A stretch of 57,007 nucleotides of DNA from Pseudomonadota bacterium. Lineage in GTDB: Bacteria; Bdellovibrionota; FAC87; UBA2466. Each line of letters starts with the position of its first letter. Positions within the stretch are counted from its first letter, which is position 1. Both the position numbers and the translations under genes were made by a program. Location: positions 1 through 57,007 of the forward strand of contig JAYSWN010000144.1 of assembly GCA_043718025.1 (NCBI GenBank), given 5' to 3'. This document shows positions 1-57,007 of the stretch, piece by piece. Below the pieces are notes generated by a model. The model ran no database searches, was not told the DNA's origin, and saw nothing but the letters and a program-made list of their open reading frames with translations.

Positions 1-100
1 ACCTTTGGCCTGCTTGGTTTTGTCGACGTCCCTCTTCACTCATAGTGAAAGGGTTGCTTCAGCCGCACTGCGTGCGCCTTCGGTAATGACGGCGAAATAC
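1..100 (-). repeat. Partial copy of a dispersed CGTC-type palindromic repeat (second copy at 46352..46457)
   Basis: The reverse complement of 1..100 aligns with 46352..46457. It is near-identical over 1..81, with a short indel near the CGTCATT end. It is cut by the window edge. Confidence 0.9.
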
Positions 101-128
101 AAGCGTCAACGCCTTGCGTCGACCGGGC

Positions 129-164
129 AAAAAAAAGCCCCGACCCTTTTGGGTCGAGGCTTTT
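129..164. terminator. Rho-independent, probably bidirectional, terminator downstream of ftsZ
   Basis: AAAAAAAAGCCCCGACCC-TTTT-GGGTCGAGGCTTTT hairpin with A/T tails, just past the ftsZ stop. Confidence 0.85.
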
Positions 165-182
165 GCTAATTAGAAAGTACGA

Positions 183-1385
183 TTAGTCCTGCGGGCGGCG
201 TAAGAAGGTAGGAATGTCGTACTCTTCGGTTTCGAAGAAACGTTTTCCAATTTCTCTCGCCATCTGACGGGCCACTTTAAGATCCTGTGAGCCGCCTTCC
301 GTTTTTTGCAGGGGGTTAGGCATCTGGTTGGCCGAAAGAGCGGCGGCATTCGCTTCCATCGCTGCGGGCTGCGGCTGCGGAGGCTGAATCACCGTATCTT
401 TTTTCGCCAAGGCTTCGGCCTGCACCACCGGATTAAAGCCGGTGGCGATTACCGTAACCCGCACTTCATCTTCCAACGTATCGTCGATAACCGAACCAAA
501 GATGATTTCGGCATCTTCGTGGGCCTCTTCGGTAATCAAAGACGAGGCTTCATTCACTTCAAACAAAGTGAGATCGGAGCCGCCGGTAATGTTGATGATG
601 ATGCCGGTGGCACCGTGAATGGCAATGTCTTCGAGCAATGGCGAAGAGATCGCTTTACGGGCCGCCTCGATGGCGCGGTTTTCACCGCTGGCCACTCCGG
701 TTCCCATTAGCGCCAACCCTTTGTTTGCCATGACCGTTCGCACGTCGGCAAAGTCGAGGTTGATAAGCCCCCGGATATTGATCAGGTCAGAGATGCCCTT
801 TACCGCTTGGTACAACACTTCGTCGGCTTTTTTGAAGCAGTCGAGCATCGTCGTGGTTTCGTTAGCCACGTAGAGCAGACGCTGATTGGGAATGCAGATC
901 AGCGTATCGACGGCCTCGCGAAGTTCGGCGATGCCTTTGTCTGCGTTCTTGCGGCGTTTTTTACCTTCGAAGTTGAAAGGCTTGGTGACCACCCCCACGG
1001 TGAGGGCGCCGGCTTCCTTGGCGATATTAGCGATTACCGGGGCGCCACCCGTTCCGGTTCCGCCACCCATTCCGGCGGTGATGAACACCATGTCGGCCCC
1101 GTATAGCGCTTCGGCGATGCGTGAGCAGTCTTCCAAAGCCGCTTTTTTGCCGACCTCAGGATTAGCTCCGGCTCCTAAGCCTTTGGTCAGCTCATTGCCG
1201 AGCTGAATCTTATGGGGTGCGGGATGAACAAACAGTGCTTGGTTATCGGTGTTGGCCGCGATGAAATCGACCCCGGTTAATCCCAGGTTAATCATCGTGG
1301 TTACCGCATTAGTGCCGCCACCACCTACACCAATGACCTTGATCTTGGCTCCCATTACCGACTGATTCTCTTCGATTTCGAACAT
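183..1385 (-). CDS. ftsZ: Cell division protein FtsZ
   Basis: [10 protein letters not shown], tubulin signature GGGTGTG, NLDFADV, C-terminal DIPTFLRR peptide. Confidence 0.99.
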
Positions 1386-1415
1386 CGGGCCCCCTTTTTC
1401 AAAAAAAAATTGTGA

Positions 1416-2660
1416 TTAAAATACTTCTTCGATCCAGTTGCGTACGCGCTTAAACACCTGCTCGAAATTTCTTTTCTCTGGAGCCGGAGTCACTTTGGAA
1501 CGAAGACCGTTTTTGAAGGCATACATTGCCATGCCCAAGGCCGTAGCCAGGGCGGGATGGGTCACGCCTTCAGACAGCCCGCCCACATTGACAGGGCTGC
1601 CTTTGCGGGTGGGGATTTCTAAAATGTATTCCGAAAACTCGGCGAAACCTTTCAGTAGGCTGCCACCGCCGGTCAAAACCACTCCGGTGGAGAGGTTGGC
1701 GCGGTAGCCGCTGTGATCAATTTCTTGGGCGACGAGATTGAGCAGCTCTTCGACCCGCGCTTCGATAATGTTGACCAGATCCTTTTTGGCCACTTCGCGG
1801 TGTTTGCCGCCGAGCAGCGGAATTTGTAATTTCACATGTTCGTCGCCAACTTCGGGAGTGGTAGCGCCGTGCTCTATTTTGATGGCTTCGGCATCTTGAA
1901 TGGTGGTGCGTAGGCCGACCGCAATGTCGTTAGTGATGTGCGAGCTGCCCATTTGCAAAGTTACGGTGTGAACCACGGTGCCGCGTTGAAAAATAGCGAG
2001 ATGGGTTGCCGTGCCACCGATGTCGATAAGGGCCACGCCCAGCTCTTTTTCATCGACGGTCAAAACGGCCTCGGCGGTGGCCAAGCCATCGAGCACGTAG
2101 CCGTCTAGTTTCAGTCCAGAAAGCTCTACGCACTTGGCCATGTTTTGCAAATTGGTTTGTGACGCGGTGACGATGTGTACCCGCGCCTCTAGCCGAACCC
2201 CGGCCATGCCCACCGGATCTCTTACGCCTTCTTGGTCATTCACGATAAATTCTTGGCTTAAGATATGGACCCGTTCGCGATCGGGCGGAAAGGCGATGGC
2301 ACTCGCCGCGTCTAAGGCGCGCTCTACGTCTGAAGCGCTGACTTCGTTGCCTTTTATCGCCACAACCCCGGTGCTGTTAAAACCTTTGATGTGTTGGCCG
2401 GCGATGGATATGGCGGCGTGAGTGATGGGGAAGCCCGCCATCAGTTCGGCGGTGGCAACGGCCTTCTTAATGGCGTCGACGGTAGCCGGAATGTTGGTAA
2501 TGGCCCCTTTTCGCAATCCCGCGAAAGGAATTTGGGCCACGCCCAAAATCTCTAACTGCTCTTTGCCTTTGGCGGCAACGAGACTGATTTTAGTCGTACC
2601 TAAATCGAGTCCTACAAAGAGCTCTTTAGGTTTGTCTGAAATTTTCTTAGGGCTCGACAT
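1416..2660 (-). CDS. ftsA: Cell division protein FtsA
   Basis: GLDLGTTK, IDIGG and VLTGGG actin-like motifs, C-terminal amphipathic helix, position upstream of ftsZ. Confidence 0.98.
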   Translation of the reverse strand: MSSPKKISDKPKELFVGLDLGTTKISLVAAKGKEQLEILGVAQIPFAGLRKGAITNIPATVDAIKKAVATAELMAGFPITHAAISIAGQHIKGFNSTGVVAIKGNEVSASDVERALDAASAIAFPPDRERVHILSQEFIVNDQEGVRDPVGMAGVRLEARVHIVTASQTNLQNMAKCVELSGLKLDGYVLDGLATAEAVLTVDEKELGVALIDIGGTATHLAIFQRGTVVHTVTLQMGSSHITNDIAVGLRTTIQDAEAIKIEHGATTPEVGDEHVKLQIPLLGGKHREVAKKDLVNIIEARVEELLNLVAQEIDHSGYRANLSTGVVLTGGGSLLKGFAEFSEYILEIPTRKGSPVNVGGLSEGVTHPALATALGMAMYAFKNGLRSKVTPAPEKRNFEQVFKRVRNWIEEVF

Positions 2661-2829
2661 GGTTGCGACCCGTCCTTTTTGTGTTGCGCAAAGGCGTGAG
2701 GTCGCAAATTCCTGTTAACTACCAACGGGGACCGACCTGGGAGTTTTTTTGGGTCCCACCCTTAACGCGAAGCACTTAGAGTTAAACTGCTAGAAAAAGC
2801 TAATACGAATAGTACCGGACGCCCTAAAT

Positions 2830-3597
2830 TTATTTGTTTTCATGCGTGGTGACAATCGTTTTTTTTGGAAAAACCAGATTGATCTTCTTGGGTTGGGCCG
2901 CGAGGAGGGGGGGATGACGCAGTAGCAAAACTAAATAGGGCAGTTGTGTCGACCAGGTGGTGAAATCAAAAGCCACTTCTATGGGCACCGGCGTCAAAAA
3001 AATACGGAAGTACGGGAAGCGTTCTAAATTTAATTCGGAAACTAAAAAATCTGGCTCAAGCGATCGTTGAATGCGGTGTACTGCTTCGAGCACCTGCGCC
3101 CTCGACCATTGGTTAGACACCCCGGGCTCTTGGGTGACGATGGGCAAACGTAAATTTGAAAGCGGGCGCTTATCCATTCGTTCGATCAAAATGCCACGGG
3201 CGTCGACGTAGAAAGGGTACCCATCTTGAATCCAGAGTGCCGAAACTGCGCGTGGCGTGGTTTTGACGAACAGGCGATTGGGAAACTCTTTTTTTACCGT
3301 GGCCTGGTCTACCCACACCAAACTTTTTAAACGAAGCATCAACGATTCAGCGTCGATGGTGATGAGACTGGTTTTGAGACCTAGGGGAATGGAGCTTCTG
3401 ATCTCGGCTTCGGTGAGCGGACTCTCCGTCTCAACGACAATCTCCTTAACGTGAAACCACGGAATGCGTTCAATCCACGCTAGGATCGGTAAAGAAAGCA
3501 CCAGTGCGCCGAGGGTGGCGATGAGAACAAAGCGGGCAATCCATTTCTTTAACTTTGGTCTGGGCAGGGTCTGAGTTTGGGCGTAACCATTTCTCAT
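2830..3597 (-). CDS. ftsQ: FtsQ/DivIB family cell division protein
   Basis: One N-terminal TM followed by a POTRA-like region (WVDQATVKKEFPNRL); lies upstream of ftsA. Confidence 0.85.
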   Translation of the reverse strand: MRNGYAQTQTLPRPKLKKWIARFVLIATLGALVLSLPILAWIERIPWFHVKEIVVETESPLTEAEIRSSIPLGLKTSLITIDAESLMLRLKSLVWVDQATVKKEFPNRLFVKTTPRAVSALWIQDGYPFYVDARGILIERMDKRPLSNLRLPIVTQEPGVSNQWSRAQVLEAVHRIQRSLEPDFLVSELNLERFPYFRIFLTPVPIEVAFDFTTWSTQLPYLVLLLRHPPLLAAQPKKINLVFPKKTIVTTHENK

Positions 3598-4619
3598 GAT
3601 GCGATTGATTCAAGGGTTTCTTTACGTGCGGCCGAAGCGGCGAATAGAAAAGCCAGTCGATCGGCCTTTTGCGCGGTTGTATAGTTGAGCCCCAAATGGA
3701 TCCGCAGGGCTTGGGCGAGGCCGGTCTTCATTTCGCGGCTGGCTTCCATACGCAGGATCAGTTCACCCATGACCTTGGTGTCATGCGGGGGAACGATGAA
3801 ACCCGTTTTGCCTTCGATTATAAAATCTTCGATGCCGGGAAGCTCGTTAGCGATTACCGGCAAACCAAAATTGGCGGCGTAGAGCAATGGGCCGAAGTGA
3901 TCGTTACGAACGGGTATGTACAAAAAGAGGTCGAGTCCCTGAATTTCGGCGATGTTGGTAGTTTCGCGAACGGTTACGTTCTTCTCCAAATTCAATCCGC
4001 CAATCATTGCCTTTAAGTGGCGGGCTAAGGGGCCGTACCCCATCAATGAGAATTCAATATTTGGATTTTGTTGGGTCACGTAATGGGCCACGGTGACGGC
4101 GTGGTGCAGATTTTCAGCGGCGGTAAACCGCGAAAACATTCCCACTTTGAACTTAGGCCGAATCAGCGGGCTGGTGGTCAATGCCAGTTCGGGCTCGCTC
4201 TGAAAAAAGGGTAGGGGCGAAAAGTGAAGCTGCGATTTGGTGATCCCCTGCATTTCGCCTAAGAACCGAAACGTGAACGGGCTTAAGCACAAAAAGTGCT
4301 GATGGCGCTGGGGCGTTTCCCACTTTTGCCACAACAGTGCATGCCAAGAGCCTTCTTGCGGGGAAGCTTCAATGACCGTAATCAGCACCGGCACGTCGGC
4401 AGGCCAGTCGCGGGTTTGGCGCACGGCTTGTTTCCAGCTGCGCGAAATAAACCAGACGGGCGAAGGCGTGTGTTTTAGATGGCTTGCGGTATCGATAAAT
4501 TCAGCTTCTTCTATTGCAAACTGAAGTCGTAGCGCGTTAACCGTGCCCCGAAAGAGCTCTCGCTCCCACGGTAGCAGGTCATTGCTGAGGATGACTTTCA
4601 AAGAGGGGAAGGCGGACAT
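3594..4619 (-). CDS. GT-B (family 4-like) glycosyltransferase, divergent
   Basis: C-terminal GT1-type segment GLPVIANELPGIEDFIIEGKTGFIVPP; the usual E-x7-E motif is degenerate. Confidence 0.7.
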   Translation of the reverse strand: MSAFPSLKVILSNDLLPWERELFRGTVNALRLQFAIEEAEFIDTASHLKHTPSPVWFISRSWKQAVRQTRDWPADVPVLITVIEASPQEGSWHALLWQKWETPQRHQHFLCLSPFTFRFLGEMQGITKSQLHFSPLPFFQSEPELALTTSPLIRPKFKVGMFSRFTAAENLHHAVTVAHYVTQQNPNIEFSLMGYGPLARHLKAMIGGLNLEKNVTVRETTNIAEIQGLDLFLYIPVRNDHFGPLLYAANFGLPVIANELPGIEDFIIEGKTGFIVPPHDTKVMGELILRMEASREMKTGLAQALRIHLGLNYTTAQKADRLAFLFAASAARKETLESIAS

Positions 4620-4778
4620 GTCTGAAGAATTATACCGCAGACGGGAGCATGCGCCTGCGTCTTTTGATCGCGGCTATTTAAGGCAGAGGCGAAGAGGGCG
4701 CAGACTTGCGCACGGCCTTGCTCTTTGCCTCTTGCCCCGCATCCGCGCTTTCAAAGACGTTTTTAGGGGCGTCCGGGA

Positions 4779-5873
4779 TTAGCCATTATCGTTAATGAAG
4801 TCGATCAATCGGCGAAGGGTGCCAATGTCCTTGCGATCGAACGGAAGTACCAAACGCGGCAACCCTTGAATGTCCGGTTCGTTCATCTCTTCCGGCAGCG
4901 CCGCCGAAAGCTTGATCTCTTCGCCTTGCGCCAGCGCCGCAAAGTTTTTATTGATGCCGGCCATCACTTCCCGAGTCAGCGGTTTCTTTAAGCGCAATAC
5001 TGACAGGTGACGGACGAATCGCATCGAATGAAAAATTTTATAAAAGTGTTCGATGTGATCAATGGCCTCTTTGGGCGTGTTGATGATCTTCATCAGATGA
5101 AAATCACTCTCGGCAATGAAGCCCTTAGTGACTACCGCCGTTTTCAAAAACTTTACCCACTCCGTCCAAAAATTAAACCCGGCGGGCTCAACCAGCACGA
5201 TGGGAATAATGTTGGTTTTGCAGGTTTGCAAAAGAGTGAGCACTTCAAACGCTTCGTCAAAAGTGCCAAAACCCCCTGGAAAAAACGCGAAGGCATTGGC
5301 TTCTTTCACCAAGAAAAGCTTGCGGGTGAAGAAATACTTATAGTTGATAAGCCGCGCTTTGGCGTCGATGAACGGGTTGGGCATCTGTTCGAAAGGAAGG
5401 CGAATGTTCAAACCAAAGCCACCCTGGTTCTCGGCCCCTTCATTTCCCGCCGCCATAATTCCCGGGCCGCCGCCCGTGATGATCATGAACTTGCGCTTCA
5501 CCCCCTCGGCGGCAAAATTCTTGGCGAGGTTATAAACTTCGGTGCCGACCGGAACTCTGGCCGATCCAAACATGGTGATCTTAGGCTGACTGCGGTGCGG
5601 GCTAAAAGTTTTGAATGAGTAACGCAGCTCACGCAAGGTGGTGGCGGCGATCTTTAAATTTAGGGTTCCCGGGGCCTCTTTAGCGAGCTTGATCGCCGAT
5701 TTAAAAATATCGGCCAGTAAGCCAACCTGACTGGGCTTTTGGCTGCTGCTGGCCACCTGGTGAATCATCTTTTCAATGTCTTCCCAGCTCGTGGTTTTCT
5801 CTGCCGCCGCGTCGATACCGCTTTCGGTAAATTCTGAGGGGTCAATGGCCTGGGTTTCATCTTTTTGTTTCAA
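4779..5873 (-). CDS. LOG family (TIGR00730-like) nucleotide phosphoribohydrolase, long form
   Basis: FGSAR, TGGGPGIM, YFFTRK and PGGFGTFDE motifs. Confidence 0.92.
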   Translation of the reverse strand: MKQKDETQAIDPSEFTESGIDAAAEKTTSWEDIEKMIHQVASSSQKPSQVGLLADIFKSAIKLAKEAPGTLNLKIAATTLRELRYSFKTFSPHRSQPKITMFGSARVPVGTEVYNLAKNFAAEGVKRKFMIITGGGPGIMAAGNEGAENQGGFGLNIRLPFEQMPNPFIDAKARLINYKYFFTRKLFLVKEANAFAFFPGGFGTFDEAFEVLTLLQTCKTNIIPIVLVEPAGFNFWTEWVKFLKTAVVTKGFIAESDFHLMKIINTPKEAIDHIEHFYKIFHSMRFVRHLSVLRLKKPLTREVMAGINKNFAALAQGEEIKLSAALPEEMNEPDIQGLPRLVLPFDRKDIGTLRRLIDFINDNG

Positions 5874-5908
5874 TTGCCTGCCTACTTTCTTTCCGCAATA
5901 ATCTTTTC

Positions 5909-7144
5909 GTGGCCACTACAAATAAAAATACATCTCAACGTTGGTACTGGACTGCGGTCACGAGTGCCTTGGTCGGCATCCTACTCAGTCTCTACCTCTT
6001 GGTGCAACATACTCGACTAAAGGCTGGAATCCAAGGCGGGCCAAGCCTCTGCAGCATTGGTGGCCCATTTAATTGTGAGGCAATCGACTCCAGCGCCTAC
6101 TCCGAGATTTTAGGCATTCCCCTGGCCGGAATCGGCGCCGTATTTTTTGCCTTTTGCGTCTTCGTTTTATTAACGGCCGCGCCTTCGCGGCGGCGGCTTG
6201 GCTTATTGACGGCGCTTTTGGTGGGGGCCTCCCTGTTTACGGCCCTGGCCGATCTGTTTTTAATGGGTATTCAGGTGTTCGTAATTAGCAAATACTGCCT
6301 GTTTTGCCTGCTCACTTACGTGGCGAATGGCCTAATTTTGGTAGGATCGGTGCAAACTTTCATCCCCGAAGGGCGATTTGGCCTGGCCAAGCTTAAACAG
6401 GCCCTACGGGTTACGGGCGAAGGCACGTCATTTTCGGCTCCAACCTTGCTGATCGTGGGGGTGGGGGTCTTGGGCGCGATGACCCTGGTGGCCTTGGTTC
6501 CTTCATTTGTTCGCACCGACGCCCCGGCCAATCTAAAGATGGAAGATGCCATGACCCAGTTTTTTGAGGGGTGGAAAAAGCAATCGATTAAGCAGATCGA
6601 CATCAAAGAAGGGGATGGCACTTTAGGTAATGCTTCATCGCGCGTGCGCATCGTGGTGTTTAGCGATTTTGAATGCCCCCATTGTCGAAAAACGGCGTTC
6701 ACCATGAATTCGGCGCTGCACTCGCTAAAAGACCGGGTTTATATGGTGTTCAAGCATTTTCCCTTAGACTCTGCCTGTAACTCGTTGTTGCAGTACAAGT
6801 TGCACGCTCACGCGTGTGAATTGGCCAACCTTGGCTACTGCGCTAAGCGGAAGGGGAAGTTTTGGGAGTTTCACGATCGCGTATTTTTCAACATGGATGA
6901 GGAAGACATCAAAAAAGGGTCCGACTTCATCAAGGGTCAGTTAAAGGATCTGTTTACCGCCAAAGAGTACGATGCCTGTCAGAAAGACGCGGCGGCAAAA
7001 AAGAATACTGAATTAGATCTAAAACTGGGAAGTGATCTGGGCGTGCGTGGTACCCCCACCGTGTACATCAATGGTAAGCACGTTACCATTCCACTCACGG
7101 TCGAAAATCTTCAAAAATTGGTGGAAATCGAATCCGCTCTTTAA
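5909..7144 (+). CDS. VKOR-family disulfide formation protein fused to a DsbA/thioredoxin domain
   Basis: VKOR loop cysteines (C-SIGGPFN-C) and CLFC in the TM region; C-terminal FSDFECPHC, KHFPL and GVRGTP. Confidence 0.92.
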   Translation: MATTNKNTSQRWYWTAVTSALVGILLSLYLLVQHTRLKAGIQGGPSLCSIGGPFNCEAIDSSAYSEILGIPLAGIGAVFFAFCVFVLLTAAPSRRRLGLLTALLVGASLFTALADLFLMGIQVFVISKYCLFCLLTYVANGLILVGSVQTFIPEGRFGLAKLKQALRVTGEGTSFSAPTLLIVGVGVLGAMTLVALVPSFVRTDAPANLKMEDAMTQFFEGWKKQSIKQIDIKEGDGTLGNASSRVRIVVFSDFECPHCRKTAFTMNSALHSLKDRVYMVFKHFPLDSACNSLLQYKLHAHACELANLGYCAKRKGKFWEFHDRVFFNMDEEDIKKGSDFIKGQLKDLFTAKEYDACQKDAAAKKNTELDLKLGSDLGVRGTPTVYINGKHVTIPLTVENLQKLVEIESAL

Positions 7145-7170
7145 AGTGAGCGCGGTGGTAGAATTCTCTA

Positions 7171-8187
7171 GTGCTTTTAGACGTGAAAAACCTAAGTGTT
7201 GATTTTCAAACCTCCGAGGGCACGCTTTCGGCGGTTTGTGCCGTGTCCTTTCATATCGACCAGTGCGAAACACTGGCGGTGGTTGGTGAGTCGGGCTGCG
7301 GAAAGAGTGTGCTGGCGTTAAGTTTATGCCGTCTGACGGCGGAGCCTCCCGCTACGGTATCGGGCGACGGGGTGTTTCTTGAGGGTGAAAACCTGCTCAC
7401 CCTCCCACCTGAAAAATTGCGCCATGTGCGCGGAAAAAAGATCGCTTACGTGTTTCAAGATCCGCAAGTTTCGTTAAACCCGGTAATGACCATTGGCGAT
7501 CAGATTACTGAAGCGTTGTTCAATCACGACCCGGCCCTAACCAAAGTGGTGGCGCGTGATCTCGCGATTGCGGGCCTTCGGCAAGTGAAGATTGCCGAGC
7601 CCGAGAAGCGGCTTAGCGAGTACCCACACCAGTTAAGTGGAGGCATGCGCCAGCGGGTGCTGCTGGCCATGGCGATCGTGCTTCGTCCGGCGTTGTTGAT
7701 TGCCGACGAACCAACCACCGCGCTCGATGTTTCGGTGCAGCGACAAATTTTGGACCTTATCGACGAGAGAAAACGCGACGGCAAGATGGCGGTCTTATTC
7801 ATTACCCATGACTTAAGTCTGGTGAGCGAGCGGGCCGATCGCATTATGGTGATGTACCTGGGTCGGGTGGTTGAAACCGGCAAGGCCGCCGATGTGCTCA
7901 ACCGGCCCAATCACCCTTACACGCAGGCGCTTATCAAATCGATCCCCTCGTTTTTGTCGGCCGACGCCAAGGCGAATGGTTTTTTTTCGCTGCCCGGAGA
8001 AATCCCCAATCCGATGGCGCGGCCTCAGGGCTGCGCGTTTCAAAATCGCTGCGCCTATTCTGTGGATCGTTGTCGTCAAGAAGAGCCGCCATTGGTCGAG
8101 GTCACCCCCCAGCGTTTCGCCCGCTGTTTCGAAGTAGACCGGGTCATCTCCGGGCAAAAAAATGCGTTAACCACGGCTCCAACCTAG
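7171..8187 (+). CDS. oppD: Oligopeptide/dipeptide ABC transporter ATP-binding subunit (OppD/DppD)
   Basis: GESGCGKS, LSGGMRQR, DEPTTALD, HPYT and C-terminal Cys cluster. Confidence 0.93.
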   Translation: MLLDVKNLSVDFQTSEGTLSAVCAVSFHIDQCETLAVVGESGCGKSVLALSLCRLTAEPPATVSGDGVFLEGENLLTLPPEKLRHVRGKKIAYVFQDPQVSLNPVMTIGDQITEALFNHDPALTKVVARDLAIAGLRQVKIAEPEKRLSEYPHQLSGGMRQRVLLAMAIVLRPALLIADEPTTALDVSVQRQILDLIDERKRDGKMAVLFITHDLSLVSERADRIMVMYLGRVVETGKAADVLNRPNHPYTQALIKSIPSFLSADAKANGFFSLPGEIPNPMARPQGCAFQNRCAYSVDRCRQEEPPLVEVTPQRFARCFEVDRVISGQKNALTTAPT

Positions 8188-9872
8188 TGCGGTTTAGAAT
8201 TAGATTTTTCGGCGGCTTGGAGATAGCTCAGCAGACTGCGGGGCAGCTCCCAACCAGGCGCCAGCTTCGCCGATCGGATCGCCTCCGCCTGCGCTTCAGG
8301 AAAACGTCCCAGTTTCGCCAGCGTTCGCCCCAGTTCGAAGGCGATTACGGCGGAGGTGGGCTGTAAGGCCGCGGCCCGCGTCAGCGCTTGGTAAGCGTTC
8401 TCAAAATTGCCCAACTTAAAATGGGTGGTTCCGGCCTTCGAATACTCCTTAGCTAGCGGGTGAAGCCCCAGGGCTTTTTCATAAAGCGCAAGGGCGCTCT
8501 GGAGATCCTGCCGGCCGACGAACTCGTCTCCTAGTCCATCGAGAGCCAACCAGCTGGCGGGATTAATTTCGAGAACGTGCAAGAAGAGCGCAGCGTTACT
8601 TCTCCAGAATCGTTCCTGCCGGCCGCTCAATCCAAAGAGCAAAAGGAAACCTAGAATCAGCGCTAACCCAACCCCGCGTCGTGATCCGAAGCGGCTAACG
8701 ATCCAGGCGAGCCAAAGCGCCGGGCCGACGAGAGAAAGAAAAAGGTAATGGTCCGCGATCGTCGAATAGAGGATCATGTCGTGTGGTCTTATGCCGGATA
8801 CCGGTAACAGGTTTGAGACAAAAAGCACGACGCCGACGAGTAGCCAAGGATTGCCTCGCCGTCGGTAGTCCCATACCAACGCGGCAGCAGCGGCAAGCCA
8901 CAGAAAAAGGGTGGGGTAAAGCCACGCCGACTTTAATACGGCTTCGGGCCGGACGCCGTAATCCACCGTGAGATTGACCGGTAAAAAGAGAATCGCCAAG
9001 TAACGCCTTAGTGAATCCAAACCAATCAAGCCGCGCTCCCACTGCGTCGCCGAAATTAAGGAGCTGGGTGCGGGATGGACCAAGAGGGCAATCACTACAA
9101 AAATCGCCGAGAGGACGCACCATGGCGTCAATTCCCGTAGCAGCTTGCGCGGCGGTCGCTTAAGGATGAAATACCCGATCGTAGCGAGCCAAATGGGCAG
9201 AATAACGCTAATCCCCTTCGCGAACAGGGCGAGGGCGAAGCAGACAAAACCGAGCAGGTAGAAGAAGCTTGCTCGCTTGTGGTTCGATCTCGACCCCTCT
9301 TTCGCATCGTTCTCGCAGTAGAGCAGATAAAAATGAATGGCGGCGAGAAAGAAAAAACCGCTCAGCACCCCTTTGAGGCAAGTTACCCAGGCTACCGACT
9401 CGACCTGGGCGGGATGAAGGGCGAAAAGCAGGGCGCCGGCGAAGGCACCCCAATCATGACGCGTCAGGCGCTTCAAGATGGCATAGACGAAAACGACCGA
9501 ACCCACAAAAAAGACGAGATTGACCGCATGAAAGGGCAAGGGGCTCATTTCCCAAGTTGCTCCGGGCTGCGCGCCGGTAAAGGAGAGCGGAACCAGAAGT
9601 CCCCACACCGTGTAAGTAAGCGGCGCGTATAAATGCATGTAAGGTTCACGCCAAAAATGGAGAAGTTTTGAAAGCGTGGGCGGAAGAAACCAGGGGTTCT
9701 GATGAACAAACGAACCATCGTCAAAGTTGATAAACGGAAAACCTACTACCGGAAGGTAAAGCAAGATCGAGATCAAGCCGAGTGTGGCGGGGAAAAACCA
9801 CGGATGTTTTTTCAACCGTAGCAGCCGTTCCCTAAACGATGACGCGGGTTCTGACGAAGGCAATGTATCCAT
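8184..9872 (-). CDS. TMTC-like GT-C membrane glycosyltransferase with C-terminal TPRs
   Basis: FINFDD, LFALHPAQVESVAW, ADHYLF, W-x-S-x-x-LF and TPR repeats; start placed at ATG 9872. Confidence 0.85.
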   Translation of the reverse strand: MDTLPSSEPASSFRERLLRLKKHPWFFPATLGLISILLYLPVVGFPFINFDDGSFVHQNPWFLPPTLSKLLHFWREPYMHLYAPLTYTVWGLLVPLSFTGAQPGATWEMSPLPFHAVNLVFFVGSVVFVYAILKRLTRHDWGAFAGALLFALHPAQVESVAWVTCLKGVLSGFFFLAAIHFYLLYCENDAKEGSRSNHKRASFFYLLGFVCFALALFAKGISVILPIWLATIGYFILKRPPRKLLRELTPWCVLSAIFVVIALLVHPAPSSLISATQWERGLIGLDSLRRYLAILFLPVNLTVDYGVRPEAVLKSAWLYPTLFLWLAAAAALVWDYRRRGNPWLLVGVVLFVSNLLPVSGIRPHDMILYSTIADHYLFLSLVGPALWLAWIVSRFGSRRGVGLALILGFLLLFGLSGRQERFWRSNAALFLHVLEINPASWLALDGLGDEFVGRQDLQSALALYEKALGLHPLAKEYSKAGTTHFKLGNFENAYQALTRAAALQPTSAVIAFELGRTLAKLGRFPEAQAEAIRSAKLAPGWELPRSLLSYLQAAEKSNSKPH

Positions 9873-9962
9873 GGTAAATGAATGAAGAAGAGCGTTAGAA
9901 TATTGCTGAAAGGCTAATACTAGCATTTAGCTATTCAGCAGGGGAATAGGGCGGGAAAACAT

Positions 9963-10946
9963 TTGCGGTCGCTTCAAGTTGAAAATTTGGTGAAAGAGTT
10001 CCCCCAGGGCGGAATGTGGGCCCGCACGGCGAACGTGGTGCACGCCCTTCGCGGCGTTTCGTTTCATTTGAACCGGGGTGAGACGCTGGCGGTTGTCGGG
10101 GAGTCGGGTTGTGGCAAAAGCACGCTGGCCAAATGCCTGGTGGGGCTCTTGCCCGCAACGAGTGGCAGCATCCGCATCGGCGAAAATTTGATTGATGGTT
10201 TCTCCGCCAAGGCCTGGCAGCCGCTTCGTCAAAAAATTCAGATGGTGTTTCAAGACCCATTTTCATCGTTAAACCCGAGACTGACGATCGGCGAAATTTT
10301 GGAGGAGCCACTTGAGCTCCAGCACCTGACGTTGACGCGCGAAGGGCGAACCGCAAAGGTGGGCAAACTTTTGGAAATGGTAGGCCTAACCCCATCGGTT
10401 CGCGGGCGTTTTCCGCACGAACTAAGCGGCGGCCAAAGGCAGCGGGTTGGCATCGCCCGGGCTCTGGCGGTGGAGCCCGAGATTTTAGTTTGTGACGAAC
10501 CGGTGAGTGCGCTCGACGTATCGATCCAGGCCCAGATTTTGAATCTGTTTCTCAAGCTCCAGAAAGAACTTGAGCTCACCATGGTTTTCATCACCCACGA
10601 TTTACGAGTGGCAAGCTTGGTAAGCCATAGAGTGGCCGTGTTTTATTTGGGCGAGATTGTCGAGCAGGGGGAAACGAACACGGTATTTTCTAACCCCCGC
10701 CATCCTTATACTCGGAGCCTGCTGGCTTCGATTCCAAAGGCACTCGGCCAACCGGAGTTGGCTCGGGCCATTCCACTAGAAGGGGAGCCGCCGAGCCCGG
10801 TGAATTTACCACCGGGATGTTCCTTCTATTCGCGTTGCGCGCAGCGTGAAGAGCGATGTCTCATTCACAATCCCGTGCTCAAGCCAATGCAGGATACTCA
10901 CGCGGTGGCGTGCTGGCCGGAGACCGACCCCCGAACTCTAAAATAA
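9963..10946 (+). CDS. oppF: Oligopeptide/dipeptide ABC transporter ATP-binding subunit (OppF/DppF)
   Basis: GESGCGKST, QMVFQDP, LSGGQRQR, DEPVSALDVS, HPYT. Confidence 0.93.
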   Translation: MRSLQVENLVKEFPQGGMWARTANVVHALRGVSFHLNRGETLAVVGESGCGKSTLAKCLVGLLPATSGSIRIGENLIDGFSAKAWQPLRQKIQMVFQDPFSSLNPRLTIGEILEEPLELQHLTLTREGRTAKVGKLLEMVGLTPSVRGRFPHELSGGQRQRVGIARALAVEPEILVCDEPVSALDVSIQAQILNLFLKLQKELELTMVFITHDLRVASLVSHRVAVFYLGEIVEQGETNTVFSNPRHPYTRSLLASIPKALGQPELARAIPLEGEPPSPVNLPPGCSFYSRCAQREERCLIHNPVLKPMQDTHAVACWPETDPRTLK

Positions 10947-10947
10947 T

Positions 10948-11436
10948 TTATTCGACCGAAGTGCGAAGGTTGAGGCGGAAGAGAATATCTAACCGTTCAA
11001 TGAGTTCGTCGCGCGTGACCGGGGAGGCCAAGGTGTCGAACAGCCCTAAGGGAAATGCCCGTTTAAAGATCGCTTGGTTTTTAATCTCGTCTTGCGGACG
11101 GTAAACCAGAAGAACTGAGCAGTTAGGAATTTCGCCGAGTCGGCGAACCAACTCCACCGGATCGGCCCAAGTTAAGAACGCATCAATCAACGCGAGCATC
11201 GGTACAGCTAATCCCGGCTTTTTTAGGGCGATCGCGGTTTCGAACTTGGCGTGGGAGTTAATGGGGGTGATCTCGAAGAAGGGAAAGGTGCGCAGAGCGC
11301 CTTCGGAGCAGCCATCTTGATTGATATAGAAGATCGGCAAAGAAATCGGTGCGGCACTCGATGGCGCACGCACTTTCCTGCGAAAGGCCCCTAAATCAAC
11401 AACATTGGACTCATGCGATTCCAATTTGCGTCCCAT
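10948..11436 (-). CDS. Atypical stand-alone receiver-like domain protein
   Basis: LALIDAFL...ELVRRL and FDTLASPV..DEL pattern of the receiver fold; the conserved Lys is missing. Confidence 0.55.
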   Translation of the reverse strand: MGRKLESHESNVVDLGAFRRKVRAPSSAAPISLPIFYINQDGCSEGALRTFPFFEITPINSHAKFETAIALKKPGLAVPMLALIDAFLTWADPVELVRRLGEIPNCSVLLVYRPQDEIKNQAIFKRAFPLGLFDTLASPVTRDELIERLDILFRLNLRTSVE

Positions 11437-11585
11437 TCCCCATTCCCCTGCCTTTGTGTATGCAACCCAAATTTATTTTAGCCAAGCCCCAAATACTTGC
11501 AGCTCTTTTTTTTTTGATCTGGTTTATTTTCTTTCGTCTTAAACGCGCCGCGCTAAAGTTTGTGGAAACACCAATAAAGCCTTCT

Positions 11586-11613
11586 TAAAGTCCTAGAGAA
11601 TATGTGCCGAAAT
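11586..11613 (+). promoter_or_regulatory. Putative sigma-28 (FliA-type) promoter
   Basis: TAAAG-N15-GCCGAAAT upstream of the response regulator. Confidence 0.5.
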
Positions 11614-11688
11614 GTTAAAGGGACGAAGAAATGTCCCACACAGTTTCAAGAACGCTTTAAAAGTTTTTATAAAAGGGCGAAAAAAATT

Positions 11689-12411
11689 ATGAGCGAAAAG
11701 ATTCTCGTAATCGAAGATAGCAAAGATTATCAGTTCCTCATTCAATCGGCATTGGGTCACGACTACAAAGTGTTGTGCGCCGATACCGGTAAACAGGGGG
11801 TGGAGATGGCGCGGGACAACAAGCCCGACCTCATACTGCTCGATATTTCATTGGGCGAGGTGGATGGTTTTGAAGTCTGCCATTTGCTGCGTGGGCAAAA
11901 AGAGACGGCGGCCATTCCCATCATCTTTTTGTCGTCCAGAAATGATGCCCACAGTAAAGTGATGGGCTTTGATCTTGGCGCCGATGACTATCTCGAAAAG
12001 CCATTCGAGCCGGAAGAGCTTAAGGCGCGGATCCGAGTGCGCATCAAACAACACAATTTACGTAAAGAGAACCTCTCGGTGTACGAGAACCAGGGCCTAA
12101 GGATCGATTTTTTGGGCCACCGGGTTTATATCGATGAGAAAGAGATTCCATTTTCTGCACTCGAGTTCAAGCTGCTCTCGTATTTTGTTCGCAATCCCGA
12201 CCGAGTGCTTTCCCGTGAACGCATCCTCAACAATGTATGGGGTGTCGACACCTTTGTGACTGATCGCGTTGTAGATTCACACATCCGTAGCATCCGCAAA
12301 AAGCTCGGCGCGTTCAAAGATCATATCGAATCGATCTACGGCGAGGGGTATCGGTTTAATCCGACCCCCGCCGTGGGTTCTTCCGCCGCCGTTGACGAAA
12401 AGGCTGCTTAA
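11689..12411 (+). CDS. OmpR/PhoB family response regulator
   Basis: ILVIED, LILLD, GADDYLEKPF receiver; winged helix VVDSHIRSIRKKL..GEGYRF; start at ATG 11689. Confidence 0.95.
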   Translation: MSEKILVIEDSKDYQFLIQSALGHDYKVLCADTGKQGVEMARDNKPDLILLDISLGEVDGFEVCHLLRGQKETAAIPIIFLSSRNDAHSKVMGFDLGADDYLEKPFEPEELKARIRVRIKQHNLRKENLSVYENQGLRIDFLGHRVYIDEKEIPFSALEFKLLSYFVRNPDRVLSRERILNNVWGVDTFVTDRVVDSHIRSIRKKLGAFKDHIESIYGEGYRFNPTPAVGSSAAVDEKAA

Positions 12412-12416
12412 TCGCC

Positions 12417-14276
12417 ATGTGGCTTGGCTCACGATTGCAAGCAATCGTTTTTGCCCAGGCTAAACTACTCACTCGCCATCGCGCTTACCTAAAAATATTT
12501 TTGCTTTGTCTCTTCTTGGTCATTCTTGGCGAAGCCCGGGTGTGGTTCATTCTGCCATTTTTTGCAAAACTCAACTATCGTTTTGCCGGAACTCTTTTCT
12601 TAAATGGCACGATAGTTTTTTGTCTTTTCGGGGTCGTTCATTTTGTTATCGCCAAGAAGTGGACTGCCTTTACCCTTTCGCTTTTCCCGCTGCTCATTCT
12701 GCTAATTGCCGACACCTTAAAACGGCGTTATTGCCTGACGCCCCTCGTTCCGACGGATTTCTATAAAACTGGTTTAGCCCTTAACGTATTTGCGGTCTTC
12801 TTTCATTGGACCATCCAGGTGGGAATTGCTGCGGTTCTTTGCTTTTCGGTAGCGCTGATTATTTTCGTTTTACGCAGGGAAAAGGCTTCAGCAACGCTAA
12901 AGCAGAGAAGCGCGGTGCTGCTTATCGGGTGGAGCCTGGTTTCGTTGTGTCTTGTCTCGCATCCGTGGGTGAGAGCGGTGGTTTCATCCTTTGCTTCTAT
13001 ATCGCGTCACAATCACAACACCACGAAGCTGTACCAAGCGAATGGATTTTTCCTCGGCTTGCTTCTGGAGTTCCAGAGCATGGGAAGAACGCCAGAAGGC
13101 TATGACGAAAATACCGTGAAGGCGTGGTTAGAGCGGGAGTCAGAGAAGCAGCAACTTACGGCAGTAAATCCATTTGTACGGCGACCAAATGTAATCCTTT
13201 ATCTGATGGAGTCCTTTAATGACCCTGACGATTTAGAATTAAAAACTACTGAAGACGCCACTCCTTTTTTTCATGAACTGAAAAAAAAATACTCTAGCGG
13301 GTATCTTTTAACTCCTCAATTTGGCGGGGGAACCGGTTGCACTGAGTTTGAAGTGCTTACTGGTTTGCGGCTTGACCATTTCGGGACCGACAGTTCTCCC
13401 TACGAAACCCACGCCTGGCCTTTGCCCGCCGTGCCGAGGCAGTTTAAGGCCTACGGCTACCAGACCCATAGCAGCCATCCCTTTTACGGCACCTTTTACG
13501 GCCGCGATTTCGGCCACGCCATGGTTGGCTTTGAGACCGCTGATTTTCTCGCGAGCTATCCCAATCCCAAGTTGGTGCACTCTATGATTGCTGACGAGGC
13601 CTTGGTGGATGAGATCATTCGTAAAACAAAAACCATGACTTCGCCCTCGTTTATATTCGGTATCACCATGGGCGGGCATGGGCCCTATTCGTTAGATCTC
13701 GCCCAGCCCGAAGGGCTTCGGGTAACCAATGCCGTTAATCCCAAACTACAATCGCGCCTCGACACTTATGTAAGGCTGATGCGTCACTCTGACGAAGCGC
13801 TGCGCCAGCTAGTGACGCATTTTTCACGGGTAAAGGAACCTACGATAATCGTGGCTTTCGGGGATCACACGCCACCTCTGGGTTACGACTTCTATTCAGC
13901 GATGAGTTCAACCAACGTGGTCAAAAAAGCCATGGCGTACGCAAATAGTGTTGTGCCCGTCGTAATGTGGAGTAATTTTCCGATGGAAAAGAGACCCATC
14001 GAGCTTCCGTCATTTGCCCTCGGAAATTTACTTCACGAAGTCACGGGGGTTCCCCCGGCGATCCCTTTTTTAGCGCAGGGCTATTTGCAAAGCGATTATT
14101 TTAAGTTTGTAACCGACAAAGATTTTAAACCCAGTTTGGCCATCGATCGGCTGAGTTCCCGTAATCAAATAGGTTCTAAATTTCACCGCGATTTGCACTA
14201 CTACCTAGCGAGAAATCGCCTGTCCCCTGCGGTCTTCCTGAAAAAGGCAGCGTTAGCCAAAAAGAGTTACAATTAG
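12417..14276 (+). CDS. LTA synthase/phosphoglycerol transferase family sulfatase-like membrane protein
   Basis: About five N-terminal TMs, PNVILYLMESF, GGGTGCTEFE, HGPY, FGDH. Confidence 0.88.
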   Translation: MWLGSRLQAIVFAQAKLLTRHRAYLKIFLLCLFLVILGEARVWFILPFFAKLNYRFAGTLFLNGTIVFCLFGVVHFVIAKKWTAFTLSLFPLLILLIADTLKRRYCLTPLVPTDFYKTGLALNVFAVFFHWTIQVGIAAVLCFSVALIIFVLRREKASATLKQRSAVLLIGWSLVSLCLVSHPWVRAVVSSFASISRHNHNTTKLYQANGFFLGLLLEFQSMGRTPEGYDENTVKAWLERESEKQQLTAVNPFVRRPNVILYLMESFNDPDDLELKTTEDATPFFHELKKKYSSGYLLTPQFGGGTGCTEFEVLTGLRLDHFGTDSSPYETHAWPLPAVPRQFKAYGYQTHSSHPFYGTFYGRDFGHAMVGFETADFLASYPNPKLVHSMIADEALVDEIIRKTKTMTSPSFIFGITMGGHGPYSLDLAQPEGLRVTNAVNPKLQSRLDTYVRLMRHSDEALRQLVTHFSRVKEPTIIVAFGDHTPPLGYDFYSAMSSTNVVKKAMAYANSVVPVVMWSNFPMEKRPIELPSFALGNLLHEVTGVPPAIPFLAQGYLQSDYFKFVTDKDFKPSLAIDRLSSRNQIGSKFHRDLHYYLARNRLSPAVFLKKAALAKKSYN

Positions 14277-14279
14277 GGC

Positions 14280-14948
14280 ATGAAGAAAAGGCCGCTACTG
14301 CTTTTATTTTGCGCTTCTTTGTTTGCCTACTTTCCGATCGAACTACTCTATTTAGCGGTGCGCGGCGACGACGTTCGCCTGATCGAAATTGTGCTTTCGG
14401 GCCTACTTCCGATTTTACTTATCGTGGGCCTAGTCAAAGTGAATGAACTTGGTTGGTACACGTTGGTATCGTTCGTAGCTTTGTGGGGAGTGCGCGACCT
14501 CTACGACTATTACGCGACTTCAGAAACTGCGATCTCCTCACTCTTAGTGCATTTGAGTATTTACGCGGCGAGTCTCGGCTATTTTATCAACCCCCGCATT
14601 CGCCATTTGTATTTCGATCCCAAACTGCGTTGGTGGCGCACTAAACCGCGTTTTGAAACCCATTCGCCGATGATCTATATGCACGGCGACAAATGGCACT
14701 ATCCATTGCTGCGCAACATTTCCGATGGCGGCTGCTTTCTCCAGACTAACCAGCTACTCAAGATTGGAGACATGATTACGCTTTCTATTCCGCTACCCGA
14801 GCCGTTGAACCTTTCAGTTATCAAGTCGCACGGTCAGGTGCGTTGGGTGTCCGATAACCCACTGCAATGCGGGATGGGCGTGCAGTTCACCGATGCCACG
14901 CCCAAAGTAAAGCGGGCGATTCGTGAGTATGTTCGTCGCGGCTGGTAG
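14280..14948 (+). CDS. Membrane protein with C-terminal PilZ domain
   Basis: About four TMs, then RTKPRF (RxxxR), NISDGG (NxSxxG) and GMGVQF. Confidence 0.85.
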   Translation: MKKRPLLLLFCASLFAYFPIELLYLAVRGDDVRLIEIVLSGLLPILLIVGLVKVNELGWYTLVSFVALWGVRDLYDYYATSETAISSLLVHLSIYAASLGYFINPRIRHLYFDPKLRWWRTKPRFETHSPMIYMHGDKWHYPLLRNISDGGCFLQTNQLLKIGDMITLSIPLPEPLNLSVIKSHGQVRWVSDNPLQCGMGVQFTDATPKVKRAIREYVRRGW

Positions 14949-14988
14949 CGCTTGAAAACCGGCCGTTTCCCCTTCAGAATGCCGGGCA

Positions 14989-16569
14989 ATGTCGTATTCA
15001 ACGCAGCTGCCCTTATCGGCTAAAAAAATTGCCCGTTGCCGCTCGATTGCCAGCTCAATCGGGGACGTGGTGGCCGATCTCATCCACCAAAACTCCACCG
15101 TCGGGACTGAACGCGCGGTATTGCGCTTGTTGGGCTTCAACGGCGCGCTTGAGCGAAATGGCCTGCTTTACCCCGTCAGCAACTTCATTTTAGACCAGCT
15201 TGAGGCCGCCGGCCGTCTCAATGACGGTGCCCTTTATTGGGTGGCCAATGCATTGCTGGTCCATAAGTTTGAGACCACCCGTTTGGAACACGCCATTTTG
15301 AATGGTGAAGTTGATTTAGGAAAAGTGGAGGAGCTTCCCCGAAAAAAAGTGGAAGCCATGGTCACTCGCCTGGCCAAAGAGTCTTACGCGCGGTTAATGC
15401 GTTACCGCAAGTCGCGAGAGGCAATTCGTAAAAAACAGGGTGATCCGCTTCTCGAAAAACGACCGCTCAAATACGTCATTGTCGCTACGGGCAATATTTT
15501 CGAAGACGTGATCCAAGCGCGCAGTGCCGCTCAAGATGGCGCCGACATTATTGCCGTAATTCGTAGCACCGCCCAGTCGTTGTTAGATTACGTGCCGCAG
15601 GGAAACACCACCGAAGGGTTCGGCGGCACCTACGCCACTCAAGCGAATTTCGCCTTGATGCGAAAGGCCTTGGATGAGGTGGGGGCGGAGCTGGGACGTT
15701 ACATTCGCCTTACCAATTACTGTTCTGGTTTATGCATGTCCGAGATCGCGGCGTTGGCCGCCATTGAAGGCTTAGATTGCCTCTTAAACGATGCCATGTA
15801 CGGCATTCTTTTTCGCGACATCAATCCTCGCCGCACGTTGATTGATCAGCATTTTTCTCGGTTGATTTGTAGTGTGAGTGGCTTGTGGATCATGACGGGT
15901 GAAGACAACTACATGAAGACTACCGACGCCGTCGAAAGCGGTGATCAGGTCTTGGCCAGCGAGTTTATTAACGAAGCGTATGCCTTAAACGCCGGCATGA
16001 AGAAAAATCAAATGTCGATTGGCCACGCCATGGAGATGGACCCTTTTTACGAAAAAGTGATCTTGATGGAAATTGCGCGAGCGCAGATGACCCGGCAGAT
16101 TTTTCCGGAGGCCCCCCTCAAGTACATGTGCAACACCAAATACAAGACGGGCGATATCTTCTTTAGCCACGCGGTGGACACGGTTTTCAACTTAATCGGC
16201 TCGCTCACCAACCAGGGAACCATTTTATTGGGCATGCCTACCGAGGCCATTCACACTCCTTGGCTGCACGATCGCACGATGAGCATTCGCTGCGCGAATT
16301 ACATCCTCAAGGGTAGCTTAGGGTTGTCGCAAGAGCTGGGCTACCGAAGTGACGGCTTTATTTCGAAGTTTGCCCAGAGCGTATTGGACGATGCCGTTAA
16401 ATTGCTCGAGAAGATCGAAAAAATTGGACTCTTAAAAGCAATTGAGAAACGGACGTTTGCGGGCGTGAGCCGCACCGTTGAGGGTGGAAAGGGCGCGCGG
16501 GGGGTTTTTCCGGTGCGGCGAGGCGCGTACCTAAACCCGTTCTTCAAACTGATGGGGAGCCGTATTTAA
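14989..16569 (+). CDS. kamD: D-lysine/beta-lysine 5,6-aminomutase alpha subunit
   Basis: YVIVATGNIFED, AVIRSTAQSLLDYVP, GFGGTYATQ, NYCSGLCM, GMPTEAIHTP. Confidence 0.95.
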   Translation: MSYSTQLPLSAKKIARCRSIASSIGDVVADLIHQNSTVGTERAVLRLLGFNGALERNGLLYPVSNFILDQLEAAGRLNDGALYWVANALLVHKFETTRLEHAILNGEVDLGKVEELPRKKVEAMVTRLAKESYARLMRYRKSREAIRKKQGDPLLEKRPLKYVIVATGNIFEDVIQARSAAQDGADIIAVIRSTAQSLLDYVPQGNTTEGFGGTYATQANFALMRKALDEVGAELGRYIRLTNYCSGLCMSEIAALAAIEGLDCLLNDAMYGILFRDINPRRTLIDQHFSRLICSVSGLWIMTGEDNYMKTTDAVESGDQVLASEFINEAYALNAGMKKNQMSIGHAMEMDPFYEKVILMEIARAQMTRQIFPEAPLKYMCNTKYKTGDIFFSHAVDTVFNLIGSLTNQGTILLGMPTEAIHTPWLHDRTMSIRCANYILKGSLGLSQELGYRSDGFISKFAQSVLDDAVKLLEKIEKIGLLKAIEKRTFAGVSRTVEGGKGARGVFPVRRGAYLNPFFKLMGSRI

Positions 16570-17342
16570 TGTCAAAAGCTGTTGCCTCACCGGATTTAAA
16601 GAACCTGCGCCCCTACGGCGACACCACCAATGATGGTGCGGTGCAGTTTAGTTTTACCTTGCCGGTTGAACCGGGATCGAAAGCGCGCGAAGCCGCTACC
16701 CAGCTGGTTAGCAAATGGGGCTTCTTCGACATCAAAGTGGCGCACATGTCGGCGGTGGGCGTGGGTTACTCGTTTTTTGTGGTGTTCGCACGCACCGAGC
16801 TTGGCCTGGATTATACCCAGCTGGTGGTGCCTGAAATCTCAACTGAGAAGCGCAGCTACAAAGAGATCGATTCACTTATCGGCAAAGACATTGGCCGCAC
16901 GGTAAAGGTGGTAGGAGCCTGCACTGGCTTCGATGCGCACACGGTTGGACTCGACGCCATTTTGAACATGAAGGGTTTTGACGGCGACATTGGTCTAGAG
17001 CGCTACAAGAATTTTAAATGCGTGAACATGGGCAGTCAGGTACCCACCGACGAGCTCATTGACCGGGCGGTAAAAGAGAAAGCCGACGTGATTTTACTTT
17101 CCAAAATCGTGACCCAAAAAGACATTCACATCACCGACATGACGGAATTGCAGAATAAGCTAAAGGCGCGGGGGTTGACCGAAAAATTTATTTTAGTCGC
17201 GGGTGGACCGCGCATCACTCACACCATGGCGCTAGAAATGGGTTTTGACGCCGGTTTCACCATCGGAACAAGACCTAGTGACGTGGCCAATTTTATATAC
17301 GAGACTCTTCGGGATCGGTTGAAACGTGGCAAAAAAAAATAA
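16569..17342 (+). CDS. kamE: Lysine 5,6-aminomutase beta subunit (B12-binding)
   Basis: RPYGDT..DG.VQ.SFTLP dimerisation domain, DAHTVG (DxHxxG), PLP lysine in LNMKG, GGPRI. Confidence 0.95.
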   Translation: MSKAVASPDLKNLRPYGDTTNDGAVQFSFTLPVEPGSKAREAATQLVSKWGFFDIKVAHMSAVGVGYSFFVVFARTELGLDYTQLVVPEISTEKRSYKEIDSLIGKDIGRTVKVVGACTGFDAHTVGLDAILNMKGFDGDIGLERYKNFKCVNMGSQVPTDELIDRAVKEKADVILLSKIVTQKDIHITDMTELQNKLKARGLTEKFILVAGGPRITHTMALEMGFDAGFTIGTRPSDVANFIYETLRDRLKRGKKK

Positions 17343-18213
17343 AAGCGAAAAAATGAAACCGGCGAAAACGGCCGTTACCGGCGTCACTCAAGTGGTGGGC
17401 CGACAGAGCGAGCTTAACCTAATGCAGCAGACGTTGCGGTTGGGCCGCAACCTTTTAATTGAGGGGCCGGTTGGGGTTGGCAAAACATTTTTAGTTTTAG
17501 AGGTGTTGAAAGAGCTTGGCCTAGAGCACGAGCGTGTAGACGGCGATACCCGCTACACCGAACAAAAGCTGACGGGCTGGTTTGACCCCCCGATGGTTCT
17601 GCAAAAGGGGTACTCTGAAGATACCTTTGTTGCCGGCCCTTTGATTACCGCCATGGAAAATGGTTCGGTTCTGTTTATCAATGAACTGAACCGTCTACCC
17701 GAAGCGGTGCAAAATATATTGCTGCCCGCCATGGACGAGCGCCGTGTGGTGATTCCTAAAATTGGTTCGATAACCGCCAAACCTGGTTTTGTGGTGGTGG
17801 CGACCCAGAACCCGAGAGAGTTTACGGCAACCCACGCTCTGTCGGAAGCCCTGCTCGATCGTTTTGAGATGCTTTGGCTCGATTACCAGAGCCACGACGA
17901 AGAGCTTGATATCTTGCGCGGGGCTCAACCTCAATGGAAGGGCAAGGTAACGCTCGGACGAATTTTAGAAGTGGTACGAAGCACCCGCAATCACCAAGCG
18001 CTAAAGCGCGGTGCCAGCATTCGTGCGGGCTTGTCGCTGGCGGATTTAGTGGCGGGAGGCATGTCGTTTAAAGACGCGGCTTTGATGGCGTTGCCCAGCC
18101 GCATTGAGCTTTTGTCGTCAGAAGACAACCCACGCGACATCATTCTTGAGCTACTTGAGGCCGGTGAACTGCCGCGTTTCGAAGAAAAAAAAAAGACTCG
18201 TCCAGGCCGGTAG
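17326..18213 (+). CDS. MoxR-family AAA+ ATPase (start GTG 17326 or ATG 17353)
   Basis: Walker A GPVGVGKT, Walker B region LFINELNR, ATQNP, LSEALLDRF, GASIRA. Confidence 0.9.
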   Translation: MAKKNKSEKMKPAKTAVTGVTQVVGRQSELNLMQQTLRLGRNLLIEGPVGVGKTFLVLEVLKELGLEHERVDGDTRYTEQKLTGWFDPPMVLQKGYSEDTFVAGPLITAMENGSVLFINELNRLPEAVQNILLPAMDERRVVIPKIGSITAKPGFVVVATQNPREFTATHALSEALLDRFEMLWLDYQSHDEELDILRGAQPQWKGKVTLGRILEVVRSTRNHQALKRGASIRAGLSLADLVAGGMSFKDAALMALPSRIELLSSEDNPRDIILELLEAGELPRFEEKKKTRPGR

Positions 18214-18269
18214 TTAAAAAAGACTCGCCGATCGCCGATACGTTTTTTCCTCCCGAACTGGCGTCGCAG

Positions 18270-19085
18270 ATGGAAATGGAGCAGGTGACCGCCAAACAGG
18301 TATCGGGCACTTCCGAGAATTTGCGGGAGCTCTATTTCAAACGCCTACATCAGACCGATCGTGATCCGGATTTAGACCGGCGGTTGGTGGCGGCGGTTTT
18401 AGAGCAGGCCCGGCGGGTGATTGCGCACCCTTCCAGGCCGCAACGGCATCAATTTTTACCCTTCCACAAAATGCCGCTCGCCGATTTGGCGATTGAAGAG
18501 ACTCTAGAAGAGGCTTTTGACTTAAGCGATCCCGAAAGTCTGCTGGTGGAGCATCAGGAGACGAAACCATTTTCACTGGTGGCAATGCTCGACACCAGTT
18601 CGTCGATGTCAGGAGAAAAGCACCTTTTGGCGAGCATTGCCGTAGCGGTGATGCTGTTGCGAATTCCTTCTAAGGACATTGGGGTGGTAACCTTTTCGTC
18701 GACCGCGAAGTCGGTCAAAAAGCTGCAGGTAAATGAAGACCCGGCAAGTGTAGTGCTGCGTTTTTTGAAATCCGCTCCTAAAGGGTTCACCAACATTCAC
18801 ATTGGCCTTAAAGAGGCGCTGGGGCAGTACGAGGCACGCGGCACTCAGCGCCGGCGTTTGGGAATTTTGGCGTCGGACGGGCGCAGTACCGAAGGCCGTG
18901 ACCCAGTTGAGCTGGCGCGGGAGTTTGATTTTTTAGCGGTCATTCATCTACAAGGGCCGGGAAGTCACCGCGATTCCTCGATCGCCATGGCCCAAGCCGG
19001 GCACGGTATTTTTTTGGAAGTAGAAAAGTTCGAAGAGTTGCCGGGACGCATCTATGATGCACTGCGCTTAGTGTCCCGGTTTTAG
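18270..19085 (+). CDS. von Willebrand factor A (VWA) domain protein; frame is open from 18168
   Basis: MIDAS motifs DTSSSMS, GFTNI and SDG; CoxE/chelatase-D-like layout. Confidence 0.88.
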   Translation: MEMEQVTAKQVSGTSENLRELYFKRLHQTDRDPDLDRRLVAAVLEQARRVIAHPSRPQRHQFLPFHKMPLADLAIEETLEEAFDLSDPESLLVEHQETKPFSLVAMLDTSSSMSGEKHLLASIAVAVMLLRIPSKDIGVVTFSSTAKSVKKLQVNEDPASVVLRFLKSAPKGFTNIHIGLKEALGQYEARGTQRRRLGILASDGRSTEGRDPVELAREFDFLAVIHLQGPGSHRDSSIAMAQAGHGIFLEVEKFEELPGRIYDALRLVSRF

Positions 19086-19819
19086 TCAGTCTTTTGCTGC
19101 TTGGTCAATTTATCAAATTGGCAATTTGGCCGAATGAGGATCGTGGGCACGCTGCGGATTGGGGTGAGGGTGCCCCAGTGATCTCGTGAGGCTTCGTTGA
19201 TTCTTTTCTTTAAGGCTTTTAAAAACTCGGGCGAAGCTTGAAACGGCTCGCTCAACGTGGTTTCGCCCTTGGCATTTTTTTTTGCCGACACCCAAACTTC
19301 GTCGCCACTCACCCGAATTTTGTAATCGAAACCAGGCATCGAAAAAAACGGCACCGCTTCGGCCAATTCCGTCATCGATGGCGTGGGGTTGCGATACACT
19401 AGGCTCAGAAACCGAAACAAATTGTGTTCGGTCATTTCTGCATCAATCACTTCCGAATGGCCAAAGGCTGAGAAGAATACGGCTTGAAGGGCTTGCCCAG
19501 CTCCTCGCCACTTTGGATCGACGCGAGAGCTAATGCCTCGCCAGTTTTCTACGTGAACCCCCGACGAATCACGAGTGAATGAAAGAAGACCCTGGTCCGG
19601 ATTTTTGAAAGGGGTAACGACCACTAATCTTTCCAGGCCGAGCGGGGGGCGCTCGTGGCGAATCACAAATTGGTTCTCTCCTACTAAAACCATCCACTGC
19701 TCGCCTGCATGTTGGTCTATGACAATCGGTTCAGATCGCAAGCCTATCGCTAAGCTGAGCGCAAATAAGCAGAGGGCTTTGCGAATTAGTTTAGGACTCA
19801 AGCGTCTAGAATAGCGCAT
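19082..19819 (-). CDS. Secreted hypothetical protein, possibly GNAT-like
   Basis: Signal-peptide-like N-terminus; RVDPKWRGAG resembles GNAT motif A; single C-terminal Cys. Confidence 0.55.
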   Translation of the reverse strand: MRYSRRLSPKLIRKALCLFALSLAIGLRSEPIVIDQHAGEQWMVLVGENQFVIRHERPPLGLERLVVVTPFKNPDQGLLSFTRDSSGVHVENWRGISSRVDPKWRGAGQALQAVFFSAFGHSEVIDAEMTEHNLFRFLSLVYRNPTPSMTELAEAVPFFSMPGFDYKIRVSGDEVWVSAKKNAKGETTLSEPFQASPEFLKALKKRINEASRDHWGTLTPIRSVPTILIRPNCQFDKLTKQQKTD

Positions 19820-19851
19820 TCCAAGCGTATAGGAAAAGGCTGGGGGTGAGT

Positions 19852-20067
19852 TTACTTATCGCCTTCTAAGTCTAGGCACTGCTCGACTCCAGGCGCGGCG
19901 GGCGTTTTGCAATGGGGGCAAGGGGCGGCGATAACGCGGGCCAAGCCGGTCCATAGGCAGTAGAGGTTCAGATTGGTGTTGCGTACCACCACGGCAATGG
20001 TCACGGCCAACATGATGACCATCAAAATGTACTCTAAGATGGCCTGACCAGACTGGCGTTTGCGCAT
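19852..20067 (-). CDS. Flp/Tad-type pilin-like protein
   Basis: Class III signal peptide RKRQSG|QAILEY followed by a hydrophobic helix. Confidence 0.75.
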   Translation of the reverse strand: MRKRQSGQAILEYILMVIMLAVTIAVVVRNTNLNLYCLWTGLARVIAAPCPHCKTPAAPGVEQCLDLEGDK

Positions 20068-20095
20068 GATTTCATTTTAGCAAATTAACCCGCAG

Positions 20096-20776
20096 CTAGG
20101 GGAACGGCGGTAGCGACGTGGCAAAATTGATGGCGGCGTGTCCCAAAATACTGTGCAAGACGTTGCCGCTGCGCCAGCGCAACAAGCCAAACCACAGGCC
20201 CGCTAAAAAGGTGTAGCCCAGTTGAAACACTACGAAGCCGTTTGGGTAGGTGCCCCAGTTTTGAAGGTGCCACAGCGAAAAGGCTAGCGCCGAAAACCAG
20301 CCGGCCACCGGAAACGGGTTGGTGGTGGTTGCCATTTTGCCGTCGTAGCGCTGATTTAAAATGGAGTAGAACCAGCCACGAAAAAGTAGCTCTTCGCCCA
20401 CCGGGGCCAAGGCTAAGTGCCATAGTTTTTCGGCGGTAGCACCACCAAACACCAGTGACGGGCCGGGCCTAAAGAGCCAGCCGTACATAAGGGCTAGGGT
20501 GACCGGAATGAAGTAGGTGAGCCAAAGGTTTACCGGGGGGGCCGCCAGTTCGTAGGTCTCGCTCTGTCCCTTTTTAGATCCAAATGTCGTCACCCAAAAA
20601 AGCAGCGTTAAGATGCCAAACCCCCAATGCGCGGGCACGAACCAAATGCCGGCCTTGGGAAATTGCATCGCCAGCAGGCGGCCCACAACCTGTGATCCGC
20701 TCAAAAAACAGAGAATCAGCATTACCGACGTAAAAAGAGAGATTACCCAAACTTCTCGCCACTGCCGTGAGTTCAT
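20096..20776 (-). CDS. CPBP family intramembrane glutamic endopeptidase
   Basis: EELLFRG, FSLWH and HAAIN motifs; start placed at ATG 20776 because the upstream ATG lies inside a palindrome. Confidence 0.9.
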   Translation of the reverse strand: MNSRQWREVWVISLFTSVMLILCFLSGSQVVGRLLAMQFPKAGIWFVPAHWGFGILTLLFWVTTFGSKKGQSETYELAAPPVNLWLTYFIPVTLALMYGWLFRPGPSLVFGGATAEKLWHLALAPVGEELLFRGWFYSILNQRYDGKMATTTNPFPVAGWFSALAFSLWHLQNWGTYPNGFVVFQLGYTFLAGLWFGLLRWRSGNVLHSILGHAAINFATSLPPFP

Positions 20777-20800
20777 AAGGAAAAGGTAACCCATCCCCCC

Positions 20801-20888
20801 AAAGGTGCCCATCTACTTTTCAGCTGTAAAGGTACCGGGCTAGGTTGCACCCGGCACTTTTCCAGCTGAAAAGTAGATGGGCACCTTT
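20801..20888. repeat. 88-bp intergenic palindrome (REP-like)
   Basis: AAAGGTGCCCATCTACTTTTCAGCTG and CAGCTGAAAAGTAGATGGGCACCTTT form perfect 26-bp arms, with a further imperfect inner stem. Confidence 0.9.
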
Positions 20889-20919
20889 TAAGGAGCTATA
20901 GTGGGGTCGAGAATTTTTT

Positions 20920-21897
20920 ATGGAAAAACCCCGAAATATCATTGTGCGGGCGCCCAATTTTTTGGGTGATCATGTGATGGCCTTGCCGTTCTACGCACGG
21001 CTTCGGGCGCACTACCCAACGAGCCGCATCACTTTACTGGGGCCGGGGTTTAGCGACGCTTACGTTGATCCGGCTTTAAATTTTTCGTACCGGCCCCTGC
21101 TTGGTGTCGATGGCCATCGCCTTCGATCGGGGGCTTTGGCGGCCGCATTCAAAGAAGACGGTTACGACCTTTCGGTGAGCCTGGTGGCCTCTTTTTCGTC
21201 GGCCTTTTTATTTTGGCGGGCCGGCATTGGCCACCGCATCGGCTTTGCCGAAACTCTTGCCATGCCGCTGCTAACTCACCCCACAAGGTGGAAAGGGCGG
21301 GCGGCGGGTTTACACAAGACCGACCTCTATTTATCGTTGCTCTCGGAAGCGAGCGTGCCCACCGCTCGCGAGAAAACAGAGCCGCGGCCTACTACGGCCA
21401 ATCGTCGGATTGTGATCGCCCCGGGCGCGTCACTCCCCCTAAGAGAGTGGCCTTTTTTCGTCGAGCTGATTGGCTGGCTGAGAACTCGCTTCCCCGAGTT
21501 TGTGATTACGATTGTGGGCGGCCAAAACGAAGCGGTTTGGCACAAACGCCTCGAACGCCTGGCGGACTCGCAGGTAGAAGACCTGATCGAAAAAACCGAC
21601 CTGTCCGCACTGGTCGGGGTTTTTTCTTCGGCGGCTTTAGTCATTAGCAATGACTCGGGCCCCGCCCACGTGGCCGCCAGTGTGGCAAACGTGCCCACCT
21701 TGGTGATTTTTGGCCCGGGCGACCCTCAGTATGTGGCCCCGCTTACCGAAAACACTCAAGTAGTTAGGCGTGCCGATCTGGCGTGCAGCCCGTGCGAGAG
21801 CGCAATTTGCCGCGCCGTTGAAAAAAAGGCGTGTCTGAATGGCCTGGGGGTAGACGCCGTAATCGGCGCCATTGAAAAAATGGCGATCTTCCATTGA
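20920..21897 (+). CDS. GT9 ADP-heptose:LPS heptosyltransferase (WaaF-like)
   Basis: PNFLGDHVM, PGAS, SNDSGPAH, IFGP, CSPC. Confidence 0.9.
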   Translation: MEKPRNIIVRAPNFLGDHVMALPFYARLRAHYPTSRITLLGPGFSDAYVDPALNFSYRPLLGVDGHRLRSGALAAAFKEDGYDLSVSLVASFSSAFLFWRAGIGHRIGFAETLAMPLLTHPTRWKGRAAGLHKTDLYLSLLSEASVPTAREKTEPRPTTANRRIVIAPGASLPLREWPFFVELIGWLRTRFPEFVITIVGGQNEAVWHKRLERLADSQVEDLIEKTDLSALVGVFSSAALVISNDSGPAHVAASVANVPTLVIFGPGDPQYVAPLTENTQVVRRADLACSPCESAICRAVEKKACLNGLGVDAVIGAIEKMAIFH

Positions 21898-21951
21898 CCT
21901 AATCGGCTTCGGCGGCAAAAATCGGGTCATTCTTTTTTAAGGAGATCCTTC

Positions 21952-22635
21952 GTGAAGCTATTGGCGCTATTAATTTCTTTTTGGCTGGGTGTGGCGATTG
22001 CAGACAATGAGGCCACCGCGGCAAAAGAAGTGCCGGCGGCAAAAACCGCCGAAGGCGAATCGGCAGTAAAACCGGCCGAGGCAGAAACCGCATTTACCGG
22101 CGAAGCGCTTAAGATCAAGAGTAAGATGGTCGCGCTTTTTGATGACTCGAGCAAAGTGAACAGCCCCACTAAAAACCAGGCGCGAAAAAGGCTTGAGGGT
22201 TCGCTCGATTGGGATCGAATCGCAAAATCGTGTTTAGGCGCGGCCGAGTGGAACAAGCAAAGTAGTAAGAACCGTGCCGATTTTACGAATCTGTTAAAAG
22301 ACGTTGTGGTGCACACCGCTTACACCCGCATGGATACCTTTTGGGACAACACTACTTACAAGTTCAATAAAATCGAACTGAAAGGCAACGATGCGCACGT
22401 GGTTTCGCGTTTCACCGCCAAAGGCGAAGTGGTCACGCTAGATTACTTTCTTACCAAGAAAGGCGCCGATTGGCTGGTGTACGACATTTCGTACGAAGAC
22501 AACCGATACAGTACGAATATTAACGAACAACTTACCGCCTTTTTACGTGAGAAGTCGTTTCCGCAGCTCATTACGAGTCTCAAAAAACGGCGCGATGACT
22601 TGGCCAGCGGTAAAGTTAAGGTAAAAAAAGGGTAA
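21952..22635 (+). CDS. mlaC: MlaC/Ttg2D family phospholipid-binding periplasmic protein
   Basis: Signal peptide, LG..W...S....F..LL, LDY.L....WLVYDI. Confidence 0.8.
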   Translation: MKLLALLISFWLGVAIADNEATAAKEVPAAKTAEGESAVKPAEAETAFTGEALKIKSKMVALFDDSSKVNSPTKNQARKRLEGSLDWDRIAKSCLGAAEWNKQSSKNRADFTNLLKDVVVHTAYTRMDTFWDNTTYKFNKIELKGNDAHVVSRFTAKGEVVTLDYFLTKKGADWLVYDISYEDNRYSTNINEQLTAFLREKSFPQLITSLKKRRDDLASGKVKVKKG

Positions 22636-22637
22636 AT

Positions 22638-22660
22638 AGCCCACTTTCCAGTGGGCTTTG
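22638..22660. terminator. Hairpin terminator between convergent genes
   Basis: AGCCCACT-TTCC-AGTGGGCT-TTG. Confidence 0.65.
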
Positions 22661-22679
22661 CACAATCGAAAACGATCGT

Positions 22680-23027
22680 TTAGCGCTGTGCTTTAGCTTT
22701 GAACGATTGCAAAATTCCGGCGTTGTCGAAGTTGGCCACCACGTCGTCGCCCTGGTCGATGTGGGCACGATCTTTTGCGTCACCCAGCCACTTGGTGCCC
22801 TTTTTCAAATAGAAACGGCAGGTCTCTTCACCTGAGTTTTCATCGGGTTTGCACCATTGGGCATTGCCATAATTTTCAACAAATTCGGACTTAGTGGCTT
22901 TACCTACCGCCGGTGTCCATTTGGCTTCGAGCTCTTTCAAAGCATCACTGCTGGACGATTTTTTACCCGAACAGCCGGTGAGCATCACAAAACTTAATAC
23001 CGCAGTTATAAGAGCTAACGTTTTCAT
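22680..23027 (-). CDS. Lipoprotein (BamE/SmpA-like size)
   Basis: Lipobox LTGC, SD GGAG upstream of ATG 23027. Confidence 0.75.
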   Translation of the reverse strand: MKTLALITAVLSFVMLTGCSGKKSSSSDALKELEAKWTPAVGKATKSEFVENYGNAQWCKPDENSGEETCRFYLKKGTKWLGDAKDRAHIDQGDDVVANFDNAGILQSFKAKAQR

Positions 23028-23046
23028 TTTTTTTCTCCTTAAAAAT

Positions 23047-24372
23047 TTATCCCAATGCCGAAAGGGCTTCGAGCTCTTCACGCTCTTTCGGCACTCCCGA
23101 TGTCAAAATGGTTGGCCCCTTGTTCGTTACCACAACGTCATCTTCAATGCGCACGCCTAGGCCGCGAAAACGCGACGCTACGTCGGGACTAAAATACAAT
23201 CCAGGTTCCACGGTTAGCACCATTCCGGCCGCGAGCGGCCGGCTCTTAAGCTCGCTGCCCAGGTGATAGCGGCCTGCATCGTGAACGTCCATGCCTAGCC
23301 AATGCGAAGCGCCGTGAGGGTAGTACGGGCGGTAAGCTTTTTTCGCGATCAGCGTCTTTAGCGGCCCTTTCAACACTTTTAGTTTACGCAGCCCTTCGGT
23401 CAACACCTCGATAACGGTGTTATTGATCTCTTCAAATTTCTTACCGGGACGAATCATTTTGATCGCCTCTTTTTGGGCGGCAAGCACAACGTCGTAAACT
23501 TCGGCCTGCTCCCTGGTAAAGGTTCCGCTTACCGGAAACGTGCGGGTGATATCGGCGGTGTAGTAATCAAACTCGGCGCCGGCATCGATCAGCAGCAGAT
23601 CGTTGGCCTCGATACGTCGGTTGTTAGTAACGTAGTGAAGGGTGCAGGCATTGGGGCCCGAAGCCACGATAGAGTCATAGCCAACTCGCGTGGCCCCGCG
23701 CGCTTTAAACGTGTGCTCAAGCACGGCTTGCACTTGGTACTCGTACATTCCGGGCTTGGCGGCGCGAATGGCGTTGACGTGGGCCTCGGCAGAAATAGTT
23801 GCCGCCATTTGCAGGCGACTTAACTCGGCGCGGGTTTTTACGACCCGCGTATCTCCCAACAGCTCATGTGGGTCGTGAATTGGCCAGAGCCAACGCCCGC
23901 CTTTCCAGTGCTTGCGTTTTGATTTTTCGAGCAATGAAAAAATTTTGCGATCGCGATCAAAATTGCGGCCCACGCGGTAGAAAAGTTTATCGGCATGCGG
24001 GAGAGCTTCGAGCAGGGCCTGTTCCCAATGCGATTCGGGTTCAGAAGCAAACGCGGCATCGGCTTTTAATTCACTCTTTGCGGCCTGCGGGCCAAGACGA
24101 AAACCATCCCAGATTTCACGCTCTTTATCTTTTGGTTGAACAAAAATCTGATACTTGGCTTTCGATTTGGCGGAAAACAGGGCAAAGCTGCGCGGTTCGG
24201 CAAAACCCGTGAGGTAGAAAAAATCAGACTCCTGGCGAAACGGAAAGTCGACGTCGTCGTTGCGCATCTGGACGTCGGCGGCCGGTAGCAGGGCAATGCC
24301 GTCTCCCAGCTTCTTGTAGAAACTGGCGCGACGCGCCGTGAAATCGATCTCGGGTAGCTCTTTTTCAAACAT
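23047..24372 (-). CDS. pepP: Xaa-Pro aminopeptidase
   Basis: FRQESDFFYLTG, LIDAG, DITRT, HWLGMDVHD, TVEPGLY, GVRIEDDV; start ATG 24372. Confidence 0.95.
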   Translation of the reverse strand: MFEKELPEIDFTARRASFYKKLGDGIALLPAADVQMRNDDVDFPFRQESDFFYLTGFAEPRSFALFSAKSKAKYQIFVQPKDKEREIWDGFRLGPQAAKSELKADAAFASEPESHWEQALLEALPHADKLFYRVGRNFDRDRKIFSLLEKSKRKHWKGGRWLWPIHDPHELLGDTRVVKTRAELSRLQMAATISAEAHVNAIRAAKPGMYEYQVQAVLEHTFKARGATRVGYDSIVASGPNACTLHYVTNNRRIEANDLLLIDAGAEFDYYTADITRTFPVSGTFTREQAEVYDVVLAAQKEAIKMIRPGKKFEEINNTVIEVLTEGLRKLKVLKGPLKTLIAKKAYRPYYPHGASHWLGMDVHDAGRYHLGSELKSRPLAAGMVLTVEPGLYFSPDVASRFRGLGVRIEDDVVVTNKGPTILTSGVPKEREELEALSALG

Positions 24373-24386
24373 GATGGAGGAGTACT

Positions 24387-25475
24387 CTATTTTGTGGGCA
24401 TGGTCTTGCCAAGTCGTTCGAAGGCAAGCCGCACAAGCTGAGCCACCAGCTCGCGGTAGCTCACGCCCGAGGCTTCCCACATTTTTGGGTACATGCTGAT
24501 GGGGGTGAAGCCGGGAATGGTGTTGGCCTCGTTCAAAAAGATTTTTCCCGTCGTTTTTTCAAGGAACATGTCAACGCGGGCCAGGCCGTCGCATTCGAAG
24601 AGGTCAAAAGTGGCCAGCGCCACCCTTTGCACTTCAGCTTGCGTCTTGGCGTCCAGCGGGGCGGGGGTGAGCGTTTCGGCGCCGTCTTTGAGCAAATATT
24701 TGGCTTCGTAGGAGTACCAGCCGATCTTTGGGGCAACGACGATCTCACCGGGTACGCTGGCTTTGGCCCGGTGGCAGAGGCCCAAAACTCCACATTCAAT
24801 CTCGCGCCCTTCGATGCCTTGCTCGACCAGCACTTTTTTGTCGTTCTGAAAGGCCAGTTCCACCGCTGCTTCGTAGCCCGCCATGCCTACCACTCTTGAA
24901 ACCCCAACCGATGAGCCGGCTCGGGCGGGCTTTACAAAAACCGTTTTCCCCAATTTTTCTACTTCGGCCCGTTTCTTTTTGGCCTCGGCGCGAGATCGCA
25001 GCACAACAAAATCAGAGACCGGAATTTGATTTTGGAGGCAAAGCGTTTTGGCCAGCTCTTTATCCATGGCGATCCACGAACTGCCGCACGTGCTGCCAAC
25101 GTAAGGAATGCCAACCACATCCCACAAACCCTGCATGGTGCCGTCTTCACCGAATGCCCCATGAAGAATGGGGAACACGGCGTCAAACTCAATCGCTTTG
25201 CCGTTGGCCATTAAAAGGCCGCGGCCAGTTGGGGTGAGGTAAGGGGCCAGCGTGACCGGAGTGCCCGCTTCATTTAAGTGAATGCGATCGGCGCGAAGCT
25301 CGCCGAGGAAAAAACTTTTTTCGTCTTCAAGGTGCCACACCCCTTTTTTAGAGATGCCGACGACGATAGGTGAGATCAACTCACGATCTAAAGCGTCCAA
25401 AATTCCTTTGGCCGAGATCAAAGAAATTTCATGTTCCGACGAACGGCCACCGCACAACACTAATAGTCTGGTCAT
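24387..25475 (-). CDS. ddl: D-alanine--D-alanine ligase
   Basis: GGRSSEHEISL, LHGAFGEDG, KP...GSSVG, NEANTIPGFT..SMYP. Confidence 0.97.
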   Translation of the reverse strand: MTRLLVLCGGRSSEHEISLISAKGILDALDRELISPIVVGISKKGVWHLEDEKSFFLGELRADRIHLNEAGTPVTLAPYLTPTGRGLLMANGKAIEFDAVFPILHGAFGEDGTMQGLWDVVGIPYVGSTCGSSWIAMDKELAKTLCLQNQIPVSDFVVLRSRAEAKKKRAEVEKLGKTVFVKPARAGSSVGVSRVVGMAGYEAAVELAFQNDKKVLVEQGIEGREIECGVLGLCHRAKASVPGEIVVAPKIGWYSYEAKYLLKDGAETLTPAPLDAKTQAEVQRVALATFDLFECDGLARVDMFLEKTTGKIFLNEANTIPGFTPISMYPKMWEASGVSYRELVAQLVRLAFERLGKTMPTK

Positions 25476-25488
25476 GGGGGAAAGAATA

Positions 25489-26541
25489 TCAGACCGCTCG
25501 GATCAAGACGAGCGAGTCGGCGGTACGGTTGCGGGCTTGGGCTAGGCGGACATGACGCTCGAGGTCTTCAATTACTACCGCGCCCACGTTGATGCCATAG
25601 AGTTCATTGATGTTGTTGATGCCGCCGGGGCAGAAGACATTAATTTCGAGCAGCTTGTCGCCGACGATATCGGCGCCAACAAAATACAGCCCATCAGAAA
25701 CCAACCGCGATTTAATCACTTCAACGATCCGCGCTTCGGTTTTGGTGTACTCAACCCGTTTGCGGGTGCCGCCAATGTGCATGTTGCTGCGTACGTCGCC
25801 CTGCGGGGACATGCGCCGGTAAATCGCAGCCTGTTTTCCGTCAAAAATGGGTTGGCCGTTTAACAACAAGAGACGTTTGTCCCCTTTTTTGACCGCCGGT
25901 AAATATTCTTGCGCCATGATGTAGCCGTTTTTGCTCACCGCGCTGATGATCTGGTTGATGTTGAGTTCTTTCTTTGCGTCTTTGATGAAGAAAACATCTT
26001 GTCCGCCGTAGCCAGAAAGCGGTTTGATGATGGCGGGCTTTTTAAGCTCGTGCAAAAACTGTTTTACCTTAATGGGGCTGCGGGTGATGAGCGTACGGGC
26101 GCGAATCTCCGGAGGAAAATTGGTGAGGTAGAGTTTGCTGGCGGCTTTGGAGAGCCCGCCGGGATCGTTCATCACCAAAACCCCGTGCGATTTAAGCATA
26201 CGACCAAACTCGATAATGGGGCTTTTCCCCTTATCGCGCTCAATGTCTGATTCGTTGGGGTTGTGGCGCAGAAAAACGACGTCAAAGTCGCTAAGGCAAA
26301 CCTCTTCGCGGCGGGCCTGTTCACCCTTTAACGCGGCTAAAAAGGCTTCGCGGCTATCGAGTTGGCCCGGTCCGGCAGAAACCACGGTGGCCCGCACGCG
26401 GTCGTCGTCGCGGTAACTTAAACTATTGATAGTAGTGTAAAAAACCTTGTGGCCGCGGCGGTAGGCCTCGAAGGCTAAATGCGTAGTGGTGTACGTGACC
26501 ACTTGGCTATAGGGGGACCTGACGACAAAGCAAATCTTCAT
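25489..26541 (-). CDS. gshB: Glutathione synthetase (prokaryotic ATP-grasp)
   Basis: IIKPL.GYGG, QEYLP..KKGDKR, RSNMHIGG, LLEINVFCPGG; start ATG 26541. Confidence 0.85.
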   Translation of the reverse strand: MKICFVVRSPYSQVVTYTTTHLAFEAYRRGHKVFYTTINSLSYRDDDRVRATVVSAGPGQLDSREAFLAALKGEQARREEVCLSDFDVVFLRHNPNESDIERDKGKSPIIEFGRMLKSHGVLVMNDPGGLSKAASKLYLTNFPPEIRARTLITRSPIKVKQFLHELKKPAIIKPLSGYGGQDVFFIKDAKKELNINQIISAVSKNGYIMAQEYLPAVKKGDKRLLLLNGQPIFDGKQAAIYRRMSPQGDVRSNMHIGGTRKRVEYTKTEARIVEVIKSRLVSDGLYFVGADIVGDKLLEINVFCPGGINNINELYGINVGAVVIEDLERHVRLAQARNRTADSLVLIRAV

Positions 26542-26659
26542 ATGATTTCTATAAGACCTATGCCTTTGACTCTGCTCGAAATCGCGGATTTCGTAAAGGG
26601 GACGTGCTGCGCCGCGATGTGCCGAAGGCTTTGAAAATCCCACCGAACTTAGCCACCGG

Positions 26660-27856
26660 CTAGTAGGGTCGGCTTTTCACAATTCCATTCAATATGCGCC
26701 GTGTCTTATCATCAATTTCGATGAACTCAATGCCGAACGCGTGATTGAGCGTGGCGGCGACCCGGGCTTTGGGCACTTCTAGCGCGCGATCGCGTGAGCA
26801 GTGGATCTTAAGCGAGATCTCCTGCCCCACCGTCGGCCGCACTTTAAATTTATCGGGTGGATAGGCCAGCATCACCCCGTTCACGCTGATGTTGACGGTG
26901 TGGGTGGCAATTTCGTCGAAGCCATTGGCAAATTTAAAGTCCACCGGCAGTTTGGCGCGGGCCCGGCGGTGACGTCGTTTATTGACGGCACCTTTTGAAA
27001 TCTCTACGCCGTTGGGCGCGGGGAAGTGCATCGAAAATTTGGTGGCTCCGTTTTCACTGCTTGCCTCGAATCGCCCACCGTGGGCTTCGAGCAACATTTT
27101 GCAAACCGCCAATTCGGTGTCGTTGAGATTGAGCGGCTGGGGGTTGAGCGTTTCGGTGTGAACAATTTCAACTTCATTTTGGTGTTGGTTGAGCTGCACG
27201 GTAACCGTGCCGCCGGGTTGAATATTTTTGCCGGCGCGAACCAGTAGCGTGCACACCACGTGATGAACGGCATTGGGATCCACTTCGGCCATGCAACTTT
27301 TATCGACGACAAGTGACGGCATGGTCTGGCGATGGGTAAGGTATTTTTGATTCAGCATGTAGGTGTCCATCAACAGCTGAGCCACATCAGACTTGGTGGG
27401 GAACAACCGTTCACCAGAAAGCAATCCTTGAATGAAAGTTAAGTTACGCGAGAGCGTTAGCGCGAAATCGGTGGCCATGGTGACCGAGGCTGAGGCTTCC
27501 AGCGCGGTTTCTGCATTTCCACTGTGCGCCCCGTAATCGATAACGCCGGTGACGATGCCTAAAACTTTTCCCAGTTCATCGGAGAGGTCACGGCAAAATG
27601 CGGAGAGCACGGGAAATTGAACGGGCGACGGAAAGTTGGTGTTGGCAATTGGCGTGGCGATCTGGAGCTCGGGCTTTGCCGCGGCTGGCGTGGCTAAGGC
27701 GGCCGGCGTTGAAACTGACGATAGGATTGGGGCCGGAGTGGGGGGGGAGTTTAAAGCTGCCGCAACGGCGTTGGCGACGCTTCCCACCCGACCGGCCGGA
27801 ACAACGGGCTCGGGCGTGGCGCCCGGCGCTTTGGGTCTAATTGCCTTCATTGCCAT
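26660..27856 (-). CDS. Degenerate histidine-kinase-like domain fused to PilZ
   Basis: Pro/Ala-rich N-terminus; HisKA/HATPase remnants (LLEAHGGRFEASS..GATKF) without His or G boxes; KRRHRR and NISVNG PilZ motifs. Confidence 0.7.
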   Translation of the reverse strand: MAMKAIRPKAPGATPEPVVPAGRVGSVANAVAAALNSPPTPAPILSSVSTPAALATPAAAKPELQIATPIANTNFPSPVQFPVLSAFCRDLSDELGKVLGIVTGVIDYGAHSGNAETALEASASVTMATDFALTLSRNLTFIQGLLSGERLFPTKSDVAQLLMDTYMLNQKYLTHRQTMPSLVVDKSCMAEVDPNAVHHVVCTLLVRAGKNIQPGGTVTVQLNQHQNEVEIVHTETLNPQPLNLNDTELAVCKMLLEAHGGRFEASSENGATKFSMHFPAPNGVEISKGAVNKRRHRRARAKLPVDFKFANGFDEIATHTVNISVNGVMLAYPPDKFKVRPTVGQEISLKIHCSRDRALEVPKARVAATLNHAFGIEFIEIDDKTRRILNGIVKSRPY

Positions 27857-27874
27857 AAGATTCCTCTGACTGGC

Positions 27875-27902
27875 TTATCGGCAACTTAGGCCCAAGTGTT
27901 GA
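27875..27902 (-). promoter_or_regulatory. Putative sigma-28 promoter
   Basis: Minus strand TCAA-N16-GCCGATAA directly upstream of the PilZ fusion gene. Confidence 0.55.
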
Positions 27903-28109
27903 GCCGCGATGCCCGCGCGCTTTGCTTTGGCCCGCCCTTTCGAGGGGTTAGGCAATTGTGCTCGAAGTCACATATTTACTACAAAGTCAGCGCGCATAAT
28001 CAGAGCATCCCCGGACATTTCCTTTGGGGGGCGCAGTACGTAAGCGGATGGGTGGTCGGCTCTTGGCGATTCTAAAATGGTCATGGGCCGTGAGGTACGT
28101 GGGTTGCTA

Positions 28110-31100
28110 ATGAACACTTTCTCCTTGATAAAAACTGCGCTTTGGATTTTGCCGGCTATTTTGCTGGCCGCCTGCCAAATTTCTCCCTCGCTACGAAATC
28201 CTGCCGCCGTCAATGATGGTGCGGTTGAAGCAGTAAAAGTAGGTTCGGGTTTTCCGGGTGAACGTCTGGTGTTGAGTTTGAATGCGGCCCAGCTTGATTC
28301 CCTTTCGGAAGTGCTCAAGACCAACGGAGTTAGTTTCCATCAGGTGATAAGCATGTCGGGTTTGGCATCGGCTGACCGTACGGCAAACACCGTAGTTATT
28401 TTAGAATTAGCCAAGGGACAGTCCCCGGATGACGCTATTCACGCCCTAAACGTAAGGGGAATGGCAAGTGCTCGCGACTCTAAAGTTACGATTAGCGCCG
28501 TACCCAATGATACAAACTACGCTACGGGAACCTACCCCCAGACAATAAACTTTGGTCTTATCGGTGCCGAATTGGCTTGGGATGTTTTTACCGGAAGTGA
28601 TGTCACGGTGGCCGTGATGGATACCGGTATCGATTACAACCACACCGATCTTCGGGCCAACCTGTGGGTAAACCAAGCCGAGAAGAATGGCCTGGTCGGA
28701 GTCGACGACGATAAAAACGGATTTATAGACGACATTTACGGTTACGACTTTAACGAAAGCGATGGCGACCCATCTGATTTTCACGGTCACGGCACCAAGA
28801 TAAGCGGCATCATTGCCGCCCAGGGAAACAATGCGCAAGGCGTTGCCGGACTGAACTGGCGGGCGAAATTAATGGCCGTGAAGGTGCTTGGCAATTCTGG
28901 CTCGGGCCGAACCACCGACGTGATACGTGGGCTAAATTATGCCGTGGCGATGGGGGTAAAGATCTCAAACTTTAGTTTGGGTGGGGCTCCGTACACCAGT
29001 ACTGAATTTGCGGCGTTTACCGCCGCGCGCGAAGCCGGCCATTTGGCGATGGCGGCGGCCGGCAACAGTGGTACCAACAATGATGTTAGTCCGCACTATC
29101 CATCCAATTACCCCGTCGACAATATTATTGCGGTGGGCGCTTCCTCCGCCGACGACAAACCGGTTTATATTCCCAATTATTGGGGCTCGAACTACGGCTT
29201 GGTGTCAGTTGATATTTTTGCTCCGGGTTCTAACATCACCACCACGGGTATTTCCCCGCGCAATGGAATTGCCCTGGTGAATGGAACCTCTTCTGCGTCC
29301 CCCCACGTGGCCGGAGCTGCGGCTTTACTTAAAGGCTACGCGCCGCACGCTGGCTATTTGCAAATTAGGAACCGGCTTTTTTCGACCGTTGATAAAAATA
29401 GCGCGTTCAATGGTTTGGTGGCTACCGGGGGAAGGTTGAATGTTGGCCGCGCCCTGAGGGCCGGCGGTTTTGGCGCCTATGTAACCACCAAGGCCCCCGC
29501 GCTGGTTGGTGCCCCCTTTTCAGAAATAAGCCTTACCTTTAGCGGTGATTTGGCGACAGATGCTTTCACCCTCGACGACATCATTGCCTTCTCAGGACCG
29601 CAGGGAAATCTGCTGTCGGCGATTGAATCGGTTTCAGGCGGGGGGAAGGTTTTTACGATTCGCTTTAACGCCCAAACCGCCGCCGGCAGTTATCGGCTGG
29701 AGATTGGCTCGGCAATCCCCGTGGCATTGGGGGGGCTGGCACTAGATCAGAACCAAAATGATATTCCCGGTGAAACCAGTGATGGCTTTGCCTACGTAAC
29801 TACCGTCAGCGACAAAATAACGCCGTCTCCGACGGCCACGCCGACCGCGTCTCCGACGGCCACGCCGACCGCGTCTCCCACGGCCCCGCCGACTGCGTCT
29901 CCCACGGCCACGCCGACTGCGTCTCCGACGGCCACACCGACCGCGTCTCCCACGGCCACGCCGACGTCCGTACCTAATTGGCAACCCGCGCGCGGTGACG
30001 GCATCGCCGATATGAACCAAGCCCGTGGCTTTGACGGAACTGTCCTCTCTATTTCTTCGGCCATCGATAAGCCAGGCATGAAGTATGTTGGCGGCGAGTT
30101 CACCACTTTTACCAATCAACGGTCTAAAGGCGTCATTCGCCTGCAGGCGGATGGCACTCCCGACGAAACGTTTCAGGTTGGAGAAGGCATTCAAGGCTCA
30201 TTTTCCAGTGCCCCCAATAGGTTCTCGGTTTACTCGCTGGCGGCAGCCGACGATGGAGTCTTTGTCGGTGGATCCTTCGGTTTCGCCGGCGGGCTAACCA
30301 GGCCAAATATCGCCAAATTCAAAACCGATGGTTCGGTGGATACCAGCTTCGTAGTGGGCACTGACGGCGCCGTCGGCCCGGTGCGCGCAATGTGGTTTGA
30401 CCCGAGCCGCGGACTCTACATCGGCGGGGCGAGCAAGTACCGCGGTGTGAGCATAGGTAGTATCGCGCGCATTCTGCCGAATGGATCAATAGATCCCGCT
30501 TTTGCCATGCAATCGGGTTTTGGGTTTTCGGGACAGGTTTTGGCCATTGCCCCTGACCCGACTCGCAGCGACCGCCTTTACGTTGCCGGTTCACTTTCAA
30601 CGTACCAGGATCAAGCGGTGGGAAGCGTGGTGCGGCTTTTCGCGAATGGTTCTTTAGACACTTCTTTTAGTTCCGCCGGGGTTTTCACTGGCTCGGTATA
30701 CGATGTCGCCGTGCTGCCGGATGGCTCGGGTATTTATGTGGCCGGAGTGATCACTCGAGCGGTGGGGGGCGATGCTAGTTACCAAAACGGCATCTTGCGG
30801 CTTTTTGCCGACGGTCGCGTTGATGAGGGCTTTCACTTCGCGAAAACTCGTGCATGGGACGAGAGCGGCGTTTCTGGCTTTGTTACGGCGATTGCGTTGG
30901 CGAGTGATGGTTCGGGAATTTACCTTGGCGGTCAATTTGGCAGCGTCAATGGAAGTTCACGCAGCGCAATTGCAAAACTCAATCCCCAGGGAGGGCTCGA
31001 CGCTAGTTTCGTAACTGGCACAGGAGTTCGCAGCCTCGTTTACGCGCTTAAATGTGACAACAATCGACTCTTCGTCGGTGGCCCGATAACTGGCTACAAC

Positions 31101-32318
31101 GGAGTTTCGGTTAATCGTTTTCTAACGCTCAATAGCGATGGTTCGATCAATGCGAACACCGTAGTTGGCGGCGGAGTTCATGCACTGGCCTCGTCGATTA
31201 TGCCCCTGAACGATGGCACGGGCCGGTACCTACTGGTTGGGTCACTCGAGCCGACTCCTTATGTGCCGGGAAAACAGTTCGGGATTATGAGAATGAATGC
31301 CAATGGAACAAACGATTCTACTTTTGTTCCGGTGGGATTGCCTTTTTCGGGGATCGAAGTGGCCGAAATGAAAAAGGACGGCTCAGGCCGGTTCTATTTG
31401 GGCGGAAATTTTACCAAAGGGCTGATGCGGGTAAACGCTGATGGTTCTATTGACCCCACTTTCGCCGTTACCGGAACTGGTTTCAGCGTCGATAGCACAT
31501 ACGATGTCACCAATCATGCTTATGGGGTCAGTTATATTTTCGAAAATGCCGACCGCTCACTCTTCGTCGTAGGAAAATTCAAAACCTCCGTCGGGGCGGC
31601 TGTTCAGGGCTTGATTAAGTTGACCGAATCGGGAGCGTTAGCGACTGATTTTGATTTGGGATCTGGTTTTGATCGTCCGGTGCGAACGGCCGCAATGGCC
31701 CAAGACGGATCGGGCGACATTTACGTCGGCGGAGAATTCACCCAGTACCGCGGCACTGCTATTCGTTACCTGGCTCGCTTGAAGTCCAATGGAGACCTCG
31801 ACACCTCTTTCGACGCTGGGCTATCGTCGGTAAACGTTTACATGGACACTAATCCCGGCTTTGTCATGGCAATCGCGGTCAGCCCCGACAATTCTGTTTA
31901 TGCCACTGGCTGGTTTGATCGCGCTTTTGGCACGCCGGTGGGCAATCTGGTTAAAGTCTCGGCCCAGGGCGCTTTGGCGCCAGGCTTTGCCTCTTCAACC
32001 CGGTTATTTGACCGAGCCTTCGTGAAGAAAATTGTGGCCCTTCCTGACGGCGGAATTATCGCGGCCGGTTATTTTGTTACCTACAAGGGGGCCGAGGCTC
32101 GGCAAATGGTTCGGATTGCGCCAAATGGAGATCGAGTCGTTAGCTTTACAACTGGCATTAGTATCGCGGGGGCCTCTCCGGGAAGTGTCGGCATAACGGC
32201 GCTGACGTTTATTCCTGGCGCTGTTCCCCGTATTCTGGCCAGCGGGGTGATGGGATCTTATCGCGGGGTTACCACCGACGCGGTGTTTCGTATCGACCTT
32301 TACGGCGATCTGGATTAG
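28110..32318 (+). CDS. Lipoprotein S8 subtilase with Ig-like domain, Pro/Thr linker and delta-60 repeat region
   Basis: Lipobox LAAC; catalytic triad VMDTG, HGHGT, GTSSASPHVAG; many R(L/I)xxdGsxDxsF repeats; start 28110 (alternative 28077). Confidence 0.92.
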   Translation: MNTFSLIKTALWILPAILLAACQISPSLRNPAAVNDGAVEAVKVGSGFPGERLVLSLNAAQLDSLSEVLKTNGVSFHQVISMSGLASADRTANTVVILELAKGQSPDDAIHALNVRGMASARDSKVTISAVPNDTNYATGTYPQTINFGLIGAELAWDVFTGSDVTVAVMDTGIDYNHTDLRANLWVNQAEKNGLVGVDDDKNGFIDDIYGYDFNESDGDPSDFHGHGTKISGIIAAQGNNAQGVAGLNWRAKLMAVKVLGNSGSGRTTDVIRGLNYAVAMGVKISNFSLGGAPYTSTEFAAFTAAREAGHLAMAAAGNSGTNNDVSPHYPSNYPVDNIIAVGASSADDKPVYIPNYWGSNYGLVSVDIFAPGSNITTTGISPRNGIALVNGTSSASPHVAGAAALLKGYAPHAGYLQIRNRLFSTVDKNSAFNGLVATGGRLNVGRALRAGGFGAYVTTKAPALVGAPFSEISLTFSGDLATDAFTLDDIIAFSGPQGNLLSAIESVSGGGKVFTIRFNAQTAAGSYRLEIGSAIPVALGGLALDQNQNDIPGETSDGFAYVTTVSDKITPSPTATPTASPTATPTASPTAPPTASPTATPTASPTATPTASPTATPTSVPNWQPARGDGIADMNQARGFDGTVLSISSAIDKPGMKYVGGEFTTFTNQRSKGVIRLQADGTPDETFQVGEGIQGSFSSAPNRFSVYSLAAADDGVFVGGSFGFAGGLTRPNIAKFKTDGSVDTSFVVGTDGAVGPVRAMWFDPSRGLYIGGASKYRGVSIGSIARILPNGSIDPAFAMQSGFGFSGQVLAIAPDPTRSDRLYVAGSLSTYQDQAVGSVVRLFANGSLDTSFSSAGVFTGSVYDVAVLPDGSGIYVAGVITRAVGGDASYQNGILRLFADGRVDEGFHFAKTRAWDESGVSGFVTAIALASDGSGIYLGGQFGSVNGSSRSAIAKLNPQGGLDASFVTGTGVRSLVYALKCDNNRLFVGGPITGYNGVSVNRFLTLNSDGSINANTVVGGGVHALASSIMPLNDGTGRYLLVGSLEPTPYVPGKQFGIMRMNANGTNDSTFVPVGLPFSGIEVAEMKKDGSGRFYLGGNFTKGLMRVNADGSIDPTFAVTGTGFSVDSTYDVTNHAYGVSYIFENADRSLFVVGKFKTSVGAAVQGLIKLTESGALATDFDLGSGFDRPVRTAAMAQDGSGDIYVGGEFTQYRGTAIRYLARLKSNGDLDTSFDAGLSSVNVYMDTNPGFVMAIAVSPDNSVYATGWFDRAFGTPVGNLVKVSAQGALAPGFASSTRLFDRAFVKKIVALPDGGIIAAGYFVTYKGAEARQMVRIAPNGDRVVSFTTGISIAGASPGSVGITALTFIPGAVPRILASGVMGSYRGVTTDAVFRIDLYGDLD
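29824..29966 (+). repeat. Intragenic 24-bp tandem repeat, about 6 units, encoding (SPTATPTA)n
   Basis: CGTCTCC(G/C)ACGGCCACGCCGAC(C/T)G units. Confidence 0.95.
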
Positions 32319-32387
32319 ATGGGCAATTCGTCGTTGAAATTCCCCCTTACTTTACTGGCCCCCGGCCCGGTGTTAGCCGTAAGCTGA

Positions 32388-33077
32388 ATGTCTTTTTCTC
32401 CGCTAAAAAAATTGGGCGTTGTGATCTTCGCCTGGACCTATTGGCTGACGGCACTTTTGTGGCGTTGGCCCAGGGGTAAAAATGAGCCGCGGCCGCTCGA
32501 CCGGGGAAGCTGCATTTACGCTCATTGGCATGGTGATGAACTGGTGCTGATTCGGCGTTATAGCTTTCTGCAAAAAGCGGTGATGGCCTCGTTAAGCAAA
32601 GACGGGTCGATGTTGTCCGTAGGCCTAAAGTGGCTCGGCTACTGCGTGGTGCGCGGCTCAAGCTCACGCGGGGGGATCGGCGGCCTAAAGGCTTTGGCCG
32701 ACGCCATTAAGAAGGGCAGAGACGTTGCCTTGGCCGTAGACGGCCCGCGCGGACCAATTTACGAGGTGAAGCCCGGGGTGCTTAAACTGGCCCAGCTTAC
32801 GGGCCGGCCCATCCTGCCTTTGGCGGCAACGGCCCAGAATAAAATTGTCTTTAAAAGGAGCTGGAACCAGTGTTACTTTCCTTATCCTTTTTCGAGAGTT
32901 GCTGTGGTTTACGGCGATTTTTTTTGGGTCCCCCGGGGCCTTAGCGAAGAGGAGTTTGAGAGAAAACGGCAAGAGCTACAATCCCGATTGGCAGAAACCA
33001 AGGCTCATGCGGAAAAAGTTTTTTCACCGTCGGAATTTAAAACACCTTCGGTTATTTCAGTGACAGACGGGGCGTAG
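32388..33077 (+). CDS. DUF374 / lysophospholipid acyltransferase family protein
   Basis: [25 protein letters not shown]...PYPFS. Confidence 0.9.
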
Positions 33078-33144
33078 CGCAGTTGGCTAGCGCGCTTGCT
33101 TCGGGAGCAAGAGGTCGTGGGTTCAAATCCCGCCGCCCCGACCA
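33068..33144 (+). tRNA. tRNA-Pro(CGG)
   Basis: CGGGGCG/CGCCCCG acceptor stem, anticodon arm CTTGC-TTCGGGA-GCAAG, GGTTCAAATCC T-loop, encoded CCA. Confidence 0.97.
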
Positions 33145-33630
33145 TTTTAGGTTCTTCTCCACTCAGAGTGGGTAAACGTAAAAGATATCTCCATCTCTCT
33201 TCGTAAGACGCATCGTCCTCCTTTTTCAGATCATTTTGGTTCGCTGCCGTACAAGAGAGATATGCCGCAATATAGTCAGAGGTGTTTTCCGAGCCGCTGA
33301 TTTCAAAAGCCCCAAAGTTTCCGCGAGATCGAATCCCGGGAAATTGAATTTCCCCTAAATCGTTCGATGGACCGTTCTTAGGAGTGTCTTGAGTCTTTCT
33401 CTCTTGGCATGGGGTAGAGCAATGAATGTGCCCAAGGCTAAAATGCGGAATGTATTGAGATGTATACTTTGGCGAGATTTGAATCTGTTCCAGAAATGGA
33501 ACATGGGTTTGAAAAATCCTGGAAAAAATAGAGGGTTACCTTACTGCTCCAATCCTGGAGCAGTAAATCCAATGGAACAAACCCTCAGTCGATGCCGGGA
33601 TAATAATTTTTAAATGATTGATATCATGTG

Positions 33631-33652
33631 AGTATACAAAATTTAGTATACT
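33631..33652. promoter_or_regulatory. Palindromic operator upstream of the HigBA-like operon
   Basis: AGTATACAAAATTTAGTATACT imperfect palindrome in the promoter region. Confidence 0.6.
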
Positions 33653-33700
33653 AATTTACGTATTTTGGTAATATGTCTTTGGAGAGTTGGTTTGGGCAAC

Positions 33701-34042
33701 GTGACTAGCAACAAGAACGTGGAAATTGCATGGGAGGGCGACTCCCTTGAAGTGATACGCGAGTTTCCACCAGAAGTCCGAGCCGACTTGGGAGCTGAGC
33801 TCAGGCGATTGCAGGTGGGAGACATGCCGCTCAACAGTCGTCCGATGAAATCGATTGGACCAAGAGTCTATGAGATTAAGGAACAAGACGAACGTGCGTG
33901 GTATCGGGTGATTTATTTGGCAAAAGTAGGAAATCGCATCCACGTTCTACATTGTTTTGAAAAACAGAGCGCTAAGACCGCCAAGAACGATCTGGACCTG
34001 GCAAAGGTCCGATTGAAGATGGTCTTAGCCAGAATTAAGTAG
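33701..34042 (+). CDS. RelE/HigB-family toxin (Gp49/DUF891-like)
   Basis: L..FP..VR..LG.EL..LQ.G, IGPRVYEI, YRVIY, VLHCFEK; GTG start at 33701. Confidence 0.9.
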   Translation: MTSNKNVEIAWEGDSLEVIREFPPEVRADLGAELRRLQVGDMPLNSRPMKSIGPRVYEIKEQDERAWYRVIYLAKVGNRIHVLHCFEKQSAKTAKNDLDLAKVRLKMVLARIK

Positions 34043-34052
34043 AAAGGTATGT

Positions 34053-34436
34053 ATGAAGAAGGAAGTAACTAAGGAGAATCAACCCTCACACGTTTCCAAG
34101 GGAAATGTACTTGATGATCTCGGCCTCTCTCCACAAGAAACCGCCGCGCTCAAGCTGAAGATGGATTTGCACGGTGAGATCTTAAAAGTAATCAAAAAAA
34201 AGAAGCTGACTCCACGAATGCTCGAGACCGCATTGCACCAGCCGCAACCGCGCATTAGCGAGCTCTTGCGGGGGAAAATTTCTACGATGAGCGCGGAGAA
34301 GCTTGCGGGTTACCTCTATCTTTTAGGGGTCGCCGTCACAGTTTCGTCGAAAAAGGTTACAATACGCAGCTCACAACCATCAAAGGTAACGGCCGGCGCG
34401 CGGGCCATTATGAGGCGCCGAAATGGACGCAAATGA
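34053..34436 (+). CDS. XRE-family HTH antitoxin (HigA-like)
   Basis: GNVLDDLG and QPRISELLRGKI HTH; downstream of the toxin. Confidence 0.88.
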   Translation: MKKEVTKENQPSHVSKGNVLDDLGLSPQETAALKLKMDLHGEILKVIKKKKLTPRMLETALHQPQPRISELLRGKISTMSAEKLAGYLYLLGVAVTVSSKKVTIRSSQPSKVTAGARAIMRRRNGRK

Positions 34437-34490
34437 CCAGCGTAACTCAGTGAGTTAAATCTGGTTTAGCTTCCGCGGAGAACGGTTCAT

Positions 34491-34523
34491 TGGAAACTTT
34501 TTGAAAAGATCCAGTGCGCAATC
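34491..34523 (+). repeat. 33-bp direct repeat, copy 1
   Basis: TGGAAACTTTTTGAAAAGATCCAGTGCGCAATC, 31/33 identical to 35290..35322. Confidence 0.9.
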
Positions 34524-34549
34524 ATGATGCCGTCGCTCGAAACCGTTTT

Positions 34550-34891
34550 TTACGATTTAGAAACCAACAACTCTAGCGCCGCGATGAGTTTCGGAAGGTC
34601 GTCTGTGACCGTTCCCCAAAGATCTTCGCTGTCCACTTCTTCGTAAAGATGGATAAGGATGTTTCGCATTCCAATAATTTGTCGCCATTGAACGGTGGGA
34701 TTTGCTTTGCGAAATTCGACGGACAAACGGGTCGACGCCTCGCCGATAATCTCGAGCTGTCGACATACGGCTGCCTGCGTTTTGAGATCATCGAGAAACT
34801 CGTTTTTCGATATCCCTTTGACGAAAGACTGACCGAGCTTGGCCGCTCGAACGATATCGTGAATAGAAATTAAGTCAGGCCGCTTTTTCAT
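34550..34891 (-). CDS. HepT-like HEPN ribonuclease toxin (DUF86)
   Basis: LEIIGEA and MRNILIHLY (RX4HXY) motifs. Confidence 0.92.
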   Translation of the reverse strand: MKKRPDLISIHDIVRAAKLGQSFVKGISKNEFLDDLKTQAAVCRQLEIIGEASTRLSVEFRKANPTVQWRQIIGMRNILIHLYEEVDSEDLWGTVTDDLPKLIAALELLVSKS

Positions 34892-35213
34892 CTGAATAAT
34901 AGACTTGAGCGCCGTCTAGAATTTCTTTGCGGCGAAGCTCGTTATGGCTCTTTTCAACGGCGACTTTACTGACGAGATCTACGGGCCTACCCAGAATCTC
35001 TTTGAGCTCATCTTGAGCCTCCACCCGACGCAGAAAGGATCGTTTGGCGTCAGCGGCGTATTTAACCAGGACATCTATGTCGCTCTCGGGACCGAATCCG
35101 CCATTTACGACGGAACCGAAGAAGGAAAGTTCTTGGATGTTCCATTTCTTGCAGAAAGCGACAATCTTTTCTCTGGGGAACGTTTTTGAAAATTGTTCGG
35201 TGGTCTTACTCAT
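34875..35213 (-). CDS. MntA-like minimal nucleotidyltransferase antitoxin
   Basis: FGSVVNGGFGPESDIDVLV (GSX10DXD), LGRPVDLV; overlaps the HEPN gene. Confidence 0.92.
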   Translation of the reverse strand: MSKTTEQFSKTFPREKIVAFCKKWNIQELSFFGSVVNGGFGPESDIDVLVKYAADAKRSFLRRVEAQDELKEILGRPVDLVSKVAVEKSHNELRRKEILDGAQVYYSDEKAA

Positions 35214-35289
35214 TGCCCTTCCATTCTATGCCGAAACTCGTGCGCAGCGCAATTTTAGTCCGAGATGGCGAGAAACCGAGCCAATTTCC

Positions 35290-35322
35290 TGGAAACTTTT
35301 TGGAAAGACCCAGTGCGCAATC
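35290..35322 (+). repeat. 33-bp direct repeat, copy 2
   Basis: TGGAAACTTTTTGGAAAGACCCAGTGCGCAATC. Confidence 0.9.
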
Positions 35323-35438
35323 GTGGGTTTTCGGGAGTAATAGCGAGAAAAGCGACCGGGCCTTAACCCTTTGTAAGTGTTTGTTTTTAGGTCGATTTTA
35401 GTCCGCGTTCATCGAACGCGGTTTTTGCCCATTTAAGA

Positions 35439-35475
35439 TTCGGGAGCAAGAGGTCGTCGGTTCAAATCCCGCCGC
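35439..35475 (+). repeat. att-like duplication of the tRNA-Pro 3' half
   Basis: TTCGGGAGCAAGAGGTCGTCGGTTCAAATCCCGCCGC against 33100..33136, one mismatch. Confidence 0.92.
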
Positions 35476-35495
35476 ACGGATTCTACCTAAAGAGC

Positions 35496-36074
35496 CTACT
35501 TTAGAGGAAGATGCATTCCTGTACCGTCGGACTTCCACTGTGCTTTGTAAAAGGTCAGGTAGCTTACATAACGGGATGGGCCCAGGAGTTTTTGAATCTG
35601 GGTTTCGTACTGGCTGCGATTGTTCTTCAGGGCTTTAGCCCTGACCTCTTCATCCTCTTCGTTATCGGAGATTTCCGATAGCAGTGAATTTTCCGCCGCC
35701 GTTGTATCACGTCGTAGTTTGGCAAGCTGTGCAACATCGGACTCAGAGAGCTTGAGATCAACTTCGAGGAATGTGGCTCGTTGTTTGTCCCAATCCTGTT
35801 CACTCTGTTTAGCCTTTTCAAGGGAGGTCTTTTGTTCTGCGGTGGGCTCCCAGTTTGTTTTTGGCTTCTGGTCCGCTGTTTTCTTTATCACCGGCTCACT
35901 CTTATCGTGAGAATGGGGGCTAACACTCTCTCTCTGCGGAGGGGGAGTGTGAACGGCCAATGATTCGATCGGGAGAGGAGCTACTTTGTCTACGGCGGTT
36001 TTACCTTTCCCCAAGAGGAGATAGGCAATCAATCCAGCGCTAACGATAACGACTAGCCAATAGCTCTTTCGCAT
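35496..36074 (-). CDS. Hypothetical membrane-anchored helical protein
   Basis: N-terminal TM, Pro-rich linker, charged helical C-terminus. Confidence 0.7.
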   Translation of the reverse strand: MRKSYWLVVIVSAGLIAYLLLGKGKTAVDKVAPLPIESLAVHTPPPQRESVSPHSHDKSEPVIKKTADQKPKTNWEPTAEQKTSLEKAKQSEQDWDKQRATFLEVDLKLSESDVAQLAKLRRDTTAAENSLLSEISDNEEDEEVRAKALKNNRSQYETQIQKLLGPSRYVSYLTFYKAQWKSDGTGMHLPLK

Positions 36075-36096
36075 AAAAACAGCCTTTTAAAAGAAA

Positions 36097-36134
36097 GTGC
36101 CCGTGGATAAAGGAGTTCTTTATTCCACGGGCAC
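36097..36134 (-). terminator. Hairpin terminator after 36153..36746
   Basis: GTGCCCGTGGA..TAAAG/CTTTA..TCCACGGGCAC stem with a T-rich tail on the minus strand. Confidence 0.7.
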
Positions 36135-36152
36135 CATAGCGAGAACTCTAAG

Positions 36153-36746
36153 TTAGTTACAGCTCTGAATCACGCAACGGCCATGGTAGGCCTGGCATGC
36201 TCTGAGGGCGTTCTGCTGCGCCTCGAAGGCATTTCGTCCGCTGGCCGCGTGACCCCGGAAGTGCTCTTCAAAACCGCGATCTTTAGCGACACAGGTTACC
36301 ATTGCGGGCGGAAAGATTGGTCCTCCGCCGTTCATCGAGATCGATCGCAATGCCTGACCAGTCTGACGAAACTGTTGGAAGACCTCTGGGTAGTCATATT
36401 GAGTGTCGCTGAGGTAGCGCTGGACCGGACGAAACGCCGCCTGGGCATTCTGGAGTTGGCGTCCACACACGGAAGGGCATCCCACTTCACCGGTATGGTC
36501 TTGGGTCAGATCGCGCCCTTCATACCTAACGCAGTTGACCAATTGTTGGGACGCGCCCGAAAACTGAAACACTGCCGATTTTACGTTGTAGTTAAGGTAA
36601 CTGTTTCGAACCACCTGTTCGAGTTCCGCTGTTTCATGCTCTAACAGCCCCACCGAGCCGACCGGATCGTTGTGATCCGCTATCGCCATTCCGCTCATCA
36701 AGAAAAGTCCGCTCATCGCCATTAAGCCAAGTCTTCGCATTTTCAT
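36153..36746 (-). CDS. Secreted Cys-containing hypothetical protein
   Basis: Signal peptide ending AIA; small C-terminal Cys-rich domain. Confidence 0.75.
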   Translation of the reverse strand: MKMRRLGLMAMSGLFLMSGMAIADHNDPVGSVGLLEHETAELEQVVRNSYLNYNVKSAVFQFSGASQQLVNCVRYEGRDLTQDHTGEVGCPSVCGRQLQNAQAAFRPVQRYLSDTQYDYPEVFQQFRQTGQALRSISMNGGGPIFPPAMVTCVAKDRGFEEHFRGHAASGRNAFEAQQNALRACQAYHGRCVIQSCN

Positions 36747-36945
36747 TCCCCTTATAGAATCGGGAAAAAACCTACTTTGGATTGGTTTTTTCCCTTGTTG
36801 CTTTGGTTCTAGAGCACGATCAATGCCAAGGTTTTGGAGTTAGAATGAGGCCATAGATCGACATCGCGGGTGAGTTCGGTCCCAAATAGAATCCAAAACC
36901 AGGGTGTCATTTCGACCCTGGTGCCATTTTTTTGACCAGTCTCAG

Positions 36946-37932
36946 CTAAGGGTTTGGCTGAGCGCGCATCCAACTTTGGAACAGAGTCTCTAAGTCCAAC
37001 TCGCCCGTCTGCGTGGTTGAGGCTTTGATATGGAGAGCTGCCTCTGCCAAGCCTAAGGGACGAAGGGCGAGCATGAGTGCGGCCACCGCCGCCACTTTTG
37101 GGGCGGCCACCGACGTAGATTTCAAGGTGACCACCACCGGCTCCCCCCCTTGGGAGAGGCGCCACTGACGGCACTCAGAAACGACGCTAACGTCAACGAG
37201 TGGCCCTGAATTGGAACGTTCGTAATCGCTAGCTCCCACCTTGATTAAGTTGGGGGCGGTCAGACAGCTGGGGGTGTAGGGGCACTCTTTTCCCAGCTCG
37301 AGCGTGCGTTTGTCGTTGCCGGCCGCATTAATGACGAGCAGCTTATCTTGGTACTTCTTCAGGAGTGCTTGCATCCGTTTTTTTGGCCAGCGGCTCTCAA
37401 TATCTGAAACGCTCATGACAATGATTCGGGCCTGCCTTTTGGCGGCAAAATAAAAGGCGTCCTCTAAGCGCGAAAAGGGAATCTGCCTTTTTATAAATTC
37501 ATCTCGGCTGCCCAGTCTAATCGGTAGCACCGGCGCCTCGGGCAAGAGCCCCACGATGCCAAATCCATTCGCTTTGGCCGAAAGCTCAAGAGTGATTCCG
37601 GTTCCATGATAGAGGTCATCCCAAAGTCCTGACGTCGCGGCATCCGCCGCAAATGAAGCTTGCTGAGCAATCTCCCATGGCACGGAGACTCCCTCTTTTT
37701 CGGCAAGAACTTGGTCCAGTCCACTGTCTAGGATGGCGATGAGGGGGAACTCTTTTGGATGCGGTAACCCGCCGCTCATTTTGAGAAATTTTTCTCGAAA
37801 GGGGCAGGGGCAGGATGCGGCTTGATCTTGGAAGTCCGTTTGGGTCCGGCTCTTTCGAACCCAAAGCATCGCCCCATAGATACCAGCGGCAATCGAAAGA
37901 GGGATGACAGACCACCAGGCAAGCCGACGCAT
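36946..37932 (-). CDS. Compact S8 family serine peptidase
   Basis: AILDSG, HGTG, AAGND, STSVAAPKVA; N-terminal TM. Confidence 0.85.
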   Translation of the reverse strand: MRRLAWWSVIPLSIAAGIYGAMLWVRKSRTQTDFQDQAASCPCPFREKFLKMSGGLPHPKEFPLIAILDSGLDQVLAEKEGVSVPWEIAQQASFAADAATSGLWDDLYHGTGITLELSAKANGFGIVGLLPEAPVLPIRLGSRDEFIKRQIPFSRLEDAFYFAAKRQARIIVMSVSDIESRWPKKRMQALLKKYQDKLLVINAAGNDKRTLELGKECPYTPSCLTAPNLIKVGASDYERSNSGPLVDVSVVSECRQWRLSQGGEPVVVTLKSTSVAAPKVAAVAALMLALRPLGLAEAALHIKASTTQTGELDLETLFQSWMRAQPNP

Positions 37933-38123
37933 GATTCACTTTAATAGCAGATACGGCCTTGTCACTTCTGTCTTTAACTCAAGTTTAATTGCTAGCCGGA
38001 AGTAAGAGGGTACCGTTTTAGTGTCTATTCTTGCGCCCTATTTCGGATTTCGAAATTCTGCTAAATAATTCGCCAAAAATGGTATCTGTTACTAGGTCAA
38101 CTAACGAAGGATAGAGGGAAAAC

Positions 38124-38750
38124 ATGAAACGAAATTATCTGACGGTTTGTTTGGTCGCTCTCGGTATGGTGGCGATGCGGCCATTGATTGCGGACGAGTC
38201 CGCTTCCCTTGACGACTATAGCAAGGTGGTAAGTGGCTGGGGCAAAAATCCCGCCGCTTACGAAATGGTGGACACGGTGATTGGCAAGTGGCTCCGCGGG
38301 CGCTGTATTGAAACCGATCGGCTTGAGAAGAAGCGGTTTTCTAAAACAGGTGCTTTGTTATTTATCGAATCCCAACCGGTGGATCCGGTTTTGGGAAAGA
38401 CGTATAAGGCAAATCTAAAAACGGTAGATTTCGATTCGGTTTTCACCGTCGACATCGCCACGGTGAAAGACGGTATTTGGTTCAATGCCATTAGGCCTCG
38501 CGTGGATCACTCTCTCCTGCACGATGAAACGACAGCGAAGGCTTCTGCCGGCGCGCACGGGGGGAGTATTATTTACACAACCCGGACCCGGAACTCTCTC
38601 GAATTCCGGGGAGGAGCGGACGATAAAATTTCGCTATGGGTTCGCTATGTAACGGAGGCACGGTATTTCGAATCGAGTTACCCGTACCGATTCGAAATTG
38701 ATAAGGGTCCGTTGTTTAGCCAAGAATCCTATTGTTATTTTTGGAAGTAG
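38124..38750 (+). CDS. Secreted hypothetical protein
   Basis: SD GAGGG, signal peptide, C-terminal YCYFWK. Confidence 0.75.
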   Translation: MKRNYLTVCLVALGMVAMRPLIADESASLDDYSKVVSGWGKNPAAYEMVDTVIGKWLRGRCIETDRLEKKRFSKTGALLFIESQPVDPVLGKTYKANLKTVDFDSVFTVDIATVKDGIWFNAIRPRVDHSLLHDETTAKASAGAHGGSIIYTTRTRNSLEFRGGADDKISLWVRYVTEARYFESSYPYRFEIDKGPLFSQESYCYFWK

Positions 38751-38926
38751 AGCACCTAATTTGTGAAATTAAAAATCGCCGCCAACCGATTGGTCTCACC
38801 TGCCATCGCACTGACCACCAGCGTGTTTTTGCAGGCCATAGCCAATCCCTATGACACTGATTACAGGTATTGATTTTTCTTAATTCGAAGGCGCCCGTAG
38901 GCTCTTATTAAAACAAGGAGTCACTT

Positions 38927-39415
38927 ATGAAAAATAAAATAATCACTTTTGCGATCGGGGCTTTGGCGACGGTTTTTTCGACGGCAAGTGTGGCCGCTCA
39001 GGAAGATTCTTTTTATGTGAATTTGAATTGCAGTGCCAAGGCCAAGCCCAAGCAGCCTTGCGGTGGAACCAACTCACGGTCGCTGAAGCTATTTCTATCG
39101 GTTTCGGACACGGAACGTGCCGCGGGCTACCGCGAAGAGGTCTCCTACGGTGGTTGCTATCCCACTTCGAGCGATAATTTCGGCACGATTGAGAACGTGA
39201 GCAAGGAGGGTGATGACGTCTTTTTTGAATTTCAATCCAGGGGCGAGTTGCGGAACGGCGGAATTCCTGTGGTTTCTAAATTCAACAGTGGATATGAGCC
39301 TAAGCCGATGCCCGCTCATCTTAACCTGAAGACCCTGACTTTAACGGTAGATACCAAAGACGTGATGTGGACCTACGCCAAACCCGACGTCTTGAAATGC
39401 CAGCCCGTCCATTAA
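38927..39415 (+). CDS. Secreted hypothetical protein with four Cys
   Basis: SD AAGGAG, signal peptide ending VAA. Confidence 0.78.
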   Translation: MKNKIITFAIGALATVFSTASVAAQEDSFYVNLNCSAKAKPKQPCGGTNSRSLKLFLSVSDTERAAGYREEVSYGGCYPTSSDNFGTIENVSKEGDDVFFEFQSRGELRNGGIPVVSKFNSGYEPKPMPAHLNLKTLTLTVDTKDVMWTYAKPDVLKCQPVH

Positions 39416-39554
39416 GGGCCAGGAAACGAGGCAGCCCATCAGACACTTCCTACTGAGAAAAGGGGCTTTATTTTACTTAGTTATAAAGATTTAACGGTCC
39501 CATCATAGAGAGGCCCGTCAGCTTGGGGCTCATCAATTGCACTATTCGGGCGCG

Positions 39555-40391
39555 ATGAGCGTGGGCCAACCTGTATTCTGGCGGTTTTTGTGCATTTACT
39601 GGATAGGCATGGGCGCAATTGCGTCGGCCAACAGCTACGTGCTGTTCCGCGCTCCGGGGCAGCCCGCGCCTAACTACGACGCGATCGTGGCCCGGCTTAA
39701 GGCGGACGATGAAGTCGTCTTTAGTAACGGCGATCGGTTTATCCTAAAAAAAAAGCTGGGGAGTGGAAAAGCCACGGTGGTTTTTGAAACGACCGACGGT
39801 AAAGCATTACGAATCCCAAAGGTCGCGGGCCCCGTCTGGGTGAAGATAACTAAGGATGTCATTCTTTCAGCCGCCACGGGCCCTGAGTTTATGGACTCCT
39901 TCATTAAGGGGTACGAGAAAATTCACCGGCTCGGCATCCCCGTTCCCGAACTTCACCGGAGCCTGCCGGCAGAGTATGCGCTGATGGAAAAGGTTGAGGT
40001 TCGCTTCGACTTCACCGACTTCGCGTTGGGTCGGCATGGATTAAATGCCGCGGATCGTGCGCTGGTTTTCGAGGCGCTTGTGGAGTTCGCGCGGAAAACC
40101 TGGCGAGTGAACACGGTGGGGGATCTCGCCGGACGCCAAGTCCTTTACACCCACCGCGGGTGGTTGCTCGTCGACCACAACTCTTCAGTTCAATTGGCGG
40201 CCACCGTGAGCAGCTCTACTTTCTTCAAGCGTCACTGGTACAGCCTGACGGGAAATCTTTTCTTATGGAGCGTTGAGGAACGCCGCCGCCTAAGGGAGGC
40301 GATTGAGGGGGAGAGGAGAGCCCACGGGTTGCCGGATCGGCGTTTGACCTGCCGGGAGTTTTTTAGCGGCCTTTTGGAGGGTGGTTCCTAA
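39555..40391 (+). CDS. Secreted protein with protein-kinase-like fold
   Basis: Signal peptide ending ASA; KKLGSGKATVVF Gly loop, ALRIP, GDLAGRQVLY, LLVDH. Confidence 0.65.
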   Translation: MSVGQPVFWRFLCIYWIGMGAIASANSYVLFRAPGQPAPNYDAIVARLKADDEVVFSNGDRFILKKKLGSGKATVVFETTDGKALRIPKVAGPVWVKITKDVILSAATGPEFMDSFIKGYEKIHRLGIPVPELHRSLPAEYALMEKVEVRFDFTDFALGRHGLNAADRALVFEALVEFARKTWRVNTVGDLAGRQVLYTHRGWLLVDHNSSVQLAATVSSSTFFKRHWYSLTGNLFLWSVEERRRLREAIEGERRAHGLPDRRLTCREFFSGLLEGGS

Positions 40392-40530
40392 CCACTGTAT
40401 AACGGGGGAATGCGCGCGTACGTCGCCCGGTTACTCCTCTCCTTAGGCCTAACCGCATTGGGCATTTCTCAATTACCCGTTTGCGATTTTGCCGGGCTTA
40501 TCATGACCAAGCCACCCATGCGCGGTTCGG

Positions 40531-43500
40531 CTAGAAGTTAAAATCATCTTCCTTGACTCCCTCGCCCATCACATTTCGAGTATTGCCTCGTCCGTCTAAT
40601 TCGCGTTTGGTGTAGTCAGCGAACCCTCGATCCTGCTCCGAAAGTTTCTCCAGAACGGAGGAAAGGTCGGATCCCTTCAAAAGGCCGGAATAATTTTCGC
40701 CGACGACATCGTGGGTGGTACGAACGCTGCGGTCGCGCGTTTCGGCACGCAAGTGATTGTAGATCGCGCCCAGTTTCGTTTTTCGCCAGTAAAAGGGGTA
40801 CCAACTAGATTTTTCGTCGATAGGCTTCATGGCGGCTTTGTAATCCGCCGACCAGAGCGCTCCATATTTGGCGTCGGAGAAGCTGTTAGCCGAAAACAAA
40901 TGGTTTTGTGTCTGCAATCGGTAGCTATTTGCGTGCCAGGCCAAAGCAATTCCGTGGGTGATCGGCAAATTACCGTAGACCCAACTTCGTGAGGTGTAGT
41001 TAAAATGTTTGAGCAGGTGCATGCGTGCGAGCAAACGGTGAATCTCCTCGGAAGCTGGCGAGTCGGCGGTTAGCGGCGAACTGAATTTAAATTCTGACAA
41101 CGTCTTGTGCAATGGCAGACGGGTACCGACGCTATCGCGTAGCCAATGAGTAGTTTGCGCCGCGGCTTCAATCTCATGCGAGAGATCATAGACTAGACTG
41201 TTGTTAATCGCCTTGAGAGCGAGGAGATCGATCTCCTGCGAACTCTCTTTTGCTCCACCCGCCTTATTGAGACGAATGAGCAATTGATTGAGGGCTTCAA
41301 GCCGGGTCTTAAAATGCAAACCGTGCACTAGCGTAGCCACAATCTTGTCTGAATCGGTGCGAGATGCGACTACCAACGGGCTGTCCGCCACTGCCGGCAG
41401 CGTGCGAATTTCAATCGTGCCCAATTCGAAGAGGCCCGAGGTGAACCGACCTTTCTCTTGCAAAGTCTTGATGCCAGGTTGCACACTAATTGCGAATTGC
41501 CGAGCTGGATCGTGTTGCTTAAGAAAAGCTTCCACTTCATGCGCCTGGCTTAGCAACTCGCTGTTTGACGGCGTGTTAAAATAGTATTTTGCGGTGGGCG
41601 TGATCCTATAGGTCGTGGGGTTGGCTAAATAACGTAGCTTAAGACTGTCTTTAATTTGGCTCGCCTTAGCACTACCAAATGCTCTGGCTTCACTGGCGCC
41701 AAAGTCTTTCGTAAATTCCACCGTGTTGGTGAAAGATTTTTGTTTCTTTTTACCCCCGACCAAGAGGGCGTCGAGCGAAGTCTTGGCCGAATCGGGCATG
41801 CCGTAGAAAAGAAAGTTCGTTTCATACTTTTCCATCAATTCGGCGACTTGTTCATACGACAGATAGCGGAGTGAATTCACCTTTTCCGTGGAGCTCCAAT
41901 TGGTAAATTCGCCGCCGAATACCACTGCCGTTCGACCGCGCAATTCCTTAACTAGATCGAACTTCGGGGCTGTCTTTTCGTTCTCAAAGTACTTGGCGTA
42001 TATATCGAAATTTGCATAGAGAGAAATGTCCCAGACTGCGGTCTCTAATCCGAGTGTGCGACAGACGGCGCGCCACTGATCTACTTCGGATTGTGACACC
42101 TGGTTGTTGGTAATCAGTACTACCGCCGTATTGCTACTAGGCTCAAAGGGCTCGGCAATGCGCACGGAGTGCTTAAGTCGCTGAATCGGCCGCACCCCTT
42201 CGTGCACGGTTTCAAACAATAGGTCGGCAACAACGTTAATCTGTGCGTCTCCTGCATAATCTTTATCAATTCTGACGGAGAAGGGAAGGTCGGTGGTCTC
42301 CCGAGCTTTGAGCATGGATATATGGGCTCTATTCGCGGAGTCCTGTCGTTCGCCCGCCCCGGTAAAATTGAATTCGACCCCGGCCGGTGGCGCGTCCGAG
42401 GAGCTAACGGATTGATCAATGCCAAGATCGACCTCTATCTGGCGACCAATTTCCGCCAGTGAACCAATGGCACGATCGGATAGATTTCGAATTCGAATGA
42501 AACCAAAGGTGCGGTCACCGCGCTTTAAAGACGGGGCGGCGTGAATAGTTTCCAGTTCAATGGGGTAGCGGACGATAAAGCTGCGCGCGGTATCGAACTT
42601 GGAAAAGGGCTGATCTACTGTGGTTACCCGCGCCATAAACAGGAGGTTGGCATTCTGTTTTAGCGACTCTGCGGTAATCGGCTGGAGGGCAAAATCATCA
42701 ATGACAAAGCCGAAGACCCGTCCGGCAAAAGTGTAAGTGGTGTCGGGCTCAATCACGGTGGGAATTTGCAGAAATCCCTCCGGGTTGACCAAATTATCCT
42801 CGGCAAACCAATGGGCCGATTGCGGTTGAATGCGCAGGTACGATCGACCCGGGGGAGGGGTAGGCATTCGGCCGGTGTTTTTTACCACTAAATCACGCAC
42901 CCATATCGTCTCGCCGGGCATGAAATTGCCATTGGGAAACTGCTCTTCAATGGTGAAATCGACGAGCTCTAGATCAAAGATTTCGTTGAAGGTGCGCACC
43001 GAACCGTCTTCGAAAGTGAGCTCGTATTCAATTGAGCCATCGCGCCCGCTAGTTGCATCGGCACCCTTGTCGCCGAATTGCCCGGAGGATCCGGACGTAC
43101 CCTGATGTCCTCCTGCGGATCTTTCAAGAGTGATCGTGGCGTGTCCCTCGCTATCGGTGCCCATAGTGGGCTTCAGGGTTCCCGATCCACCTTTACCGCC
43201 GGTGCCCGGTTGGCCACCCAATCCACCGGGCCCGCCTTGCCCAGGCCGCCCGGCCGCAAATTGGACACGAAGATTCTTCAGCGAATAACTGTCTTGTTGG
43301 CTTACGTGGATGCGGATCTTTCCTCCGTCACCGGGCGCTCCGCCGATACCCCCTTTACCACCTTGGCCACCGTCGCCCCCTTTATCGCCATTACTGTCCC
43401 CGCTGCCGTCTTTACCCTTTGCCCCGGGGCCCCCGACTCCGCCTTGCCCGCCCGCTCCGCCGTCGCCGCCCCTCGTATCGATAGTCACGGGGCGATCGCT

Positions 43501-43839
43501 TTTTAAGTACACGGGAACCGCTTTTGGGGATCGGTTGCGGTCCTCGTTTGGCTGAATGGTTCCAGAAATTTCCAGTATGGAATGATTGGTGGAATTCACT
43601 TGGATATTTAGTTCGGTGTTCTGGCCGGCAGCTCCCTTGTTACCGGCGCCACCTTGCTGCCCCTTCCCCCCGTTTGCGCCTGCGTTCCTCCCGGGCACTC
43701 CGGCTTGGGCTTGGCCAACTGGGGAACCCGATTTTCCCGCGGCGTCGATCTTTTCCTGGGCGGCAGCGTACGGCGTAGTGCAAAAATGGATGGTGAATAG
43801 GATTGCGGCCCGTGTACTTTTGTTACTGCAAAATCCCAT
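40531..43839 (-). CDS. Large secreted protein with Gly-x-y (collagen-like) N-terminal repeats
   Basis: Signal peptide, three G-x-x tracts, then PGETIWV..VKNTGRMPTP and VLITNN..W..LGL..VWDIS domains. Confidence 0.8.
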   Translation of the reverse strand: MGFCSNKSTRAAILFTIHFCTTPYAAAQEKIDAAGKSGSPVGQAQAGVPGRNAGANGGKGQQGGAGNKGAAGQNTELNIQVNSTNHSILEISGTIQPNEDRNRSPKAVPVYLKSDRPVTIDTRGGDGGAGGQGGVGGPGAKGKDGSGDSNGDKGGDGGQGGKGGIGGAPGDGGKIRIHVSQQDSYSLKNLRVQFAAGRPGQGGPGGLGGQPGTGGKGGSGTLKPTMGTDSEGHATITLERSAGGHQGTSGSSGQFGDKGADATSGRDGSIEYELTFEDGSVRTFNEIFDLELVDFTIEEQFPNGNFMPGETIWVRDLVVKNTGRMPTPPPGRSYLRIQPQSAHWFAEDNLVNPEGFLQIPTVIEPDTTYTFAGRVFGFVIDDFALQPITAESLKQNANLLFMARVTTVDQPFSKFDTARSFIVRYPIELETIHAAPSLKRGDRTFGFIRIRNLSDRAIGSLAEIGRQIEVDLGIDQSVSSSDAPPAGVEFNFTGAGERQDSANRAHISMLKARETTDLPFSVRIDKDYAGDAQINVVADLLFETVHEGVRPIQRLKHSVRIAEPFEPSSNTAVVLITNNQVSQSEVDQWRAVCRTLGLETAVWDISLYANFDIYAKYFENEKTAPKFDLVKELRGRTAVVFGGEFTNWSSTEKVNSLRYLSYEQVAELMEKYETNFLFYGMPDSAKTSLDALLVGGKKKQKSFTNTVEFTKDFGASEARAFGSAKASQIKDSLKLRYLANPTTYRITPTAKYYFNTPSNSELLSQAHEVEAFLKQHDPARQFAISVQPGIKTLQEKGRFTSGLFELGTIEIRTLPAVADSPLVVASRTDSDKIVATLVHGLHFKTRLEALNQLLIRLNKAGGAKESSQEIDLLALKAINNSLVYDLSHEIEAAAQTTHWLRDSVGTRLPLHKTLSEFKFSSPLTADSPASEEIHRLLARMHLLKHFNYTSRSWVYGNLPITHGIALAWHANSYRLQTQNHLFSANSFSDAKYGALWSADYKAAMKPIDEKSSWYPFYWRKTKLGAIYNHLRAETRDRSVRTTHDVVGENYSGLLKGSDLSSVLEKLSEQDRGFADYTKRELDGRGNTRNVMGEGVKEDDFNF

Positions 43840-44172
43840 AGTTAATTCCCCTGCCGCCTGGCCAATAAGTGCATTTTTAGATTTTTTTATAGAATGGAAG
43901 TTTTCTTAGGATGCGTTGCGTCATTTAGCAGATTCATCAGCTTTTATCAATGGACGGGCGGGCGTTCTCATCCCCAATTGGATGCTCAGAATGGGGTAAT
44001 CTGGACTCGAAATTACCCCATTAAATGGGTGTATTGCTTGCACATTTTAATGTGCAATTAGTGCTATATTTGTACATTCAAGCGTGTATATTGCTTAGCC
44101 GATAGGGAGTTGTTAATGTCTTAAATGTACATTAAAAAGCTCAAAAATGATCTCGATTGTACGTTTTGATGT

Positions 44173-44541
44173 ATGAAAAATAAGAACAAACCAAAGAAAA
44201 CTATCGGCTGGGAAGCGCTTCTTACTGCAGAGGCGGAGACCGAACTTCGACGAGTCGGCATACTTTTGTCAGAAGCTCGCATCAGGCGCGGGATGTCTAT
44301 TAGCGAGATGGCAACACGAATGGGAATAGATCGGAGGACTTTGTCTCAACTAGAAAAAGGCAGTCCGGGAGTATCCGTTGGAGTCTTCTTTCAATCCCTG
44401 AGCGTTCTCAATTTATTGCGGGGAATACAGGAAATAGTTAGGCCGGAAAATGACATCGAAACAATTTCTAACGTCGTTCGAAGGGCGCGAAAAGGTCTGG
44501 GCCCACTTAAAACGATCAGTAACAAGAAGGTAGAATTCTAA
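44173..44541 (+). CDS. XRE HTH antitoxin (HipB-like)
   Basis: ARIRRGMS..EMA.RMGI.RRTL..LEKG.PGV; translationally coupled to hipA. Confidence 0.88.
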   Translation: MKNKNKPKKTIGWEALLTAEAETELRRVGILLSEARIRRGMSISEMATRMGIDRRTLSQLEKGSPGVSVGVFFQSLSVLNLLRGIQEIVRPENDIETISNVVRRARKGLGPLKTISNKKVEF

Positions 44542-45761
44542 TGCTCAGTGAGCTTTACGTTTATATCTATCTCGACGGAGAAGGTTGGATACCCAGCGGT
44601 CTCCTAGAGTATGAAGAACGTGGACGTCTCTCACAAAGCAGGTTTCGGTATGGCAAGAAATATCTGGGGCGAGCAAACGCAATTGCGTTGGATCCTGTTC
44701 AACTTTCTTTAGTCGATCGAACTCATCAGACCTCAGATGGCTTTTCACTCTTCAATGGAATTCGAGATGCAGGACCCGACCTTTGGGGTCGCTATCTACT
44801 TGATAAGAAATTCGGCCGGGAACTAAGCGAAATTGAGTATGTGGCTGCCACCGGCTTGAATAGGGCGGGCGCGCTTGCATTCGGCACTGATCCAACCAGT
44901 GGCCCGAGGCTCTACACTCCAAGAGGTTTTGAGCCATTGCACGAGAAGACCCTGGACCTCGCTTTTTGCGCTGGAGCGGTCGAAGACGTGGAAAAGTCGG
45001 TGGATAGCCAACGACTCAAAGAGTATTTGGAATACGGTCCTTCCCTCGGAGGAGCGAGACCAAAGGCCGACGTCTATTGGAACGGGAAATTAAATATCGC
45101 GAAGTTCTCGCTTTCGCGGGACGAGCGTAATGAGCCCTTGATTGAGTATGCCGCTATGACCCTTGCCGCAAAGTGTGGTCTTAATGTCCCCAAAGTCGAC
45201 AAGACGGAAGCGCTTGGCAGGTCCGTTTACCTGATTGAGCGATTCGATCGAAAAAAGAAAGATTTACCTATCCCCTTCATCTCTGGGCTGACGATAACGG
45301 GCGCTCATGAAAGTGATCACTCTGTTTGGAGTTACCACCTATTAGTCGATGCCATTAACAAATACTCAACTAAGACTGACCAAGACCTCAGAGAACTTTT
45401 CAAGCGAATGCTCTACAACATTCTTATCTACAATAATGATGATCATCCAAGAAACGTAGGTTTCCTACATGCAGGCGGTTCTCATTGGGATCTGTCTCCG
45501 CTCTACGACGTCGTACCTAGGACAATTCATACTCGGACATACTCTTTGGCAATGATTGTTGGAGTCGACGGAAAAAAGGCATCAATATCAAACGCGCTAT
45601 CACAGTCCGCTCGGTTTCGTTTGTCGGAGGACGAGGCAAAGGGAATTATCACTCAAATGGAAGGTAAAGTTGCTGAGTGGCGTGAGCACTTCAAAAAATG
45701 TGGGGTGAGCGAAGTGAACATCGCAGCCTTGGAAAATAGTTTTGCTGGGAAACCCTCTTAG
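44541..45761 (+). CDS. hipA: HipA-family kinase toxin
   Basis: PDLWGR, SLGGARPKA, IERFDR, NNDDHPRN, LSPLYDV. Confidence 0.93.
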   Translation: MLSELYVYIYLDGEGWIPSGLLEYEERGRLSQSRFRYGKKYLGRANAIALDPVQLSLVDRTHQTSDGFSLFNGIRDAGPDLWGRYLLDKKFGRELSEIEYVAATGLNRAGALAFGTDPTSGPRLYTPRGFEPLHEKTLDLAFCAGAVEDVEKSVDSQRLKEYLEYGPSLGGARPKADVYWNGKLNIAKFSLSRDERNEPLIEYAAMTLAAKCGLNVPKVDKTEALGRSVYLIERFDRKKKDLPIPFISGLTITGAHESDHSVWSYHLLVDAINKYSTKTDQDLRELFKRMLYNILIYNNDDHPRNVGFLHAGGSHWDLSPLYDVVPRTIHTRTYSLAMIVGVDGKKASISNALSQSARFRLSEDEAKGIITQMEGKVAEWREHFKKCGVSEVNIAALENSFAGKPS

Positions 45762-46333
45762 CGGACAATCGGCCGCTCTCCCCGAATGCATCGGAGCGAG
45801 AGCCTGTACCTCGTCCACGAGGGTCCCTTCAGCTTGAAGCTAGATTACTGTGCGCTGGGTTTAGAGAACCGGCGCACCGGTTCTAAATTCGTACTTGATA
45901 GCTGGCCGCTGTGGTAAGGGAGAAGACCATGAAGAGGATTCCGACGAAGTGCATAACGTTGGGGAGCGATTATCTATCCGTAGCTCTAACCGTGCCTCGA
46001 AGAGTAATCAATCCGTGACCTGGAAGGCGAACCAACGTCTTTTGATAACCGTTAAAACCGGCAGGTCGCGGGACAGAGTTACTGGTTCAATTTTGTAGAA
46101 AAAGGCGCCTTAGTGGGAATGGCAAGGTGTGGGGAGCGTGGCGTTTTTCCTTGGCCTTTCACTTAAGGGAGGGCTCTAGCTTTTCATCCTGTTGCTGCCT
46201 AGTGGAACGGTACCGTGGAGGCGCAACTTACTTTGCCACGACCCCTTTCACTGGGTTCCCCTTACTTGTCTTAAACTCATCGCCCGAGGTTCTTTTTTAC
46301 GCGAGACTTCGAGTCGGCTGGGTTGTTTCCTAA

Positions 46334-46525
46334 GAGAGTGTCTCAAAAGTGGTATTTCGCCGTCATTGCGTCTATGGAAGGCGCACGCAGTGCGGCTGAA
46401 GCAACCCATTCACTATGAGTGAAGAGGGACGTCGACAAAACCAAGCAGGCCAAAGGTTGCCGCGCCTGCTACGCAGGCGCGCAATGACAGGAACGAGGCT
46501 CTGCATAAGGTTTTGAGACACTCTC
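46334..46525. mobile_element. 192-bp MITE with 15-bp TIRs and TAA target duplication
   Basis: TAA-GAGAGTGTCTCAAAA ... TTTTGAGACACTCTC-TAA; no transposase. Confidence 0.8.
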
Positions 46526-46671
46526 TAAGGAAATTTCCTGGCGTTGAAATGGCTCTGATTTTTTCCGGAAAGAAAAAATTTAAAAAAAACTCCGAAAACG
46601 GGTGGAACGCTTTTGATTTAGTTCGATTGCTAAGCCCACCTATATAGCACTAGCCCTGAAGTGACCATTTT

Positions 46672-47373
46672 TTACTGTTTTCGGTAACGGAGATCGATCG
46701 TTCGAAAGTTTCCGTTTGCATCGGCGATAATGGGCGGGCCCCGGTAGGCAACCAGACTCATTCCGTCGTGGGCAAAGTAGAAGCTCACTTCGGGGGCAAA
46801 GAGGCGTATGAAAAATTGGTCGTAAGCCAGCGAAACCCCGATGCTCTTTTCGTTGTTTTCAAAAAGTTTGAGCCGAAAAGGGAAGTCATCCAATTGCGCG
46901 GGGGAAATCACTCGCACCTGCAGTGATTTGCCATCTTTGATCTGAGAAAACAGATCACGCGCGTAGTAAAAACAGCCCGGTCCCGCCACCGTTTTTTCGG
47001 GGTCTATCGCTATGGTCTCAGACTTTTCTTTGTTTGGGTGCGAGCGGACCCACACTTTCGCACTTAGGCCATTGTTATCAAGCGTCAGGCGGTAGCTATG
47101 ATCGTGGCGAAAATCGTTCACTTCGAAATCGGGCACATAAAGTGATTTAGAAAAATCGGCATTCACCAGCCCAATTTGAACTCCTGCCTCGCTGTAATAG
47201 CGGTGTAAACTCTTCTTAGGCCGTGTCCCCTCAAAAGTGAACTGAGACACTTCACGATAAGCTAGCGTACCGCTGGCATCTCTGGCTTCGCCCACCGTAG
47301 TTTCTAACCGTTCTGCCGCGCGGCCGCCTTGGCCCAAAATTGCAAAAGGGAGTAAGTACCAAAAAAGTCTCAT
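46672..47373 (-). CDS. Secreted hypothetical beta-rich protein
   Basis: Signal peptide from ATG 47373; single long ORF. Confidence 0.7.
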   Translation of the reverse strand: MRLFWYLLPFAILGQGGRAAERLETTVGEARDASGTLAYREVSQFTFEGTRPKKSLHRYYSEAGVQIGLVNADFSKSLYVPDFEVNDFRHDHSYRLTLDNNGLSAKVWVRSHPNKEKSETIAIDPEKTVAGPGCFYYARDLFSQIKDGKSLQVRVISPAQLDDFPFRLKLFENNEKSIGVSLAYDQFFIRLFAPEVSFYFAHDGMSLVAYRGPPIIADANGNFRTIDLRYRKQ

Positions 47374-47480
47374 ATTAGATCGGCAGCCTAACGCTATTTT
47401 GAAAAATTGAAACGAAAACTGAACGGAATTTACCCGTGGCGGAAAAAAACTCTCTGCCCGCGAAAGCCACATCTCTTGAA

Positions 47481-48014
47481 CTAAAGTGATTTGATGGGGA
47501 TCGCCCACATTTGAATGCTGCCGCATCCTTCGTGCAATCCCACCACGTAGCCACCCACGCCAAACAGACCGTTGGTTTTAACCGGTTCCGTCGCAGATAA
47601 CGTCGTCGTCGCGAGGTTGGCGCGAACCAACTTCCTAGTCGGCTCGATAACGTAAAGAGAGTAAGCCCCGGTTTCGCCGGAGCGGGCCTTCGTCAATTCC
47701 AGTTTCAATTTCTTGCCCTGCCACTCGTACTGCTCTCCACCCAAGCTCTTTAAGAATTGGGCACTATACTTCGCAAATCCTGGTGGACGCGCTTTGACCG
47801 CGCGCAATTTTGAATTTGAAGGATCGAAAGAAAAGAGTTCATCGCGCAGGGGAATTTCTTTAATGCCGGTGTCACCATCCTGAAAGGCGGTGACGCCCAA
47901 GTGTACTAAGACCTGCTTGGTCTTGGGATTCCAGCCAACCACGTTCGCCCGGGTACCAACATCGCAGGCCTGTGCGGCGCAGCTAAAGAGCAATAGGCCT
48001 AGTAGTTTATGCAA
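47481..48014 (-). CDS. Secreted hypothetical protein
   Basis: SD GGAGG, TTG start, signal peptide ending AQA. Confidence 0.7.
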   Translation of the reverse strand: MHKLLGLLLFSCAAQACDVGTRANVVGWNPKTKQVLVHLGVTAFQDGDTGIKEIPLRDELFSFDPSNSKLRAVKARPPGFAKYSAQFLKSLGGEQYEWQGKKLKLELTKARSGETGAYSLYVIEPTRKLVRANLATTTLSATEPVKTNGLFGVGGYVVGLHEGCGSIQMWAIPIKSL

Positions 48015-48079
48015 AAATAACCTCCACTGCGAAGGCGGTTCAAAGACGCCATTCGTGACGACGGAAAACTAAACTCCAT

Positions 48080-49597
48080 TTAAGGAGAGGTCTCCACTGG
48101 CCTCGGGGTCAATGATTTGAGCCTAGCCTTGCGGAACTGATTTTCACTCTGCGGAAAGGCTCGTCGGTGTTTGGTCGATTCGTTGAAGGTGTTGAGATAG
48201 GCTAACTTAACCCTGGTTTCTAAACTGCGTTTCGAATTCTTCGCCTCTTGCTCCATGAGTTCGGCCAGGCCGGAGGCAAAATTTGTTTCGGAAGATCGTA
48301 GCGCCGACAAAAGTTGTTCGGACGCATCGTTTCTAACGTAGTAAGACTCGTGATCCAATCTTTGCAGCCACGGCTCGGCTGCCGCGCGCATCATCCGGCC
48401 TTGCTCTTCCGCCTCGTCTTCCAAGCGCTTTAATAAATCGGCGGCCCAATCTGGGTGCGCTTGCATTGCCCGTTGCGCCTCAAAGCCGGATGAAGACCTC
48501 TCGCCCAGCCACCGCCAAAGAGTCGCCTTGTCATTGGGCAGGGGCGGTCGAGCTGGCGGCAGTAGGCGTTTTGTATCGCCCAAACAGACCTGTCCGTTGC
48601 GGTTGGTAAGGGCTACCCGATCCCCATTTGGAGAGAGCGCAACCCGACTGGCTCCGGAGGGGAACCATTCGCTAAGCGCGATCTTTGCGATGGTGCTGCC
48701 GGTCAACGCTTCGAAGAGAATTAAATGCTCGTCACTTAACGACGCGATTACGGTTCGGTCTAGAGAAAGCGACAGGTCCCAAGTGTGTCTGTTTTTTATA
48801 AACGACTCAGCTCTGTGATCTAGCGGCGAAGGAATGAGCTCTAAACCTCGGTCACTACCGTAGAGAAGGCTTTCGCCATCGGCGGCGAAGAAAACTTTCG
48901 TGGCTATCTCGTTGGCGCGAATTTGAAACCATTGGCGAGAAAAAGACTCAACCGCAATCACCTCAACCGCGGTGTGGGCATCCCGTCCCGACTTACAGGG
49001 GTCGTCCGATCCGTCGTTGGGAAGAATCGCCGTCACTACGGCGCGCGTCCCCTTTTGATTCCAGGCTAACGCTTCGATTCGAAAGCCGTCCCTATTGTCA
49101 TTGGCAGCAAAACGAACACTGCTTAGCAGCTCCCCTGATTCTGCGGCATAACGGAGTAGCTGCTTATCGGTGGCTATCAGTAGGCCTTGCGTGGGGTGGA
49201 AAGCCGCCGCGGTGACGTGGTCAGAAATAGTCAGGGTGTGCCGTAGTGTGCCTAAAGGCAGCTCACGAATCTCATACTGGAAGCGAGCGCTGGGCCCTAA
49301 CAAGTTGGTTAGGAAATAGTGATCGTCGCTGGTAATTACGTGTCGTTTTATCCCTATCCGCGCAGATAGGTCATTTATGCGGGGTTTTCCTGCGGAAAGC
49401 CCCGATATGAGAATGGGGGCGCCCTCACTGGGAATGACGGTCAGGTCACCTGAATCAGCCACCCTGAGCGCTAATGGAGGAGCTTCAAACACTTGCCCGG
49501 TGCAGATTAGCGGCGAAGGCGACCCACTAGGTTCAGCCGGGGCACTTAGGGCCGTTAGCCCTATTGCGAAGCAAACCATTCGACAAAATGAGGTCAT
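48080..49597 (-). CDS. Secreted WD40/beta-propeller protein with helical C-terminus
   Basis: Signal peptide; repeats such as AAFHP, LAWNQKG, VFFAADG and VALSPNG. Confidence 0.75.
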   Translation of the reverse strand: MTSFCRMVCFAIGLTALSAPAEPSGSPSPLICTGQVFEAPPLALRVADSGDLTVIPSEGAPILISGLSAGKPRINDLSARIGIKRHVITSDDHYFLTNLLGPSARFQYEIRELPLGTLRHTLTISDHVTAAAFHPTQGLLIATDKQLLRYAAESGELLSSVRFAANDNRDGFRIEALAWNQKGTRAVVTAILPNDGSDDPCKSGRDAHTAVEVIAVESFSRQWFQIRANEIATKVFFAADGESLLYGSDRGLELIPSPLDHRAESFIKNRHTWDLSLSLDRTVIASLSDEHLILFEALTGSTIAKIALSEWFPSGASRVALSPNGDRVALTNRNGQVCLGDTKRLLPPARPPLPNDKATLWRWLGERSSSGFEAQRAMQAHPDWAADLLKRLEDEAEEQGRMMRAAAEPWLQRLDHESYYVRNDASEQLLSALRSSETNFASGLAELMEQEAKNSKRSLETRVKLAYLNTFNESTKHRRAFPQSENQFRKARLKSLTPRPVETSP

Positions 49598-49683
49598 GAC
49601 CGGCTCCTTGGTTTTATCTGCCCCTTCTCATAGCAGGAGGACGGTTAGGATTGGGTTAATTCTTGAAAGGACGGATGGCTAGA

Positions 49684-50415
49684 TCACACCACTTTCACAA
49701 ACCACGATCGTTCACCGCGAATGCGGGGCAGGGTGATCCCCTCGGGACGTCTGACCCCAATCGCCAACACCATGGGCACTAAGGCGTCGGACGGCAGTTT
49801 GAGTAGGCGCTTCACGCGCGTTGAATCCATGCCCTCCATTGGGCAGGTGTCGAAACCGTGGGCCCGAAAAGCGAGCATCAAGTTTTCGCAGGCGAGGGCC
49901 GTGGATTTTGTCGCCCAGATTTTCATGTCGGAGCGGCTCGCCGGTTCGCGCATCATCGGTTGTTTTAAACCTACCAGGGTGAAAAGAATTTTCTTAAAGA
50001 ATCCCAGAATGCCAAATGGTCCCTGGGTGTAAGCAAAGGGAACTATTTTGTTGTAGTAACTGGTGGCCGCTTTAGGGATACGCGTGCCCGTTGCCGCGTG
50101 CGTTTTCATCTGGGCGATCATGTCGGCTGATCCGCGTCTCCAGGTGTTGGTGCGGGCCACACAAACGATGAGTTCTGCGGCCGTCGCCGCCGCCGCCTGC
50201 GAAAGGCAGGCCTTTACCAGCGCTTCCCGTTTTTCGACCGTACGTACCCAGTGAAACTCCCACGGTTGAAGGTTTGAAGAGTTAGGGGCAAGAAGCGCCA
50301 AATCGAGGCAATTTTGCACCACCGCTTCGGGGACCGGGGTCTTTTCGAACAGGCGGATGCTCCGCCGGCTCTCGACCAATTTCTGAAAGGCTAAGGCCTC
50401 TTCGGTAAATTCCAT
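49684..50415 (-). CDS. Nitroreductase family protein
   Basis: RRSIRLF, APNSSNLQPW, DTCPMEG. Confidence 0.93.
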   Translation of the reverse strand: MEFTEEALAFQKLVESRRSIRLFEKTPVPEAVVQNCLDLALLAPNSSNLQPWEFHWVRTVEKREALVKACLSQAAAATAAELIVCVARTNTWRRGSADMIAQMKTHAATGTRIPKAATSYYNKIVPFAYTQGPFGILGFFKKILFTLVGLKQPMMREPASRSDMKIWATKSTALACENLMLAFRAHGFDTCPMEGMDSTRVKRLLKLPSDALVPMVLAIGVRRPEGITLPRIRGERSWFVKVV

Positions 50416-50551
50416 AAGATCTCTTCGGGGATCATTGCGGAGGTTAAGTTAAATGAGTATCGCTCTCCCGCCAAGGCTAACTGACTGATCAGTGTGTTAA
50501 AATAAAACCTTTCGACACTAAGTGTCTTGCCTATCGAGTGGAGCCAATCCC

Positions 50552-51775
50552 TTGAAACCTCTTTTCGCGCTTCTACTCATCGCTCACTCAGCAATTGCCG
50601 GCGATCCAAAGCCGGTTCAAGGAGTTGGCAAGTTAACGCTGATTCTCAATGGCGCGCAACACAGTGGAACACTCTACGAAGAGACTAAAGATGCCGGCCT
50701 TGGTCCCGACGGAAAAATTGTGGAAACGAAGCGGTACTCTATTTTTTACGTGTCGAGCGACAGCCGACTCCGAAGATACCCCCTCGCTGAAAGTGAAGCG
50801 ACAGAATTTATACAGTCGGTCAAAGCGTTTGCCGATCCCAACACTCGGTATTCGGTGCTGCGCACTACCGATGGCTACACCGCCGGAACGGCCCAAGAGA
50901 TCACCGTTTATGCAAAAGAAGGCGGGGGGCTTTCGCGCTACAGCGACTTACCTAGAAAAAATCAGCAGAGACTTGACCCTAAATACCGTGCGGCGAATCC
51001 AATCTTTACCAGCGTCAGGTACAGTATTACGGACGCCGAACGGGAAAACAAACCAGGCACTTCAACCACGGATGCTCACGGCCGCATTTTAATGAACGAA
51101 GATGGTCGTGTGAATTACATGACCTATTCAAAGGGGATTGACGTCCATGATGTCCGACTTGAGGACGGGCAGTCTACCTTGGCGGGGGTCTTTCCCTCGG
51201 TCGCCGATGCCATCGCCAGATCACTGCGGGGAGAGACGGCGCAGCTCCGCTTCGCCGCCGATTTTGGGCCGCAATACAATGGGGTGGCCGTAGAGGGAAA
51301 GGCGAGGGCGAATCAGTTGATGCCGCTAATACCCTTGGGACAGGTTACCAATCCGCACACTAAAGAAATACTGGTGGTGGCCTTACCGCCCGACATGTTG
51401 AAAGACTATAAAAATGGCCGGGTAAAACTCAGTAAGCTGTTGCTCATCCCCCCTTCGGCAATTCGCTACGTGCCATCGGTCGAAAAATGGAACCACGTGA
51501 TCGATGACTATCTAGAGCTGCGATCTACCGGACGCGCGGCGGAGCGAATTTTTGTCGCCAACCGCAAAACAGTTCGGACCGGGGGAGAGAGTAATACCGG
51601 AAGCCTCACGGCCGGTGATATCTTTTCGCAAGTGGGTGGTGGTGGACTGGAGGAGAGTTTAAGAAGTTTGAGATCCGGCGTGCCGGACGCGCTTCTAGAT
51701 ATGGAGCCCCAGTCGAAGCCAAACAAATCGGGATCATCGGGACCCTGCAAGCTAGACGGTCTGCCGTTGCACTAA
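50552..51775 (+). CDS. Secreted hypothetical protein
   Basis: SD GGAG, TTG 50552, signal peptide ending AIA; single C-terminal Cys. Confidence 0.7.
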   Translation: MKPLFALLLIAHSAIAGDPKPVQGVGKLTLILNGAQHSGTLYEETKDAGLGPDGKIVETKRYSIFYVSSDSRLRRYPLAESEATEFIQSVKAFADPNTRYSVLRTTDGYTAGTAQEITVYAKEGGGLSRYSDLPRKNQQRLDPKYRAANPIFTSVRYSITDAERENKPGTSTTDAHGRILMNEDGRVNYMTYSKGIDVHDVRLEDGQSTLAGVFPSVADAIARSLRGETAQLRFAADFGPQYNGVAVEGKARANQLMPLIPLGQVTNPHTKEILVVALPPDMLKDYKNGRVKLSKLLLIPPSAIRYVPSVEKWNHVIDDYLELRSTGRAAERIFVANRKTVRTGGESNTGSLTAGDIFSQVGGGGLEESLRSLRSGVPDALLDMEPQSKPNKSGSSGPCKLDGLPLH

Positions 51776-52929
51776 TCGGCAAGCATCTCATCGCACGTGG
51801 AATCGTCCGGTGCCCCGTACGTTAGCCTACGAAAAACGCTCTTAATCGGTTTCCAAAAGAGTGCCAAGGCCCCACTGCCCATCAACACGCCGTAGCCTAC
51901 TTCGGAATAGGGGCCCGATACGGCCATGTACTTGAGCACCGCCGTAGCCACAATCGCCAGCACCCCCATCTTCAAGTTTAAGTTGGCGTCGCTCGTTTTA
52001 TGCTCTCGCTGATCGTTTAAAAACTTTACGCCCCAAAACAGTTGAGAAAGAACGTAGACGGTGGCGCCCCCGACCAACTGACCCCATTCAAGTGGGGTGA
52101 CCGGCAGGCCGCCGGGTTTTGCCACTTCCACCGCAAGCAACGAGAGGTAAGAGTAAAAACTGATGAAAACAATTCCCTTGTACAGGGCGGCTGCCGCAAG
52201 GTGCAGTTGGCTCTTCGGCGCGATCAGCCCCTCCCAGGGAACCGTCGAGTTGTACCAAAGTTTCAAAAAGGAGATCGCAGTAGAGGCACCGTACGCCGCA
52301 GTCGCCGATAGCAAAGTCGCGCGTATCGCCAGCTCGGAGGGAATGTGATGGCTATAGATCAGACCATAGTAAGTGATTCCCCCGGCCACCAATCCGCGCA
52401 CTAAACTCACGGCCTGAAACGGAAACGAGGTAATATTTTTTCCGGTATCCAGCGCCCCCTTTTTCCACACCCGCACCTGCGCCAGTAGATACGGAACTTG
52501 CGGTTGGGGAGCCGTAACCGTATCGGGAACGGGCATCTCCCTCGGCGCCAGTGCGGCACCCGTCGCCGTCACCGCCGCGGCATTGAGCGCAAAGACGCCA
52601 GTCGGGGCATCAGCCTCGACGCCATTTACCACGATCACTTCGGTGAGGGGGACCGGCACTCCGCCATTTAGTGCGGCCGCCGTTTGCTCCGCCGTTCCCA
52701 AGTTAACGCTCGCCGAAACAATGGCTTGAGTCACCTCGACGGAGGAGGCGCTTTGCCCTGGGTTTGCAGCAGCAACGGGCAGGGTATAGCGAATTAGGGA
52801 ACGAATCGGTGGGGCGGCTTCGTCTTTATCGCCCGGCTCGGCAAACGCCGAGGTTAATGGGGCGAGCAGAAAAAAAACGAGCAGTCCGAATCTTATTGAA
52901 AGCGCATTCAATCCAAATGCTAGCGACAT
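51772..52929 (-). CDS. Secreted or membrane hypothetical protein with several C-terminal TM helices
   Basis: Signal peptide ending AFA, Ala/Pro-rich region, 5-6 hydrophobic helices, single C-terminal Cys. Confidence 0.7.
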   Translation of the reverse strand: MSLAFGLNALSIRFGLLVFFLLAPLTSAFAEPGDKDEAAPPIRSLIRYTLPVAAANPGQSASSVEVTQAIVSASVNLGTAEQTAAALNGGVPVPLTEVIVVNGVEADAPTGVFALNAAAVTATGAALAPREMPVPDTVTAPQPQVPYLLAQVRVWKKGALDTGKNITSFPFQAVSLVRGLVAGGITYYGLIYSHHIPSELAIRATLLSATAAYGASTAISFLKLWYNSTVPWEGLIAPKSQLHLAAAALYKGIVFISFYSYLSLLAVEVAKPGGLPVTPLEWGQLVGGATVYVLSQLFWGVKFLNDQREHKTSDANLNLKMGVLAIVATAVLKYMAVSGPYSEVGYGVLMGSGALALFWKPIKSVFRRLTYGAPDDSTCDEMLAD

Positions 52930-53053
52930 GGGTAGGGGTCCCTTTCGGGCGCGACATAACCACAAAAGGGCAGGGGGGCACAAGCGTGGGGTTTATTGGG
53001 GACGAAGAAAACCGACCAAAGCCTGCCTTTTGAGTGAACCGGCGGTAAATCAA

Positions 53054-53908
53054 TTATCGGGGGGCCGCGGTGGCGCCCTTGGTATCGCCTTTAGTTTCAC
53101 TTTCGGTGGTTTTGGCCGCAGGAAACGGATCGAGGGTCACCGTGATACCGAGCATGATCGTGCTGCCGAAGTTTGAGTTGTTGGACAGTTTGTTGCCCAG
53201 AGTCGCCGGGGTCTTGCTTAAAATCGACTCCTGGTACCAAAAGAGCTTGTAATGGATGTTGATGCCGATGGTTTGATTGATGTGATAAATCTGGCCGATG
53301 CCGGGCATGAACGCCAGGTTGCTGCCCGACTCCGTCGATACGATTCCCAGCCCGCCCGAAAGGTAGGAGTCGAAATATAAAATGGTTGAACCAAAGAGAC
53401 TCACCTTACCGTAGAGCAGGCTCCATCGAGTGTCGGCCGTGAGCCAAGACTTTTGCTGATTGGTGGCCGCCGTCGAGCCCGACTGGGCTTCAAGCTGCTT
53501 TAAGGCGCTGGAGGGGCCCACCAAGTTTTTGGTGTAGCCCAGATGAAACGAAAAGAGCTCCGAAAAATGGTAACCCAAAGTTGCGCTTAGGCTGGTGTTG
53601 ACCAAGAAAGGGTCGCTCGACACTGAGCCGAATAAAAAGCCCAGTTCAAATTTGCGCCGGTTGGTGAACAGGCGATTTTGCACTACGCCAATTTCTGACT
53701 CATCGCCGCGCGCCCAGTATTTTTCTTGAATCTGTTCAACGTCGGTCTCTTTGGGGCCTTTGGCACTTGGGGCGCCGGCGCTAGGAATTGCCACTTCGGT
53801 TGGGCCCGAACTTTTCTTGCCCTTGGCAAAACCGGTCTGCGGGTTCAATAAAATTACCGCCAATAAAAGGAAACTGATCTGCGCTAAATTAAAACTTCGG
53901 TATTTCAT
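53054..53908 (-). CDS. Outer-membrane beta-barrel protein, GltA/GltB-like
   Basis: Signal peptide, VVQNRLF..RRKFE, DPF, YHFSE and LLYGK motifs typical of myxobacterial/Bdellovibrio Glt OM barrels. Confidence 0.8.
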   Translation of the reverse strand: MKYRSFNLAQISFLLLAVILLNPQTGFAKGKKSSGPTEVAIPSAGAPSAKGPKETDVEQIQEKYWARGDESEIGVVQNRLFTNRRKFELGFLFGSVSSDPFLVNTSLSATLGYHFSELFSFHLGYTKNLVGPSSALKQLEAQSGSTAATNQQKSWLTADTRWSLLYGKVSLFGSTILYFDSYLSGGLGIVSTESGSNLAFMPGIGQIYHINQTIGINIHYKLFWYQESILSKTPATLGNKLSNNSNFGSTIMLGITVTLDPFPAAKTTESETKGDTKGATAAPR

Positions 53909-53916
53909 GATTCTTC

Positions 53917-56900
53917 CTATTTTGCTTTCCTGAGCGTGGCGTACTTTTCTTTGTTTGAGCAGTTGTCCACGATATTTGCCGCGGCATTTCCTACTTCGTC
54001 GTCCCAGACCTCGCGTTTTCCATTTTGTGAGACCGTCGTCGTTCCCCAATCGTAAACACCGTCGGCGGCGGGCGATCGGGTCTCAAATTTGCCGTCTTTG
54101 ATCGCTGCCGCGTATTCGGGGTTGGCGTTCTGCCACACCAGATCTTTACCGGCCCCGTGCCAGATCTCGGCCTCGACCAGATCAATATTTTTAGCGACGG
54201 CTTCAAGCTGCTTCAGCATGCGCTCGCTCAACGCCTTGAAAGTCACTTCGATACGGGCCATGAGGCGCTCGCGATGGCGCGGAGCCCCTTCTTTAAAGTG
54301 TTTGAGCGTTTGAATCCAGACGGCCAACGACTTGGCCAGCTGCGCTTTGCGCGCTTCGGTGATCTGAAGCAAAGTGGTCAAGCGCGCCATCTCGGGGGAC
54401 GGCATCTCGAGCTTGGCAGACTGCGGCCGCGTCACCGCACCCGCCTTGCCGCCGGTTTGAATTACGGCCGCTGCGAATTTAGCGCATTCCTTGGACACTT
54501 CGGCGGCCTGGGTTGCTTTTTCCTTCGCGTCGAGGGCCGCCTTCTTGGCATTTAGCGACGCCAGCTCGGTCGCCTGCACCTTGGCTTTGGCCTCGGCAAC
54601 TTTATCCGCTCCGTTTTTGGCCGCCTGGGCGGCAACCGCAATGTTCGCCAGGGCCTCGGCGGCCCGTTTTGCCGCGTGTTGGGCGAGTAAATTCAGTTTT
54701 CCGCTCTGTTCACTGCGAGCCATCACAGTCTTGGTGCGCGACTGCACCAGCGGCTCCATTTTTAGGAGCCGTTCTTTCGCCGCCATGGCGATGGCGCGCA
54801 GTTTGCGGCTTTCGGCTTCCGCCGCGTTGGCCTCGGCGCGGGTCTCGGTGGCAAGCTTATCGCTTGGTTGGACCGACTCCGCCAGTTTCAGAAAGGTGGT
54901 TTGGGCTATCGCCGCGATCTTAGCACTGCTTACTGCCTCACGATCGAGTTTGGCGTGCCGTTGTTTGGCGGTCGCGGCCTTGGTTGCCGCCGCGGTCGCT
55001 ACGGTGGCGGCTTTTTTTGCCGCGCTTTCGGTGGTGGCGGCAATCTTTTTAGCACTACGGGTGTCAGTGGCGTTCTTTTTCAACTCTTCGAGAGACAGGG
55101 TAATTTCGCGCGCGAGAGTCTCGGCCTCAACCAGTTTGCGTTTGCCGGCGTCAACACTTGCCTGCAGGGCGGCGAAGCTTTCGGCGACCAACGCCGCTCG
55201 TTTTGCCTCCTCGCGGGCCCGCGCCTCGGCAAGATTTGCCTCGGTAATAATCTGCAAGGCTTTTTCAAAAGCGTCGAAGGCGTTGGAGCCGGCCGCTTTT
55301 ACCGCGCGGGCCCGTGCCGCCGCCGCCGCTTTGGCGCTCGACTGCGAACTGAGAACCGATCGGCTAACCGCCGCCTCGCTAGCGGCCAATCGTTTGTCGT
55401 CGGCCTCATAGTTAAGTTGAGCGCGGCGCAACCGATCCTCGGCGGCGATCTTGTCAGTTCGCGCTTTGTCCCACGCCTTTTCCCATTCGGCGTCGGCCGT
55501 TTTAGAGCTTACGCCGCCACCGACAGCTTTTTTGAGCGCCTCACGCAATGCACTGGCGGCGGCCTTCGCCTCTTCGCGGGCCTTCAACGCCGTCGCCTTG
55601 GCGTCGGCGTGCTCACGCGCCTCGGTATCCAGTATCAATTTTGCTTCCGCCGCTTTTTTTGCGAGCGTGTCCGCGTCGGCGGCGGTTTTTTTTGCCTTCA
55701 CTTCCCATTTTTGCAGGGGCAAGAACGCGAGTTGCCTTTTGCGCTCGGCCTCTTTCGCGGCCAGATCGATAAGGCGGGTCATGCGCTCGCTGAGGGTCGC
55801 TTTTTCATCGGCAAAATTTTCGGCGATTTTGGCGGGAAGTACCAATGCTTTGGCGGCCGCTTCTGCCGACTCGGCGGCGGAGAGGGCGGCTTTGGCGTCG
55901 ATTAACTGTTTGGAGACGACTTTAGATTCTTCGGCAAGTTTTTGGCTAATGGCCGGGGCTTCATTGGCGCGCTTGGTGTCGGCTTCGGCCGCGGTTGCCG
56001 CTTTAGTGGCGTCACGAATGGATTCTTCGACGGCTTTAACGCTAGCGATAGATTTTTTGGCCAGGTCTTTGGCGGTAAAATCAGCGGCGTTGAATTTTCG
56101 CTGGGTTTCTTTGGCGATTTCGGTCGCCTCACGAATGGTAACCTTGCGGCGCAACGCTTCGAGCCGCACGGCCTCGGCTGCCTCGAAGGCTTCGGCACTT
56201 TTGATGTGCCCCGAAATGGCTTTCTCCTGCTGAAAACTGCCATTGATGGCGCGTTGATTGGTTAAAAAGATTGGTGAGTGAATCCACTCGCTCGCCAGCT
56301 GCGGTGGCACGCTTGTCGCTTGCTTGGTCAAATGCGCAATGGCTTCGGGATAGAGTTCGAGTCTCGTTGCATGAGCTTGCTTGCGTAGCCAGGAGTATGA
56401 GTTTGAATAGAGGCGCTTGAAGGTAGAGAGCATGCGCAGCGCCTCGGGAAATAGGCAAAATTCGTTCAACGCCATCGCCGCCGTCATGTAGGGCTCGGGC
56501 GCAAAAGTGGCGCGCAGTCCGGTTGATTGAAACGCTATAGCCGTGCCCACCACGCGGCGGTGTTCGTTGCGCGCCAAATCTACCCAGCTTTGTTGAATCA
56601 GGGTTTGCACGAAAGCGTTCGAACGTTTATCGACCGTTTCAAGGTAATGGGCCGAGTCGCGGAACTTGCGATCTTGGTAGTAGGCGCGGGCGAGGAGCAA
56701 GCGAATCTCGTTCTTACGGGCCTGCAGCGTGGGCGGAAGATCTTTGGCGTCGGCTAAGCGCTTGAGCGAGCCCATTGCCACTTCCGGCTTCTTGCGGTTC
56801 GCGGCCCAGATCGCCCGGGCGTAGTCTTCGTAGTAGCCGCCGCCGCCAATGTTTTTAAACAATTTAAGGGCGCTTTCCACCGTATCGGCCGACGCCTTTT

Positions 56901-57007
56901 CAGTGATTCGTCGCATGACCAGCTCTACCCCCATGTCGAGAAGGGCGGGCTGATTATTTTCCGATACGAGGCCGGCTTTAAAGTAGTTGGGCAAATTTGC
57001 ACTTGCC
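53917..57007 (-). CDS. GltC-like TPR protein with a very long Ala/Lys-rich coiled-coil insertion (5' end beyond the window)
   Basis: TPR-like helices, FAPE.Y..A...EFC, C-terminal W...EVWDDEVG....DNC; frame is open to the window edge. Confidence 0.72.
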   Translation of the reverse strand, partial: ASANLPNYFKAGLVSENNQPALLDMGVELVMRRITEKASADTVESALKLFKNIGGGGYYEDYARAIWAANRKKPEVAMGSLKRLADAKDLPPTLQARKNEIRLLLARAYYQDRKFRDSAHYLETVDKRSNAFVQTLIQQSWVDLARNEHRRVVGTAIAFQSTGLRATFAPEPYMTAAMALNEFCLFPEALRMLSTFKRLYSNSYSWLRKQAHATRLELYPEAIAHLTKQATSVPPQLASEWIHSPIFLTNQRAINGSFQQEKAISGHIKSAEAFEAAEAVRLEALRRKVTIREATEIAKETQRKFNAADFTAKDLAKKSIASVKAVEESIRDATKAATAAEADTKRANEAPAISQKLAEESKVVSKQLIDAKAALSAAESAEAAAKALVLPAKIAENFADEKATLSERMTRLIDLAAKEAERKRQLAFLPLQKWEVKAKKTAADADTLAKKAAEAKLILDTEAREHADAKATALKAREEAKAAASALREALKKAVGGGVSSKTADAEWEKAWDKARTDKIAAEDRLRRAQLNYEADDKRLAASEAAVSRSVLSSQSSAKAAAAARARAVKAAGSNAFDAFEKALQIITEANLAEARAREEAKRAALVAESFAALQASVDAGKRKLVEAETLAREITLSLEELKKNATDTRSAKKIAATTESAAKKAATVATAAATKAATAKQRHAKLDREAVSSAKIAAIAQTTFLKLAESVQPSDKLATETRAEANAAEAESRKLRAIAMAAKERLLKMEPLVQSRTKTVMARSEQSGKLNLLAQHAAKRAAEALANIAVAAQAAKNGADKVAEAKAKVQATELASLNAKKAALDAKEKATQAAEVSKECAKFAAAVIQTGGKAGAVTRPQSAKLEMPSPEMARLTTLLQITEARKAQLAKSLAVWIQTLKHFKEGAPRHRERLMARIEVTFKALSERMLKQLEAVAKNIDLVEAEIWHGAGKDLVWQNANPEYAAAIKDGKFETRSPAADGVYDWGTTTVSQNGKREVWDDEVGNAAANIVDNCSNKEKYATLRKAK

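Follow-up and report, generated by a model that had tools for sequence, protein, structure and literature searches.

Among described systems, the frameshifted chlD genes come closest to the gene pair considered here. According to the accessible portions of two reports (PMC3711429, PMC9227772), they too combine an AAA ORF, a poly-A site and a -1 shift into a VWA-bearing ORF, giving short and long products, and they also share with the present family natively fused homologues and a series of run lengths (A7, A9 and A11). The chlD signals are reported there to be usually accompanied by a 3' stem, whereas the present family has no conserved stem. A similar use of slippage exists in dnaX of Thermus thermophilus and of the Chlorobi type, where an A9 or A10 run leads to an AAA+ ring subunit in a long and a short form, as predicted here, although gene and function are unrelated to the ATPase-VWA pair; a two-ORF arrangement with 10 As is described for dnaX in the accessible part of PMC3711429.

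By protein family, the nearest systems are NorQ/NorD and CbbQ/CbbO, each consisting of a MoxR AAA+ hexamer and one VWA adaptor; a gene position beside a cofactor enzyme, ATPase fold, MIDAS motif and an extended alignment of the VWA half with NorD and Rea1-MIDAS are common to both. The CbbQ hexamer binds one CbbO, forming CbbQ6O1 (as given in the accessible part of PMC5437159), and the N-domain of NorD is described, in the accessible part of PMC13036017, to anchor on the C-terminal domain of NorQ, with the linker being stretched as the VWA domain turns. NorD and CbbO are encoded by separate genes and possess their own N-terminal anchoring domain, whereas here the adaptor is a -1 continuation of the ATPase; the client differs as well. 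In midasin (Rea1), an AAA ring is covalently tethered to one C-terminal VWA/MIDAS domain, the same idea as in the fusion predicted below. Midasin comprises six AAA domains and one VWA domain in a single chain. Its ratio is thereby fixed, whereas in the present system the ratio would follow statistically from slippage. To our knowledge, conserved cases of recoding in non-mobile bacterial genes are few. Recoding of an AAA ORF into a VWA ORF at a poly-A run has so far been described only for chelatase genes. A literature search, thin in subscription journals, found no description of recoding in a MoxR/VWA pair or in a kamDE-AAA-VWA operon, and the family was not found in the searchable supplement files of PMC3711429, a GeneTack cluster being possible.

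The window analysed here is the whole stretch of 57,007 nucleotides of contig JAYSWN010000144.1 from a Bdellovibrionota genome (GCA_043718025.1). Profile searches give the gene order kamD, kamE, AAA, VWA at the locus, with the following features:

14989 to 16569, + strand: kamD, alpha subunit of lysine 5,6-aminomutase and likely client (NF052384, 692.7 bits against a cut-off of 600; PF09043)
16569 to 17342, + strand: kamE, B12-binding beta subunit of lysine 5,6-aminomutase and likely client (NF052385, 333.3 bits against a cut-off of 280)
17326 to 18213, + strand: MoxR-type (NorQ/CbbQ-like) AAA+ ORF, encoding the short product (PF07728 AAA_5, 78 bits)
18165 to 18167, + strand: TGA that shuts the -1 frame, upstream bound of the shift window
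18185 to 18194, + strand: A10 slip site (A9 to A11 in 128 of 133 split loci)
18189 to 18195, + strand: in-frame A_AAA_AAG heptamer, with A_AAA_AAA one codon upstream
18192 to 18269, + strand: -1-frame linker devoid of ATG, GTG or TTG, with synonymous codon variation among loci and predicted to be disordered
18208 to 18230, + strand: weak, non-conserved hairpin, probably incidental
18211 to 18213, + strand: TAG terminating the short product, downstream bound of the shift window
18243 to 18260, + strand: conserved FFPPEL in the -1-frame linker (alignment A1)
18270 to 19085, + strand: VWA ORF as a gene caller would call it, probably forming the C-terminal half of the predicted fusion (PF13519, PF05762, PF00092)

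The original prediction, made from the letters of the window, was that the AAA ORF ends in an A10 run at which a shift into the -1 frame fuses the ATPase to the VWA protein, and the anatomy of the junction agrees with it. The ORF ends GAA GAA AAA AAA AAG ACT CGT CCA GGC CGG TAG, with the run occupying 18185-18194. In the -1 frame, reading is blocked by the TGA and then free from 18168 into the VWA ORF; this frame passes through KKKDSSRPVVKKDSPIADTFFPPELASQ into the ATG at 18270 and continues to the stop at 19083-19085, the predicted linker peptide being DSPIADTFFPPELASQ. ATG 18270 has no recognizable SD-like sequence ahead of it. Counted from GTG 17326, the two products would comprise 295 and 586 amino acids, close to the approximately 295 and 585 proposed earlier, and an alternative start at the in-frame ATG 17353 would give 286 and 577. 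The 4.14-Mb genome contains 13 A/T runs of length 10 and two of length 12. At least nine As occur within the last 40 nucleotides of only three of its 2062 long ORFs, and 15 of its 237 KKK stretches are encoded with A runs of at least nine; the A10 at the end of the AAA ORF exceeds chance expectation.

That the ATPase is of the MoxR type, as first proposed, is borne out, whereas the chelatase gene chlD turned out to be an analogy and not the family, the closest relatives being NorQ and CbbQ. The best sequence matches of the ATPase in the PDB are midasin (the strongest), 2r44, NorQ, CbbQ and CobS, and a Foldseek search with a fused homologue places NorQ/CbbQ at the top with TM scores to the target of 0.82-0.86. 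The ATPase reaches no named equivalog cut-off (GvpN, 74 of 267). Identity with ChlD/BchD was rejected: the BchD-ChlD model gives 32.8 bits against a cut-off of 499.55, ChlI/BchI is absent among the 60 PDB matches listed for the ATPase, and CobN/ChlH exceeds the cut-off in none of 301 genomes of the phylum, with a control matching in 5 of 14. ChlD belongs to a different AAA+ family. Some of the described genomes with frameshifted chlD likewise lack ChlH/CobN. The present pair would therefore work like frameshifted chlD, yet it is not a member of that family. The Walker B motif of the ATPase is LFINE, another difference from NorQ/CbbQ, and its N105-E106 is invariant in 21 of 21 rows of alignment A2 plus fused archaeal proteins. 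The canonical Walker B motif is hhhhDE, with an Asp where LFINE has Asn; judging from the alignment, this Asn is a signature of the family. The VWA half (297 amino acids) has an intact MIDAS (DTSSS, T, D), with D134, S136, S138, T200 and D229 invariant in alignment A1, and a predicted hairpin region at residues 84-124 that may correspond to the 'finger' ahead of the VWA domain. Its superposition on NorD and Rea1-MIDAS covers 253-305 aligned columns at an rmsd of 7-11 Å, and plain VWA domains rank as high.

Homologous loci came from three sources: 101 relatives, a scan through species genomes (80 of 361 loci retained) and 301 genomes that sample the phylum evenly (60 regions taken). A first set of 116 loci consists of 95 split and 18 fused loci and three that end before the VWA ORF; removal of six duplicates and of the three short loci leaves 89 distinct split loci. 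The second set, from the even phylum sample, comprises 64 loci, i.e., 19 duplicates, one fused locus and 44 new split loci, so that 133 distinct split loci were compared, including that of the window. In the first set, 88 of 89 were scored as -1, and L055 combines a -1 linker with a further break downstream; in the second, 43 of 44 are at -1 and one, L213, at +1. When homologous junctions are aligned, the phase is -1 in 132 of 133 split loci and the run A9 to A11 in 128 (58 A9, 66 A10 and four A11, besides one A8, three A7 and one A6), while the identity of the ATPase to the window protein falls to 44-50% in distant loci. Run and phase are thus kept across split loci, instead of a random phase without an A-run. 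Since these loci are kin and mostly come from MAGs, the counts are not independent trials. The junction between kamE and AAA, which is also Lys-rich, served as control (kamE lies directly upstream of AAA in 62 of the 89 loci): among these 62, the phases -1, +1 and 0 occur 38, 19 and 5 times, and a run of at least nine As once.

The -1 frame opens no more than 3 nucleotides from the first A in 13 of the 89 loci and the 0-frame stop follows no more than 4 nucleotides past the run in 50; therefore, taking the family as a whole, only the run can be the shift site. The A_AAA_AAG heptamer emphasized at the outset is in phase in the window but is not a family invariant, being in frame in 55 of 89 loci. 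The invariants are an in-frame A_AAA_AAA (89/89) and a run length of at least nine; the base after the run is G in 80% of loci, and other flanking bases are variable, save for the nearby stop. As for the proposed 3' stem at 18208-18230, it does fold (-6.1 kcal/mol), beginning 12 nucleotides past the heptamer, and when excised has a z score of -3.2, but in context it is unremarkable (z of -0.44 for 18196-18235, -1.6 for 18199-18248 and 0.04 for 18196-18270) and it is not conserved among the 89 loci, so that it was rejected as a stimulator. Junctions of the 89 loci show no enrichment of 3' structure (mean z -0.07) or of a 5' SD, whose energy is -3.2 versus -3.4 in controls; an SD stimulator was rejected on these grounds.

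With phase, run, linker and fused homologues in support of the proposed fusion by recoding, it is quite likely from comparative data that the two ORFs form one recoded gene giving a short ATPase and an ATPase-linker-VWA fusion. Normal decoding would yield an ATPase of about 290 amino acids, terminating just past the A10 run, and a slip of one base on the run a fusion of about 580; that this slip occurs in vivo and that both products are made is very probable. The site is present in 94 of the 301 sampled genomes of the phylum, where annotation would separate it into two genes and probably misplace the VWA start. This points to recoding from an AAA+ protein into a VWA adaptor having arisen or persisted outside chelatases, perhaps as a means of setting a subunit ratio. 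Among viral contigs, 28 pattern matches were obtained, with no relative among them.

How the slip comes about is a closer matter. If it occurs, RNA-polymerase slippage that adds one A (A10 in the gene, A11 in the mRNA) is slightly favoured as the main route, with ribosomal -1 shifting contributing, and both may act; one inserted A would read out as -1. Nine As is the threshold given for polymerase slippage in the accessible part of PMC5009743, and the runs have at least nine independent of codon phase, only five of 133 being shorter, with A9 and A10 each occurring in all three codon phases among the 89 loci. That the same two products arise chiefly because the ribosome shifts to -1 on the A_AAA_AAA / A_AAA_AAG motifs in tandem, with no stimulator, stands somewhat short of an even chance, a judgement that concerns this step of the mechanism only. 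In its favour, the direction is -1 in 132 of 133 loci, A_AAA_AAA is in frame throughout the 89, a G follows the run in most, and A_AAA_AAG is among the best motifs in E. coli according to the accessible part of PMC4066793. An invariant direction is considered a mark of ribosomal and not of transcriptional shifting (Antonov 2013, PMC3711429, in its accessible part), and both directions, expected among orthologues under transcriptional slippage, are represented by the single +1 locus L213, possibly an error. Moreover, three A7 loci and one A6G locus retain the -1 phase, and such runs below the threshold of nine As weigh against pure polymerase slippage. On the other hand, A8G (a non-A, then AAA AAA AAG) would suffice for the ribosome and A8 is absent among the 132 loci with -1 phase, 34 of 89 loci have no in-frame A_AAA_AAG, and, compared with a signal of the E. 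coli dnaX type, the X_XXY_YYZ heptamer is in frame while conserved SD and 3' structure are absent. The short sites that keep the -1 phase, L175 (genome G277) with A6G, i.e., exactly A_AAA_AAG, and L111, L121 and L124 with A7, are the best natural candidates for purely ribosomal shifting. Together with A9, A10, A11 and fixed fusions they form a natural series that could separate slippage of the polymerase from that of the ribosome and could also address the number of VWA domains that a MoxR ring requires.

Alternatively, the pair might be two ordinary genes, with translation of the VWA protein beginning at a codon of its own, ATG 18270 in the window, and the A-run encoding a lysine tail. An ATG at this place is indeed seen in the window and in two relatives of the same genus, NorD and CbbO are separate proteins, and database entries are mostly of VWA-only length, 130 of the best 150 representatives having no AAA domain or being short. 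The position of ATG 18270 is not conserved, however, and upstream of it the -1 frame holds a conserved FxPPE motif (alignment A1, which excludes row L029). PPE is found within 60 codons in 54 of 89 loci, lying past the AAA stop in every one of them and encoded by all four Pro and both Glu codons, and in 28 of these 54 loci no ATG, GTG or TTG exists upstream of it in the open frame. Any start codon no more than 20 nucleotides from the AAA stop is present in only 12 of 89 loci. It is therefore likely, from the pattern of conservation, that the linker is coding and has no start of its own and that the downstream start, as annotated, is wrong. A fixed phase and lysines encoded by AAA codons throughout are unexpected for two independent genes, and the kamE junction shows neither, which leaves this explanation quite improbable. 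A test of the proposed helper role toward the aminomutase in which each annotated ORF is expressed on its own would probably be made with the wrong protein.

Natively fused homologues do exist, in 18 archaeal loci and among 20 of the best 150 database representatives, which carry both domains. The 18 loci, labelled Thermoplasmata or other archaea, have a single ORF of 601-701 amino acids (stop to stop) with a longest A-run at the junction of 2-4, and their proteins are collinear with the predicted AAA-linker-VWA product. In a quick tree with very distant outgroups they form one branch (99%), and either the fused or the split state may be ancestral. Within the flanks taken, neither a second AAA copy beside the fused archaeal genes nor kamDE near them was found. 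Recurrent neighbours of these loci (L074-L122) are a tandem GNAT acetyltransferase, a D-aminopeptidase, a histidine kinase, a class III aminotransferase and a deoxyhypusine synthase, and suggest no obvious client. Split A9 or A10 forms outside Bdellovibrionota, by label, are L123 (Methanobacteriota archaeon), L126 (Desulfarculaceae), and L092 and L105 (Myxococcota), all with no kamDE within the flanks taken; L123 bears its archaeal label on a short contig of a MAG and may have been mis-binned.

A further alternative is phase variation, in which replication slippage toggles between a fused ON and a split OFF state. DNA polymerase slips on poly-A (PMC3711429, in its accessible part), and rare variants fit such a toggle: L213, L160 and the protein P0001. 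L213 (genome G181) has A8 in +1 phase, one A short of the usual A9 site, and is possibly an assembly under-call, a broken gene or a +1 variant. L160 (G289:C93, - strand; probably P0130) is a natively fused bacterial copy of 658 amino acids, seen on seven contigs, in which A8 is followed at once by a +1-frame TAA; this is the customary A10 layout with two As fewer and the halves fused in frame. L160 is possibly a locked-on or a dnaX-like reversed version, and its genome also has a split A11 copy, L209, beside kamD. P0001 (574 amino acids, one Logan contig) is 50% identical to the -1 frame of the window over 98% of it. Its junction residues, EKKKELK, would fit A11, and instead of a true fusion P0001 may represent a variant with A11 or an error; in its AlphaFold model, a disordered linker (residues 274-311) joins two well-predicted halves. 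Against both phase variation and an error of assembly, practically every genome is in the same split state, which is shared by 132 of the 133 split loci, and a long fused ORF occurs in only one of 97 ATPase matches of the phylum sample. Were the gene almost permanently OFF, its VWA half would not stay conserved; toggling between states seems hardly probable. A single fused gene whose A11 was under-called as A10 (homopolymers being error-prone and the genome fragmented into 234 contigs) is refuted at the family level by the same offset at differing run lengths in more than 130 separately assembled loci and by 0-frame stops right after the run, and a Logan contig, which may stem from the source sample, covers 16900-19100 as one piece with two substitutions and no indel; a contig of this kind does not reveal mixtures of A10 and A11.

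Returning to the recoded gene, it is fairly probable, by analogy with MoxR systems, that short and long chains co-assemble into a hexamer with VWA on a minority of the subunits. The covalent linker would stand in for the N-terminal domain with which NorD/CbbO are anchored; since the VWA half lacks such a domain, a tether from the C-terminus of the ATPase would supply the anchor. Slippage would keep VWA-bearing subunits in the minority. For heterologous chlD reporters, the accessible part of PMC3711429 gives slip efficiencies of 40% for A9 and 63% for A11. As these exceed one in six and fused archaeal genes come with no second AAA copy in the flanks taken, a set ratio may not be essential.

In the operon of the window, there is about an even chance that the ring reactivates lysine 5,6-aminomutase or reloads its cofactor, in place of KamBC. 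KamB/KamC (NF052386, NF052383) has the same proposed role and position beside kamDE, although its proteins are unrelated to the ATPase-VWA pair. A cross-count of two lists for the 301 genomes gives the ATPase in 94 and kamD in 73, with both in 69, the ATPase alone in 25 and kamD alone in four. Each of these four has a KamB-like gene, below the model cut-off, on the kamD contig, whereas none of the 94 ATPase-positive genomes of the sample has a KamB match; because the four belong to one family, this amounts to about one independent contrast. In G000, KamC was matched only below cut-off, and for a match to the MadB model no tracing literature was found. KamDE cannot be the only client, because 25 of 94 ATPase genomes have no kamD and the fused archaeal loci no kamDE nearby, and other clients are likely because genomes with no kamD match retain the A-run. 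Only tentatively, a little short of evens, may the system be regarded as a second AAA+/VWA family, independent of chlD, in which a poly-A slip would build a midasin-like ring, with a tethered VWA on a minority of its subunits, that in Bdellovibrionota would act in place of KamBC as a reactivase of a new class for KamDE, a B12 radical enzyme.

Genomes G073 and G087 each possess two paralogous split copies, one beside kamDE and the other elsewhere, all with A9 or A10 in -1 phase. In the window, kamE has an A9 of its own (17331-17339) that directly precedes its TAA and overlaps the start region of AAA, in +1 phase. Two of the three ORF ends of this genome with at least nine As belong to the kamDE-AAA-VWA operon. 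The A9 of kamE is probably a lysine tail and was rejected as a second slip site, being kept in only one of 62 loci. Downstream of VWA, ORFs of similar size lie on the opposite strand in L033, L034, L037, L038, L047, L051 and L120, and those of L033 encode ETF beta, ETF alpha and an Fe-S/CCG oxidoreductase. In L034 and L047, kdd precedes kamD; ETF and kdd as neighbours fit a context of lysine fermentation in bacteria of a predatory lineage.
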